DNA of 64,000 bases from an uncultured Planctomycetota bacterium (lineage in GTDB: Bacteria; Planctomycetota; Planctomycetia; Isosphaerales; Isosphaeraceae). Position 1 is the first letter of the stretch; every line of letters starts with the position of its first letter. The DNA is taken from positions 992,001-1,056,000 of the forward strand of contig CAWJTV010000011.1 of NCBI GenBank assembly GCA_963845755.1, in the 5' to 3' direction. The notes beneath the pieces are model-generated. The model had not been told where the DNA came from. It did no database searches and saw only the letters and a program-made list of their open reading frames with translations. The translations under genes and the position numbers were made by a program. Below, piece by piece: positions 1 to 64,000 of this stretch.

Positions 1-2529
1 GGCATCGCCTCGAGCGCCGTGGACTGTCGTCGGCCATCATCCTGGCCGGCTCCGGCGCGGGGCCGATGGCACCATCGGCGACCACAGCCATGTCGCCGCA
101 ACTCATCAAATCGATCGCACGAACCGCGATGGACACGATGTCCAGGGGAACAATCGCCGGCTTAGCCCACGCGCTGGCCAGTGCCGAGATCCGGAGACAG
201 ATGATGACCCGAACACTGAACGGCCTGGCGGTACTGGTGCTGACCGGCCTGATCGCGGCCACGACGATCGGACTGGCGCTCGCCGGGCGGGGCGACGATT
301 CCAATTCCCCGGTGGCCGACGTGAGCCGGAAGCTCGATCACGGGCCGATTCACGTCCGCGTGCTGGATATGGAGGGAGAAGGGGCGCCGGGGGTCGCGGT
401 CGAAGTCCGCAGAGCGGGGCACCCGCAACGCACTTTCCCGACCGATGCCGAGGGGCGTGGAGTCATCCCGCGATGCCATCGGTGATTCGGCGGTCCTGGT
501 CGCCCGAGCCGGGCAAGAGGCCCTGGCGTGGGGCATCCTGGGCGATCCCAGCCAGAAGCGGCCCGCCGGCACGAAGGACGATCCGGTCACCATGAAGCTG
601 CTGCCTTTGACCCATCGAGTCGAAGGCTCCTTCGTGGACCAGAAAGGAATCCCGATTCCCGGGGTCGAGATGACAGTCGAGTGGCTCGATCACCCGACCA
701 ACGGTTCGGCCGGATTGAACGAACGCGAGGCGACCTTCGATCAGGCTGTCACGGACAAAGCGGGCCGATTCACGGTGATGTTGCCTCAAGGAGCCGGTGG
801 CATCCTCGGAGCCACGCATTCGCGGTATATCGGCCTGGAGGTCGAGGTCGTGGCGGATGCACGAATCCTCGACCCGATCAGGCTCGAGCCAGGCGGGGCG
901 ATCGTCGGAAGGGTGATCGACGCATCCACCGGAAAACCGGTCCGTGATGTGACAATCATGGCCCAGCTCATCGAGGATCACATGCGAATGTCCAGGGGCC
1001 GGAAGGGTGTGGGCGTAACCGACGACGAAGGCCGATTCGCCGTTCGCAGCCTGGAGTCGGGCGTCTATAACGTCGTTTTCATGGGCGTGCCCGGCCATGA
1101 CCAGCTCACCGCCCGCGCCGTCGAGGGGCTGCGCGTACGGGCCGGTGCTGAGACGCCAGCCGACCTGACCGTCATCCGTGGCCGGTTGTTGCGCGGGGTC
1201 GTGGTTGACCGCGAGACCGGCCGGCCGGTGCCCGGGACCCCGGTCGGCTGTCACGGCCCGGCGCGACCTCAATCCGGCGAGGCCATCGAATCCAACAAGA
1301 CCGACGACCAGGGACGATTCACGTTCCACGTCCCGCCCGGCGAGCAGTACGTCTACGTTCAGGACAGCAACGTGCTCAGTCGCATGGGGAAACGGCGCCT
1401 GGTCGTCCCCGAGCATGGGGAGGTCGAGCCGATCCGACTCGTGCGAGGCCGCCTGGCATTCAATCCCTTCGGGCCCGCGAGAAAGGCGGCGGTTCCACCG
1501 CCCGTGCCTGTCACGGCGACGGTCCCGGAGGCGGTGAAAGTCGAGGCGAAAGCCGCGAGCCAGCCGGAGGTCCCGGCCGGCCGACCCGCAGAGCCGCCGC
1601 TGCCGGAGCTGGCAAAAGTGCCGGCCCCGATCGTCCGCACCGTGGCCGGACTCGTCCGCGATCCCAAGGGTCGGCCCGTGGCCGGGGTCGCCGTGCAAGC
1701 CAATATTCCCCAACCCAATGCGCCACCCATGTCGATCGAATCCGCGGTCACCGACCGCGCGGGCCGGTTCGTCCTCGACGCGCTGCCGCGCCGGCCGCTT
1801 CAGATCATGCTGACTCGTCCAGGCATTCTGTACCAGGACGAAGCTCTCCCGCCCGACCGCGACCAGGTTGAGCTCACCGCCCTCCTCAAGCCCGACCCGC
1901 GCGACGATAACCCGCCGGGTCCCCGGTACGATGAGCCGATCCCGCCCGGTCTCCGCGAACGGTTGACCTTCGTCGATCTGGACTCGCGAGGCAGCGATTT
2001 CCTGGCCGACGGTCCTAGCTACGGCGGCGATGACCTGAACCGCCTGCCGCGCGGAATCCATAAGCTGGCCGATACCTATTTCCGCATCGGCGAGAAGATG
2101 GTCCACGTCCAGGGCCGGTCACGGCCCGACCTGCCCGAGTCCGTCCGGGGGATCCCGGTCCAGGCCCGGGGCGATCAACTTCACTTCCTGCACTCGACCC
2201 AGGGCGGCGACCCGGAGGACACCGAGATCGGCGCCTATGTGATCCACTATTCCGACGGGTCCACCGAACGCATCCCGCTGGTCTATTCCCGAGAGATCAC
2301 CAACTGGTGGCACCGGGACCCGGGCCGAAAACTGACCGGGGCCAAGGTCGCCTGGACCGGCTTGAATGACGCGGTCGCCATCCACGTCCGTCCCGGTCTG
2401 TTCGTCCGCTTGTTTACCATCACCTGGACGAACCCCCACCCGGAGAAAACCATTGCCGCGCTCGACGTCCTGTCGGCCGGCAAGGACTGCGACCCGTTCC
2501 TGGTGGCACTGACGCTGTCGCGCTGGTAG
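1..2529 (+). CDS. Planctomycete-type ECF sigma factor C-terminal extension (5' truncated by window): TM helix, carboxypeptidase-regulatory-like beta-sandwich repeats and a C-terminal jelly-roll-like domain; frameshift near 470-480
   Basis: Frame from base 3 reads HRLERRGLSSAIIL, paralleling LRDRLVRRGV at the end of sigma region 4 in the 44211 gene. Then a TM segment (ORF 66..485) and GRVID..TGKPV / TDDEGRF repeats (ORF 445..2529). Confidence 0.7.
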
Positions 2530-2600
2530 ACATTGCGTAAACGCAAAATCTTTCACCGACGAGGACCAAAGGGTTGCACTCGACCGCCGCTCGGTCCATC

Positions 2601-2794
2601 CTAGAGCGCTTATCAGTTGCGTTGCGCACGCCCAGAGCGATGCGAATCCACCCCCCGGAACCCCCCCTTCGCAAGGGGGGGACAGGAAATGGGCCACTCC
2701 TCCTCAATGGTCCCCCCCTTGCGAAGGGGGGGTTCCGGGGGGATCTTTGGGAACCGGCTTCGCCTGTGTGCAACCCAACCGTGAAGCGCTCTAG
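2601..2794. mobile_element. MITE (194 bp) with CTAG termini and an internal REP-like palindrome pair
   Basis: Left end CTAGAGCGCTTATCAGTTGCGTTGCGCAC vs reverse complement of right end CTAGAGCGCTTCACGGTTGGGTTGCACAC (24/29). Internal CCCCCCCTTCGCAAGGGGGGG and CCCCCCCTTGCGAAGGGGGGG. Related copy at 13422-15206. Confidence 0.8.
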
Positions 2795-2861
2795 GAGAGG
2801 GTCGTTCGAAGCGTGCGACGGACGACCATTGTATACTGCATCCTGCCTGGGAGGGACACAC

Positions 2862-4237
<1,376 letters not shown>

Positions 4238-4241
<4 letters not shown>

Positions 4242-4267
4242 AGCGGCTCACGCTTGGGTCGCGCACG
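4238..4267 (+). repeat. Solo terminal repeat of the CTAGAGCG MITE family, overlapping the oxidoreductase stop codon
   Basis: CTAGAGCGGCTCACGCTTGGGTCGCGCACG resembles the termini at 2601/2794 and 13422/15206; no partner end found. Confidence 0.55.
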
Positions 4268-4397
4268 GGGCCGTAGGGTGCCCTGTACGACTCAGTTCGA
4301 GTATCTTGTACGCCGTGCACGATTTCATAACGTCTCGACGTACAAGATGTTGGATTGGCAGAAGGGATCGAAGGATTCTTCTCTGTGCCCTCTGTGA

Positions 4398-4435
4398 GTA
4401 AGCGTTCACGGGTCAAGGGTGACAAACGTATAGAA
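4398..4435 (+). repeat. IS66-like terminal inverted repeat (left copy)
   Basis: GTAAGCGTTCACGGGTCAAGGGTGACAAACGTATAGAA is 33/38 identical to the reverse complement of 16935-16972; GTAA(G/C)CG termini are typical of IS66. Confidence 0.6.
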
Positions 4436-4587
4436 GGGGCCGGAATCCAAACCGGGCCATGCGGTATCGGGAGCTTCGCTCCAGATGGCTTCGGTGTCGT
4501 CGGACCGAAGAGCACAAGTCGGGGCGTGCGGTGCCAAGATCGGTTTCTACTCAGGATTGCCAGTGATGGCGGTCCAGCATAACTAGC

Positions 4588-7500
4588 CTACTTCGCCTTC
4601 GACTGTGTTCGCAGCCTCTCAAGAATCGCCACAAATCGTGGATCGCCGCGAAGAGCGTCGATGTCGGGATCGGTTTCGAGCTGGTAATGGTCGTCGAAGC
4701 CGGAAGCGATCGCCAGATCCAGTGCCTCGAACGAGCGATCGATGAGCTTCTTGCGCTCCGCGAGCCGTTCGGGCGACCACATAGCGACCGGGTGATCTCG
4801 GTCGAGGCTGTCGGCGGCGATGGCCAGCGCGAAGGCGCTCTGCAACCGGAACATCGCCGCGGACCGGCTCCTGCTGTTCTGGGCCGCGGCAACCTTGAGC
4901 AGGTTCTCCGCCTTGGTGCGCGCTTCTTGGGTTTTCCCGCAACGGGCCAGGGCGAGCATCCATTCGATCGCGGCTTCGAGGTCTCTGGGTTTGGTGTGCG
5001 AGTATTGCTCGCGGATCGCCAGACACTCGTCGTACAGCGTCTGCGACTCGGATCGGTTGCCCAGCTTCAGGGCGGCCGTGGCCGACTTGTACAGAAACTG
5101 AGAAAGCCTTCTCTTAATAGCGAGCAGTTCCTCGGCGTGCGCTCAGCTCACGTGTCAGGGCGAGTGATTCGTCGTACGTTTTCTTGGCCTCATTGGGCTG
5201 TCCCAGGAAGAAATGCGCATCGCCCAGGGCATCCAGGATGAACGCCAGATTCTGCTTGTAAGACTGGTTTCTCGGCTCGAGACCGAGGATCTCGCGACGC
5301 ATGCCGGCCGCTTTCTCGAAATGCTCGAGCGCGAGCCGTTCTGCCTTGTTGTGTTGATGAAGGGTCGCCATCCGACGGTGGATCTCGGCCACTGCGGTGA
5401 GATTCTCCTCATCGCGGCGCGAAGCCATGACTTCCGCGTACAAGGCGAGGGAGCGGTTGAACAGCGCCATCGCCTCCGCGGGCTTTCCCAACTGGTAAGT
5501 GACCCAGCCCAACTCATCGAGCGACCTCGCGACGAATCCCTTCCGCGCGGTTTCCGTGTACTCGTTCGTGCGCGGAGATCGGAGCACACGTTCGGCAATC
5601 GCGAGCGACCTCGAAAAGCCCTGAAACGCCCTGGCGTAATCTCGGTTCGACATCTCGAACTCGGCGAGGTTCGCGAGAGCCACCGAGAGATTCATGGCAG
5701 CGAGGTCGAAGTCCCGTGCCTCGTTCTTGTCGATCTCTTCGGCCACGGCGATCGCCTGGGCATATCGTTCCCGAACCATCTCGACATCCGCATCGGGGCG
5801 CGAACGCAGGCTATCCGCCTCGTGTAACATCAGCGTCAACTTCGCCCGCTGGTTGATCCCGTCCGAGTCGGCCCGGGAAATCTTGTCCACGAATCTCATG
5901 ATCTGACGGCCAAATTCATCCTGGACGGTCTTCGTGTAGATCGAGCTATCGAGCGTATGACGGAGATCCGTCACGGCGAAGGTGATGGTCGTTCGATAGC
6001 GATCGTACTCCCGCTTCTCACCTTCACGTGCCTTGGCCTCGGCGACACGCGCCGCTTCCGCCTCCTTCCGGCGGCTCTCAGTCCGGATCATGCCTGATGT
6101 CGTCCCCGCGATGCCGGCCAGCAAGCTCAGCAGGACCACGGTGGCGGAAATCACCGCGCCTCGGTGCTTGCGGACAAACTTCCTCATCCGGTAGGTGCGG
6201 CTCGGCGGCGCGGCCGCGACCGGCTCGTGCGCCAGATGCCGCATCACGTCCGCGGCGAACCCGTTGGCCGTCTCGTAGCGGCGCGTGCGGTCCTTCTCCA
6301 GCGCCTTCATCACGATCCAGTCGAGGTCCCCCCGCAAAGCCCGTTTCAGTTGCTCTGGCTCGATGTTGCGGCTGGCGGCGATGCTCGGCAGGGTCTCCGC
6401 CGTGCTGATCTTCGTGCTCGGTTTGGGCGGGTCGACCTCCCGCACCATCCGGAGCATCTCCAGGATAGCCCCGCGCTTGAACTGCTTCGCGTCGATCGGC
6501 GGCGAACCGACCAGCATCTCATAGAGGATCACGCCCAGCGCATAGACGTCGGTCCGGGTGTCGATGTCCATGGACGAGGGATCGGCCTGCTCGGGCGACA
6601 TGTACGTCGGGGTGCCGACGATTGCACCGGTGTCGCCAATGCTCAGGTCGGTGAGGTCAAACTCCGTCGCCTTGGCGACGCCGAAGTCGATGACCTTTGG
6701 GGTAGGCCGGCCGTCAACCTCGGTGACCAGGACGTTGCTCGGCTTCAGGTCTCGGTGAATAATCCCCTTCTGGTGGGCGTGTTGCACGGCCTGACAGACC
6801 GCGACGAACAGCTCCAGCCGAGCCTGCACCGTAAGCCGCCTCTCGTCGCAGTACGCCGTGATGGGAACGCCCTGGACAAGCTCCATCACGAAGAAGGGCT
6901 GATTGGACTGCGTGGTGCCGCCGTCGAAGACGCGGGCGATGTTGGGGTGATCCATCAGGGCCAGAGCTTGACGCTCGGCGTCGAACCGGCCGAGCACAGC
7001 CCGAGAATCCATACCGATCTTGATCAGCTTGAGAGCAACCTGGCGCTTGACAGGCTCGGTCTGATCGGCGCGGTAGACGGTGCCCATCCCGCCTTCGCCG
7101 AGGACGTCTCGGAGCGTGTAACGACCCGCGATGACCCGATCCGCGATGAAGCCGCCGCGCTGGGTGTCGTGAACGATGCTCGATGGCACGTCGATCGTGG
7201 CGTCCTGTCCGGAGACGTCGGTCGCTTCCGCGCTTGTGGCCTCGTCGATCGTGCCGCTTTGTCTGTAGACGCCAGTGGCTTCGGCCGTCCCGACATCGGC
7301 GACCGAGGCCGGCGCCTGGGACCCTGGCCGCGTTTCGCATGCCGGGGTCTGGGTCGCCGGGAGGGTTTCGGCCGAGGTGGGTTCCCACATGCCGGTGGCC
7401 TCGGCGTTCGGGACGGGGCCGGCCTGGTCCTGGACGGCGAGCGGCGCCTCGACGCGGGCGCCTGGCTGGACCGGCTCGACCTCGACCAGGGTCGGGAACG

Positions 7501-7645
7501 TCTCGCGGATCTTGTCGGCCATCTCCGGCAGGCGGTCGACGTACTCCTGCAGGTCCGGCCGCTCGCCCCGGCGATAGCGCTCGGCGAACTCCTTGGCCAG
7601 CTCGTCGAAGCGGCCATGATCGTGGGAACCGGATGATGTGGACAT
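4588..7645 (-). CDS. Hanks-type Ser/Thr protein kinase with TM helix and TPR repeats; frameshift(s) near 5100-5150
   Basis: GEGGMGTVY, VALKLIK, HRDLKPSN, DFG, GTPTYMSPEQ; TPR-like helices; C-terminal DPDIDALRGDPRF motif in ORF 4588..4959. Confidence 0.92.
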
Positions 7646-7647
7646 TG

Positions 7648-8234
7648 TCAGAGATCCTCCCAGCCGCCGGCATCATCGCCAGCGGGTCCTTGACCCGCTT
7701 CAGGGCGCGGAAGTATCGCTTCGCCCCGGCTTCCTGCGTGATCCCGAGCACCTGCGCCGCCTCGGTGCGGGCCGAGTTGCTCGAAGTGTCTCAATGCTAC
7801 CACCTCGCGGACGATGGGGTCGAGGCTCTGCAGCGACTCCCGGGATTGCAGCATCCGCTCGGCGCGGTGGGCTGCCTGGGTCGGCGAGGTGTGCCCACCC
7901 AGGAGTGTCGGAGCCAGCGCAGTCGAGCTGGCCCGGGGTAGGGCGACCTGGTTTAGCGAGATCTCCAGCCCCGCGTACCGCAATCTCGTGCCGAGGTGCT
8001 GGCGGTGCAAGGTCGTCAACCGCCGGCCGACGTGGACGCGCAGCCAGTGCAGCGGTGGGAGCTTCGGGTCGGCCAGGTAGGCGTCGAGGTCGCCGGCGAC
8101 GTCGAGCCAGCCTCGGAGCCGAGGATCCCGGCGCAGCTCCACTTTCGCCGGAGCCGGTCGCGATACTGGTCGAACAGCGCCGCCGGCGCCCGACGGTCGC
8201 CGCCGCGGAGCGTCTTGTCGATGAGGTCCCCCAT
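7648..8234 (-). pseudogene. Kinase-associated ECF sigma factor, frameshifted or degraded
   Basis: ALFDQYRDRLRR, LRRDPRLRG, LQSLDPIVREVVALRHFEQL and LGITQEAGAKRYFRALKRVK lie in three different frames; stop abuts the kinase ATG. Confidence 0.75.
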
Positions 8235-8517
8235 ACCTCTTATCCGCGCCGGACAGGAACCGGGACCGGAAAACCGGAATTGAGATCGGCGGACGCTCTC
8301 GGGTTCTCGGAGGGCCCTCTCGGCATCATGCATGGAGTTCAATGTGGTGACGTCGAGACCGACAGTACAGTACAGCGTGACGCAGCTCGTTGCATCGCAG
8401 CGGCAGGCGGTCTGGCTTGGGCACCGGATGCACGCAGGTCGCGGTCGCGCGGAGAAGCGTGCAGGACGGGGCTTACAATCGTCCTAGCGGGTCGAGTTGC
8501 GCGTCGGTCGGATCGAC

Positions 8518-8535
8518 GAATGGCACTAGCTTAAG
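8518..8535 (+). repeat. Possible orphan IS4-group terminal repeat
   Basis: GAATGGCACTAGCTTAAG resembles IS4-group ends (from recall) and marks the start of an AT-rich patch; no partner end or transposase. Confidence 0.3.
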
Positions 8536-8648
8536 CGTAACTCATTTTCAGAAAGAAAGTTGTATCGTGATGGTTTTCCCGTCGATGGTGCTCAGGATGT
8601 TATGAGGCTGGGTCCATGTGGCTTGATTTGAGGCTATATTCTCTATCA

Positions 8649-8843
8649 GTACGCGTTCACACCTCGGTCAACAATTGTCCGAGATTATCACTCGTTCCCA
8701 CGCTCGGCGTGGGAACGAGTCATCGCGTTCTGACGGGGTAATCGGCGGTTTCGATGCCGAATGTCACATAATCTGACATTGATATTTTCTGATGCCTGAA
8801 AACCAGACATCTTACAACTGTCAACCAGGGTGTGAACGGGTAC
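8649..8843. mobile_element. MITE (195 bp) with IS66-like termini and an internal REP hairpin
   Basis: Left GTACGCGTTCACACCTCGGTCAACAATTGT vs reverse complement of right GTACCCGTTCACACCCTGGTTGACAGTTGT (24/30); internal CTCGTTCCCACGCTCGGCGTGGGAACGAG at 8691-8719; no target duplication. Confidence 0.72.
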
Positions 8844-9344
8844 GATCGCCTGGATCAGATTCGTCACATCGAAACTGAACGGGCTGGCTTCCGTGCCAGG
8901 AAATCCGTCCGGGAGATCGCCGGTGCTGCCGAGGAAGGTCGTCTTCTTGAGGAAGTCGCCCAGCCCAACGATCCCGTCGCTGTCGGGATAGCCGTTGACG
9001 CTCACGCGGCCCGGACCGGCGAGGGTCTGCGCTCCCGCGATATCCAGGAAGAGCGTCGCGGATTGGACCGTGGCGCCGTGGGGGAGCGTCGTGATCGAGG
9101 CAATGTCGAATTCGATGTCCGAATCCACCGACAACTGGTCAGCACCGTCCACCACGACGGGAAGCAGTTGCAGCGAGTGGTCCAGGATCGGAGGAGAGTT
9201 CCCAACAATCGTCCTCGTCCCCTCATCGGACGGGCCGATGATGAGAGAATCCGCGAGGCCCGGGACGGCCGTGACGGAGACCGCCAGGGCCGCCCAGAAT
9301 ATCATCGCTGTGCGCCGTCGATTGCGCCGTTGCATCATCACCAT
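8844..9344 (-). pseudogene. Secreted PEP-CTERM-like surface protein, 3' truncated by the MITE
   Basis: RBS AGGAG, signal peptide, IEFDIASI..HGATVQSATLFL and FSFDVTNLIQ motifs typical of DNRLRE-like/PEP-CTERM beta-sandwich proteins; reading frame runs into the MITE end at 8843. Confidence 0.6.
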
Positions 9345-9556
9345 CTTGAACTCCTGATCTAGGGTGCGAGTGCCGCGCCGAGCGGATTCCCTGTCCTCCC
9401 GGGGCGGGTCAAATGTACTGAAGTCCCATGCCAAAACCTTGAGGTAACGGCCTCCTGAGCGATCGACGAGGCCCTGAGGGATGAGTCGGTCCCGGAACGA
9501 TTGCGCTCGAGGCCGCGTCCGCTCGCCCGAGCGGAACCAGGGGCCCTCGCTACGAA

Positions 9557-9582
9557 GTACACCCGCGCGGCCGAGTTGGATC
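9557..9582 (-). promoter_or_regulatory. Candidate ECF promoter GATCC-N14-GGTGTAC
   Basis: Same motif and spacing as at 9736, 12981 and 15334; oriented toward the 9344 gene. Confidence 0.65.
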
Positions 9583-9735
9583 GGGCCGGCGAGGAAATGC
9601 AGGCGACGCGAGGGATCCGCCCGCCCGAGACCGGGGGTGCTGCGGGCGCAAGATGCCCGGGTCGATCAGGCTCCTCCTCACACGATCTCCAGAGAGGTGC
9701 TCGGCCGCGGACCTATGGCTTTTCCGCCCCGGATT

Positions 9736-9761
9736 CATCCGGCGCGGCGATCCCGGTGTAT
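9736..9761 (+). promoter_or_regulatory. Candidate ECF promoter CATCC-N14-GGTGTAT
   Basis: CATCCggcgcggcgatcccGGTGTAT upstream of the di-heme gene. Confidence 0.7.
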
Positions 9762-10018
9762 CGCAGGGGAGGGACGAGCTGCCTCGCGGTCGTCGGGCTC
9801 GACACAGTGAGCGCGGGCCGCAGAGCCGTCCCTGCGTGTTGGTTGTTACCCACCCTACCATGGACGCATCAGCCTCTCCCGGCCCGAACGGCCGGGGCAC
9901 CCGCACCATCGCTCCGCCCCCGGCGCTCCGCGCGCGGGGATGGAGCCCACACGCGGACCGGCGGCCGCGCCGCCGTCGCCCTCGAGAGGCCTGAGCCGCC
10001 AAACCGGAGCACCAAGTG

Positions 10019-11203
10019 ATGAAATCCCGACGTATCGCATCCTCGGCCATCCTCGGCTCGGCCGTCGCCGGGCTCGCCCTGCTGACGCTGGGCGGCGGCC
10101 GGGGGCCCCAATTCGGCGACCCCCTGCCTGGGCTCACCGCCGACCAATTGGCCCGCTTCCAGACGGGCAAGGCCGTCTTCGAGCAAGAGTTTGATCCGCT
10201 GGGCGGTCTGGGGCCCGTATTCAACAATACGGCCTGCGCCAAGTGCCACGACCAAGGCGCCATCGGCGGCGGCAGCGACACGCTCGAGACCCGCTACGGC
10301 CAGGTGATCAACGGCGTATTCAACCCGCTCACCCAGTTCGACGGCCAGTTGCTCCATTCCATGGGGATCGGCCTGTTCAACGGCGTCAACTTCGTCGGCG
10401 AGGTCGTGCCGCCGGTGGCCAACGTCGTGGCCCACCGCCGCACCACTCCGCTGTTCGGCCTCGGCCTGGTCAACGCCGTGCCCGACCAGTTCCTCATGGA
10501 TCTCGCCCAGCTCGAGCAGGACTTCACACCGGAGACGGCCGGCCGGGCCCTTGTCCTGACCGATGTCTTCAGCGGCCAGCCGCGAGTCGGCCGGTTCGGA
10601 TGGAAGTGCCAGATCGGCACGGTCCTCACCTTCAGCGGCAATGCCTTCCTCAACGAGATGGGCATTACGACCCCATTTTTCCCGCACGAGAACCCCCCGG
10701 GAGGAGACGTCGCCCTGCTCGCCGCGAATCCGGCCCTGACCAACCCCAACGACACCACCGAGACGGTGATGCAGCTCGCCGACCATACGACGTTCCTGGC
10801 GCCCCCGCCCCGGCTTCCCTTTTCGCCCAAAGCGACGCTCGGTGAAGCGGTATTCCTGGGGATCGGCTGCGCCAACTGCCATCTTCCCGCCATGCGGACC
10901 GGGCCCAATGAGGTTGCGGCGCTGGACGAAGTTGTCTTCTTTCCGTACTCCGATTTCCTGGTGCACGACATGGGTGCCCTCAACGACGGGATCGCGCAAC
11001 CGCCCGCCACGGGCCAGGAGATGCGGACGGCCCCACTGTGGGGCGCCCGGATCCGGACGAGTTTCCTTCACGATGGCCGCGCCAAGACAATCCGAGATGC
11101 GATCTTGGCTCACGACGGCCAGAGCCTGGCGGCCCGCAATCGCTTCGCCGCGCTGCCGAGACGACAGCAGGCGCAACTCCTGGAATTCATCAACAGCCTG
11201 TAG
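10019..11203 (+). CDS. Di-heme oxidoreductase family (DHOR-like) c-type cytochrome
   Basis: Signal peptide, GLGPVFN..CAKCH, TPLFGLGL, GRFGWK, GCANCH, SDFLVHDMG, RTAPLWG, FLHDGRA. Confidence 0.9.
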   Translation: MKSRRIASSAILGSAVAGLALLTLGGGRGPQFGDPLPGLTADQLARFQTGKAVFEQEFDPLGGLGPVFNNTACAKCHDQGAIGGGSDTLETRYGQVINGVFNPLTQFDGQLLHSMGIGLFNGVNFVGEVVPPVANVVAHRRTTPLFGLGLVNAVPDQFLMDLAQLEQDFTPETAGRALVLTDVFSGQPRVGRFGWKCQIGTVLTFSGNAFLNEMGITTPFFPHENPPGGDVALLAANPALTNPNDTTETVMQLADHTTFLAPPPRLPFSPKATLGEAVFLGIGCANCHLPAMRTGPNEVAALDEVVFFPYSDFLVHDMGALNDGIAQPPATGQEMRTAPLWGARIRTSFLHDGRAKTIRDAILAHDGQSLAARNRFAALPRRQQAQLLEFINSL

Positions 11204-11396
11204 GTCGCGATGACCCCGGCTCGACCGGCTCGGGAACCGAGACCCGACGCTGGAGATCGGTCAGGGATTCGAGGGCCCACGTAACCGAGGCCCGCGCGCG
11301 CGCCACTATATAGAGTACGCGGGGAGATGCGAGGGGGGCTGTAGGCTGACGGATGCGTCGGCCTCGGTACCCCCGTTCTCCAAGAGATCCTTCCAC

Positions 11397-11567
11397 TTGC
11401 TCGACGGCCGCTTCGGTCTCACCGATGAGAGGCGGACCCTCCTGCAGCTCGGTCGGGAGCTGGGCATCAGCAAGGAGCGCGTCCGTCAGATCGAGACCCG
11501 GGCCTTGCGCAAACTCTGGGACACCGACGAGGCGCGGAGGCTGGCCCGGGCGGCTTGGAGTACGTGA
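11397..11567 (+). pseudogene. Isolated sigma-70 region 4 (RpoD/RpoH-like HTH) fragment
   Basis: Translates LLDGRFGLTDERRTLLQLGRELGISKERVRQIETRALRKL; no region 2 upstream. Confidence 0.8.
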
Positions 11568-11658
11568 GTGATTCGCACCGGCGTGCGATCGGATCGGGGA
11601 CGGGACAGTCAAGGGACCGCGCCGTGTCGAACCCGGTCGGTTCGTGGGGGAGAAGACG

Positions 11659-12735
11659 ATGATGCGGATGGGAAATCGGCCGGCGAGCAACGGGGAGTAC
11701 GGCGACGAGGCGAATCGGCCGTCAGCGAGCGAGGACCGGAGCGACGAGAAATTGATGGCCCAGCTCGCGGATGGCCAGCCCGAGGCGCTCGGGCCGCTGC
11801 ACAGTCGCTATGCCGCGCTGGTCTTCGGCCTTGTGGCCCGATCGCTCGATCGGGACGCCGCCGAGGAGATCAGCCAGGAGGTCTTCCTGGCCGTCTGGCG
11901 GCACGCCGCGACCTTCGACCCGGCGCGGGGCTCGTTCCGCACCTGGCTTACTCGGATCGCCCAGACGCGCGTGCTCAACGAGGTGCGGCGCCGCGGCCGG
12001 CGGCCTCGCATCAAGTCAAAGTCCCATGAACCCGTCGAAGTGGATCGACCCGACTCCGGCCCCGGACCGGCCGAGGAGGCGTGGCGGGCACATCGCCGCG
12101 ACGCCGTGCGGGCGGCCGTGGACGCCCTACCGTCGCCCCAGCGCAAGGCGCTGAGCCTCGCCTTCCTCGACGACCTCACGCACGAGCAGGTTGCCGCCTT
12201 CCTCGATGTGCCGCTGGGGACGACCAAGAGCCGGATCCGCGCCGGGGTCAGGGCCCTGCGCACCCGGCTGGCTCCCCTCGTGGCGGCGGGCCTGATCGTC
12301 ACGGGGCTCGCCATCGCCGGCCTTTACGAGATCGATCGGCAGGCCGCCCTCCACCGCCGAGACCGCGCCTTGAGGCTGGTCACCAACAGTGACGTCGTGC
12401 CGCGCCGCCTCGGGCCGGCGCCGGGGATCAACCCCGCGGCCCACGGCAACTACCGCGGCCGGCCCGGCGTCAACCTGGCCGTGCTGACGCTGTCCTACCT
12501 CGACCCGGCCCCCGCCGGCTACGAGTATCGGGCCTGGGCCTTGCACCAGGGGCGCTGGACCTTGCTCGGCCGCGCGACGCTCGAGGGCGAAGGCCGCAGC
12601 CTCATCATCGCCGAGGGTCCCGATTTGACAGTCCTCCCGGATCAACTCCAGGTGACGCTGGAGGCGATCGGCGCTCATGCGGGTGCCGGTGCCGTCCCGA
12701 CCGGGTCGCCGATCGTCCGTTGGCCGACCCCATAA
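11659..12735 (+). CDS. ECF sigma factor (SigK-like) fused via a TM helix to an RskA-like C-terminal domain
   Basis: AEEISQEVFLAVWRHAATFDPARGSFRTWL; VAAFLDVPLGTTKSRIRAG; TM LVAAGLIVTGLAIAGLY; LDPAPAGYEYRAW and LQVTLE..PTGSPIV RskA-like motifs. Confidence 0.88.
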   Translation: MMRMGNRPASNGEYGDEANRPSASEDRSDEKLMAQLADGQPEALGPLHSRYAALVFGLVARSLDRDAAEEISQEVFLAVWRHAATFDPARGSFRTWLTRIAQTRVLNEVRRRGRRPRIKSKSHEPVEVDRPDSGPGPAEEAWRAHRRDAVRAAVDALPSPQRKALSLAFLDDLTHEQVAAFLDVPLGTTKSRIRAGVRALRTRLAPLVAAGLIVTGLAIAGLYEIDRQAALHRRDRALRLVTNSDVVPRRLGPAPGINPAAHGNYRGRPGVNLAVLTLSYLDPAPAGYEYRAWALHQGRWTLLGRATLEGEGRSLIIAEGPDLTVLPDQLQVTLEAIGAHAGAGAVPTGSPIVRWPTP

Positions 12736-12789
12736 TCCGGCGGCCCACACCGGGTCCTCGAGGGGGCGACGAAATGACCGGAGATCACC

Positions 12790-12828
12790 AGCCGGAGGCA
12801 CGGCCAAGACTGGCCCGTGTCTCCGGCT
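12790..12828 (+). terminator. GC-rich stem-loop after the sigma gene
   Basis: AGCCGGAGGCACGG...CCGTGTCTCCGGCT; no U-tract. Confidence 0.35.
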
Positions 12829-12980
12829 CGCGTTGGGATCCGATGGCCCCCGCACTCCCGGGCCTTTAGCCACGTCGTCGGGGATGTCGGGGATCGACGG
12901 CGGTCACGGCCTGTCGATCCGCATGATCCCTCTCAAACCGCATGGGGGTTCCGCAACGGGTCTCGAAGAGGGGAGAGACC

Positions 12981-13006
12981 AATCCAGGACGGACGGGCCG
13001 GTGTAT
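12981..13006 (+). promoter_or_regulatory. Candidate ECF promoter AATCC-N14-GGTGTAT
   Basis: AATCCaggacggacgggccGGTGTAT upstream of the small ORF at 13156. Confidence 0.7.
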
Positions 13007-13155
13007 TCACTACCGGAGAGGCGAGATCATCATCGGGGGCCATTCTCTCCCGGGCGGCCAGGGATGCCCGCCCGGCCCCTCACCTCGCTGGCGAGCGAGG
13101 GACTTCAAGATCGAAGGCGACACCAAGGTCCCACAACCCATCAGGAACATCGACC

Positions 13156-13398
13156 ATGAGCTTCGATCCTCACTCGCGTCGCTTCAGCCCGCACTGGATG
13201 TTGCCGGCAATCGAGACGGACGGGGAGGAGACGTCCGAGGCGCCGGACGCGTCTCCCTTCGTCTGGGACGAGGAGTCGCCGAACGCCCCCGCCGAGCAGG
13301 TTCTTGATGACGCACTCGAGCAGATCGCGTCGGAAGCGTGCCGTGTGTGTCCTCTCTGCGGGGCGATCGTGGCGAGAGATGGAACCGTGGTGAGCTGA
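13156..13398 (+). CDS. Small acidic hypothetical protein (80 aa) with a C-x2-C-x2-C motif
   Basis: AGGA RBS-like site, GC3-rich codons, ACRVCPLCG near the C-terminus; preceded by the shared promoter motif. Confidence 0.55.
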   Translation: MSFDPHSRRFSPHWMLPAIETDGEETSEAPDASPFVWDEESPNAPAEQVLDDALEQIASEACRVCPLCGAIVARDGTVVS

Positions 13399-13499
13399 GA
13401 ACCATCCAGCGCGATCTCCCCTTAGAGCGCGTAACGATTGGGTTGCGCACGCCCTTGGGTCGATGCGAATTCACCCCCCTGGATCCCCCCTTCGCAAGG

Positions 13500-15080
13500 C
13501 AGTGAGTTCAGGGTTTTCCTCTGGCTCTAGGGGGCCCCGTCTTTTGCTCATGTGCTTGCTGGAGAACCCGGTAGGTCAACGTATGGTTGCCGAGCACACG
13601 CTTCTTGACTTTCTGATGACCGCCACGGCCGGAGCTGGGCGCTTTCCACCAACGGTCGCTCCAGGCGCCGCGCAACCGCTCCCGCAAGTACGTGCGCACC
13701 TCACTCGCCGTCGGCACGGCGCCCAGCAACGACAGCAACGTCTTGACCTCAACCAACTCGCTGACCGACACCATTTGCCGCTCCACGTCACCGAAGAGCT
13801 TCTCGTTGGAGATCGCCTTGGCCTCACACTCTTGATGCGATGCCAGGTGCGTCCGCACGACTTGCAGGGCGTTGTACGGCAGCAGGCAGAACGACAACTG
13901 GAACAGGACCGCCTTCGGCTGCGTGCCGATGAGGTGCTTCAGCGAGAACACGTCGGTGATCTGCTGGAAGACCGTCTCCAAACTCCAGCGACTGTGATAC
14001 GTCGTGAGCATCGCCTCGGCGGAATACGTCGCCTCGTCCAACAGGTCGGTGATCACGCCCAACTCCTTGCCGTCGGCCAGATGCTTGGTGATCCGGCGCA
14101 CGTACACGCGGTCGGCCTTGGCGACCTTGCCCAGCCAGCCCCACTCCTGCACGATCCGGCGCCCGTCGGCGTCGCGGAGCTCCTGCGCCGGCCGGGACGC
14201 ATCGGCAACGAACGTCGTGTTGCTGCAGTAGCGGATCAGGAAATGGCCGCCGGCCTTCAACACCTCCCGGGGAAAACTCAGGTTGCAGTAGAGTCGGTCC
14301 AGGACCACCAACCACAACTTCTCCCCGCGCCAACTCCGCCAACTTCGGCAGCAGGCCCTCGGTGAGAGCCGCTTCACCGGCTTCGCCGTCGAGGTGGCCC
14401 ACCATCGCGACGGCCAGGCCCGTCCGCAGGTCCAAGCCCACCGACGCCCGCGCACCGAGGATCCCCGCCTGCAAGCCGCGCAACGGCTTGAGGAGCCGGC
14501 GAACGTGCTTGATCGCCTTGCCGTCGGCCCCGAAGACTTCGAACCCGGCCCAACACGCCGGCAACGGCTCCACGGCCAGGGTCTCAGGCAGGACCGCGTT
14601 GAGCCGCTGGGTGCCTTCGGCGAGCAGGGCCTCGCTGAGGGGCAGGGGCAGGTTCCCCAACTTGTCATAGGACGAGGTGATCGAGACCGGCAGCGTGCCC
14701 TGTTCCTGGGCCCGCGTGAAGGCCTGGTAGCCACTCCCCTCGTGCTCGATCAAGGCATCGGTGATCAGATGGGCCAGCGTGCGGAACTTCAACTGCTTCT
14801 CGAAGCAGGGCCCGCGATTTCGCGCCCAGAGATCATCCAGCCACGAATCCGCCATCGCGTAGTGCAGCAACCGCCACACCGAGTCGGCCAGAGGAAGCCG
14901 ACTCAGCACCTCGGCGGCAAACGGGGTGTCGTTGAGGACCGAAGGACTCCGGACGGCTGCGGAAAAGACGGCGACCTCCATAACCGAAGGACTCCTGAGA
15001 GGACCGAAGGTGCAATCCGATGGGTATTTATGATACGGACCTCGGATCCGCGGTGGAACGCCAAGACCCTGAACTCACTG
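13500..15080 (-). mobile_element. IS4-family insertion sequence (1581 bp)
   Basis: Perfect 15-bp terminal inverted repeats CAGTGAGTTCAGGGT; 11-bp direct repeat CCTTCGCAAGG at 13489-13499 and 15081-15091. Confidence 0.93.
13508..14981 (-). CDS. IS4-family DDE transposase, frameshift near 14320-14335
   Basis: FGADGK (D1), VVLDRLY (D2), YHSRWSLETVF (YREK-like E motif), split between ORFs 13824..14981 and 13508..14734. Confidence 0.9.
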
Positions 15081-15333
15081 CCTTCGCAAGGGGGGAGGAT
15101 TGAGACGGAGCGACCCGTTTCCTCTCCCCCCTTACGAAGGGGGGATCCAGGGGGTTCTTCGGGAGTGAGCGTCGAGTGTATGCAACACAACCGTGAAGCG
15201 CTCTAGCTTGGACCGTGCCACACCCCTCGCATACAGCATCGGGAATGAGCTACGGACCATTGGCCGCCCGATAAGGCCTATCCCTAGTCAACGCGGCCTC
15301 CCTCCCCGCCCTCGCGAATTCCCCCTCCGAAGT

Positions 15334-15359
15334 CATCCGATCAGGCCATCCCGGTGTAT
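15334..15359 (+). promoter_or_regulatory. Candidate ECF promoter CATCC-N14-GGTGTAT
   Basis: CATCCgatcaggccatcccGGTGTAT about 80 bp upstream of the phosphoesterase start. Confidence 0.7.
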
Positions 15360-15439
15360 CCCATGCGAGGGGTCGAAACCCCTCACGGTGGCGTGGCCGG
15401 GTCGAAATCCGCGCCGAGATGGGCCGAAGGAGGACGTCA

Positions 15440-16396
15440 ATGATGGCCAATCAAGTCAATAGTGATCATGAGGGCGATGGCGTGGATCGTCGCGGGTTCT
15501 TGAAGTGCATGGCCTGGGCCGGCACCGGGCTCGTCTGGTCGGTCGGCGGTGGGGTCCTTTCATCGCGGGCTTTCGGCCAGGACGCCGGGCGGGCGGGGGC
15601 GGGCAGCTTCTCCTTCGTCCAGATCAGCGACAGCCACATCGGGTTCGGCAAGGACCCCTACAAGAAGACCGTGAAAGCCACGCTCCAGGAGGCCGTGGCC
15701 AGGATCAATGCGCTTCCGCAACGACCCGACTTCCTGATCCACACCGGCGACCTCACCCACCTGTCGACCCCCGAGGAGTTCGACACCGTCGCCGAGATCC
15801 TCAAGGGGGTCAAGGCCGGCAAGATCTTCTACGTGCCCGGCGAGCACGATGTCATCGGCGACGGGTCGGAATACCTCAAGCGGTTCGGCGAGGGGACCAG
15901 GGGTGAGGGCTGGTATAGCTTCGGCCACCGAGGGGTCCACTTCATCGGCCTGGTCAACGTCGCCGGCCAGGGCACCGACAAGGGGCTGGGCGTCCTCGGC
16001 GACGAGCAGCTCGACTGGCTCAAGGCCGACGTGGCGGGGCTCGCCGCGAGCACGCCGATCGTCGTGTTCGGCCACGTCCCGCTGTGGGCGGTGTACCCGC
16101 AGTGGGGCTGGGGTACGCAGGACGGCGAGCGGGCGCTGGGCTGCCTCAAGCAGTTCGGTTCGGTCACCGTGCTCAACGGCCACATCCACCAGATCGCCCA
16201 GAAGGTCGAAGGGAACATGACTTTCCACACGGCTCGCTCGACCGGGTTCCCCCAGCCGGCGCCCGGCCAGGCGCCCGCCCCGGGCCCATTGAAGAACGTC
16301 CCCGCCGAGAAGCTGCGTACGATGCTCGGACTGACGAGCGTGAATTATATCACGGGTCGCGGGCCGCTGGCCGTGGTCGACGAGGCGCTCCAGTGA
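15440..16396 (+). CDS. Tat-exported metallophosphoesterase (CpdA/Icc-like)
   Basis: DRRGFLK Tat motif; SDSH, TGDL, PGEHD, HVP, GHIH motifs; RBS AAGGAGG. Confidence 0.92.
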   Translation: MMANQVNSDHEGDGVDRRGFLKCMAWAGTGLVWSVGGGVLSSRAFGQDAGRAGAGSFSFVQISDSHIGFGKDPYKKTVKATLQEAVARINALPQRPDFLIHTGDLTHLSTPEEFDTVAEILKGVKAGKIFYVPGEHDVIGDGSEYLKRFGEGTRGEGWYSFGHRGVHFIGLVNVAGQGTDKGLGVLGDEQLDWLKADVAGLAASTPIVVFGHVPLWAVYPQWGWGTQDGERALGCLKQFGSVTVLNGHIHQIAQKVEGNMTFHTARSTGFPQPAPGQAPAPGPLKNVPAEKLRTMLGLTSVNYITGRGPLAVVDEALQ

Positions 16397-16934
16397 GCCG
16401 CTACGAGGCGCCCAGCCAACCGTCATCCGGCGAGGGACGGTGGTCCCTCGTCGGCCTCGAACTCCCCGAGAATAACAGTCGGAGGATGGACCGATGATGA
16501 AGACATTCGAAGAGCTCCCGTGAGATCTCAGGCGCCGGGTAGACGCGGTCAGGGATCGTTTCGCGGCGACCTCGCAGGCCGGCGCGGCGCCGCAATTCGA
16601 TCTCTAATTGGAATTGGTGCCGGCCCCGGTGCTTCTCATGCTGATGAGCGAACTGCTGGTCTTCGCAGGCCCGACCGGTGACTCGACTCGTAACGGGAGA
16701 CGACTAGCGCGTCCGCGGCTCGCCGCTCCTCCTGGCGAATCGCACTTGCAAGCAGCCTGTGGCCGTGCAGTCAACCCGGAGGCGCACCATGATGTCGCCG
16801 CTTCCGAAGACCCGTATCTGGCCTCGCTCTACAGGGGGCCGGTCGCACGCAGACGACTCCCTTCAATCTGGCGCAGGCGCTCTTCGGTCGGATCGACCGA
16901 AGGACCTGAGAAGGATTTCTGCGGCTCGATGCGT

Positions 16935-16972
16935 TTCTGCACGCTTGTCACCCTCGACCCGTGAACGGTTAC
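16935..16972 (-). repeat. IS66-like terminal inverted repeat (right copy)
   Basis: Reverse complement GTAACCGTTCACGGGTCGAGGGTGACAAGCGTGCAGAA matches 4398-4435. Confidence 0.6.
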
Positions 16973-16998
16973 GTCCCCGGACAAACGTACCATTGTCA

Positions 16999-17195
16999 GA
17001 GTCTGTAGCAACGAGACCGGGTGATAGGAACTCGTTCCCACGCTCCTGCGTGGGAATGCCGTCTTGGCCGCTCTGCGGCCCCGGCGACGCGGAGCGTCGC
17101 ACCCGGACGTTCCCACGCAGAGCATGGGAACGAGGATCCCGATGGTGTGAGGACGAGGCCTTCCTTCCTGAGCCCGGTTCCGTTGCTACAGTCTC
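16999..17195. mobile_element. MITE (197 bp) with IS256/ISKra4-like termini, 8-bp target duplication and an internal REP doublet
   Basis: TIRs GAGTCTGTAGCAACGAGACCGGG / GAGACTGTAGCAACGGAACCGGG (20/23); CATTGTCA duplicated at 16991-16998 and 17196-17203; internal CTCGTTCCCACGCTCCTGCGTGGGAAT...GACGCGGAGCGTC...GTTCCCACGCAGAGCATGGGAACGAG. Confidence 0.88.
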
Positions 17196-17367
17196 CATTG
17201 TCACCGAGTTTTCCTTCACGGATTTCGGCGTTGATTGGTTGGTTGCGGCTCGGCGCCTGTGAGCACCCGTTTCCGTGTCCGCCCGCTCCGGTGCTCGCAG
17301 AGCACCCTACTTGCGCTTTTCCTTCTCGCGTGGACCGATTGAGAACGGCGGGACTCGGTTCGACTTT

Positions 17368-18409
17368 CTACTTCTCGGTAGGCAGGAGACCTGCGGTCAT
17401 CTCGCGGAGGCGTACCGTGCCGTCAGCATCTCCCGTGGCAAGCCGACTCCCATCCGGTGAGATTGCCAACGAAGCGACCAGGCCAGGTTGCTGCTGCCAG
17501 GTCGATTCGCGGTGGACCTTCATGGCGTCCCAGGTCTGGATGAGTCCACCCTGAGCCGCCGTCACGAGCTTTCGGCCATCGTTTATGAACGAAACCGATA
17601 TGATCATACGATCAACGTGGTTCACGATCCGCGCGCGGAAGGCCCGTGCCGACATCCCACAGTCCAATTGTCCCATCGGTGCTCCCCGTCGCCAGGGTCT
17701 GGCCATCGGGTGAGAAGGCCATTGTGGGGATGGGTAAGTTGTGCCCGGTTAGCCTCATACGCAGTTGCCACGAGGGATCTGCCCGCTCCCAGAGCAAGAC
17801 CAGGCCCTCGGCGCTCGCCGTTGCCAGGATTTTCCCAAGCGGAGAAAAAGCCACCGCGTTGATCGTCCGATCGTGTCCGTGGAGGACACAACGTACGCGC
17901 GCCTTGACAAGGTCCCGGATCCGGATCGTTTGATCGAAGCTGCCCGTCACGAGACTGCCACCATCGGGGGAGAACGCCACCGCCGTGACCGTCGCCGTGT
18001 GTGACGGAAAGGTCATCGATTCCGCGTCGGCGGCCACGTCCGAGAGCGTGATCGAGCCATCAATATTGCCGACCGCGAGACGCGACCCGTCCGGCGAGAA
18101 TGCGAGACAATACGCGCCGTCGCCATGTCGCGGAAACGTGTGCTGAATCCGGCCGTCATCCGCGTCCCAGAGGATCATCGACCCATCGCCGCCCACCGAG
18201 CCCAGGAGCCGGCCGTTGCTCGAGAACACCACCGACCTGACGCGCTCCGGATGCCTTCCGATCACGTTCCGCGTTGATGGATCGGAATCTTCCCCGGAGT
18301 CCCGGAGCACAACCCACAGTCCCGCGCTCATCGCCAGAATCAGGATCACGGCCCACCGACTGGTCATCGCCGAGGCCCTCGTCTCACCCTCCTGCACTCT
18401 CTCGTTCAT
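17368..18409 (-). CDS. Membrane-anchored WD40 repeat protein; frameshift near 17630-17645
   Basis: N-terminal TM helix, seven repeats of the AFSPDG..LA.G..DG.I.LWD type across ORFs 17612..18409 and 17368..17706. Confidence 0.9.
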
Positions 18410-18501
18410 GAGATTAACTCCGTGCTAAGGGCCCGATTGCAACGTTGCCATTCACGTCATCAAGACCTTCCAAGAGTCCAAAACCTTGTCAGCCAACGAC
18501 A

Positions 18502-18530
18502 ATTGTAAAACTAACTACTACGTTTGTCAA
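18502..18530 (-). promoter_or_regulatory. Near-consensus sigma-70 promoter for the WD40 gene
   Basis: Minus strand reads TTGACA-17 nt-TACAAT in an AT-rich patch about 90 bp upstream of ATG 18409. Confidence 0.75.
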
Positions 18531-18655
18531 TGGTACGACGACGGATCGGGCCGTCGCTGCTATCTGGGAACCACTGGATCGGCCGAGATTACCGGCTATG
18601 ATCGTAGAGAGTTCGGAATGGGCCCTTGTCGAATTCGCCCCAGAGGAATCAAAAC

Positions 18656-19981
18656 ATGAACTATTTTCGACTCATTGCGCTCGGTCTGCTCGTGATTCTG
18701 AGCCTGCCCGGTTCCGTTCCGCTCCGGGCCGACGACGACTTCCGGCCGCTGTTCAATGGCAAGGACCTGACCGGTTGGGTGCCGGTCAACGTGGCGCCGG
18801 AGACGTTCACGGTCCGCGACGGGATGATCGTCTCGACGGGCAAGCCGACGGGCGTGCTGCGGACGGACCGCCAGTACGAGAACTTCGTCATCGAGCTGGA
18901 GTGGCGCCACCTTCAGCCGGGCGGCAATGCCGGGCTGTTTGTCTGGAGCGACGCGCTGCCGGCCGTCGGGGTGCCGTTCACGCGCTCGTTCGAGGTGCAG
19001 ATCCTCGACGGGCAGGATGGGCCCAACTACACCAGCCACGGCGACGTCTTCGGCATCTGGGGCGCGACGATGACGCCCGACCGGCCGCATCCGGCCGGCT
19101 GGATGCGCTGCCTGCCGAGTGAAAAGCGGGCGAAACCGTCTCCCGAGTGGAACCACTACCGCGTCATCTGCCAGGATGGCGCGATCAAGCTGGCGGTCAA
19201 CGGCAAGGAGGTCTCGGGCGCCGGTTTTTGCATGCCGCGCAAGGGGTACATCTGCCTGGAGGCGGAGGGCTCGGAATGCCACTTCCGCAACCTCCGCATC
19301 CAGGAGCGGCCCGCGAGTGGCGCGGGCCCGGCCGAGACCGCGGCGCATGATGAAGGCTTCATCTCGCTCTACTCGGGCCTCGACCTCCGCGGCTGGCGGT
19401 CCGACCCGGGCCACACCGGGCACTGGCGAGCGAAGGATTCGATCCTCGACTACGACGGCAAGAGCGCAGCCCGGGACAAGGACCTCTGGACCGAGAAGCA
19501 ATACGGCGACGTCATGCTGATCGCCGACTGGCGATTACCCGGCAAGCCGGCCCCGCGCCGGCGACCGGTCGTCCTATCCAATGGCGACGATGCCAAGAAC
19601 GTCGACGGCTCGGCCAAGACCCTGGAGATCCCCTATGCCGGCGATAGCGGCATCCTGCTCCGCGGCCAGGAGAAGGCCCAGGTCAATATCACCTGTAACA
19701 CGATCGGCTCGGGTGAGATGTATGGTTACCGGGTCAACAAGGCGATGCCCGCAGAGGTCCGCGCTGGCGCCATCCCCAAGGTCAAGGCCGACAGCCCGCT
19801 GGGAGAGTGGAACCGGTTCGTGATCACGATGAAGAAAGACCGCGTGACCGTGATCCTCAACGGTCAGACGGTGATCGACAACGTGCCGCTTCCCGGCCTC
19901 CCCGCCCGCGGCCCGCTCGGTCTCCAGCACCACGGCGACCCGGTGCAGTTCACGAACCTGTTCATCAAGGAATTGGAGTGA
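18656..19981 (+). CDS. Secreted tandem DUF1080 (3-keto-disaccharide hydrolase-like) protein
   Basis: Signal peptide; PLFNGKDLTGW, EWNHYRV, GYICLEAEG..FRNLRI; second domain GEWNRF, GLQHHGDPVQFTNLFIKEL. Confidence 0.9.
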   Translation: MNYFRLIALGLLVILSLPGSVPLRADDDFRPLFNGKDLTGWVPVNVAPETFTVRDGMIVSTGKPTGVLRTDRQYENFVIELEWRHLQPGGNAGLFVWSDALPAVGVPFTRSFEVQILDGQDGPNYTSHGDVFGIWGATMTPDRPHPAGWMRCLPSEKRAKPSPEWNHYRVICQDGAIKLAVNGKEVSGAGFCMPRKGYICLEAEGSECHFRNLRIQERPASGAGPAETAAHDEGFISLYSGLDLRGWRSDPGHTGHWRAKDSILDYDGKSAARDKDLWTEKQYGDVMLIADWRLPGKPAPRRRPVVLSNGDDAKNVDGSAKTLEIPYAGDSGILLRGQEKAQVNITCNTIGSGEMYGYRVNKAMPAEVRAGAIPKVKADSPLGEWNRFVITMKKDRVTVILNGQTVIDNVPLPGLPARGPLGLQHHGDPVQFTNLFIKELE

Positions 19982-20040
19982 AGCCGCATCGCCGGGGGTC
20001 GGCAATCCCGACTGCGCCCATGGCATCGTAGCCGAGCCGG

Positions 20041-20541
20041 TCACCCACCGGCGGACGTCCCTTGCTGGCGTTCTTCGAGGAGGGCTTGCAGCTCGGCGAT
20101 CGCCTCCAAATCTTTGGGACGACCCGCGGCACGCTTGAGCTGGATGAGTTTTTCCAGGGTCACGAATCGACAACGCACACCAAAGGTCTCCAGTTCCTGG
20201 GTGAAGGGTAGAAGCTCTTCGAAAAACCCGCCGCCGGCCACCTCTCCCAGCAAGTCCAGGTCGCCGAGGGTGGTGGTCAGGGTGAAATTCAGACCCGACT
20301 TCAGCGTGCGGTCGTCCCAGCGAAACGGCAGGCCGGGCGGGGCACCCCGGAGGTAGGGCTGATAGGGCTGGAGGGCCGTCGCCAGTCGAAGGAGGTTCTC
20401 GAGGTCGCGGGCGTAGACGACGTCCACGTCGTAGGTCAAGCGGGCCGCCCCATGAGCCAGCGCGGCGCCTCCGCCGATGACGATGAAGCGGACGTCATTC
20501 TGAACGAGAACCGGCAGGATCTCGCGGAAGTTGGGCCCCAT
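20041..20541 (-). CDS. Pol-beta superfamily nucleotidyltransferase (TA-associated type)
   Basis: FIVIGGGAALAHG..RLTYDVDV, LGDLDLL, LIQLKRAAGRPKD. Confidence 0.85.
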   Translation of the reverse strand: MGPNFREILPVLVQNDVRFIVIGGGAALAHGAARLTYDVDVVYARDLENLLRLATALQPYQPYLRGAPPGLPFRWDDRTLKSGLNFTLTTTLGDLDLLGEVAGGGFFEELLPFTQELETFGVRCRFVTLEKLIQLKRAAGRPKDLEAIAELQALLEERQQGTSAGG

Positions 20542-20785
20542 GTCCGGACTCCCTTTGCCGGCCCTTCCGGCCGGCTTCGCGCAACTCCTGGGCGAATTCC
20601 CAGAATCGCTCGAACTTGGCGAACCGCTCCTCCACCGTGAGCTTCAGATTCTCCCGCAGCAGCGTCCGATCCACATCCTTCTTGTACGCCTCGATGACCG
20701 GATCATAATCGTCGGCCGGCGCCGGCTCATGCGGCCGGGCGACCGCCTCGGTTCCTCGCGTCGGTTCGTCGAACTCGCCGCTCAT
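20495..20785 (-). CDS. Small helical protein overlapping the nucleotidyltransferase (putative antitoxin-like partner)
   Basis: DPVIEAYKKDVDRTLLRENLKLTVEER motif, a type commonly found upstream of such NTases. Confidence 0.7.
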   Translation of the reverse strand: MSGEFDEPTRGTEAVARPHEPAPADDYDPVIEAYKKDVDRTLLRENLKLTVEERFAKFERFWEFAQELREAGRKGRQRESGHGAQLPRDPAGSRSE

Positions 20786-20841
20786 TCCGTTCTCTCCCGG
20801 GTTGCAACCAGGTTACGCGAAGACCAGCGTAGGAGGTAGAG

Positions 20842-20883
20842 GTAGGGTGGGTCGAGCCGCGATTCCTCGCGGCGAGGCCCACC
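20842..20883 (+). repeat. GTAG-type REP-like palindrome
   Basis: GTAGGGTGGGTCGAGCCGCGA..TCGCGGCGAGGCCCACC. Confidence 0.55.
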
Positions 20884-20891
20884 GAAGGCGC

Positions 20892-21119
20892 TCAGGTCGC
20901 GCCGACGGCTTCGTACACTTTCCCGTGACTCTTCAGCCAATCGACATCACCGCGAAGCGCATGCTCTTCGACCTCGCGGAGCCGTTGCACGGTCTCCGCC
21001 TCGTAGCATGGTTCGCTCGGGTCATCCGGGGGGATGACCATCTCGACCTCGACCGCGACGACGAAGCGGTCGGTGTGGATCCACCGGACGCGGGAGATTC
21101 GCTTGCCTGGGATCCGCAT
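20892..21119 (-). CDS. Small hypothetical protein (antitoxin-like partner of DUF4258-type genes)
   Basis: 75 aa, VVAVEVEM..P..ETVQRLREVEEHALRGDVDWLKSHGKVYE; ATG 3 nt after the upstream stop. Confidence 0.65.
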   Translation of the reverse strand: MRIPGKRISRVRWIHTDRFVVAVEVEMVIPPDDPSEPCYEAETVQRLREVEEHALRGDVDWLKSHGKVYEAVGAT

Positions 21120-21122
21120 CGC

Positions 21123-21320
21123 TTAGTCCTCATCGAAGAAATGAACGGTCACGCGCTTCGCGACGCCGGCCTGCCGGAGATGCGACCAGACGGCCTGGAT
21201 TTCCGTTCCGTCCGCCAAGGATTCGCGAACCTCGACTACCGGGTCGGGCTTGGCGTCGCGTCGCTCGACGATCAATTCGCCATCGTCAAGGCCCGCGACG
21301 GCCTGCCATCCCTGACTTCT
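21123..21320 (-). pseudogene. DUF4258-like toxin, C-terminal portion only
   Basis: AGLDDGELIV...PDPVVEVRESLADGTEIQAVWSH...AKRVTVHF; no convincing N-terminus. Confidence 0.5.
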
Positions 21321-21618
21321 ACGGGATTGAGAATACCCGGGCGTGGACTCACCCGGCCACGAACGAGAGCCTGCTTCAAGATAGCAAAGACGCCCGTCGG
21401 TAGGAAGGTCGCGCGATCGGTCCGACCGCATAGGATCCTCGGGTACCCCGTCAACCAGCACCCATCGCCCGAGCTGTACGAGTCCACCGTCGAGTGGCCG
21501 ACCCGATTCGGGACCCATCGTGAGCTCGCTCCGACCCGTTTCCCGAGGCCGGCCGATCTGCTATGGTCGTCCTCGACACGATGGACAGCAACGGCCCCGC
21601 AAAGAAGGAGCACACGTC

Positions 21619-23472
21619 ATGTCGGAATCCGAGGCTCAGCTCGATCGGAGAGGGTTTCTGCTCGGCTCCCTGGCCACCGTGGCGGTCGGGGCGATGGGGA
21701 TCCCTGCCGCTGTTCCCCCGGAAGCCGCCGGCTCCGCGCTCGCACCCACGGTCGAGGAGCGATCCCGCCAGTTCCTCAAGGAATACGTCAACGGCTGGCT
21801 GCCGCTGGAGACGGCGGCATCCGAGGCCAACTGGGCGGCGTCAACCGACGTGAGCGAGGCCCACACCGCCGCGCAGGTCGCCAGGAACCTCGAGGTGAAT
21901 CGCTATGTCGGCGCGCCGCGAGTCATCGACACGGTCCGCGACCTGCTGAGCCACAAGGACGTGCTCCCCGATGTACAGGTCCGCCAGCTCGAGAAGATCC
22001 GGCTCCGCGCCGCCGAGGCGCCGGGCACGATTCCCGAGGTCGTCAAGGCCCGCGCCGAGGCCGAGGCCAGGCAGGGCGCCACCCAGGATGGCTTCGCGTT
22101 CACGCTCCGTCGCGGAGACCAGGACACACCCGCCTCGGCCAACGACCTCGACCGGATCCTGGTCGAGTCGCGCGAGCTGAACGAGCGCCGCGCGGCCTGG
22201 GAGGCATCCAAGACGATCGGCCGTCCGCTCCGCGACGGCCTGCTGCGGCTCCGCGACATCCGGAACCAGGTCGCCCAGGCGATGGGCTTCGACGACTTCT
22301 TCGCGCTCCAGGTCGCCGATTACGGCATGACCGTCCCGGAGATGATGACGCTCTGCGACCGCCTGGTCGCCGAGACGAAGCCGCTGTACCAGCAGCTCCA
22401 CACCTGGGCCCGGCATGCCCTGGCGAAGCGCTATCAGGCCGAGGCCCCGCGCGACGGCAAGATGCCCGCCCACTGGCTCCCCAACCGCTGGGGCCAGAAC
22501 TGGCCCGGGCTGGTCGAAGGCGTCAACATGGACGCACCGTTCAAAGGGAAGCCCCGGGAGTTCATCACCGAGCAGGCCGAGCGTTTCTATACCTCGCTCG
22601 GGTTCCCCAGGCTGCCGAAGTCGTTCTGGGAGAAGTCCGACCTCTACCCGGCCGACCCGAAATCCGGCCGCAAGAAGAATAGCCACGCCAGCGCCTGGCA
22701 CATCGACCTGCGCGAGGACGTCCGCAGCCTGATGTCGATCGAGCCCAATAGCCGATGGTTCACCACCGCCCATCACGAATTGGGCCATATTTACTACTAC
22801 ATTAGTTATTCGACGGCCGGCGTCCCCTACCTGCTCCGCGCCGGGGCGAATCGTGCATTCCACGAAGGGATCGGCGACCTGATCGGCCTGGCGGCCGGTC
22901 AGCGGCCGTATCTCAAGCAGGTTGGCCTCCTGGCACCCGAGGCCGAGAAGGCCGAGCCGGTGACGTTCCTGCTCGACACCGCGCTCGACGGCTCGTCGGT
23001 CGTCTTCCTCCCCTGGTCGGCCGGCGTGATGACGCATTTTGAACGCGACTTCTATGCCGGCAAGATCTCCGACGGCGCCCTGAACGCTGCATGGTGGGAA
23101 TTGGTCGGCCAGTACCAGGGGATCACCCCGCCGGGCGAACGCCCTGAAACCCTCTGCGACGCGGCCACGAAGACGCACATCAACGACGACGCCGCGCAGT
23201 ACTACGACTATGCGATCGGGACCGTGATCAAGTTCCAGCTCCACGATCACATCGCCCGTGAGATCCTCAAGCAAGACCCGCGGGAGTGCAACTACTACGG
23301 CAACAAGCGGGTCGGCGACTTCCTCCGCGGCATCCTCGCGGCCGGCGCGACGAAGGATTGGAATGCCGTACTACGCGAGGCGACCGGCGAGGGAGTCTCC
23401 GCCCGCGCCCTGGTCGCCTATTTTGCGCCACTGGCCCAGTGGCTCGAGCACGAGAACCGGGGACGCTCTTGA
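21619..23472 (+). CDS. M2 family peptidyl-dipeptidase A (ACE-like), Tat-exported
   Basis: DRRGFLL Tat motif; HASAW, HHELGHIYY, GANRAFHEGIGD, MPAHWL, KFQLH; RBS AAGGAG. Confidence 0.93.
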   Translation: MSESEAQLDRRGFLLGSLATVAVGAMGIPAAVPPEAAGSALAPTVEERSRQFLKEYVNGWLPLETAASEANWAASTDVSEAHTAAQVARNLEVNRYVGAPRVIDTVRDLLSHKDVLPDVQVRQLEKIRLRAAEAPGTIPEVVKARAEAEARQGATQDGFAFTLRRGDQDTPASANDLDRILVESRELNERRAAWEASKTIGRPLRDGLLRLRDIRNQVAQAMGFDDFFALQVADYGMTVPEMMTLCDRLVAETKPLYQQLHTWARHALAKRYQAEAPRDGKMPAHWLPNRWGQNWPGLVEGVNMDAPFKGKPREFITEQAERFYTSLGFPRLPKSFWEKSDLYPADPKSGRKKNSHASAWHIDLREDVRSLMSIEPNSRWFTTAHHELGHIYYYISYSTAGVPYLLRAGANRAFHEGIGDLIGLAAGQRPYLKQVGLLAPEAEKAEPVTFLLDTALDGSSVVFLPWSAGVMTHFERDFYAGKISDGALNAAWWELVGQYQGITPPGERPETLCDAATKTHINDDAAQYYDYAIGTVIKFQLHDHIAREILKQDPRECNYYGNKRVGDFLRGILAAGATKDWNAVLREATGEGVSARALVAYFAPLAQWLEHENRGRS

Positions 23473-23586
23473 ATTCTCCGGATTCGGTAGGGTGCTCCGT
23501 GAGGACCGGGGCGGGCGGGCTCGACTCTTCGATGCTCACAGAACGCCCTACGAACCGCCCTCGAGGCTTCTCGTACACCCTCTGAA

Positions 23587-24261
23587 TCAGTAGTCCCTCT
23601 TGTCCGATCGAGCCGCGTATTCTTTCCACACATCCACCGCCTCCGAACGCAACAAGCTTGCCTCAGGCATGGCGCGCTCCGCGGTCGGTTTCAGCAACTG
23701 CGCGTAGATGAATTCGTCATCAAAGTTGCCGTACTTCTTGGAATCGCCGGCGGTCGCCCCGTAAACGATGCCATCCAGCGCGGCCCAGTACGACGTAGCC
23801 AGGCACATCGGACACGGTTCGGAGGACGTATAAAGAATACAGCCGTCGAGTTTCGGCGTTTTTAGCAGGGCGCACGCCTCGCGAATGGCTTGCATCTCGC
23901 CGTGCCATGTGGGGTCGTTCTGGGCGACGACGTGATTCATACCGTCGGCGATCACGGTCCCGTCCTTCGTCACGATCACCGCACCGAAGGCGCCACCCGT
24001 CTTGTACTCCACACCGGCCTTCCGCGAATTGGCAATCGCCCGGCGCATGAATTCTTCGTGCTTCGCCCTGGGGAAGCGCGCCATGATCTCTCCGACGCTG
24101 ACGGTGGCCTTGTCGCTGGGGACTTGAACGAACGCCATCGCCATCTGGGGCCTCGATGCCTGGACCAGCCAGAAGATCCCGAAGGCCAGGACGCCACCGA
24201 GGATCACACCCAGGCTGATCCGTCCTCTACGGGTTCTCAGACCCTCTTGAAGCGAGTTCAT
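23587..24261 (-). CDS. Nucleoside/guanine deaminase (CDA-fold zinc enzyme) with an N-terminal TM/signal segment
   Basis: GAFGAVIV, DPTWHGEMQAIREAC, LYTSSEPCPMC, FDDEFIY; RBS AAGGAG. Confidence 0.88.
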   Translation of the reverse strand: MNSLQEGLRTRRGRISLGVILGGVLAFGIFWLVQASRPQMAMAFVQVPSDKATVSVGEIMARFPRAKHEEFMRRAIANSRKAGVEYKTGGAFGAVIVTKDGTVIADGMNHVVAQNDPTWHGEMQAIREACALLKTPKLDGCILYTSSEPCPMCLATSYWAALDGIVYGATAGDSKKYGNFDDEFIYAQLLKPTAERAMPEASLLRSEAVDVWKEYAARSDKRDY

Positions 24262-24325
24262 GAAGCGATCTCCTTAGAATTGGCACTGAAGGAGGGAGCG
24301 GAATCACCACATTCGGTTTGATGTG

Positions 24326-24341
24326 GCGAACATCATGCCGA
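24326..24341 (-). promoter_or_regulatory. Possible sigma-54 promoter for the deaminase
   Basis: Minus strand TCGGCATGATGTTCGC has GG-N10-GC spacing; imperfect match to TGGCAC-N5-TTGC. Confidence 0.3.
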
Positions 24342-24538
24342 TTGCAACTGGCCGGGAGGCTGACATCGAGTCCCAGCTCAACCCTAGAACGCATGTTTCC
24401 ATGTGAGGGAGAAAAACCGACATGCGAAGGACAGGCGGCATCGCTCCCTTAGCCGCCGAACTGCTTCACCGGCCGCACGAGGCGGCCGGGGTCTGATCTC
24501 AGCTCTGATTTGCCATCCGCGGAGACTGAAGACCGGTC

Positions 24539-27500
24539 TTACTGTACCCCTTCGACCAGGGTATTCATGATGGCCTGGAACTCGGGCCGAGACTCCAGGA
24601 CCTTGATGTCGCGATCGGCCTTGATCGACTCGGACAGCTTGGGGTTGGCATCGATCGCGTCGCGGAGCAGGACGACGGTGCGCGTGAGGTGGATCCGCAG
24701 CAAGCGTGCGCGCTCCTCCTGATGGAGTTTCTCATCGCCGCCGGCCTGGGCGACCAGGCGCGCCAGGAGCCGGGCGGCATCGAAGCAGGCCTCCGGACGA
24801 TTGGCGGATGGGACGATCTTGGGCGCCTCGAGGGCCAGCCGGGCCGCGTCGTCGTAGGCGCCGAGCTTCCGGTTGAGCTCGGCCAGGTGGATGAGGTGCT
24901 CGGCCAGCTTGAGCCGGAAGACCGGGGCGTTGTTGCTGAGCCGGACGGCCTGGCGCTGGTGCTCCACGGCGGCCGTCAGTGCGGCCCGGGCATCGGCCGG
25001 CTTGCCGGTCCGATCCAGCCATTCCGCCTGCCCGTCCAGGACGACCCCGAACGCATAGTGAAACTCCATCGACCGGGGAGCCTCGGCCAGGACCTTGTCC
25101 AGGTTGGCGACCGACTGGGCGAAAAATGGCCCGGCCTCCCCCATGCGCCCGGCCGCGATCGCAGCTCGCGGGGCGTCGTTGTTCGGGACGATCGCCAGCC
25201 GTGGCCGCTGGTCCGGGCTGAGGAAATCGGCCAGGTTGTTCTGGGCGATCGCCAGGTTGTAGCGGTCGTTGAGCGTCCCCGCCTGGACCGGCCAGGAGCT
25301 TCTCCGAGATCGCGATCGATTGACGGAACGCGTCCTCGGCGCCGGCGCGGTGCAGTTGGCCCAGGTTACTGAGCACCTCGGCCTGGATGCGCAAGTTGTC
25401 GGACGTCGCGGAGTCGTCGGCTTTCGGAGCGAGCAAGGCCAGGGTTTGGCGATAGCGCGCCTCGGCCTGCTCGGGCCGGCCGGCACTCGCCAGGGCCGTC
25501 CCCAGGTTCTGGAGACAGCGGGCCTGGCCGATCCGGTAGTCGAGGTTTTGCGGATGATCGGCCACCAGCTTCTCGTAGAGTCCCAGCGCGGTCTCGAAGG
25601 CCGGCAGGGCCTTGGCCGGCTCGATCTCCTGCTGGGCGAGGCCCAGGTTGACCAGGTTCGTCGCCAGGGACTCGCGATACCGGGGCTTATCGGCCATCGC
25701 CTTGACCAGGGCCTCGTTGATCGATCGGGCCTGGAGGTAGGAAGGGATCGCCTGATCGAAGAGCCCCTTCTTGCGCAGGACCTCGCCGAGATTGTTGTGG
25801 TCCTTGGCCAGGTCGAGCCGGATCTGCACGTCGTCCCGGGACCTGGCGAGGATGGCGTCGTTGACGTCGATCGCGCGGCGGAGGAACGGCTCGGCGGCGC
25901 CGATCTGGCCCTGCAACTGGAGGACGTTGCCGAGGTTGGTCAGGGTCCGGGCCAGCTCGCGCTGATACTCGAGGCGGTCGGGGAAGTCCTGGGCCAGGCG
26001 GTCCACCAGGGGCAGCTCGCGGCGGAACTGGCGATCGGCATCCCCCAGGCGGCCCGAGTCCTGCTGGAGCATCCCCAGGCTATTGCAGGCCCGGGCCATG
26101 GCCTCGCGGTGGCGGGCGATGGTGGGGAACTCGGCGACCAGCTTGTCGAGCAACTGGAGGGCGCGCCGGAAATCTCCCTCGGCCTTGGTCGCATCGCCCA
26201 GCTCGCGGAAGATCCAGCCTCGGGCGTCGAACGTCCAGGCCAGCTCGTCGCGGATCTCGGCATCGCGCTTGACGTCCGCGGCCTGCGTGGCGGCGGCATG
26301 GGCCCGCTCGAGCTCGGCGATGGCCTGGTCGTAGACCGGTCCGGCCTGGGGATCCTTGCCGTTGAGCCGGAGCAGGTCGCCCTGACTCTTCAAGGTCTGG
26401 CCCAGGTGGAGGATGTCCTCGGTCGTGGCCGCCGGATCCTGCTTGATGTCGGCCAGGATCCGCTGGGCGGTTACCGCCTGCTGGTAGAGCTCATCGGCCT
26501 GACCTTTGTCGGCCCCACGGCGCACCAACAGGTCGGCCAGGAGGGTGCGGGTCCGGGCCAACGCCTGCTTCGCGCCCCGGCCCACATCGGCCCGGTCGGT
26601 CAATGGCAGGAGCATCTCGACGGCCTGGCGATACGCGTTCTCCGATTCGGCCAGCCGGCCCAGCTTGCGATGGATATCGCCCATCTGCTGGTAGGCCCGG
26701 CCGTGCTTCAGCCGTACCGACGGGTCGCGCGAGGCCCGGCTGGTGAATTGCTCGTAATAGGCCAGGGCGTTCTTGAGGAATTCCTCCTGGAGCGGGTCGA
26801 GTTTCTCGTCGAAGCCGATATCGGCGACCTTGGTGAGCAGGTTGACGGCGTTGCGGGCCTGCTGGCCCTGGGCCTCGGCCTCGTTGCGCTCCTGCGAGAC
26901 CAGAAAGGTACTGGTGCCCAGGGCGATCGTCCCGAGGATGAGCAGGCCGGCGGCCGTGGACACCAACGTCTTGTGCCGTCGGATCCACCGCGCGGCGCGG
27001 TGGGTCCAAGGTTCGGGGAACGCCTTGACCGGCTCGTCGGCCAGATGGCGGCGGACCTCCTGGGCCAGCTCGGTCGCCGTGGCGTAGCGATCGGCCTTCT
27101 CCTTTTGCAACGCCTTGAGGCAGACGGCCTCCAGGCCCGGCGCGATCTGCGGCACGATCTGGCGCGGCGAGGTCGGGGCCTCGTTGCAGACCTTCTTGAT
27201 CACCTCGGCGGTCTTCGGCGCGACGAACGGCGGCCGGCCGGTCAGGATCTCGTAGAGGATCGCGCCGAGGCCGTAGATATCGGTCCGCTGGTCGACCAGG
27301 TCATGGCGCGCCTGGGCCTGCTCCGGCGCCATGTAGGCCGGGGTCCCCAGCAACTGGCCTTGCATCGTCCCTTCGGGCCCGGCTCCCGACTCGGGGACGC
27401 CCCGATGGCCGGAATTCGAGCCGGGGTGCGCGCTGCCGTTGGAGCTGGGGGCCGGGTGCGCGCTGCCGTTGGAGTTGTGGCTCTGATCGGAGGCCCCTCC

Positions 27501-28522
27501 CGGGAGGGAGCCGGCGCAGGTTGCGTCATCCGGCGTCCCGGGTTGCCTGAAGTCGTCGTCGTCGGCGCCGGCGGCGCAGGTGACGGCGGTCCCGACCTCG
27601 GGGAGAAGTTGTTGCGCCGCGTCGTCGGGGGCGGTCACGCTCTCGCCCGGCATCGGCACCCGCGAAGGGTCCGGGCCGACGCGCTTGGCCAGCCCCCAGT
27701 CGAGCACGATGACCTCGCCGAAGTCGCCCAGGACGATGTTCTGACCCTTGAGGTCGCGGTGGATGATGCCCCGTGAATGGGCATAGGCCACGGCGTGGCA
27801 GACCGCGGTGAAGTTGGTGAGCAGGTCGACCAGTCCGACCGAGTCCGCCTGGCCGGCGACCCGCTTCTTGTGATACGCCCGGATCGCCTCGCTCAGCGTC
27901 CGGCCCCGCACGAACCGCATGGTGTAATACGGGACACGGCCCTCGCCCAGCTCGTAGACCGGCACGATCCCGGGATGCTCGAGCTGCGCCGTGATCTTGG
28001 CCTCGTAGAGGAATCGGGAGCAGACGATCGTGTTGTCCGACTGGTCGGGGCGCAGTTCCTTCAGCGCGATCTGGCGGCCCAGGGCGCCGTCGCGCGCAGC
28101 CAGACCCGGCCCATGCCCCCCTTGGCGTGCAGGTGGGTCAGCGTGTAACGCTCGCGGCTCTCCGTCTCGCCCGGCGACAGCGTGCCCAGCACGACGTGGC
28201 CGCCCTGCGCCTGCGCCAGCTTGCCCTCATTCACGCCGACCGCACCGGCGACCTCACCGATGGCCTCCAGCGACCGGCCGTCCATGGTCGCCGCCAGGGT
28301 CGCCTGGGGATCGCCCCCGTGGCTCTCCAGCTCCTGCGCCACGGTCTTCTCCAACTCGACTCGTTGCTCGTCGGTCATCAGTCCGCGATCGACCATCAGA
28401 TCGGCCAGTTCCTGCGTCGGCTCCGAGGCCCACGCCGCGCAGGTCTCGGCCAGACAATCCGCGTCGACCGCGCCGTTCTGGAAGGCCACGACGCCGAAAA
28501 GCAGGTTGCGCTCGGTATCCAT
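24539..28522 (-). CDS. Ser/Thr protein kinase with TM helix and long TPR array; frameshifts near 28090 and 25285
   Basis: Planctomycete-type N-terminus RNLLFGVVAFQ; AKGGMGRVW, HRDLKGQN, DWG, GTPAYMAPEQ; many TPR-like repeats. Confidence 0.92.
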
Positions 28523-28888
28523 GACAGCCTCACGATCGGGTCAGACAGAGCACCAGTCCAACGAATACGTTCCTCGAGGTCCGGTCCCGGACGATCCCAA
28601 GCCTCAGCTTCGAGTCGCCATCGCCGTCGATTCCTCGGACGCGATGGACCTGATCCGGAATCTCGATCCTGGATGACCGATCCGTCGGTTCTGGACCTCT
28701 TTCAAATCGCGTAGTTTAACGGATTTCCGACGAGTTGAGAAGCCTCCACCGGCCGGATCGCCGGGGGCAGGGCAGGAGGGGAAATGCGGAAGGTGGGACG
28801 TGGCATGAAGATGTGATGAGACCGAACGCAAGGGGGAGCCTGGCGGTCGCCGGGCTCGAATCTGGGGTCGGATTTCGCGGGAAATGAA

Positions 28889-28920
28889 CTCAGAGTCCCC
28901 AAGAGAAGGGGGACTCTGAG
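28889..28920. terminator. Perfect 12-bp stem-loop downstream of the M56 gene
   Basis: CTCAGAGTCCCC-aagagaag-GGGGACTCTGAG. Confidence 0.5.
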
Positions 28921-28998
28921 ACGGCCGGTGAGGGCGACGGGCCGGCATCCGTTCCGGCCCGGGACGGCTCGCCCTGAGGTTCTACGGTTTGCGGGGCC

Positions 28999-31075
28999 TC
29001 AATCCTTGTCGTCGTCCCTGAGAGCCTTCAACTCCTCGGCGAGCTTGGCGATCTGCGCCTCCAGGGCCGCGATGCGACGCTCGCGCCGGCGATCCCTGGC
29101 GGTCGCGGCCTCGTTGGCCGGCCTCGTCTTGCCTCTGGCCGTCTCGATCGCGGATCTCGCATTCCCGAGATCCTTGCGATTCTCGGCTCGTTTCATATCG
29201 GCGTCAACTTTCTTGTTCACGTCTTCAGCGATTTTCTTCGCGAAGTCGGAGCCGGCGCCGAACTTCGCTTCCATCTCCTTGCCGAGATCCTTCATGCTCT
29301 TCTCGAAGTCGGAGCCGGGGCCCAGCTTGCCTTCCAACTCCTTGCCGAGATCCTTCATCTTCTTCTCGAAGTCGGAGCCGGGTCCGAACCTCGCTTCCAT
29401 CTCCTTGCCCAGCTTTTTCATCGCCTTCTCGAAGTCGGAGCCGGGTCCGAACTTCGCTTCCATCTCCTTGCCCAGGGCTTCCATCTTCTTCTCGAACTCG
29501 GGGCCGAACTTGCTCTCGATCTCCTTTTCGATCTTCTCTCCCAGAGCTTCCATCTTCTTCTCGAAGTCGGGGCCGAACTTGCCCTCGATCTCCTTTTCGA
29601 TCTGGGAGAGGTCGAGATCCTTCTTGTCTTTCTTCACGTCGGCCTTGGCCTTGGCCTCAGCCTTGACTTTGGCCTTGGCCTTGTTTCGCGTCGGCCTGAG
29701 CCTTCCTGGCTTCGGCCCTGGCCTTCCTGGCTTCGGCCCTGGCCTTCGCCTTGGCCCGAGCATCATCGTCGTCATCGTCATCATCATCGTCGTCCGCATC
29801 GTCGTCGTCGTCATCGTCGTCTGCATCATCGTCATCGTCATCGTCGACGACGGAGGCGGTGGCGACCGGATCGACGGTCGTGGCCGGGGCCGCGATGGCG
29901 GGCGTTCCGTTCGATTCGTCCGCGACCGGCCGCGCGGCCGACCAGGACGGCAGGGCGAACACGGCCAGGAGGCACGCGATGAGGAGACTCAGGGGTGAGA
30001 GCCGGCAGGGTACGTGGTCGTGCAAGATCATCGTCAATCGCCTTTCGAAGAATCGGCCCGAGCCGGCGACACCCAGCGCGGGCGTGGGCGGCTTGGCCAG
30101 GGACAGGGTCGAACAGATCTGGAAGAGTGCTTCGGCGTAAGTCAGACGGTCCTTGGGGAGAGCCCAGACGACCCAGGCATCGCAGGCCAGCTCGGCTTCG
30201 GCGTCGAGTCGGGTGCGGGCCAGCCAGTAGACGGGGTTCCACCACCAGATCAGGCCGGCGGCCAGCTCGAGCCGGCTGACCCAGTGGTCGCCGCGGCGGA
30301 GGTGGGCCAGCTCGTGGGCCAGGATGCCGCGCCATCGCTCCAGGTCGAGCGATTTCACGAGTGGCGCCGGCAGGAGCAGCTTGGGCCGGCCCAGGCACCA
30401 GACCAACGGTGTACCCAGGTCGGGGACGACCAGAAGTTCGGGCACGCGGACGCCCAGCCACCGGCCGATCCGTTGCGCCTCATCGACCAGGTGGTCCGGC
30501 GCCGGCACGGCCGATCGGAGCCGGCGGTGAAACCGGACGATCCGAGCCGCTTGACCGAGCCCCAGCAGCACGCTCAGGGTTAACCAGGTGAAGATCAGCC
30601 CGCGCACCAGCCAGCCCGCGGCCGCCGGCACCTCGGCCGTGGCCGGTTGGTCCTGGGGGGATTCGGCGGCGATCACGATCGTCTCGTCCAGATCGTCCGG
30701 GAATTGTTGCGGAACACTCGCCAGGTCGCGGGCGTCGGGCCGAGACGAGGAGAGGTCGATGCGCCAGGGAATGACCGTGGAGGTTGTCGGTTCCGAGGGG
30801 AGCACCGGCGCGACCATCAAAGGGCACGGGACCGTGCGATCGGCCGCCAGGGATGAGGTGCGCACGGCCGTCGCCGCGAGGAGGGATCCGTCGCCGGTTC
30901 CCCAAGGGCTGGCCCAGGGCCAGCTCACCAGCGGCGGGGTCATCAACTTGATCAGGACCACGAGCCACAATGCGTGCCGGGCCGTCGGACCGATCGGCCG
31001 TAACCGGCTCGCCAGCGCCGCGACCACCGCCAGGCCCGACGCCACCAGCGTCGTCTCCGCGAACCATCCCAGCAT
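28999..31075 (-). CDS. BlaR1/MecR1-like M56 metallopeptidase with Asp-rich linker and helical-repeat C-terminus; frameshift near 29685
   Basis: RHALWLVVLIKLMTPP, ILAHELAHLRRGD, WWWNPVYW, EAELACD, FERRLTMIL; C-terminus continues in the frame of ORF 28999..29841. Confidence 0.88.
29235..29600 (-). repeat. Intragenic 63-bp tandem repeat (21-aa unit FEKxMKxLGKEMEAKFGPGSD)
   Basis: Four full units plus two variant units visible in DNA and protein. Confidence 0.88.
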
Positions 31076-31164
31076 CGGAGCACCTCCCGGTGAGTGTTCA
31101 GTCGGTGAGGAACCGACCGCGAGATCGTTTCTCGATCCACTGAAAACCGACAACTGAACACTGC

Positions 31165-31585
31165 CTACTGCGTCTGCTTCGATTTCGTCGGCGGGGGATC
31201 CCTGGGCCGCGGCCTCGTCGAGCAGCCGGCGCATCCGCGCCAACTCCTCGGCCGAGAAGCGGCCGCCCTGCACCAGGGCCAGGACCAGCGGCGCGGCGCG
31301 GCCGTCGCACAGCTCGTCCGCCGCGTCCTTGAGCCGGCGTTCCAGCAGCTCGTCCCGGGTGACCGTCGCGCGAAACACGTGCGGCACCATCGACGGGTCA
31401 CTGGCGACATATTGCTTGGCGGCCAACCGCTGGAGCAACGTCGCCACCGTCGTGTACGCCCATCGCCGGCCCCGTTGCGCCAGCTCGGCGTTGATCGCGC
31501 GGACCGTGCCCGGCCCCCGGTCCCACAGCACCCGCAGGACCTCGCGCTCCGACTCGCTCAGACCCGGCTGATTTCCCGTCCCCAT
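31165..31585 (-). CDS. BlaI/MecI/CopY family transcriptional repressor
   Basis: LSESEREVLRVLWDRGPGTVRAI, WAYTTVATLLQRL, FSAEELARMRRLL; RBS AGGAG; probable true end PTKSKQTQ-stop after an indel in the G-run near 31195. Confidence 0.9.
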
Positions 31586-31627
31586 GTCCGCTCCTACCGC
31601 ATCGTCCTGGTTTTCGCCGACGTCCAT

Positions 31628-31664
31628 CTACAATCTGTAGTAGGCAGATTACTACAAGCTGTAG
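31628..31664. promoter_or_regulatory. Two BlaI-type operator palindromes
   Basis: CTACA-ATC-TGTAG (31628-31640) and CTACA-AGC-TGTAG (31652-31664) directly upstream of the repressor gene. Confidence 0.8.
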
Positions 31665-31798
31665 GAGGATTCAAGAGCAATTCGCGGGGAGTGGGAAAAT
31701 ATTTCCGGGGGGGAGATGGCCGGAAAGCCGGCGCGGGAAACCCAACGGCCGGATAGAATCGAAGTCTCGAGAGATCCGTCCCTCGTGGGGAGGTGGCC

Positions 31799-33013
31799 AT
31801 GGTCAAGGAACCGGTCATTCGCAAGCTGATCATCCAGGGCTTCCGGAGCTTCTGCTCGGAGGTCGTGGAGTTCGATAATCCCACGGTCCTGGTGGGCCAG
31901 AACGGGTCGGGGAAGAGTAACCTGATTGATGCGCTGGCGTTTCTGAGCGAGGCGATGGTGAACCCGCTAATGCAGGTAATCGCTCGACGCCATGGCCAAC
32001 AGGTCGTGTGTCATAGGTCCTTACAACAGGGTCGCCTATATCATGGAACCATGGGGCTTGGAGTCGTCTTGGGGGCGATCAAAGAGGACGTCAGCGCCGC
32101 CCATTATGCATTTGAAATCGCCGTGGATGAATACAGCGGAGTCTCGGTCGAGCGGGAGCAGTGCGTGGTCGAGGCCCGGGACGGTCGTCGCACCTGGTTC
32201 GAGCGGATCAAGGACCAACCCTTCCGTTCCAATGTGAGTGGACTCGCCCCCCAACTTGAGGAGGATTTCCTCGCCCTCCCCTTGATCGGCGCTGACGCAA
32301 GGTTCGCCCCGGTGTACCAAGTCCTGGGGCGGATGCACTATTACGCGATCGACCCCGACAAGCTGCGATATTGGCAGTACCCGGAATCCGGTAGGCTTCT
32401 GCATCCCGATGGCGATAATGCGGCGAGTGTCTTGCGAGAGATTGCCGACCACGATCCAGATGATCTACGACGGATCGAGGAACTCCTGGAGGCTATCGTC
32501 CCCACGATCAAGCGCATCAATGTCAAGAGGTCCACGAGTCAACTAACGATCGAGTTCACCCAGCACCTGGACGGTGGACCGAAGTCCTTGACCTTGGAGG
32601 CTGCGAGCATGTCCGATGGAACGCTTCGCGCCCTAGGCCTGCTAATCGCAATTTATCAGAGGCCAACCCCATCGCTGATCGCGATCGAGGAGCCCGAGGC
32701 GACGATTCACCCCGGTGCGCTCGGGGTCATCCTCGACGTGTTGAGTTTTGCCAGCGAACGGACTCAAGTGATCGTCACGACCCATAGCCCCGAGGTCCTC
32801 AACGCGGAATGGTTGGAGGACCGGCATATCCGGATCGTCACCTGGGAGGACGGAGAGACGCGGGTCGCGCCGCTCGCCACCTGGTCCCGCGAAGCGCTGC
32901 GCGAACACCTGATGAGCGCGGGCGAACTCTTCCGATCTTACGCTCTGGAAGGCATGCCCCGCGGCCTGGAATCGGCCCAGCCATCGGAGCTCTTCGAGGA
33001 CGTGGCGGTATGA
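31799..33013 (+). CDS. ABC/SMC-type AAA ATPase (AAA_21-like)
   Basis: IQGFRSF, Walker A GQNGSGKS, signature MSDGTLR, Walker B IAIEEPE..HP, QVIVTTHSP. Confidence 0.9.
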   Translation: MVKEPVIRKLIIQGFRSFCSEVVEFDNPTVLVGQNGSGKSNLIDALAFLSEAMVNPLMQVIARRHGQQVVCHRSLQQGRLYHGTMGLGVVLGAIKEDVSAAHYAFEIAVDEYSGVSVEREQCVVEARDGRRTWFERIKDQPFRSNVSGLAPQLEEDFLALPLIGADARFAPVYQVLGRMHYYAIDPDKLRYWQYPESGRLLHPDGDNAASVLREIADHDPDDLRRIEELLEAIVPTIKRINVKRSTSQLTIEFTQHLDGGPKSLTLEAASMSDGTLRALGLLIAIYQRPTPSLIAIEEPEATIHPGALGVILDVLSFASERTQVIVTTHSPEVLNAEWLEDRHIRIVTWEDGETRVAPLATWSREALREHLMSAGELFRSYALEGMPRGLESAQPSELFEDVAV

Positions 33014-33636
33014 AGATCCAGCCGATCGTCGAGGGAGACGGTGAGGTCGGTGCAGTCCCTATTCTGCTTCGCCGCCTCGTCGCCGCGGCCAAGGCCTATC
33101 CGCTCGATGTCAATCTTCCCATCCGGCGCTCGCGGACGGATCTCGTGCGTGAGGACGGGGTCCGCGACGCCATTCGCCTGGCCCGGAAGAAACCAGATTG
33201 CGCGGCGATCCTCATCATGTTCGATAGTGATGATGACTGCCCCAAAGGCCTCGCCCCCGAGGTGCAGACGTGGGCACAGGCTGCGGCAAGCCCGATCCCA
33301 TGCTACGTCGTCATGGCGACGCGGGAATATGAGGCATGGTTCCTGGCGACGATCGAGTCGCTCCAAGAAGCCCGAGGTATCCGGGCCGATGCGATATCCC
33401 ATCCCGATCCGGAATCTCCCCGGGGTGCCAAAGAGGAGCTTCGGAAGCGGATGACCCCGAATCGGAAATACACCGAGAAAGCCGATCAGCCCGCGCTTAC
33501 AGCTCAGTTCGACATGGCGATGGCCTACCAGCGCTGCCGTTCCTTTCGGCGGATGGTCAAGGCCTTCGGGCTGCTGGCCGAGGGCGTCGGGATTGCCCTC
33601 GAACAATGGCCGCCGTCAGATTGGGTGAGTCCGTAG
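33010..33636 (+). CDS. DUF4276-like (TOPRIM-like) protein coupled to the ATPase
   Basis: ATGA overlap; IVEGDGE, FDSDDDCP, REYEAWFLA, PESPRGAK, Y.EKADQPAL, RSF. Confidence 0.82.
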   Translation: MKIQPIVEGDGEVGAVPILLRRLVAAAKAYPLDVNLPIRRSRTDLVREDGVRDAIRLARKKPDCAAILIMFDSDDDCPKGLAPEVQTWAQAAASPIPCYVVMATREYEAWFLATIESLQEARGIRADAISHPDPESPRGAKEELRKRMTPNRKYTEKADQPALTAQFDMAMAYQRCRSFRRMVKAFGLLAEGVGIALEQWPPSDWVSP

Positions 33637-33950
33637 CGAGGTTGACGTTGATCGACATTCCAACTCAACATAAACCCACACGGCGCGGTAGAATACTTGC
33701 TCAGGCCAAGTGCTTGCCGAGGACCGAGGGCTCTGAAATCCTTCCTTGATTCCGGAAGCCGGTCGGACGTGCCGCCGCGCGCTCGCCTGAACGCGTTTGG
33801 CTCGGTCCCGGTCGCCACGTTTCCGATCATGACCGCGTTTGTGGCGAGGGCGACCAGGCGCCGGCTGTCGGGCATAAACATAAAATTATGATAATTCTAT
33901 ATATATTTTAATTGATGTGTGGCGATGACGCGAGGCGCGAGGTCGGATGG

Positions 33951-36231
33951 TCATCCCCGGGTTTTTCTGACCACGAACCACTGCCCCCCGACCACGAGCA
34001 ACACGGCTGAGAGGGCGACCAGCGTGACCGTCGCGGCGCGGGCCAGGCCCGTCGGCCGGTATTGCAGCTCGACGCGTTGGGTGCCGGCGCCGGGGAGCGG
34101 GATCGCCTGGAGGCCGCCGTTGGCGCGGAGGGGCGGCTCGCAGGGCCGCCGTTGACCCGATAGAACCAGCCGGGATAGAAGGTGCGCCGGAGGATCAGGA
34201 TGCAGGAGCCGTCGTGCTCGACGGTCGCCGCGCGGCTGTCCCAGTCCAGGACACGGGTGGCTCGAGCGATCGGCTCCGGCAGTGCCGGCCGAGGATCCTC
34301 GGGGAGGAACCAGGCTTGCTCGGGGTAGTCGTGCATTTCCAGGGAGGTGTAGAGTTCGCCCCAGCTCCGCGCCTCGACGACCCGGTTGGCTACCCAGGCT
34401 GGTGGGAACGCAAAGGGGTCCTGCACCAACTTCCACGGCCCGTGGCCGTGCTGGCGCGGGACGCTTGCCAACACCCGATCGAGGGCCGGGTCGGCGATCA
34501 CGTCCACGAGTCGGAACCCGCGCACATCGTCGTCGGCCCCCCACACGCCATGGGTGACGCCAAAGCGGAGTTGCCAGCGGTGCTCACCCACGAGGACCCC
34601 GGGGAGCGGCCGCGTCGCCGTCGCGAGCAGGTAGTTCGGCGGGGGCGGCGTGATCCCCAGGTAGGGGTAAGCCGTGGTCAATCCGGCGTCCACCGGCACG
34701 TTGAGGAGCCGGCCGCCGACCAGGCCCACATCCGGCAGCGCGGCCAGTCGTCGCAGGACCGGGCTGGATTCGGGCAGGCGGACCTTCCACGCCCACCAGG
34801 ACGGCCCGGCAAACAGGAGAGTGCCCAGCTCCAGCACCGCGACAGAGACCGGCGCCCGAGCGCCCAGCCGGCCCAGCCGCCAGCCCACGATCGCCAGCAA
34901 GCCCAGCGTCCAGGCGATCCCCGCCGCCGCGAAGCGCGTGTCCATCGTTCCGGCGCCCAGGCCCTGCCGGAACTCCGTTCGCTGCGCCCAGGAGATCGAC
35001 CAGATCCAGGCCGCGGCGCCGAACGCGATGGCCAGGGCCAGGCCACGCCAGAACCGCCGCGGCGCGATCGTGCGGTCCAGGCCCCGGCCGGCCAGCAGGG
35101 CCAGGCCCAGACTGGTCAGGAGCGTGTACCGCGCCGGGCGCGGAACCAGCCCAGGCCGGGAAGGTGCAAGAGCATGTCGAAGCCGGCCGGCCACCAGCCC
35201 GGCATCGTCGCCAGGACCATCGACAGCGGTGCGACCAGCCGCCAGGCGGTCAAGGTCCGATCCCGACGCGTGGAAACCCACCCCACAAACGCCAGGATCA
35301 GCGGGACGACTCCCACGTAGGCGCATGCCTCGCCGGCGAATGTCTTGAGACGGAACCAGTAGTCATCCCCCGCCCCCATCGGCCGGCCCAGGAAGACTTC
35401 CGGCAACGCGAGCTGGGCCCAGTGCTCCGGCGGGAACAGGTGATTGGAAAGGAACTCCGCGGGACGGTTGAACCCGGCGACACCCGTCAGCTCCCAGGTC
35501 AGCCGGAGCTGCACGCCGGCGATCGCGGCACCCCAGGCCAGGCCCAGGATCAGGCCGAGGATCCGCCAGGGATGGCGGCGATCGCTTCCCGTTGCCGCGG
35601 AAGGGGATCGCCCCAGCGCCCGCCAGGCGCCGGACAGCAGCGCCAGCCCGCCGGTCCACATCTGGATCTGGAAATGCCCGAGCGCGATCTGGACGCCCCA
35701 GGCCAGCGCCAGCCCGGCCAGCCACGCCGGCCGGCCGGTCGCCGCGTAGCGGTCGGCCAGGAGCAGGCAGAGCGGCAAATAGGGCATCACATGATAGAAC
35801 GGCTCATGGACGGCATGCACCGACTGGAACCCGCACAGGGTGAAGCTCAGCGCCGCCATCGCCGCGCCCGCGGGGGTGATCCCCAGGGTGTGCGCATAGG
35901 CGAAGGTCGCCGCCACCAGCGCGACCCAGTGCGCCCACATCGACAGGCCGTACGCCGTCTCGACATGCCAGAACCGGTAGAGGAACCAGTTGGGCGGATA
36001 GAACACCGCGACGTGACTCTCGGCCACCAGGGGGACCCCCAGCCCGAACCGATCGCTCCAGAACGGCAGCCGGCCCGCGGCAAGCGCCCGAGCGAGCTCC
36101 GCCTTGATCGGCTGGTACATCAGCTCCGGGTCGCCGCCCAGCGGCGCGAAGCCGACCAGCACCGGCGCCATGATGCCCCCCACCACGCAAACCGACGCGA
36201 GCAGCCAGGGATTGGCGATCGTCCGGAACAC
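33951..36231 (-). CDS. YfhO-like GT-C fold membrane protein; frameshifts near 35135 and 34140
   Basis: GRLPFWSDRFGLGVPLVAE, FYPPNW, GHFQ, AYVGVVPL, RRTFYPGW, VELQYRP and many TM segments over three ORFs. Confidence 0.78.
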
Positions 36232-36409
36232 GGCAAAGTCCCGAGTTAACGAGGGCGCGCCGGGCGGCTTGCCAGTTCACCAGGGGCGCGATGTACGACG
36301 GTCTCGTCATACCCGAACGCGGCCGTCGGCCGCAACCGAAAAGGAATTCAAGATTCCCGATTCGAAATGTAAGTGACCCACGGAGACCCGCGCCGAACGT
36401 CACGACCGA

Positions 36410-37939
36410 TCATGCCGGCACCAACGGAGCGAACCGGCCGGCGGCGTCGGTCCAGGCGTCGGTGTCTCTGGGCTCGTAGATCGTCACGGGGAACGAGCGG
36501 GCGACGACGGCGCGGAGCTCGGCGATCGAGCCGAGCCGGCCGCGGCCGATGGCCTGCATCAGGATATTGCCGATCGCCGTGGCCTCGACCGGCCCGGCAT
36601 GCACCGGCCGGCCGCAGGCATCGGCGGCAAACTGGCAGAGCAACGCGTTCTTGCTCCCGCCGCCGACCACGTAGATTGTGCGGATTGTCGTGCCCAGGAT
36701 GCCCTCGAGCCGGTCGATCGCCCAGCGATATTTCAGGGCCAGGCTCTCGAGGCAGCAGCGGACCAGGGCCCCCTCGTCGGCGGGAGGGGCCTGGCCGGTC
36801 CGCTTGCAGTACGCGGCCAACCGCGCGGGCATGTCGCCGGTGGCCAGGAAGGTCGTGTCGTCGGGATCGACCAGAGTGGTGAAAGGGGGGGCAACCTGGG
36901 CCCGGGCAGTGAGCTCCTCGTACGACAAATCCCGCCCGGTGCGGGCCCAGGTCCGGCGGCTTTCCTGAACGAGCCAGAGCCCCATGATGTTCTTCAGCAG
37001 CCGAGTCGTTCCCGCCACGCCCCCCTCGTTGGTGAAATTATACCTCATTGTTTCGGCGTTGATGACCGGATGTGGAACTTCGACCCCCAGCAACGACCAA
37101 GTCCCCGAGCTGAGGTAGCACCAGTCGGGTGGCGCCGATCGCGATGCAGATGCCGAAGACGACGGTGATGCGGATGTCGCGCGTGCCGGCACGGCGGCCA
37201 CGGCGCTGGCCGTGTCGTGAGTGGCCGGCGCGATGACCATCACGGGGCGGGTCAAACCGATCTCCTCGGCGACCGACGACCGCAAGGGCCCCAGCGCCGT
37301 GCCGGGCTCGATCAGCTCGGGCAGGATCGTGCGGGGGACCTCCAGGTCGCGGCAGAGCTCTTCGGACCACGTTCCGGTGCGCGGGTCGAGCAACTGCGTC
37401 GTCGAGGCGTCGGTCCGCTCGCCGGCCCTCCGGCCGGTCAACAGCCAGCCGAAGAGGTCCGGCATCATCAGGAGCGTCTCGGCCATCTCGAGGATCGGCG
37501 AGTGCGACCGCACCATCGCCAGGAGCTGATACAGCGTGTTGAACGGCAGGAACTGCAAGCCGGTGATCTCGTAGATCCGCTCGCGCGGGACGCGCTGGAA
37601 CGCCGCCTCGAGCATGCCGTCGGTCCGCGCATCGCGATAATGCACCGGGTTGCCCAGCAGCGTCTCGCCCCGACCGATCAGGCCGAAATCGACCCCCCAG
37701 GTATCCACGCCGGCCCCGTCCAGCTCGCCGGACCCGGCCGCGGCTTTCTTGAGCGCCGTCTTGACCTCTTCGAACAGTCGAGGCAGGTCCCAGTAGAGGG
37801 TATCCCCCATCCGGACCGGTCCGTTGGGGAAGCGATGGACCTCGTCCAACTCCAGGCGCTCACCATCGAATCGCCCCAGGAGCCCCCGGCCGCTCTCGGC
37901 CCCGAGGTCCAGCGCCAGGTAGTTGCTCGTCGTGGCCAT
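36410..37939 (-). CDS. rhaB: Rhamnulokinase (FGGY carbohydrate kinase)
   Basis: YLALDLGAESGR, GVDTWGVDFG, HYRDART, HDTASAV, SSGTWSLLG, FTNEGG, LKNIMGLW, GPVEATAIGN. Confidence 0.9.
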   Translation of the reverse strand: MATTSNYLALDLGAESGRGLLGRFDGERLELDEVHRFPNGPVRMGDTLYWDLPRLFEEVKTALKKAAAGSGELDGAGVDTWGVDFGLIGRGETLLGNPVHYRDARTDGMLEAAFQRVPRERIYEITGLQFLPFNTLYQLLAMVRSHSPILEMAETLLMMPDLFGWLLTGRRAGERTDASTTQLLDPRTGTWSEELCRDLEVPRTILPELIEPGTALGPLRSSVAEEIGLTRPVMVIAPATHDTASAVAAVPARATSASPSSSASASRSAPPDWCYLSSGTWSLLGVEVPHPVINAETMRYNFTNEGGVAGTTRLLKNIMGLWLVQESRRTWARTGRDLSYEELTARAQVAPPFTTLVDPDDTTFLATGDMPARLAAYCKRTGQAPPADEGALVRCCLESLALKYRWAIDRLEGILGTTIRTIYVVGGGSKNALLCQFAADACGRPVHAGPVEATAIGNILMQAIGRGRLGSIAELRAVVARSFPVTIYEPRDTDAWTDAAGRFAPLVPA

Positions 37940-38082
37940 GTGCGTCGGTTCTCCCGTCGTGCGCGATGATTGCGGTGCGGTGCGATGCGGTCCCTTCTCT
38001 CGGGCGGGATGACCGCCCATCATAAGAACCCTTGAAGGACCGAACAAGCAGACATCCCAATCAGAGCGATCCCCTTTCCGGC

Positions 38083-38628
38083 TTACGTCGCCTCCCGATC
38101 TGAACGCCCCCTCCCGCTTCCCTGAGGTACACCCGGCTGGTTCCAGAGCAGACCGAGAAGCAATCCGGCCACGGCCGCGAGGATCAAGATCAGCGTTCCC
38201 AGAGCCCAGGCGACCCTGGGAAACTCGCCGTGCATCTTGAGCGACCCCGGAGTCACGGGGTTCCGGACATCGAACCACCGGTAGAGTGCGATGATCCAGG
38301 GATCGGGATATGGAAGACCCTTGTCGAACGTGAAGTAGACGAAGAATCGAGCACGGTAATAGGCCCAGGCGACGTAGATCGTCGCGGCGACAACGGCGGC
38401 CAGGATGACCGAAACCGCGGTCCGCGCTCTGCGCCCGCGGATGCTGGGGCCGAACATCCGGCCGACGGCGAACGCGGTGAGGGTGCAAAGGCCCCATGCG
38501 ATGACCGAGTTTGAGGCCACGATCCAGGCGTAGCCCAGCGAACCTTGCGCCCGTACCCAAGCGAACCCGATCGCGCAGGCGATGATGACGACGATCCACG
38601 TTCGCAGGTTCATTCGGCGGTCGCGCAT
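38083..38628 (-). CDS. Hypothetical membrane protein (about 4 TM)
   Basis: MRDRRMNLRTWIVVII start and several hydrophobic segments; co-oriented between the GH39 gene and rhaB. Confidence 0.65.
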   Translation of the reverse strand: MRDRRMNLRTWIVVIIACAIGFAWVRAQGSLGYAWIVASNSVIAWGLCTLTAFAVGRMFGPSIRGRRARTAVSVILAAVVAATIYVAWAYYRARFFVYFTFDKGLPYPDPWIIALYRWFDVRNPVTPGSLKMHGEFPRVAWALGTLILILAAVAGLLLGLLWNQPGVPQGSGRGRSDREAT

Positions 38629-38654
38629 GGTCGGCTTGCCTCGAATACCGGCTT

Positions 38655-40439
38655 CTATCGCGATCCGGGCCTCCTGGATTCCCAATCGAGCACGATCAGC
38701 GACACCGCCTGTCTGGGCAAGTTCACGCGAAGGGTGAGCTTGCCGCCCTCGGGATGGAGCCACCGGGGTGAACCTATCAATGTAAGGTCCGATGCCCTCT
38801 CCAGCGTGGCGTACTGGTCGGGTGTTGGCTTCGACGGCGAGCCCATCCGCTTCCACGCTTCGAACGCGTTGCTGTGGTCCCCGTCGATGCGGAAATGTTC
38901 CAGCAATACGGGGCCAATCCCGGCGGGCAGTTCCGCCACGGTCAGCTCGATGTCGGCCGCCGGGCCCGGCACGTCGTCGTCGTGATGGTGCCAGGCCAGC
39001 ACCCAGAGCTTGCCGTCCGCGCGGCTGGCCAGGGCCGAGACGTCGGGCTTGCCCCGCACGCCGCCGGTGCGAATCGCCTCCAGCCCGACCGCACCCGTGC
39101 TCTCGACGGCCAGCCGTTGCCCTCTCATCATCCCGAACATGCGGAAGACGTTGAGCACCGGCAGGGCGATGCCGTTGGTCGCCAGCACGCGAAACCCAGC
39201 GAAGTACGGCTGATCCTCGAACTCGAAGGCCCACGTCACGGCCCCTTCGAAGTGGACGCCGTGCTTTGCGGCCAGCTCATACTTGCGGGCGAAAGCGGCG
39301 GCGGTGTAGCTGGCGTAGAGCGTCCCGTTGCGGTAGCCGTTCTGCGGATAGACGCTCGACGGGCACGCGGCGCAGCCGTCCGGGTCCGATTCGCCGATGA
39401 TCACCGGCTTATTCTTCAGCTCGGGATAGCTCGCCACGACCTCGAAGCCCCGGTCGACGTCCTGGAGCTGCGAGGCGATCCCGGTCCGGACGTGCCCCTC
39501 GACGAACCGAGGATCACCCTTGGCGTGGAAGGCGATGAAATCGAGCGGAGAGCCCGTCTTCCCGGTGGCATGATTGGTGCCGCGGAGACAGTGCTCGAGG
39601 AAGTCGCGGAGGAACTTCCGGGTCGACGGGGTCCGAGGCCCGGCGACGTGCGGGCCGCCGACCCGCGCCGTGGGTAAGGCCCGCTTCACGGCGTCGACGG
39701 CGTGATCGTAGAGCCGGTGATATTCCTCGGGCGTGCCCCGCCAGTAGAAGATGTTGGGCTCGTTCCAGACCTCCCAGTACCACGTCTCGACCTCGGCCCG
39801 ACCGTACCGCTCGACGGAGTGTCGCACCCACCGGTGGACCAGCTCGGCCCACTTCGTGTAGTCCTTGGGCGGATAGGCCCAGCCGGTCGCGAGCGGGCTC
39901 CGGCCGCCCGGTGTCCAGGAATGTTGATAGGGCACCGGCTTGGTCGAGAGTGCCTCGGGCATGAAACCGATCTGGACATAAGGCTTCACGCCACGTTCCC
40001 GATAGGTGTCGAAAATACGGTCGAGGATCGTCCAGTCGTACTTCGGGTTGCCGGCGGCGTCTTCGGAGTAGACCCCGGTCGATCCCCACTTCAGCGCGGG
40101 GGTGCCGTCGCCGGAGGTCAACAAGTTGTGAGTGCGGATATAGACCGACTGAGGACTCAGGTCGGCAAGCTGCGAGAGCAGCTTCTGACCGTCTTTCATG
40201 TAAGTATAATTCGGCTCGTCGTGGCCGAAGAACCGCCAGACCGGACGCATCTCTCCGTTCGTGCGAGATGCATCGACGCGAATGGTGACAGGGAACGGCG
40301 GGTCGCCGGATCGCGGCCCCGGGTCGTCCGGGCCACCGGCGTGGCCGGCCATCGGGCCGATCGCGACGACGAGAATCCCCAGAAGACGACAAGCGGCCGA
40401 TCGAGCGGCCTCGCGGAAGGTTTCGGGCTTAATCTTCAT
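38655..40439 (-). CDS. GH39 beta-xylosidase-like glycoside hydrolase, secreted
   Basis: FFGHDEPNYTY, IRTHNLL, EVWNEPN (acid/base), FHAKG, IIGESDP (nucleophile), TWAFEFE, HSNAF. Confidence 0.9.
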   Translation of the reverse strand: MKIKPETFREAARSAACRLLGILVVAIGPMAGHAGGPDDPGPRSGDPPFPVTIRVDASRTNGEMRPVWRFFGHDEPNYTYMKDGQKLLSQLADLSPQSVYIRTHNLLTSGDGTPALKWGSTGVYSEDAAGNPKYDWTILDRIFDTYRERGVKPYVQIGFMPEALSTKPVPYQHSWTPGGRSPLATGWAYPPKDYTKWAELVHRWVRHSVERYGRAEVETWYWEVWNEPNIFYWRGTPEEYHRLYDHAVDAVKRALPTARVGGPHVAGPRTPSTRKFLRDFLEHCLRGTNHATGKTGSPLDFIAFHAKGDPRFVEGHVRTGIASQLQDVDRGFEVVASYPELKNKPVIIGESDPDGCAACPSSVYPQNGYRNGTLYASYTAAAFARKYELAAKHGVHFEGAVTWAFEFEDQPYFAGFRVLATNGIALPVLNVFRMFGMMRGQRLAVESTGAVGLEAIRTGGVRGKPDVSALASRADGKLWVLAWHHHDDDVPGPAADIELTVAELPAGIGPVLLEHFRIDGDHSNAFEAWKRMGSPSKPTPDQYATLERASDLTLIGSPRWLHPEGGKLTLRVNLPRQAVSLIVLDWESRRPGSR

Positions 40440-40603
40440 TGTACAGACCCTCGCAAACATTCTTGGAGTGATGGGCCGGGCGGATCTCTCGTCGCTACTG
40501 ATTTATAGGGTGTAATCTGGGCCCTCGCAAGGGATCGGGGAACCGTTATCATATCGCATAGCCGAGCGCGTCACCGCTCCCGCCTTTCCGGAGCTACGCC
40601 ACC

Positions 40604-42101
40604 ATGTTGCGAGCGTTGAGATACCTCCTGATCCTGTTCGTGTTCGTCGCCCTCGCCTACCTGGTCTACGTGAAGATCCGAGAGACGGCCTGGCAGGCGG
40701 ACTACGACGCGGGACGGAAGGCGCAGGCCGAGGGCCATCTCTCCGAGGCCCGGGCGCAGCTTCAGGCTGCCGTCGAGACGGCCCGATCCTTCGGCGAGCG
40801 CGACCCGAGACTCGCCCAATCCCTGATCTGGCTGGGTTTCGTCTCCATTGCCGAGGGAAAGGATGACGACGCGAGGCGGCGTTCCAGCAGGCCATGACTC
40901 TGCTCGAGAAGCTCCCGGCCGGGAATACTCTGGACATGGCCGAGTGCTTGAACGGCCTGGCGATCGCCGCGGGACACCAGGCCAAGAACGCCGAGGCCAG
41001 GGCATTCCTCGAGCGGGCTCTGGCTATCCGGCAGAAGACCCTGGGTCCCGATCATCCCATTGTGGCCGAGACCCTCGACCACCTGGCCTGGGTCCAGTGT
41101 AACAGGGGCATTACGCCGAGGCCGAACGGCTCGCCCGCCAGGCCATCGCGATCCAGGAGAAGACGCAGGGAGCCGGAAACCTCGAGCTGGGCCGCAACCT
41201 GAGCCATCTGGCCTGGTTCCTGATCCGGCAGGACAATTATGACGACGCCGAGCCTTTGCTCGAGCGGGCCTCGGCGGTTCTCGAGCAGCAACAGGATCTC
41301 GGGCGCCGCGATCTGGCCGCGTGCCTCAATAGCCTGGCGATCCTCAAGTGCGCCCTCGCCCGGTACGGCGAGGCGGAGACCGTTGTTCCGAAGGGTCCTC
41401 GAGATGCGGGAGCAGGCGCTCGGAGCGGACCATCCCGAGGTGGCGGAAAGCCTGAGCAACCTGGCGAGCGTCCTCCGGGACGAGCATCGATACGCCGAGG
41501 CCCGGCCGCTCTACGAACGGTCGCGGCGCGCGATCGAGAAGGCGATGGGGCCCGGGAGTCCCGCGCTCGCCTGGACCCTGACCAACCTCGCCAAGCTCGA
41601 ATCGAAGGAGAAACACGACGCCGAAGCCGAGGCGCTCGTCCGTCAGGCGCTGGCGATCCGCGAGAAGACTTTTGGTCCGATTCATCCCGAGGTGGCCATG
41701 AGCCTCAACCAGTTGGCCAGACTGGAACTCGAGCACGGCCGCTACGACGAGGCGGAGGCCCTGGTCCGCCGGCGCTGGCGATCGAGGAGAAAACCGGTCC
41801 GCCGATCGCCTCGGCCGGCGGCTTCGACATCCTGGCCCAGATCCTGGCTCACCACGGTCGAGTGGCCGAGGCCGAATCCAGGTTCCGGACCGCTCTGGCG
41901 TTCCGAGCGGAGGTGATTCACGTCGATCACCCCGATACCGCGGAGATCCTGGAGCACCTCGCGGCGCTGCTCCGCAAGACCGGCCGCGGCGGCGAAGCGA
42001 AGACGATCGAAGTCCAGGCCAAGGCGATGCTGGAGCAAGACGGACCCAAAGGTTCCGGCAAAGTGACGACCCGCGTCGAGGAGAATCGGCCGGGAGAATG
42101 A
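40604..42101 (+). CDS. Membrane-anchored TPR (kinesin-light-chain-like) protein; several frameshifts
   Basis: N-terminal TM; repeats LGPDHP.VA..L.NLA, ALAIREK distributed over 4-5 overlapping ORFs. Confidence 0.82.
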
Positions 42102-42154
42102 CCAGCCGAGAGCACCGCGACGCGTAAGGCGAGGCGAAGGGAGGCGGGCACTGG

Positions 42155-42289
42155 ATGGTCTTCAGCCGGATCGCGGACGAGCAACTGCACGCCCGCCTGG
42201 AGGTCGTCGCCGGATTCTTCCTCGTCGCCTGTGCCCTGACCCCGCTGGCCGCCTTCCTCGTTCATCACTATCGACGTCGCTCGAGGTAG
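42155..42289 (+). CDS. Possible 44-aa single-TM protein
   Basis: MVFSRIADEQLHARLEVVAGFFLVACALTPLAAFLVHHYRRRSR; GGGAGG upstream; basic tail after the hydrophobic helix. Confidence 0.4.
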   Translation: MVFSRIADEQLHARLEVVAGFFLVACALTPLAAFLVHHYRRRSR

Positions 42290-42350
42290 GACCCAGACGA
42301 TCCTCTCCGCCTCTGAGGCACGGCGGTCGACCGAGGCCGGGATTCTTCCC

Positions 42351-43891
42351 TCATTCGCCCGCAAGCTGGGCGCTGCATTGCGCGACGACCTGGGCGGCGA
42401 CCTGGTTCGGGCTGTAGCCGCCGGGGAGCCGCACCAGGAGCTTGCCGTGGCGGTCGCAGAACTTCTTCACATCGCCGAAGGCATGGCTGGACCAGCGAAT
42501 GGCCAGGAGGACCAGGGCCACGTCCGGCCGGGCGACGAGCGACTCGAACGTGCCGACGGACTGATGTTCCTTCGTCTCCAGCCAGATCAGTTCCTTCAGC
42601 CCCAGGGCTTTCCTCAGGGATTCCTGGGCTTCCCGACGGCGGCTGCCGCCGATCAGCGCGACGCTCTTCCCGGTCAGCAACCGGGCGGCTTCCTTCACCT
42701 CGGCCGTCGGCTCTGGGGCGGAATCGGCTTCGGTCCGGCCCGAATGAGTCGCCAGGAACCGGTCGATTTCGCGGAGGACCAGGCGGAATCCTTGAGGCAG
42801 GTCGTCCAGGTCGGGTAGCTCGTCAATCACGGGGAGCAGGAGCTCGCGGAGCTCGCGGTTGCTGGGCGGGACGCCCTTGTCGGCGATCTCCTCTACCATG
42901 TCGATCACGGCCCGCCAGTCCGGCTCCGCCGACCGGCCCTCCCGGATTTCGTCCAGCCGTGAGCGGAGCCGGTTGAACCCCTCTTCATGCTGGGGCCCGA
43001 TTCCGGCCTGCCCGTGCCGGGCCCGCTGCTTCTCGATGCGGGTCAGGAGGTCGGGCCATCGGACCGGGTCCGCCGGATCGTCCACTCGCATGAATCGTTT
43101 CACATAAACATGATTGCGTGCGCATGTGATCTTGAGCCAGTCGAAGACTTGCAATTGATCGGCGTCCTCCGGCGCCGGGATCTTTTGCATCGCGACCCGC
43201 AGGGACGACTGGGCCTCGGCGATGAGGGGGAGCGCCTCTTCGAGTGCCCGCGGAGCGGCCTTCTTCTCCTCCCGGATGATCCGGGCCAGCGCCAGCGATT
43301 CGGCGAGCGCCTCGAAGCACCCGCCCAGGTCGTCGAGCCGAGAGATGTCCGGGGCTGGGGAGGGATCCGCGGCACTGCCCCAGTAAAAGCCGTCCGTCAG
43401 GGTGTCGGCCCACCGGGTGACCTCCGGGTCCGGCGATGGCCCCTCGTCCTCGAGGTCCGCTCCTTGTTGGAGCCATCGCTCGTGGGCGGCGGCCCAGGCG
43501 CGGCTTCCGCTTTCTTCCGGCAGCGGGCCTCGATCGGCGCGAGGTGATCCACGATGACCTCGGGCTCGGCGATCTTCCGGGTGTTGGGCTTGACGTGATT
43601 CCGGGAATGGGCGGGCTGTCCCAGAGTCAGTTCCCTGAGCGGTTCCGGAGGCTGGCGCCGATCCAACGAGACCGGGGCGACGGGAGATGGCCGCTCCCCG
43701 GTCATCGCAGCCGAGGGGGCCCCAGCGGCCGGATCCCCTCGATCGCGATCGTCCTCGTTCGGAGGAACCGCGATCGCTTCCAGAATCCTCTCGGCCAGGG
43801 ACCTCAGATCGGCGCGGAGGCCGGCATCGTCGGCCGCCTGCTCGATCAGCCGGTTGGCTTCCGCGGAGATCAATTTCATCTGCCAATCCAC
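42351..43891 (-). CDS. Hypothetical helical protein with C-terminal DUF2325-like domain; frameshift near 43495
   Basis: GTG start with GGAGGAGG RBS; C-terminal GKSVALIGG...DVALVLLAIRWSSHAF..VKKFCDRHGK.LVRL alpha/beta domain. Confidence 0.68.
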
Positions 43892-43991
43892 TTTTGCACC
43901 CTCCTCCCACATCCCTATTTTCGATTCGGGTCGCCGAAAAAGGAAGACGGAGTGGGTGCAAGAGGATGTCGAGCGAGCCGTTCTCGCCCCC

Positions 43992-44102
43992 GGTGGGCTG
44001 GGCGCAACCCAGCGACACAAAGCATGGTCGATTGGTGGGTTGCGTTGAGCAAATGTCAGCTTCACCCAAACCGACGAACTCCCAGGCTCCCGCGTGGGAA
44101 CG
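43992..44102. repeat. Cluster of degenerate REP-like palindromes
   Basis: GGTGGGCTGGGCGCAACCCAGC, TGGTGGGTTGC...TTCACCCA and CTCCCAGGCTCCCGCGTGGGAACG resemble REPs at 61368 and 17031. Confidence 0.45.
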
Positions 44103-44210
44103 CGATCGCCCGGTCAAATTGCGACAGGCTCGAAAAGGCGGAACTTTCCCGGCCGCTCGTTACACTACAAGCGTCGGGCCGAGGGCAACCCGGGAAAGGC
44201 GAGGCATGTC

Positions 44211-47200
44211 GTGACCACCCCGAACCAGTCGTGGCAGCGGGACCTCCAGACGATCTTCCAGGCGGGGAGTCTGGCGGGTCTGTCCGACGGCGAGTTACTG
44301 GAACAGATCGCGGCCCACCGCGGCGCCGGGCGTGAGGAGGGTCTCGAGGTGGAGTCGGCGTTCGCCCTGCTGATCGAGCGACATGGCCCGATGGTGCTCC
44401 GCGTGTGCCGAACGGTCCTGGGCGACCCGCACGAGGCCGAGGACGCGTTCCAGGCGACGTTCCTGGTGTTGCTCCGCCGAGGCGGCTCGATCCGCAACCG
44501 GGAATCGGTCGGTCCCTGGCTGCACGGCGTGGCCCGTCGGGTCGCGGCCTGCGCACGGTCGGCCGGGGCGCGGAGGCGTATCCACGAACGCCGATGGTTC
44601 GACCGCCGGATGGGTGCAGGGTCCGCGGCGGATCCTCACGAGGTCGATCTCGCACAGACGATCCACTCCGAGCTGGATCGGCTGCCCGAGCGCTATCGCG
44701 CACCGATCGTGCTCTGCGACCTGGAAGAGCGCTCGCTCGACGAGGCTGCGCGGCAGCTCGGCTGGCCGCTGGGAACGGTCAAGAGCCGGCTGAACCGCGG
44801 CCGGGAACGGCTTCGGGATCGGCTCGTCCGACGCGGCGTCGCGCCGGGCGTAGCGGGGCTCGCGCTCTCGGCTTCGGCCGCGATCCGCCCGGCCGGCGCC
44901 TCGACCGTTTCCCGCGCGCTGGCCCAGGCGACGACCCAGATGATTGGTGAGGCCGGCATCATCGCCGGAGGCTCGTCCGCCTCCGTGCTGGTCCTGGCCA
45001 GAGGGATGGAGAGGATGATCCTGATGAGTCAATTGAAGATGGCCGCAGTCGGGCTGATTGTCGTGGGGCTGATGGCGCTGGGGATCGTCGCCGTGGCGAG
45101 CGGCCCACGTCCGATCGCCCGCGATGACGCTCCCTCCAGGGCGGTCGCGGCGAAGGCTGGTACCACCGCCAGGGCGAACGAGGGCAAGCCCGCGCCGGCT
45201 CCGAAACGAAATCCCGTCGGCAGCGAGGAATCGCACATCGAGACGATCGACGTGTCGGGCCGCGCCACGGATCCCTCGGGCCAGCCGGTCGCCGGCGCGA
45301 CGGTCTTCGTGATCGACACCAATCTCCGGACGATCTCCGGCAAGAGCCTCCTGCTGGCCACGGTGACGACCGGCCCCGACGGACGATACTTTGCCCGGGG
45401 CGTGGAACTGCCCGTGTGGAAGCCGGCCGCCAGCCCGATCCCGGCCGCCGAGGAGGGCCGGTTCCAGGTCGCCGGGACCGCGCCTGGATTCGGACTCACC
45501 TGGCACGCGATCGCGTGCTATCGTCCGGAGGCGCGTCCGAGCGCGACCCCGGTCAAGCCCGGCACCTCGGAGCCCGAAGCCTTCCATCGCGGCGAGCCGA
45601 TCTCCGTGGATCTGCCGTTCGGCCCGCCCGCGTCGATCACGGGCAAGCTCGTCAACGACCGTGGCCGGCCGCTGGCGGGCGTCAAGGTTCAGGTGGGCAT
45701 CATCGATCATCGAAGCGGCAAGATGTGGTCGTGCAACCGCGTCAACCCGACGGACACGCTTCCTCGCGAGCGCCGGGCCTTCGACGGCATCCGGGGCTTG
45801 CCCGAGGAACCCTTCTTCACCCACACCGGCGCCGACGGCACCTATCGCATCGATGGCCTGCCGCGCGAGGCGGAGCTGCTCTGCTCGATCGATCCGGGCC
45901 CCGAGTACCTGTCGATGGATGACACGATCGCCACGACCACCCGGGCGGTCCCGAATGTCCGGAGCCTGGGCTACGCCGGCGTGCTGGACCATCCCTTCGT
46001 GTCGCCTCGCGAGGTGCGCCTGACTGTCCGTTACGCGGATTTCGAATCTGCCCGCCCGCAACGCGATGGTGCGGGCCATGTCCAACCGCGAGATGCTCCG
46101 CGCCGGGAGCGTCGGCGAGACCGATGACAACGGCCGCACCACTCTACGGCTCCGTCCCGGAGAATACGACCTCGCGGTCGAGCCCCCGCCCGGCGCCGTC
46201 TACCGGCCGGGCCGGGCATCGGCGAGGATCGGCCAGGAGGCGGTCGCGGAAATCGCCGAGTTGAAGCTCGAGCCTGCGGCTCGCGTGACGCTCGAAGCCG
46301 TTGAACGCCAGGACCGGAGTGGGGATCGCGGGAGTCTCCTTCCAGTACGAGACCGACACATCACGACAACGTCGGAGTCTGCCCAGCCAGCTCGTCTTTG
46401 CCGATCATCCGGCGACCGATGAACGCGGCCAGTTGCGCGCGGTCGTCGAGCCGGGCCGACGGCGGTTCTTCGTCGAGTCGGTACCGGCGGGCTGGAAGCT
46501 CGAGAGCATCCCGAATGGGTTCGTCGAGCTGGCGGCCGGTCCGGAGATCATGGTCCCCGTCGCTTTCCAGAAGCTCGAGCCGGCGGAGGAGAAAACGGCG
46601 AGCGGACAAGCCAACCCGATCTTCCCCGAAGCGCTCGTCGCGAAATGGCGCGTTCAGAACCACCGGCTGCAAACCGGAAAGTTCCGGATCCGCGAGTATT
46701 TCCTCCAGGCTGACGACTCGATCCGATGGTCCGATCTGGATGCGTTCCTCCAGACGACCGACCTGAGCCAGGTCGGCGACCTCCCCGCAGTGATCCGGCC
46801 CCGGTTCCCCGGGTTTCGCGATCCGGGGATCAAGTTCTCCCAGGTCGTCGTGGATGGTCCGCGGCGCCGGAATACCTACCGGTTTTCCCAGAGCGCGGCG
46901 ACTTCTGTAATCGTGTGCAACGAATGGGAAACCGTCCGTTACGATGGTAACAACCAGCAGGCGGACGTCTTCGACGCACGGAAAGGGGGCCTGGGTGTCA
47001 TGGGGGTATTCGACTTCAGCCACACGCCCCACGTGGCGGACCGGCCGGCTCGCACCGTCGCACGGGGCGGAGCGACTCCGACGGTCCGCCGCACCAAGGG
47101 CGCCGACGGCCGGCTGACAATCGAGGCCGAGTTCGGAACCGGACGAGCGCGATGGGTCGTGGACCCGAACACCGGGTTCGTCCACTCATACTCGACGGGG

Positions 47201-47974
47201 ACGAAGGGCAACTCCTCCAGTCGTGAAGTCCGGCAATCTGGCCCCAAGATCTTCGAGAACAGCGTCGTCCTGCCCACGGTCTTCGTGGATGCGACGATCT
47301 CGAGCGATCGGATCAATTATGTCTGGGTCCGGCGGGTCGAGGCCGTCAACCTGGCGTACCATCCGACTCCCCGGGATTTCGTAGTCTCCGCGCCCGCCGG
47401 GACCGTGATCCTCGACCGTCGCGAGGACTTCGCGCATCCCAAACAGGGTATGAACCGGTATCCGGTCGCCGATGTGATCATTTATGCGGATGGGATGTCA
47501 TCGCGCAATCGATCGATCGATCCGGTGCTGAAGACCGGCCAGCCGGCGCCTCGGCTCGAGCCCAAGACCTGGCTCGACCGGAACGGCCCCGTCGCCCCTC
47601 CGGATTTGAAGGGCAAGGTGGTGCTGGTCAACTTCTGGGGGATTTCTTGCGGTTTCTGCGTGGTCCAGTTGCCCGAGGTCCAGGCCGCTGCCGATCACTT
47701 CGCGTCTCGAAGCCAGGATTTTGTCTTGATTGGACTGCATGACAGCGGTGGCACGGTGGACCAGGTCGCCGAGTTCGCCCGAAAGCGCGGACTCACCTAT
47801 CGCCTGGCCATCGATCGCCCCGCGGGTGAGGAGGGCTGGTTCGGCGCCACGTCCCAGGAGTACGGCGTCCGCGCGATCCCCGCCGCCGCGGTGATCGACC
47901 GTCAGGGCAAGGTCGCCTTCGTCGGCCGGTTCCCCGAGGCTCTTCAAAAGGTCGCGGACCTGCTCGGGAAGTAA
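44211..47974 (+). CDS. Planctomycete ECF sigma factor with TM helix, carboxypeptidase-regulatory-like repeats and C-terminal TlpA-like thioredoxin domain; frameshifts near 46045 and 46305
   Basis: LSDGELL, RHGPMVLRVCR, AEDAFQATFLVL, GWPLGTVKSRL; GRATDPSGQPVAGA repeats; LKGKVVLVNFWGISCGFC, YGVRAIP..VIDRQG. Confidence 0.85.
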
Positions 47975-47993
47975 CAACAAGGGGATGCTCCTT

Positions 47994-49043
47994 CTACAGG
48001 AACGACGCCCCGAATGCGGCGAACAGCGCGGCACGGGCGCGCAGGAGCACCGATGAGTCGCCGGACCCGACGCCGATCCGGCGGATCTCGAACGGGTCGA
48101 ACGCATCCGGCCGGTTGACGCCCTCGAGGGAGGCGAACGCCAGGCGGTAGCCGGCCTCGGCGGCGAGGGTCTGGGTCCGGGCGGTATAGGCGCCGGGCCA
48201 ACCGTAGGGGTAGGCCAGCGCCGCGACGTCGCGGCCGAGCCGGGATTCCAGGATGCGCTTCGACTCGGTCAGCTCACGGCGCTGGGACGCCTCATCGAGC
48301 TCGGCCAGCTTCTGGTGGCTGTGGCCGTGCGAGCCGATCGTCAGGGATGGGTCGGCGTCGACGATCGGCCGCACTTGGTCCCAGGTTGTGAACAGGTCAC
48401 GGGCCAGGGTTTCGCTGTCGATGGCGACCTCGGCCCGCGCGGCGAGCTGCTGGAGGAACCATCGCTCGTCGGCGATCGTGTTATCAAGGAATGCTCGGAT
48501 GACCGCCAGGATCGCCGCGGATCGCGGCATGACGTCCAGATCGAGGGAGAGGGGTGGCTGGGAGTGGTCCGGGCTTCGATCGAGCAAGAGCCGCCGCGCG
48601 CGGGTCTGCTTGATGGCGTAGGCGACCTCGTCCCACCACGGGAGCCGCGGCGTCTCGAGGAACGCGGTGGGCAGGAAGAACGTCGCCGGGACCTGGTGCT
48701 CGCGCAGGATGGGGACGGCTACCTCGAAGTTGTCGCGGTATCCGTCGTCGAATGTGACCAGCGCGGCGGGCTTGCGGCCGGGAAGGCCGGATTCGCGCAT
48801 CGCCAGGATGTCGGAGAGCGTCAGCACCCGGACGGAGCGGCTCAGCCAGGCGATCTGGGCGCGGAACGATTCGGGCGTCGCCGAGATCACCGGGTCATAG
48901 TACGAGTCGGCGCCCGGCTCGGCGATCCGATGGTAAGTCAAGACGATCAGCACCGGCCGCTTCGCGGTAGAGGCACGCTCCAGGAGTCGGAGCATCCCCG
49001 TTCGCTCGAACACCTGCGCCAAAAATGCACGTTTGTTCTTCAT
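47994..49043 (-). CDS. Polysaccharide deacetylase (CE4/NodB)
   Basis: LTYHRI, VTFDDGYRDN, PATFFL, IGSHGHSH, LAYPYG. Confidence 0.92.
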   Translation of the reverse strand: MKNKRAFLAQVFERTGMLRLLERASTAKRPVLIVLTYHRIAEPGADSYYDPVISATPESFRAQIAWLSRSVRVLTLSDILAMRESGLPGRKPAALVTFDDGYRDNFEVAVPILREHQVPATFFLPTAFLETPRLPWWDEVAYAIKQTRARRLLLDRSPDHSQPPLSLDLDVMPRSAAILAVIRAFLDNTIADERWFLQQLAARAEVAIDSETLARDLFTTWDQVRPIVDADPSLTIGSHGHSHQKLAELDEASQRRELTESKRILESRLGRDVAALAYPYGWPGAYTARTQTLAAEAGYRLAFASLEGVNRPDAFDPFEIRRIGVGSGDSSVLLRARAALFAAFGASFL

Positions 49044-49051
49044 TTCATTAG

Positions 49052-49075
49052 AGGCAGTAGGCAGTAGGCAGTAGG
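49052..49075. repeat. Heptamer tandem repeat (AGGCAGT)x3
   Basis: AGGCAGTAGGCAGTAGGCAGTAGG in the divergent intergenic region. Confidence 0.7.
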
Positions 49076-49162
49076 TCGCCGGGTCGTTGATAATAAGCGA
49101 TGGACAGAGAGGTCGTCACCGGTTGACTGGTCGTCACATCGATCGAAGGTGAGGGCAGGGCA

Positions 49163-51407
49163 ATGTCCATAGTGAGTCGCGAATCGGCGAACGACGGTCC
49201 TGGCGACGTGTTCCCCACGCTGGGGATGTTGATCCTCGGGGGGATTGTGGTTGGGGCGGTTTTCGGCGGGTTGGTGGGACCAGGCCCCGACCCGCTGGCT
49301 CGTGCGACGTTCGGCGCGGCGCTTGGAATGATCATGGGCATGTTCCTGGGCCTGAGCTGCGGCGTGTGGCGAGCCGGTCTCCCATCGCCGACGGTCGCGC
49401 CGGAACCCGGACCCGCGGGGGCGGGATCCCGAGCTCTGGGACCCCTGGCTCGACAGCGGTCGCGATCTCGAATGGGTCGGCCCGGAACCGGACCTCGCGC
49501 CCGCAGTGGTCGTTGAGGAGCCGCCGGAGGTCGTCGCGTGGAGCCCGGGCCTGACGGCCGGGCGGGCGCGGGTCCGGCCTCGCGTCATCTCGCCCGAGAC
49601 CGGCGAGGCACTCTTGTTGGAAGACGAGATCGGTCCCATGATCCAGGCCGGGCGATCCGGTTTGATTGCGATCGCCGGTGGACCCGGCTCGGGCAAGACT
49701 GCCGCGCTGCGGCACGTCGCGGCAATTCTCCCTCCGTGGGCCAGGGATCGTGTGCGATTGTTCGATCAGTACGACGATCAGCCAGACCCTGAGCTGTTGA
49801 CCCAGAACCCAGCCGCCTTCATTGCGGATGCTGCCAATCGCCAACTTGTCATCCTCGTGCCACGCAATGCGTCACTCCTCAATAAGCTCAGAGTCTATCG
49901 CCTCGCGGCCTGGAGTCAGGACGATTTGATCGAGTACCTGCTGGCCGCCCAGCCGGAACGGTGCCCCTCGGTGATGGCACGTTTGAAAGCATCGGGAGAT
50001 CGCGGCTTCCTCAACGGCATCCCCGAACTCTGGACCATCGTGCTCGACCGGATGGCGGCCGATGAATCGATCGGCGACTTGCGCACAGCGTTGCGGCATG
50101 AGCTGGCCGAGCGGATCGGAAACCGGCCTGCGTTGCGCGAGCGCATCGAAAAGTTCTGCCTGGACACCGTCGGCGTGAATCTGTCGTCGGAATTGCCTGC
50201 CGACGTGTTCCCGGGCGATGCCGCGGCCGCTGAGGATCTGGCTCGCCTGATCCGACACCGGCCTACGGCGTTCTTGCTGGCCGCGGACCGGCTCGCGGCC
50301 ATCATCGAGACCGGCCGTGAGAGCTTGCTGGACACTCATCGCTACCCGCGCGACCTGGTGCGCGAAACCGCCCGGCGGATCTCGGAAAGCACTCAGGCGC
50401 GTCAGCACCTCCAGGAGTGGACGAGTCACCTCAAATACCAACAGGTTCAGCCACTGGCCGCGAGCCTGCTCCATGCCACGGTGCCGGACTGGCGGCCCGA
50501 GCCGGGTTGCTATCTGCAATTGGAACGTGCCTATCTCGACGGAGTCCAATGGTCGGGGCTGAACCTCGAGGGTACCGTCCTTCGCTACGCCGAGTTGAAA
50601 GGTGCCGATTTGACCGCGGCCAACCTGGCGAACGCCCGGGCGGACCGGGCTCAATTCCAGCAGGCGAACCTCCACGGCGCCTGCCTGACGAACTGGCGAG
50701 CGGAAGCCGCCGACCTGAGTCATGCCGATCTTCGTTGGACGATCGCGGACCACGCCCAGTTTCGCAAGGCGAACCTCGCCGGCGCGTCATTCATCGAGGC
50801 GAATCTGTGGAAAGCCGATCTTCGTGACACCCAGATCGACGGCGCCGACTTCACCGGTGCCAATCTCGAAGACGCCCACCTGACCGGTCTGAAGCTCTGT
50901 CTGGCGCGGTTCGATAAGGCCCGCTTCGGTGGGGCCGACCTCCGCAAGTGCGACCTCGAAGAGATGCACTTGCCGGATGCCGACTTCCACGTTGCCAACC
51001 TCCGCGGCGCCCTGTTGACCAGCTCTCGGATGCCGAACGCCAACTTCCAGGGCGCCGACTTGCGCGACGCCGGGCTCGCCGAAGTGGAATGGCCAGGGGC
51101 CTGCCTCTGCGACGCCGACCTGAGGGGCGTGAACTTCCACCTGGGTTCCTCGCGAGGCGGCCTGGTGGGCAGCCCGATCGCCTGCGAGGGGAGCCGCACC
51201 GGGTTCTACACCGACGATTACCACGACAGGGACATCAAGCCCCCCGAGGAGATCCGCAAGGCGAACCTCCGCGGCGCCGACCTCCGCGGGGCCCATATCC
51301 AGGACGTCAACTTCTACCTGGTCAACCTCCGCGACGCCCACTATACCGAGAAGCAAGCCGAGCATTTCCGAAACTGCCGGGCCATCCTCGACGATCGGAT
51401 CCGGTAG
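49163..51407 (+). CDS. 2-TM + P-loop NTPase (NACHT/STAND-like) + pentapeptide-repeat protein; frameshift near 49415
   Basis: Two hydrophobic helices in ORF 49163..49516; the 49506 frame is open upstream (DPELWDPWLDSG); Walker A GGPGSGKT; long A(D/N)LxG pentapeptide run. Confidence 0.8.
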
Positions 51408-51463
51408 GTCAGGATTCCCAGCCTGAGTCGGCCTGAGTCGTCAGGCTGGAAAGCCTGACCTAC
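51404..51463. repeat. Inverted GTAG-type REP doublet between convergent genes
   Basis: GTAGGTCAGGATTCCCAGCCTGA...TCAGGCTGGAAAGCCTGACCTAC. Confidence 0.8.
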
Positions 51464-52524
51464 GTATAAGCATAATCCCCTTCCAATGGCGTGAGGTAGA
51501 ACGCCGCGTCGCGTGGGATGATCCCCTGACGATCGCGGATGTGGAACTTCACCGAGAACCGCGAAGTGTAGCCGCTCCGGCGCAGGGCCTCGGCCGTCCA
51601 TGGCGTGCTGGCGTACGCCTGGGCGAGGTCCGCGCCCTGACGCGCCAGCTCGTCGGTCAGGGCGATCGCCGCCGCGTGCCAGGTTGAAGGATCCAGGTCA
51701 TCGAGCAGACAATCGACGAACTTCCCGGTGAGGGTGCGTCCCTGGTCCTTGGGGATGAGGTTGAGCACGGCGAGGCCGCGGAGCCGGCCTGTGTCATCGA
51801 GCAAGTGCCAGCCCGACATCGCCTGGCGCGGGAAGCGGAGGAACGCATTGAGCCGGTCCGGGTCTCGGCGCGTGAACAGGACGTGCGCCCTGGCCTGCTC
51901 GACGATGGGAAGGATCTCCGGTCCAAACGCCGAGACGCGCCGGATCGCGATGACCTTCCGCGGCGCGGCCGGTGGGTGAATCCACCGGTTCGTCATGTCG
52001 CGGGCCAGGCGCGATCCGCGCTGCAACGGGTTGAGACCACCGGACCGGAGCCAGTAGCCGGCGCGGAGGACGCGGGAGTACGCCGGCACGAGGCTCCGCA
52101 GTTCATAGCCGGCCCGCTCGCCCACCACCAGCGCCGCCTGGCTGACCCCCAGCCCGAACTGGGTCACTACGCCTTGATGCGCACGGCGCATCAAGCTCAT
52201 CCCGAGTGCGCGATGCTCGGGCGAGCCCAGCCAGTCGATGATGTGGATCGTCGGCACCCGGCCGCCGAGAGCTGAGAGCGCCTGGCCCTCGAATTCCGTC
52301 CGGCACAGACCGAGATGCCCCACGATCCGACCCGCCTCGTCCCGCCCGACGTAGCTGAGAGCGGTATCGGAGTCCAGCTCATCATCAGCCGGCTCCAGGT
52401 ACTTCCAGCGCAGCACCTCGGGCGCCGCGAAATCGGCATCTGATGGCGCATGGAATCCCGCGGTCAGGAATCGGCTCAGCTCCGGGAGGTCGTCTGGGGT
52501 CAGCGGGCGGATGTCGCGGGTCAT
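51460..52524 (-). CDS. Tandem GNAT-fold protein (putative acyltransferase)
   Basis: IRPLTPDDLPEL, LRWKY, GRIVGH, IDWLGSPEHRALGMSL, FLRFP, FVD..LARQGAD; ATG at 52524 just after the GH5 stop. Confidence 0.7.
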   Translation of the reverse strand: MTRDIRPLTPDDLPELSRFLTAGFHAPSDADFAAPEVLRWKYLEPADDELDSDTALSYVGRDEAGRIVGHLGLCRTEFEGQALSALGGRVPTIHIIDWLGSPEHRALGMSLMRRAHQGVVTQFGLGVSQAALVVGERAGYELRSLVPAYSRVLRAGYWLRSGGLNPLQRGSRLARDMTNRWIHPPAAPRKVIAIRRVSAFGPEILPIVEQARAHVLFTRRDPDRLNAFLRFPRQAMSGWHLLDDTGRLRGLAVLNLIPKDQGRTLTGKFVDCLLDDLDPSTWHAAAIALTDELARQGADLAQAYASTPWTAEALRRSGYTSRFSVKFHIRDRQGIIPRDAAFYLTPLEGDYAYT

Positions 52525-52526
52525 GG

Positions 52527-53673
52527 TCACTTGGCCTGAGCGGACTTGCCCGTCACCCTCCGGATGAACTCGACCTCGCCGGCGATATAGGGCGTGCCGT
52601 CGTTTCGAAAGATGTCGTGAAACCAGGTCTTCGGCTCGGCGGCGTACGGCTTCTGCCACGAATCCCACGGGTAGATCGTCTGGGTCTTGCCGGCCACGAA
52701 ACCCCAGTTGTACGCCCCGACGTGCTCTTCCTTCAGGTAGGAGAGGATCGGGTCGAACGTGCTGCCCATCGGCCGGGCCATGTACTCGGTGCAAAGGATC
52801 GGCCGCCGGTAGCGCTTCAGCGCCTCGACGTCCTTCTTCAATTCGGCCAGCGGACGGTAATTGTGGAAGCTGATTACATCCGAATTTGTGAGCATGTATT
52901 TGTTGATCGGCGATAGCTGATCGGGGTCGGACAGGTTCCCCTGCCAGACACCGGCGGTGACCGGCTGCGACGGGGCGGCCTCGCGCGCCCAGGCGAAGGT
53001 CTTCTCGAGGAGGGCCATGGCCATCTCGGGCTTGGAGGCCGGCTCGAGCCGGCCGTAGCTCGATCGGTTGGTGTTGTCCGGCTCGTTGAACAGGTCCCAG
53101 GCCTGGACGCGGCGGTCGGTCTTGAATTTGCCGAGGACCCCGGTGACGTAGTCCTTGAGCGCGTCGTGACGCCTGGGATCGACGAGGACCTTGGCGCCGG
53201 GGCTCTGGGCCCAACCCGAGTTGTGCACGCCGGCCTTGGGGTCGCGCTGCTTGCCCAAGTGCGGGAATGGGTCCCAGACCGCATCGAACAGGACGAACAT
53301 CACGCCGATGTGGTGCCGGTCGGCGATCGCGAGGAACTGCTCCATCCGCGTGAGGAACCCCGGCGCATCCTGTTCCCAGAGCATGTTGTGGAGGAAGACC
53401 CGGACGCTGTTGAACCCGAGGTGCTCGGCCAGGCCCAGCTCCCAGTCGATTATCTCCAGATCGAACGTGTCGGCCTGCCACATCTCGAGCTGGTTGATCG
53501 CCGTGCTCGTTGCGTAATTGCAGCCGACCAGCCAGGGATGTGCGCGCGACCACTCCGCGGCCTTCTCGACCGGCCAGGCGCCGCGCTCGGCGGACATCGC
53601 GCTGCGCGGGGGTCGCCGCCACGGCGATGATGGCCAGGAGGATCGCCAGGGCAAGAGCATTGCGTCGTTTCAT
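52527..53673 (-). CDS. GH5-like glycoside hydrolase, secreted; frameshift near 53610
   Basis: Signal peptide MKRRNALAL; GCNY..STAINQLEMWQ, GFNSVRVFLH, WDLFNEPDN, ISFHNY, LCTEYMAR, NWGFVAGKTQT. Confidence 0.87.
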
Positions 53674-53953
53674 GGGTGGTCCCTTGGGGGCGCATTTCTT
53701 CGTTCGAGGTTGACTCGGGCGTCGTGTCATGCTCGATATTCTCCCACCCGGAGTTCACGATCCGCCAGGGGAGTTCTCGTCTACGGCGGTGATTTCGGGT
53801 AGCGAGCCAATTGCCGAAATCGCGACCATGCTCATCTCCCCAGAAATAAGGCGTTCTGGTAGACTCCTGCCGATGTCGCCAGGGACGCGGCGGCTGGCCG
53901 TGTTCCTCGCGGCCTCCGTGCGCCTCGAATCGATGTTCAACAAGGAGGTTCCG

Positions 53954-54443
53954 ATGTTCGACGACCGTGCGCCGCACCCGCCGCCCGGCGTTCGAATCCC
54001 TGGAGGGCAAGATCCTGCTCTCGACCGGGATGGCCGACCCGGCCTTGGCCGTTCACAGGGCCAAAGTCCAGCGCTTCTCCCTGAACGGGACTCTCAAAGG
54101 CATCCCGTTCGGGACGATCCAGCAAGCCGGAATCTTTGTCACCGCCTTCTTCGTCACGGGCAGCCCTCGATCGATGGGGAAGGTCAGCGGTTCGCTCAAC
54201 CTGGCCGATCCGCTCCTCTCTCCCGGTAAGATGCCCAACCTCAGCAATGCGACGCTGACCATGTCCAATGCGCGCGGGAGCGTTCAACTGAGGATGGCCG
54301 CGTCGCCGTCGAGGCGTTATGTCTTCGTCGTGACCTCCGGGTCGGGGGGCTTTGAGTCCGCATTCGGGTCGGGAACGGCGGTTGTCTCGTATAATCGGCG
54401 GATGCACGAATACCTGGTCGCGCTGCACTCGAGTGCGTTTTAG
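53954..54443 (+). CDS. Secreted beta-rich protein with planctomycete LEPR-XLL-type N-terminal motif
   Basis: RRTRRPAFESLEGKILLS; RBS AAGGAGG before ATG 53954 (one base out of frame with the ORF from 53967). Confidence 0.75.
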
Positions 54444-54554
54444 CCGGTGGTGCCTGGGATTGCAATCGCCAGGCCGTGACACTGCCGGCACAAGGAAATA
54501 GGGGGACGGACGGCAGACATTCATGAGGGAGCGACCCTGTCGGATCCCAGGCAA

Positions 54555-55019
54555 ATGCTTCAGCAGGCGAAGATGACGCCCCAAGGTCTTCTCCCTGCTC
54601 ATGAGGATCGGCTTGAAGTTCGCGACGATTCTCCATCTCGGGAACGGCCGATCGCTCCTCAACGGGAAGGCATCGAGCTGGGTATCGGCAGCGGCCATCG
54701 GTTCGTGGACAATCTCGGCGCAGTTGAGGCTCGTCCCAAGCCGCACGGGTTACTCCCATTGCCGGCCGAAGTGGAAGCGATCGTTGCCAAAGAGAAGATA
54801 CGGCTCGCCGGCGAGCATGGCATCATTCCGACGGCCGAGGCGACCCAGCGAATGGTGGACTCCTTGTGCCTTCAGTACTTTTTCGACGGCATTGATGTCG
54901 CGTAACGCCAATCGGCTCGCGGCGTCGAGGTGCTCGCGGTCGGCCTGGAAGAAGTGGGAAGGTTCATCGAGGACGCAACGCCCGATCAGCGGGAAGGCGT
55001 TGTGATCGGGCAGGGATGA
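54555..55019 (+). pseudogene. Planctomycete-type hypothetical protein with in-frame TAA at 54903-54905
   Basis: LQYFFDGIDVA*RQSARGVEVLAVGLEEVGRF continues in frame to TGA 55017-55019. Confidence 0.55.
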
Positions 55020-55021
55020 CC

Positions 55022-55159
55022 ATGTCGCGAGTGGAACAGCCGCTTCTGGCCAAGACGCCCTTGTCCGGAGATGTCCTCCTTCGCGCCGAGTTGCCGATTC
55101 CAATCCTGACGAGTGCCCAGATCAGGGCGCACTGGAGCCGCCTCACGAGCCGCAGGTGA
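55022..55159 (+). pseudogene. Truncated N-terminus of a possible retropepsin-like protein
   Basis: MSRVEQPLLAKTPLSGDVLLRAEL resembles (from recall) planctomycete retropepsin-like N-termini; catalytic D[ST]G absent. Confidence 0.3.
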
Positions 55160-55258
55160 TCAAGTTGAGTAACATGCGGGCCCCTCCGCTCCGCGAACCC
55201 GGCTCGGATCCGGACGCGATCGGCCGGCGGGAACCCGTCGAATCGCGATGGATCCAGT

Positions 55259-57047
55259 CTATTCCAACCCGGCTCGGATTGCCAAGGCAGGGCAAGCCTC
55301 GCGACTGCGCGACAAGTATCCCCGCTGGCCATGCGCGAGTTCGGCCGTCTCGAGGTCCCGGTCCAGGTCCGGTCGATGGGCGATCGCGATCGCCGCCGCG
55401 AGCAGGAATAGGCTGCCAGCGACCAGGGCGGACAGGCCCGTGGCCGTGCCGAGAAACGCGGGTTGGAGCTGTGCGATGCGGCGAAGGGCTTCCCATCCGG
55501 ATGCACCGCCGGAGTAGGCGGGGAGCATCCGTGTCCAGAGCAAGGTCTGCTCGCCGATCAGGCAGGAGCCGACGAGGATCGCGGCCAGCGTTGTGCCCAG
55601 CCGGCGCCAGGGCCAGGCCAACGCGCCGGCGATCGTGAGGGCCAGGAACCAGGGCAGGGCCGCCGCGGCGTACCACGGGCCGGTGGTCGCCCGGCCCCAG
55701 GCCAGCTTGGACTGAACGGCGTGGTAGTCGAGTGCCACGGTCACGCTGAGGCAGAGCAGCAGACACGCGATCGGTGTCCCGATCGAGTCGAACGCCGTAG
55801 CCGGCCCGTCGAGCTGGCGCCCGCGAAGCCGGAACCGCCGGCCCAGGCGACCGCCAAGTCGCCGATCCGCGCGTCCGACCAGCCACCACCCCCAGCCCAG
55901 CAGCCCGGCCAGGGCGGCGTCGAAGTAGGCCGCGCGCACGGTCAACCCCGACCCGACGAAGCTCCAGCCGCCCGCGACGAACGTCTGGCTCAGCCAGAGC
56001 CGTTTCGCCTCCCTGATCCACGAGAAGGTCCCGGCGGTGTGAAACAGGTCGGCCAGGCTCCGCCCCTGGTGCCGGTTGAGCACGGCCTCTTGCATCGGCG
56101 TCGGGACGCCGTAGTCCGCGAGGTTGGACCCGACCTCCGGCCCGACCATGACGCACAGGCCCAGTCCCATCGCCAGCCCGGAGCCCAGCGCACGACCGGC
56201 CGGAACCCGTTCGCGAATCACAGCGATGAGCCAGCAGCCCGCCAGGAAGGGGACCAGGCTCCACTGCGTCGCCTTGATCAGGATCGCCGAACCCGTCAAG
56301 AGCCCAAGTCCGGCGCATTGCCAGGTCCATCGGCGTGGGTCCAGCCCCAGCGCCGGCCACGACGACCGTGGCCAGGAAGATGCCCAGGGCATCGTTGGAG
56401 ACGCGCGTGCCGGTCATCAAGAACACGGGGTGCACCGCGATCGCCAGGCCGACCCACGCCGCAACCCGCCGCGATCGCACCCGACCTGCGACCACCCCCA
56501 GCGCGACCCATACCGCGCCCGCCATGAACAGCAGGTTTATTAGCCTCAGTCCCCCGACCGAGCTCCGCAGGTCGTGCACGCCGCCCATCGACTCGAACCA
56601 CGGGGCTGCCAGGCGGTAATACCACCACGAATGCTGCGCCTGGTAAAGCTTGATGGGATTGGCGCGTCCTGTCCCCTCGAGGCGGGCCGGGGCACTCTCG
56701 CCGGCTGTCGCCTTCGATGGGTGACGGGACCAGTACGCCGCATATCCCACCGCGCCGAGGCGGGGGTCCATCTGCTCCAGGGCGGACCGGGGCTGCGGGA
56801 ACGCCGGCAACATCGCCGACAGCAGGGAGCGCGGGACTTCCGTCTCGCCCAGGGTCGCCCGCCGTCCGGTCTCGCTCACGTGAACCACGTAAGCGACGTG
56901 CTGATACTCGTCCCAGCCCTCGAACGGCGGCATCACGCACAGCTCGACCAGCCCGCGCGCCAGGACCAACCCCGTCAACAGCAGGCGAAGCCACCATTCG
57001 AGCGAGGGGGGCGAGCCACGGTCCGGCGAGTGCTCGGCCGATCCCAT
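55259..57047 (-). CDS. DUF2142/GT-C-like polytopic membrane glycosyltransferase; frameshift near 56350
   Basis: PPFEGWDEYQHVAY, YQAQHSWWYY, VSNDAL, AILIK and many TM helices over two ORFs. Confidence 0.72.
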
Positions 57048-57357
57048 CGCGCGTTCCCCATGGCTTCGGTTCAGTTCGACCCATCGTCTCGCCGCGTGGC
57101 GTCCCATGTCCGTGTCTATCGGCCAGGCCGCGCGTCGCATTCACGTGTGAGCGTATCGGGAGTCGAGGAATGATCAGAAGAATCATCATGATCGGAAACA
57201 TCGGCTTTTCCGGATCTCGTGAAGAGCGTAAAACCGAACCATTCGCGACGGCTTCGCGTTGGATCGGACGAACGAACGGAGTATGATGGAGGCGATCTGT
57301 TCAGGTGAGGCGAGTCTCGGACCACTTGATTGGGGCGGTCGGAAAGGGAGTCGGACC

Positions 57358-57924
57358 ATGATCCATGGGATTTATCACATGACCCCGCGCCAGTTCCGCA
57401 AGGCGATCGATGCCGGGGTGTTCGGGGAGCGTCACGTCGAACTCTTGGGAGGGATACCCTTCATCATGTCGGAGAACCCGCCGCACATTCTGGCTTCGGC
57501 TAATGTCGCTTCAGAGTTGTTTACGCTCGCACCTCGGCCTCAATGGTTTGTCAACAAGGAACACCGCTTGAGGTTGGGTCAGTGGCGACCACTCGCGGAC
57601 ACCATCGTGCTCCGCGGTCCCAAGTCAACCTACGGCACTCGCCTGGCCCGAGCCGCCGAGGTTGCACTGCTGGTTGAAGTCTCCGACACGACCTACGCCA
57701 AGGACAGCGGGCCGAAGCTGCGCCGGTATGCCACCTTCCGTATCCCGGTCTACTGGATCGTCGATTTGAACCGCCGGATCGTCGAGGTCCGCACCGGGCC
57801 GTTCGGCAAGGGGAAGCAGGCCGGTTACGCGCATTGCGACACCTATCGTGAGGGGGACACGATCCCGGTGGAATTGGATGGCCAGGAGGTCGGGCGGGTC
57901 GCGGTGTCCGATCTACTGCCCTGA
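57358..57924 (+). CDS. Uma2/DUF820 family PD-(D/E)xK endonuclease-like protein
   Basis: VELLGG, NPPH, LLVEVSDTT...D..PKLRRYA..IPVYWIVDL. Confidence 0.9.
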   Translation: MIHGIYHMTPRQFRKAIDAGVFGERHVELLGGIPFIMSENPPHILASANVASELFTLAPRPQWFVNKEHRLRLGQWRPLADTIVLRGPKSTYGTRLARAAEVALLVEVSDTTYAKDSGPKLRRYATFRIPVYWIVDLNRRIVEVRTGPFGKGKQAGYAHCDTYREGDTIPVELDGQEVGRVAVSDLLP

Positions 57925-57961
57925 GCGTATATCTCTGAATAACGTCTTCATAATTGCGATC

Positions 57962-60642
57962 TCAATAGCCCAGGCAACAGTTGGGCTCGACCGAACTCAA
58001 TCCGCTGATGCGGCCTTGCAGGGGAAGCCGCTTCGCCTCGGCCGCCTGGTCGTGGACGACCTTGCCGCCGAGGACGACGTGCGTCACGTGCGTGGTGTGT
58101 TCGAACGGGTCGCCGTCGTAGAGGACCAGGTCGGCCACCTTGCCCGGCTCCAGGCTGCCGTATTCCGCGTCGATCTTCAGGATGCGGGCCGCGTCGAGTG
58201 TGATCGCCTTGAGCGCGCGGTCGTAGCCCAGGCCGTTGACCATCGCGATCGCCGCCTCGGATCGCAGGACGCGCGTCTTGGGGACGTAGGACTCGAAGCC
58301 CGAAGTGATGGCGATCGGGATGCCTCGATCGGCCAGCAGGCCGGCATTGTTCAGCGTCGTATTGAAGGTCTCGGGTGATCCCGGGCCGTTGCATGGTCGG
58401 GTGGACCAGCACGGGCACCTTGGCCGCGGCGATCGAGTCGGCGATCAGGTAGGCTTCGGTGGCCAGGCTGAGCCGTCGCCTCGAGGCCGAACTCGTCCTT
58501 CAGGCGCAGGGCGGTGGCCAGGTCGTCGGCGCGGTGGGCGGCGAAGAGCGCGGGGACCTTCCGGTCCAGGAGCAGGCCGAGGGCCTCATGCTTGAGGTTG
58601 CGGTCCGGCGTCGGCGCGTCGGCCTTGGCGGCCTGGCGCTTCTTCCGGTCGTTGGACGCGGCGACCAGGGCATTGCGGATCAAGGCCGCGGTCCCCATGC
58701 GGGTGCCGGGCGCCTTGCCGGGATACGTCGTCTTGGGCACCTCACCCAGTTGGAAGACGACCGCCGAGGGGAACCGTACCGTCATGGCCTCGACCGTCCG
58801 GCCGTGGGTACGGAAGATCCCCGCCTGGCCGCCGATCACGTTGACGGGACCGGGACAGGCCTGGATGACCGTCACACCCTGCCGCATGGCGAATTCCAGC
58901 AGCGGCTCGGCCGGGTTGAAGCTGTCGAGGATCCGCGCATCGGCCTGGTTCGGGTCGCTCCGTTCGTCCTGATCCTGGTCGGCCAGGTCGTTGAGCTGAC
59001 CCGAGACACCAACCACGGTATGAGCATCGATCAACCCCGGCGTGACGACCGTGGCCGAGAGCACGGGAGTCCCCGCGGGCAGCTCGGTGCCCTCGGCGCT
59101 GCCGGCGTGGCGGATCTTCCCATCCTCAATCAGGACGAGCCCGTTCCGGACCGGCGGCCCCTTGACGGTGTAAAGCAATCCGGCCCGGACCGCCAGGCGC
59201 CTGGCGTCGCGCGGGATGTCAGGACCGCCCTGCGCCGCCGGGGGGACCGGGTCGGGCGGCGTGGTCAGCGGCGCCGGCCTGGGCCGGGTGGCAGGATCCG
59301 CCAGCGCGAAGCCGCCGACCGCATAGTTGCCCTGACTCCCCTCGGTGCGATCATAACGTTTTCGACCCTCGATATAGGTTTGCAAGACCTGCGTATAGAC
59401 GCTGAACGGCCGCCCGGAGAGCACGACAAAGTCGGCATCCTTACCGGACTCGATCGAGCCGACGCGGCGCTCCAGGTGCAGCATCGCGGCGGGGTTGAGC
59501 GTCAGGGCCTTCAGCGCCGCGGCTTCCGACAGCCCGCCGCGCACCGCCAGGCCCGCGGTCCGCAGCAAGAATCGCGATTCGGTGACGGAGTCGTCCGTGT
59601 TGATCGCGATCGGGACCCCGGCCTTCTCGAGGATAGCGGCCTCCTGGTAGATCAGGTCAACCACCTCGGGCTTGCCGCCGGGGCTATCCACAATGGTCAT
59701 CGAGACGGGGATCTTCCGCCGCGCCAGCTCGTCGACCACCTTGTACGCCTCAGTACCATGCTGGACCACGACCTCGAAGCCGAACTCCTCGGCCAGGCGG
59801 ACCACCGTCATGATGTCGTCGGCGCGATGGGAATGGAAATGGACGGTCCGCTTGCGATCGAGCACCTCGACGAGCGTCTCGAGCGCCAGGTCGCGATCGG
59901 GCTCCGGCGGCTCCTTGGCCTGGTTCTTCGCGTCCTTGGCCTGGTTCTCGGCCCTGGCCTTGTCCCGGGCCTGAAGGTACGACCGCCATTTGCGGCGATA
60001 GTCGAGGGCCTTGACGAACTGCTCGCGCTGGAGGGCCGCCAGGCGCATCCGGGTGCCGGGGGCCTGCTTCTGGGTACTATAGGCGCGCTTGGGGTTCTCG
60101 CCGTTGGCCATCTTGAGCCCGCCCTCGGGCGTGCCAGGCTGGACCATCATGTTGGTGATCGGCCCGGGCCGGAGTTTGACATAAAGGGTCTGGCCGCCGA
60201 TCACGTTGCCGCTGCCGGGCATGATGTTGGCCGTGGTCACGCCGCCGGTCAGGGCCATCCGGATCCCCGGATCCTCCGGCCAGATGGCGTCGACGGCCCG
60301 GATCCCCGCCTGGACGGGGCCGGTCATCTCATTGCCGTCGCCGTGGGCCTGGACGGACGGCCGGGGAGAAATCCCGATATGCGAATGGGTATCGACCAGC
60401 CCCGGGATCACGAGCTTGCCGTCGAGATGGTGGACGACCGCCCCATCGGGGATCGCGACCTCACCCCGCTTGCCCACCGCGAGGAACTTGCCGTCCTGGA
60501 CCACGAAATCGGCATCGGCGATCTCGCCCTGGGCGACAGTCAGGACCGTCGCGCCGCGATAGACCTGCGCCGGCTCCATGCCGGACGCCGCGCGGCCCAG
60601 GAACGTCAACGGGAGACACAACAGCATGGTGAACGCGCGCAT
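57962..60642 (-). CDS. Secreted two-domain amidohydrolase (imidazolonepropionase-like fold); frameshifts near 58470 and 58320
   Basis: PGLVDTHSH, LKMANGENPK, HFHSHRADD, GSIESGKDADFVV; second domain PGLIDAH, GSLEPGKVADLV. Confidence 0.88.
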
Positions 60643-61367
60643 GAGTCAATCTCAACGGGGTAACGATTGGGATCAGGGGCGGAAGATGGGTGCACTGCCG
60701 GTGTCGGTACAATACAGCGAGTGTGACGGCGCCGCAACGACTACCCCCACCGGAGGATCGCCTTGTCCTCCTCGGCGACGGCTTACCCTCGTATGGCGTC
60801 CGAGCCCGCGCGGGCGATGGCACAACGCCCGGCAAGGACCACGACCGTCCTGATGACGTAACTCCTGCTGATTTCTCGATTTCAGTCGGAAAAACCGGCG
60901 ACACGGACTGACACTCGATGGCAACTATTCGACGGGCCTGCGGCGAGGGTAGCCCATCCTCGACCTGTTGGCGGGTCGTCGGGCAGGGCAATCGGGGTGC
61001 GTGAAGATAGGAGGCGAGCCTGGATAGGATGGGGACGCCGGGCCGAGCGGCCCCAGACCGCTCGCGCGCACGCTACCCCGTTACAATCAGTATGCCTCAA
61101 CTTTGGAATTCGGTTAATGCACCTATCGGGGGATTCGCCCGATTACTCGGCGCAACTCCAGACGCTACAGGAATATAAGAATATTCATAGAAAAAAGTAA
61201 GCTGTGGACTGTTTTCCCCGAACCGGCGGTGTCGGTGGCTCCCGGGATCCGGTGCGGCCGGGCGGAACACCCCGACAATCATGAAGATCTGCGCCTTCCT
61301 CCCGCACGAAGGTATCGGCCCAAGATCGGTCAGCGGGGCGGGCGGCTCGGCTCGGCGACGAAGCGCT

Positions 61368-61427
61368 GTCGGGTGGGTGCAACCCACCAAGAAGTGGCCC
61401 GATCCTGGTGGGTTTCACCCATCCTAC
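61368..61427. repeat. Inverted REP-like doublet
   Basis: GTCGGGTGGGTGCAACCCACC...GGTGGGTTTCACCCATCCTAC. Confidence 0.7.
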
Positions 61428-61433
61428 AAAGAC

Positions 61434-61652
61434 TCAGGAACCGGGTCGAATCTCCCGGCGGAGCCAGGCGCGAGCGTACGCCCAGAGTCGGTCGGCCGAC
61501 CGCGGTGAGATGCCGAGGACATCCGCGGCCTGGGGGATCGACAGCCCCGCGAAGTAGCGGAGCTCGACCAGCCGGACGGCCAGTCCATGAGAGGGTTCGC
61601 GCCGCCCGAGCCAGGCGGTCCAGCCCGAGGTATCGGCGAACCAGCGTGTCAT
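61434..61652 (-). pseudogene. Chimeric ORF: PIN (VapC-like) N-terminus fused to ECF sigma region 4
   Basis: MTRWFADTSGWTAW...SHGLAV then RLVELRYFAGLSIPQAADVLGISPRSADRLWAYARAWL. Confidence 0.72.
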
Positions 61653-61888
61653 CGCGATTCGTCTTGGAATTCTTGAGAAAGGGACTGGCCGAGGTATTCA
61701 TCATGGCGCTGGGCAACATCGGCGATGTCGGAATCGATGGCGCCGGCCCAGCGCATCAACGGATCATTCTCCAGGTCGATGAGCCGGCGCGCCAGCCAAA
61801 CCCCGACCAGGGCCTCGGGCGTCGTCCCTTCCTGAGCGGCCCACTTTTCCAGGCTGTGGTAGACAGGTTCGGGAATGTCGATCGTCAA
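61649..61888 (-). CDS. RHH/CopG-like antitoxin (VapB-like)
   Basis: TIDIPEPVYHSLEKWA..EG.TPE, DPLMRWAG, DVAQRHDEYL; ATGA overlap with the PIN-like start. Confidence 0.72.
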   Translation of the reverse strand: MTIDIPEPVYHSLEKWAAQEGTTPEALVGVWLARRLIDLENDPLMRWAGAIDSDIADVAQRHDEYLGQSLSQEFQDESR

Positions 61889-61940
61889 CGAATGCGCCAG
61901 GAAAGGCGGCCTCGCGTTTCAAAGGGTTTCTCACCCCATT

Positions 61941-64000
61941 CTACGGTCTGGCTCGAGGGTTTGTCTCCATCGCCTTCCGCCAGGCGGCGGCCTGGTCTTT
62001 CTTGCCCCAGGCGTCGTAGAAGGCGACGAGCCGCGCGCCGGCCTGCGCCGGGCGCTTCTTCCTCCAGAGGAACGGAATCCGCTCCTCGCACCGACTCAGG
62101 CCCTCGTAGCCCCCGATCAACAGCGGCTCGGCCTCGGTGTATCTCTGCTGTCCGACCAAGGCCTCGCCTAGAACGCTCTGGGCATCGAACCGGGTCCAAT
62201 GGTCGGGATGGCGGTCCAGCCGGATCGCCAGGGCGCGGCGGCCCTCGGTCTCGGCCTCGGCAGGCTTGTGCTGCATGAGATGGAGGCGGGCCAGGGCGGT
62301 GGCCGTCTCGGCGACGAGATTACCCTCGTCTCCCAGGTTGGCGCAGGCCTTCTGAGCTTCGATGAGTGGCAGTTCGGCCTTCTCGGGCCGGCCCTCATCC
62401 AGATAGAGCTCGGCTAGCGGAATCAGTGCAAGCAGGCTGCTGTGCTCCCCCGTCGAGTGGCGCCAGCCCTCGAGCGCTTGAATGAACAGCGTTTCGGCCT
62501 CCGCCGGTCGGCCTTGTGTTTGGTAGGTCTTGGCAAGGACTTCCATCGCGAAGGCCACTTCATGGTGATCCGCTTTCAAAATACGCCGAAACTCCTCCAG
62601 TGCTTTGGTTAAGAGTGCTTCCGCTTCCGCGGCTCTCCCCGTTCTTTCGAGCAAGGACGCCCGAATGACAATCCACCTCAATGTGTCAAAATGTCCCGCC
62701 CCCCGCATTCGGCGTGTCCCCTCCAACGCTTGAGCGGATAATTCCTCGGCGCGGGCGTACGCGCCCTGCTCCTGATAGAGCCATGCCAGATTGGCCATCA
62801 TGGTGAACCTGAGGGTGTCTTCCTCGCTCAAGATGCGGCGAGCGATCTCCATCGCCCTCGTCAGAAGCGCCTCGCTCTCTGCGAACTTGCCCTCCCAGGT
62901 GTCGAGCAGGGCGAGGTCATTCATCGTCACGATGGTGGTGCGGTGTTCCTCACCGAGCGACGTTGCGACACAACTTCAGAGCTGTGGTGTAGCGTTGATC
63001 GGCCTGCGAGAACTTGCCCTGGACCAAGAGCAGATTTCCCAGCCGGTAGATGGCTCGAATCGTGTCAGGGTGCCCCTCGCCCACGACACGACGGAGTCCC
63101 TCGAACGCCTCGATGTCGAGAGACTCGGCCTTCGCGTACTTCCCCTGATCCGCGTAGAGCCGTGCCAGGCTGCCGATGATATTGAGCGTTTCTCGGTACT
63201 GGTCCCCCAATTCGCGTCGGGCCAGTGCGACGGACCGCTCCAGTTGCTCTTCCGCCAAGGGGTAGAGTGCCAGGGCGAAATAGGTGTCGCCGATTGTCCG
63301 TCGTAACGCCGCCTCGACTGCAGGCTGGCCGGCGAACTTGCCGCCGATGGCTGTTGCGGCGCGATCCAGCAGGGTGCGCACCTTGATATCGGGATCGGGC
63401 TTCTGATCAGGACCTCCCTGCTTGTTCACGTCGGCCTGGCCCAGCAGGTCTTGCTGGAGGAAGTCGTTGACCGCCCGGGCGATCTCGCCCTCGGTCGTCG
63501 CTCGCTCGGCTTCCGCCTTCGCCACCTGCTCGGCCGCCACGGCGCGGTTCCGTTCCCGAGTCGAGGCCCGCTCGGCTTGCGCGGCACGGATCGCGAGATA
63601 AATGCTGACCACGGTAGCCACGACGAGCAGAAGCGCGAATGCGCCCGCTGTCGCCAACGACGCCCGGTGCTTGCGCGCGAACTTCTCGACCTTGTACCAG
63701 GCCGAGGGCGGACCGGCCTCGACCGCGTCGCCGACCAGGTAGCGCTGGATGTCCCGTGCCAGGCCGTTGGCCGTCTCGTACCGCCGCGTGCGCTCTTTCT
63801 CCAGGGCCTTCATCACGATCCAGTCGAGCTCGCCCCGGACCAGCCGCGTCAGCCGGGCGGGCTCGATGCGGCGGGTGGCTGCGATTGAGGCCAGCCGGTC
63901 TCCCGAGTGGCTCAGGCGCGTCGAGGGCCTGGGCGGCTCTTCTTCCTTGATCCGTCGCAGGATCTCGGCATAGCCGGCCTCGCGCACCTTGGCTCGCTCC
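61941..64000 (-). CDS. Ser/Thr kinase C-terminal part with TM helix and TPR repeats (5' truncated by window); frameshift near 62960
   Basis: GELDWIVMKALEKERTRRYETANGLARD, TM helix, HPDT-type TPRs, AEPLLIGGYEGL. Confidence 0.9.

Follow-up and report, generated by a model that had tools for sequence, protein, structure and literature searches.

The 64-kb window analysed here (that is, the whole stretch of DNA at its full length) probably encodes a compact, positively autoregulated ECF sigma system, which is built as a single polypeptide and reads local promoters. Its central open reading frame encodes, as judged from its sequence, an ECF sigma factor of SigK-like type that is fused to the C-terminal domain of RskA, and around it lie four exact copies of a promoter-like motif, ATCC-N14-GGTGTA, all within 6 kb. 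At least three, probably four, neighbouring units appear to be driven in this genome, with products that are exported or are small metal-binding proteins. The system here is a variant of an already known kind, the ECF sigma factors that are hybrids or bear a C-terminal extension and use promoters of the SigK/ECF19 type. The features of the locus are as follows.

8688..9344, minus strand: gene encoding a secreted protein outside any known family; signal-peptide-like N-terminus, no Pfam or NCBIfam match
9558-9581, minus strand: site 1, exact ATCC-N14-GGTGTA; promoter-like, divergent from site 2
9737-9760, plus strand: site 2, exact ATCC-N14-GGTGTA; promoter-like, 5' of the DHOR gene
10016..11203, plus strand: exported di-haem oxidoreductase (DHOR/DUF1111) with two CxxCH motifs; PF06537, E 8.9e-48
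11397..11567, plus strand: remnant of a second sigma-70-family gene, region 4 only, 56 aa; PF04545, E 1.1e-11
11659..12735, plus strand: fusion gene for ECF sigma, membrane helix and RskA_C; Pfam, NCBIfam, AlphaFold
~11800-12003, plus strand: sigma-2 domain, in the fused sigma gene
~12100-12261, plus strand: sigma-4 domain, in the fused sigma gene
~12277-12333, plus strand: single membrane helix, in the fused sigma gene
~12388-12705, plus strand: exported beta-sandwich (RskA_C), in the fused sigma gene
12982-13005, plus strand: site 3, exact ATCC-N14-GGTGTA; promoter-like, 5' of the gene for the small CPxCG protein
13156..13398, plus strand: 80-aa acidic cytoplasmic CPxCG-knuckle protein; no Pfam or NCBIfam match
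13485..15096, minus strand: insertion sequence, DDE_Tnp_1 transposase as two overlapping ORFs; PF01609
15335-15358, plus strand: site 4, exact ATCC-N14-GGTGTA; promoter-like, 5' of the metallophosphoesterase gene
15359..15418, plus strand: phosphoesterase leader, 60 nt, conserved; two predicted hairpins
15419..16396, plus strand: Tat-exported metallophosphoesterase, GpdQ/CpdA-like; PF00149, E 3.8e-13; twin-arginine motif DRRGFLK

The motif and the genes that it faces

An earlier note on this DNA had described four motifs of identical spacing, not noticed elsewhere in the window, and an exact scan finds them there and nowhere else in it: there are four matches where 0.04 would be expected from 100 dinucleotide-preserving shuffles, none of which reached four and the highest of which gave one. 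The flanking letters reported for them (GATCC..GGTGTAC, CATCC..GGTGTAT, AATCC..GGTGTAT and CATCC..GGTGTAT) match the sequence, and their description as intergenic agrees with the absence of overlap between any of the four and a likely coding ORF (GC3 filter). As was also claimed, each site points at a gene: site 1 at the secreted protein (start 9344 on the minus strand, leader 214 nt), site 2 at the DHOR di-haem protein (start 10016, leader 255 nt), site 3 at the 80-aa CPxCG protein (start 13156, leader 150 nt) and site 4 at the Tat metallophosphoesterase (start 15419, leader 60 nt). When two mismatches are allowed, the window contains 33 motif matches against 33.2 expected, none of them directly 5' of the sigma gene. 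In the whole genome (28.5 Mb, both strands) the N14 spacing has 24 matches, within the range of 6-26 seen at spacings N10-N19, such that the ~20 matches outside the cluster are background and the signal is the presence of four in 6 kb. The genome-wide scan that had been suggested therefore recovers the cluster and, beyond it, only this background.

For ranking across the genome, a motif matrix was built from 13 sites in relatives only, with the window sites left out. In the 14.3-Mb genome, this matrix places site 2 (9737) first with a score of 32.9, site 3 (12982) second with 29.4 and site 4 (15335) third with 25.9; site 1 (9558, minus strand) ranks thirteenth with 17.8, within the genomic background, and is the weakest among the four. 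The local regulon of four that had been proposed is supported for the three top-ranking sites and is less secure for the fourth, whose target gene, moreover, has no orthologue in four related loci (L013-L016). Divergent pairs of sites occur also in L015 (8650-/8759+) and L065 (2792-/2946+), and each promoter type has an unusually well conserved spacer and flanks.

The genes themselves differ in how widely they are kept. Six further genomic positions match the last ~55 residues of the secreted protein with 63-84% identity, in other words the 3' end of its gene enters a dispersed repeat and the gene is probably truncated. DHOR orthologues, 75-87% identical, lie downstream of the motif in L013, L014 and L016. 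The CPxCG protein falls into 128 database clusters, nearly all of 80 aa and none named, with a conserved N-terminus and the invariant residues M1, P5, R9, C65, P66, C68 and G69. Between this small gene and the phosphoesterase promoter stands the insertion sequence, which has 34-nt terminal inverted repeats and six further genome copies at 97-99% identity, and which is outside the system. In the phosphoesterase leader both predicted hairpins have GGTCGAAA in or next to the loop; an alignment of four orthologues gives 72 invariant columns, and none of the 13 pairs in the consensus fold is changed on both sides. The nearest solved structures to the metallophosphoesterase are the phosphohydrolase 2dxl/2zo9 and Rv0805. 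In 25 of the 43 full-length loci a homologue of this enzyme adjoins the sigma gene, and on these sequence comparisons it is the system's conserved core target. The accompanying cupredoxin, di-haem, Rieske or cytochrome (including cytochrome c') genes differ by lineage.

The fused sigma factor

The central ORF had been read as a SigK-RskA-like fusion, and domain searches uphold this: Pfam detects sigma-2 and sigma-4 (PF04542, 60.1 bits; PF08281, 41.6 bits), and RskA_C is matched in 30 of 32 members of the fused family at E<=0.01. A score of 75.5 bits with TIGR02937, above the cut-off of 42.9, places the protein among the ECF (group 4) sigma-70 factors, and its best structural matches are likewise ECF sigma factors. 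The best named NCBIfam models, PRK12519 (138.2 bits, cut-off 222) and SigK (NF007228/PRK09646; 125.9 bits, curated cut-off 226), both fall under their cut-offs, and the protein is accordingly SigK-like only and not a SigK equivalog.

In the AlphaFold model a continuous helix spans residues 195-247 and a beta-sandwich residues 254-359 (pLDDT >90). Sigma-4 extends to about residue 208 and the hydrophobic helix from about residue 212, which leaves the -35 recognition helix ~3-5 residues from the membrane helix. The cytoplasmic class-I anti-sigma domain (RskA_N or zf-HC2) was found in none of the 32 fused-family members, nor in any of the cross-phylum members scanned, and the translation of the window's own fused sigma contains no cysteine. 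The architecture is conserved across phyla, at least 120 database clusters having the same length and architecture. Among the nearest unfused relatives it is the +1 gene that carries these domains, with RskA_C in 9/10, zf-HC2 in 6/10 and RskA_N in 4/10.

The sigma gene of the window is without a site of its own. Autoregulation would here need read-through from the DHOR promoter (site 2), which probably serves the sigma gene in this way; 440 nt, with the gene remnant in them, separate the two genes.

The motif in relatives and in other phyla

A full-length orthologue of the fused sigma was found in 4 of 40 relatives' genomes searched, and the exact motif adjoins it in all four. The share of each genome's exact matches located beside the orthologue is 3/4 in G006, 7/14 in G012 (all seven within a single 23-kb stretch), 1/14 in G001 and 1/9 in G015. 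These sites precede the same gene families as in the window: orthologous sites are present 5' of DHOR in G001, G015 and G012, 5' of the small CPxCG gene in G006 and G012, and 5' of the metallophosphoesterase in G015 (as a GTTGTA variant) and G012 (two).

A species-representative sample of 80 loci (1.17 Mb), which includes 43 loci with a full-length orthologue, drawn from several phyla, and 32 sigma-domain-only loci, contains 39 exact matches at N14 as against 0-3 at spacings N11-N13 and N15-N17. The exact motif occurs in 24 of the 43 full-length loci and in none of the 32 unfused loci, actinobacterial and other, that match the sigma domain only. In 29/43 full-length loci a same-strand ATCC-N14-GG[T/C]GTA precedes the sigma gene at a distance of at most 4 kb; upstream of that gene there are 31 same-strand sites to one on the opposite strand, and in all 42 to one, although such counts overstate independence since the loci share phylogeny and were scanned with the tested motif. 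In seven loci the site ends 34-153 nt ahead of the start of the sigma match. Of the 14/43 loci with no upstream site, eight have <2.4 kb of upstream sequence and six the full 10 kb.

Taken together, 66 distinct sites give the consensus ATCC[AG][AG]...CGG[T/C]GTAT, and the genes behind the motif encode metallophosphoesterase, cupredoxin, beta-propeller-cupredoxin, DHOR, Rieske protein and the sigma factor itself. In eight Holophagae loci GGCGTA stands at the same position, a coherent change of one -10 letter. The degenerate pattern matches 17-21 times genome-wide in Geothrix genomes, so that the single site there is backed only by its conserved position. The comparison as a whole supports a motif that accompanies the fused sigma family across phyla, placed and oriented as an autoregulated ECF promoter would be.

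Relation to known ECF groups

Among named sigma families, NCBIfam places SigK-RskA of Mycobacterium tuberculosis closest. An extracytoplasmic RskA_C is common to both systems, both are small cassettes of a sigma factor with a few neighbouring exported targets, and the nearest unfused relatives of the fused sigma have a separate RskA gene in +1, as in SigK-RskA. In contrast to SigK-RskA, the sigma factor and RskA_C are here one polypeptide without RskA_N or zf-HC2, and the targets are metallophosphoesterase, cupredoxin and DHOR rather than fasciclin proteins; moreover, the SigK disulphide switch cannot apply to a sigma factor without cysteine. RskA is reported to be cut by Rip1 (PMC7509140, Veyrier et al. 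2020). Of the ECF19 features, the RskA-like partner with one membrane helix is present as the fused C-terminal part, but the cytoplasmic class-I anti-sigma domain, which occurs in the +1 genes of unfused relatives, is not. The ECF19 promoter, 'ATC in -35, CG or TG in -10' (Casas-Pastor et al. 2021, PMC7826278, Supplementary Text S2), agrees, as a published group description, with the 66-site consensus. The same source lists a -10 of 'CGTA' for ECF18 and 'CGGTGTA' for ECF204. The suggestion that GGTGTA departs from the CGT-type -10 element is contradicted by these three groups and by the GGCGTA of Holophagae. The phyla listed for ECF19 (PMC7826278) overlap those of the fused sigma family.

Sigma/anti-sigma hybrids with a comparable layout have been described in IutY of Pseudomonas putida (ECF243), which is released by Prc and RseP (PMC8999054), and in the actinobacterial groups ECF48/52/53 (PMC8999054; PMC5411451). 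As here, one protein chain joins an ECF sigma in the cytoplasm, by a membrane helix, to a C-terminal domain that is exported. The hybrids, however, retain between sigma-4 and the membrane an anti-sigma domain of FecR-like or zinc-finger type, and sensor domain and regulon differ; in the protein here sigma-4 (~208) abuts the membrane helix (~212) with no anti-sigma domain between, which sets it apart from the IutY type. Release by regulated intramembrane proteolysis, which has been demonstrated for IutY, is the activation proposed here as well.

ECF57 (formerly ECF01-Gob) is planctomycetal with a membrane-spanning C-terminal extension, for which its authors proposed activation by membrane release (PMC7826278). 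Like the fused sigma, it is a C-terminally anchored ECF factor without an anti-sigma factor, but about two helices cross the membrane, its extensions are of WD40 or other types, a cysteine pair is fully conserved and the promoters share no conserved motif; the fused family combines a single helix with RskA_C, lacks cysteine and has a motif that is sharply conserved. The single modelled helix and the lack of any counterpart to the sigma-2/sigma-4 cysteine pair speak against this assignment. ECF206 and ECF207 (the original ECF26) have a separate zinc-finger anti-sigma in +1, with a promoter GGAATAAA / GTC in ECF207 and none conserved in ECF206 (PMC7826278, Supplementary Text S2). Their neighbourhoods, with a calcineurin-like phosphoesterase at -1/-2, a cupredoxin or cytochrome c and an RskA-like membrane partner, resemble those of the fused family, where the phosphoesterase beside the sigma gene is joined by cupredoxin, cytochrome c' and Rieske genes. 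These groups nonetheless differ, in that the gene after the sigma here encodes the CPxCG protein or the phosphoesterase, not a zinc-finger anti-sigma, and the motif is ATCC / GGTGTA, not GGAATAAA / GTC. ECF204 has an identical predicted -10, and some of its members are fused to an RskA-like anti-sigma factor; its -35, though, is GGAACC and not ATCC, and it is limited to Actinobacteria, without a conserved neighbourhood.

Alternative explanations

That the four sites are chance matches, or pieces of a dispersed repeat, could be argued from the ~20 background matches and from the repeats and insertion sequence in the region. The probability of this is negligible given that 0/100 shuffles give four matches, that the four sites fall outside repeats and that other genera and phyla keep the motif at the orthologous promoters. 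For all sites but 9558(-), the shuffles, the matrix ranking and the species-representative sample already refute it. A second possibility is that another factor, either a second sigma-70-family protein or a DNA-binding regulator, reads the motif and that the fused ECF is a co-regulated neighbour. In G001 the remnant of the window corresponds to the C-terminus of a 426-aa ORF, in G012 to the C-termini of 392-aa and split ORFs; the gene is full length at that position in relatives, and all of these ORFs have sigma regions 2 and 4. They lie in the cluster of each genome, one copy in G012 is itself behind the motif, and the conserved spacer and flanks would also fit another reader. Yet this is distinctly improbable, since only the 56-aa remnant is left in the window, the best other genome copy is 48% identical and on a different contig, and the gene was seen neither in G015 and G006 nor among 53 ORFs annotated in other phyla. 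Moreover, the motif occurs with the fused ECF in 29/43 loci against 0/32 unfused ones, often shortly ahead of its gene, and is asymmetric, strand-specific and promoter-like, unlike a palindromic operator.

Other readings accept the fused sigma as the reader and differ in how it is controlled. ToxR and CadC work while anchored in the membrane, and the sigma factor might do likewise, without proteolytic release. The regulon would then be local because the targets encode exported proteins: coupled transcription, translation and export of the targets and sigma gene would keep the locus at the membrane, where the tethered sigma could reach it. Consistent with this are the lack of an anti-sigma domain from which release would be needed, the restriction of strong genome sites to within 6 kb of the sigma gene (and of half of the G012 matches to one stretch), the export of most products through Tat or signal peptides, and the lack of a conserved protease gene in annotated neighbourhoods. 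It has a small but appreciable chance of being correct, set against a -35 recognition helix so near the membrane that RNA polymerase and DNA would be cramped, the intramembrane proteolysis of the known relatives RskA and IutY, and a literature search that found no membrane-bound active sigma factor. It is unlikely, too, that the CPxCG protein and not the tether holds the sigma off, as a soluble anti-sigma or co-regulator that gives negative feedback and may sense metal through its cysteine knuckle. Its cytoplasmic location and strictly conserved length and motif would suit such a role, as would a gene that is always motif-driven and adjoins the sigma gene in G000, G006, G012 and L020. Apart from G006 and G012, however, it turned up only in loci with Planctomycetota in their title, which with 2/43 full-length loci means that it is not a general mechanism of the fused family, and it is unlike a four-helix anti-sigma domain and matches no Pfam family.

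Proposed mechanism

Computation establishes that the motif exists and clusters non-randomly, that it is conserved together with the sigma family across phyla, how the protein is built and which genes make up the regulon. In the preferred reading, a single-polypeptide ECF system, the final sigma-4 helix of a SigK/ECF19-like sigma factor passes without a break into the single membrane helix, and this carries the exported RskA_C as the presumed sensor. The tether itself would keep the sigma inactive, since the -35 recognition helix abuts the membrane; a periplasmic cue would then lead to site-1 and subsequently site-2 proteolysis, by which the sigma is freed. Genes for site-2 proteases (PF02163) are present in the genome, but this is a weak point as the family is near-universal, and the neighbourhoods annotated show no protease gene that is conserved next to the system.

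We infer that the fused sigma, and no other sigma, reads the motif, as the earlier note had supposed: the idea is largely supported by the way in which the motif follows the sigma family, and is qualified by the want of a site at the sigma gene itself. The holoenzyme would recognise ATCC (-35) and G(T/C)GTA (-10), i.e. ATCC-N14-GG[T/C]GTA, and would thereby drive DHOR and then the sigma gene, the CPxCG protein, the Tat metallophosphoesterase and the truncated secreted protein. From the kinds of proteins regulated, our guess is that the cue to which this variant of the hybrid ECF sigma factors responds may be the metal or redox state of the periplasm.

Promoter-like sites in the window and the genome

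An exact pattern scan of the 64-kb window finds ATCC-N14-GGTGTA at 9558–9581(−), 9737–9760(+), 12982–13005(+) and 15335–15358(+) and at no fifth position, where 0.04 matches would be expected and none of 100 shuffled sequences attains four. The cluster of four sites claimed in an earlier note on this DNA is thus real, with no other site in the window, and the flanking letters that it gave agree with the sequence. Its placement of the sites outside genes also holds, as under a GC3 filter they overlap no likely coding ORF. The elements of the cluster are the following.

Features of the cluster (window coordinates)
8688–9344, −, signal-peptide protein of no family (no Pfam or NCBIfam assignment)
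10016–11203, +, DHOR/DUF1111 di-haem protein (Pfam, E 8.9e-48; two CxxCH motifs in the translation)
11397–11567, +, sigma region 4 remnant of 56 aa, interrupting the cluster
11644/11659–12735, +, ECF sigma factor with sigma-2 and sigma-4 (Pfam, NCBIfam) and a weak RskA_C match (E 0.0047, under the Pfam cut-off)
13156–13398, +, 80-aa protein of no family (no Pfam or NCBIfam assignment)
~13485–15096, −, IS4-like insertion sequence (DDE_Tnp_1) with 34-nt terminal inverted repeats, interrupting the cluster
15419–16396, +, calcineurin-like phosphoesterase with the twin-arginine motif DRRGFLK (Pfam/NCBIfam)

The sigma gene itself has no motif site of its own. Allowing two mismatches, which brings the window to 33 matches (33.2 expected), yields no site in the interval from DHOR to the sigma gene. 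No sigma-70-type promoter was found ahead of the four genes that the sites precede, the sole match (8836–8809) being at chance level.

A genome-wide scan was proposed in the earlier note. Across the 14.27 Mb of the genome's 49 contigs there are 24 matches at N14, a count not above that of other spacings (6 to 26 for N10–N19), such that some 20 of them are background; the four within 6 kb do stand out. In other words, the distinctive signal is four sites inside 6 kb and not the genome-wide count. A position matrix built only from 13 sites in four related genomes (G001, G015, G006 and G012), and applied to the full genome on both strands, ranks the site at 9737 first (32.9), that at 12982 second (29.4) and that at 15335 third (25.9), ahead of a match with an altered −10 element (24.2). 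The site at 9558(−) ranks only thirteenth (17.8) and is a weak one. The matrix recovers no convincing site beyond the cluster in this genome, nor does it recover the DHOR paralogue on contig C41 (62% identical). Matches at C29:322338, C3:76060 and C40:30742 were considered as further regulon members, but they have changed −10 or −35 letters and unrelated downstream genes, and are probably chance.

Back-to-back divergent pairs of motifs, 85–155 nt apart, occur in three distant genomes (window 9558–9760, L015:8650–8782 and L065:2792–2969), a recurrence suggesting that bidirectional promoter regions are a standard arrangement.

The genes of the cluster

Among solved structures, the phosphohydrolase 2dxl/2zo9 and Rv0805 come closest to the phosphoesterase; none is related in sequence to the di-haem protein. 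Modelled as a complex with the sigma-2/sigma-4 part, the 80-aa CPxCG protein scores 0.04 where the mark is 0.32, a value that speaks neither for nor against binding. The final ~55 codons of the secreted-protein ORF (8688–8870) recur at six further genomic positions with 63–84% identity; this gene probably runs into a repeat and is shortened. The insertion sequence, of which six further copies exist in the genome at 97–99% identity (seven near-identical in all), separates the 80-aa gene from the phosphoesterase promoter, and its target appears to be a ~75-nt dispersed repeat with dozens of copies.

Two leaders are conserved. That of the phosphoesterase (15359–15418) is more conserved than the protein behind it, with 72 invariant columns among four sequences, and contains two predicted hairpins, each presenting GGTCGAAA. 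It has no Rfam match, and could be an RNA element or else a pair of direct repeats recognised by a DNA-binding protein. Upstream of the 80-aa gene, the ~150-nt leader (13006–13155) is likewise conserved and predicted to be structured, with 28 pairs, five of which are changed on both sides among four sequences. Searches of 8500–16600 for known RNA families return nothing meaningful, the one match being to a snoRNA at E 0.58. Outside the cluster, a Ser/Thr protein kinase with C-terminal TPR repeats (5114–7645, −) lies just upstream, and a WD40 protein is encoded at 17612–18409(−); no link of either to the system was seen.

In two relatives, G001 and G012, the cluster also contains a second sigma-70-family gene with regions 2 and 4 (392–426 aa), in copies at L013:10499–11779, L017:8315–9493 and L016:7290–8508, all on the minus strand. 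Its best NCBIfam matches are of the SigB/RpoD/RpoS type, well under the cut-offs, and only the 56-aa region-4 remnant is left of it in the window. One G012 copy is preceded by ATCC-N14-GGTGTA (L016, 9206, −), which hints at a sigma cascade; a copy of the 80-aa gene's promoter-plus-leader module also stands ahead of the second sigma gene in that genome.

The fused sigma factor

What usually restrains an ECF sigma factor is an anti-sigma domain, carried by a partner protein or joined to the sigma factor itself. By computation, the sigma factor of the window is a single-pass membrane protein with its sigma domains inside and RskA_C outside. No more than about three residues separate sigma-4 (...GTTKSRIRAGVRALRTRL) from the hydrophobic helix (APLVAAGLIVTGLAIAGLY), which has a conserved proline at its start and is rich in alanine and glycine, features that would suit cleavage by a site-2 protease. 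An AlphaFold model based on the family alignment has an unbroken helix at 195–247 and a beta-sandwich at 254–359 with pLDDT >90, sigma-4 being modelled with moderate confidence only. The protein contains no cysteines. A fold search with the whole-protein model returns ECF sigma factors and, for the C-terminal domain, weak Ig-like matches, with no solved RskA_C relative.

The family comprises at least 120 database clusters at 58–83% identity and of the same length, ~325–380 residues. RskA_C (PF10099) is matched at E<=0.01 by 30 of 32 aligned members, at best with 8.6e-12, such that the weak match of the window protein is real at the level of the family; zf-HC2 or RskA_N is matched by none of the 32. 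The nearest sigma-only relatives (37–43% identity, mostly titled Actinomycetota) have instead a separate +1 gene, and among ten of these scanned, RskA_C is found in nine, zf-HC2 in six and RskA_N in four. The description in the earlier note of a SigK-RskA-like fusion is borne out by these family matches together with the separate RskA_C genes of unfused relatives. Since the best named NCBIfam models, PRK12519 (138 bits, cut-off 222) and SigK PRK09646 (126 bits, cut-off 226), fall short, the protein is best described as SigK-like and not as a SigK equivalog. The key detail is the loss of the cytoplasmic anti-sigma domain.

A database protein from other contigs (P0118, 211 aa) equals the window sigma factor for 192 residues and then, at ~12235, follows the window's +1 frame. 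A one-base difference within the sigma-4 recognition helix would explain this, perhaps as variation between strains or as a fault of assembly.

Motif and sigma factor across genomes

Among 40 related genomes and the window's own, full-length orthologues of the sigma factor occur in G001, G015, G006 and G012, the remaining matches covering the sigma part only. All four have the exact motif beside the orthologue. In G006 three of the genome's four matches adjoin it, and in G012 seven of 14 lie at it, on one strand and within 23 kb; G001 has one of 14 there, and G015 one of nine together with a GTTGTA variant. The genes preceded by the motif are DHOR (G001, G015 and G012), the 80-aa gene (G006 and G012) and the phosphoesterase (G015, G012 twice, and G006). 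In G006 an amicyanin-like cupredoxin lies between site and phosphoesterase, and a further site is followed by a Tat ferritin-like protein and then by the sigma gene.

A wider scan, with one genome per species, yielded 80 loci: 43 full-length (L018–L060), five partial (L061–L065) and 32 sigma-only (L066–L097). The full-length loci carry titles from Planctomycetota/Isosphaeraceae, Chloroflexota, Acidobacteriota (Thermoanaerobaculia and Holophagae), Binatia, deltaproteobacterial/Polyangiaceae and Bacillota MAGs, the Holophagae carriers including three cultured Geothrix species. Records titled Geothrix paludis, G. limicola and G. terrae (L051–L053) are among those with the system. In 1.17 Mb there are 39 exact matches at N14, compared with 1, 0, 3, 0, 2 and 1 at N11, N12, N13, N15, N16 and N17; 33 lie in 24 of the 43 full-length loci and six in three of the five partial ones, and the 32 sigma-only loci have none. 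These counts come from loci that are related to one another and that were searched with the very motif being tested. Where no exact match occurs, eight Holophagae loci (L049, L051–L053 and L055–L058) have ATCC-N14-GGCGTA at a conserved place ~1.6 kb upstream of the sigma gene, a natural one-letter change in the −10 element that could be used to test specificity.

With GG[T/C]GTA as the −10 element, a same-strand site occurs within 4 kb upstream of the sigma gene in 29 of the 43 full-length loci. Upstream sites number 31 on the same strand against one on the opposite strand (145 kb), and downstream sites 11 against none (151 kb), with ~0.2 matches per strand expected in that much DNA from base composition. 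The site ends 34–153 nt before the start of the sigma match in seven loci; for eight of the 14 full-length loci without an upstream site, the sequence reaches <2.4 kb upstream. Sixty-six distinct sites give the consensus ATCC[A/G][A/G]...C-C-GG[T/C]GTA-T. Genome-wide, the degenerate pattern gives 17–42 matches in each of three Geothrix and two planctomycetal genomes, in which no further motif cluster was seen. The motif is a conserved, oriented, bipartite element ahead of the regulon genes, and it accompanies the fused sigma family but not the unfused relatives of that family.

Regulon content

A profile scan of 53 ORFs behind motif sites found the phosphoesterase in 13 loci, along with stand-alone cupredoxins, a TatC gene and the sigma gene itself. 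DHOR lies behind the motif in Planctomycetota, beta-propeller–cupredoxin fusions stand directly before the sigma gene in Chloroflexota and Bacillota MAGs, and two Holophagae loci (L056 and L058, Pfam) have a phosphoesterase–Rieske–sigma operon headed by a GGCGTA site. By tblastn, 25 of 43 full-length loci have the phosphoesterase beside the sigma gene, a pairing that no sigma-only locus (of 32) shows; DHOR is found in five loci and the 80-aa gene in two. From these frequencies, the fused sigma factor and the Tat phosphoesterase make up the core of the system, and around this pair the redox and metal proteins differ by lineage. Given that the regulon products are haem-, copper-, iron-sulphur- or two-metal-ion-binding, a periplasmic metal or redox state is suggested as the cue.

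Proposed mechanism

The overall reading of the earlier note, a tethered sigma factor with its own promoters, is essentially right; the site at 9558(−) is weak, and the sigma gene has no site of its own. It is quite probable that holoenzyme containing the fused sigma factor initiates at the motif sites. Since its −35 recognition helix runs without a break into the membrane helix, the uncleaved protein would be inactive. A cue from the periplasm, detected by RskA_C and perhaps with help from the phosphoesterase, might then lead to site-1 and subsequently site-2 cleavage, freeing the sigma factor; by analogy this sequence of events has about an even chance of being correct. Precedents exist for the cleavage step in the cutting of RskA by Rip1 (PMC7509140) and for the release step in the liberation of IutY by Prc and RseP (PMC8999054). 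Positive feedback on the sigma factor would also follow, since its gene lies behind a motif-driven gene.

Alternatively, the sigma factor might never be released, acting in cis as a membrane-bound protein that recruits RNA polymerase at the membrane and serves only its own neighbourhood, with the Tat metallophosphoesterase as a periplasmic co-sensor through RskA_C. Coupled synthesis and export of the sigma factor and its exported targets would hold that neighbourhood at the membrane. This is considered unlikely, and release by proteolysis is the preferred reading.

Relation to known ECF systems

Several elements of the system have counterparts in the group descriptions of Supplementary Text S2 of Casas-Pastor et al. 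2021 (PMC7826278). There, ECF19 has RskA-like partners and ‘ATC in -35, CG or TG in -10’, and ECF18 has ‘CGTA’ in the −10 element. ECF204 has ‘GGAACC / CGGTGTA’, with some members fused to their own anti-sigma factor (PMC7826278), and the ECF206/207 neighbourhood contains a calcineurin-like phosphoesterase with a cupredoxin or cytochrome c (PMC7826278). ECF57 consists of planctomycetal ECFs that a two-helix extension anchors in the membrane, with release as a possible activation step (PMC7826278). A protein of sigma-4, membrane helix and RskA_C without an anti-sigma domain does not feature in those Supplementary Text S2 descriptions (PMC7826278), although the remaining text and tables, or Wiegand et al. 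2020, may contain one. No relevant account of a membrane-tethered, membrane-bound or membrane-anchored sigma factor emerged from literature searches.

Compared with RskA, the fused sigma factor has kept the membrane helix and the outside sensor but dropped the anti-sigma domain. As such, the tether itself may be the switch, a simpler design than that of the described hybrids. As the promoter is sharply defined and the regulon very small, the sigma factor, its promoter and its targets are predicted together, such that a few constructs would suffice for a test. Moreover, RskA-type ECF systems of two or more separate ECF lineages are linked to a recurring and uncharacterised periplasmic module, in which a Tat metallophosphoesterase is paired with a cupredoxin, a cytochrome or a Rieske protein.
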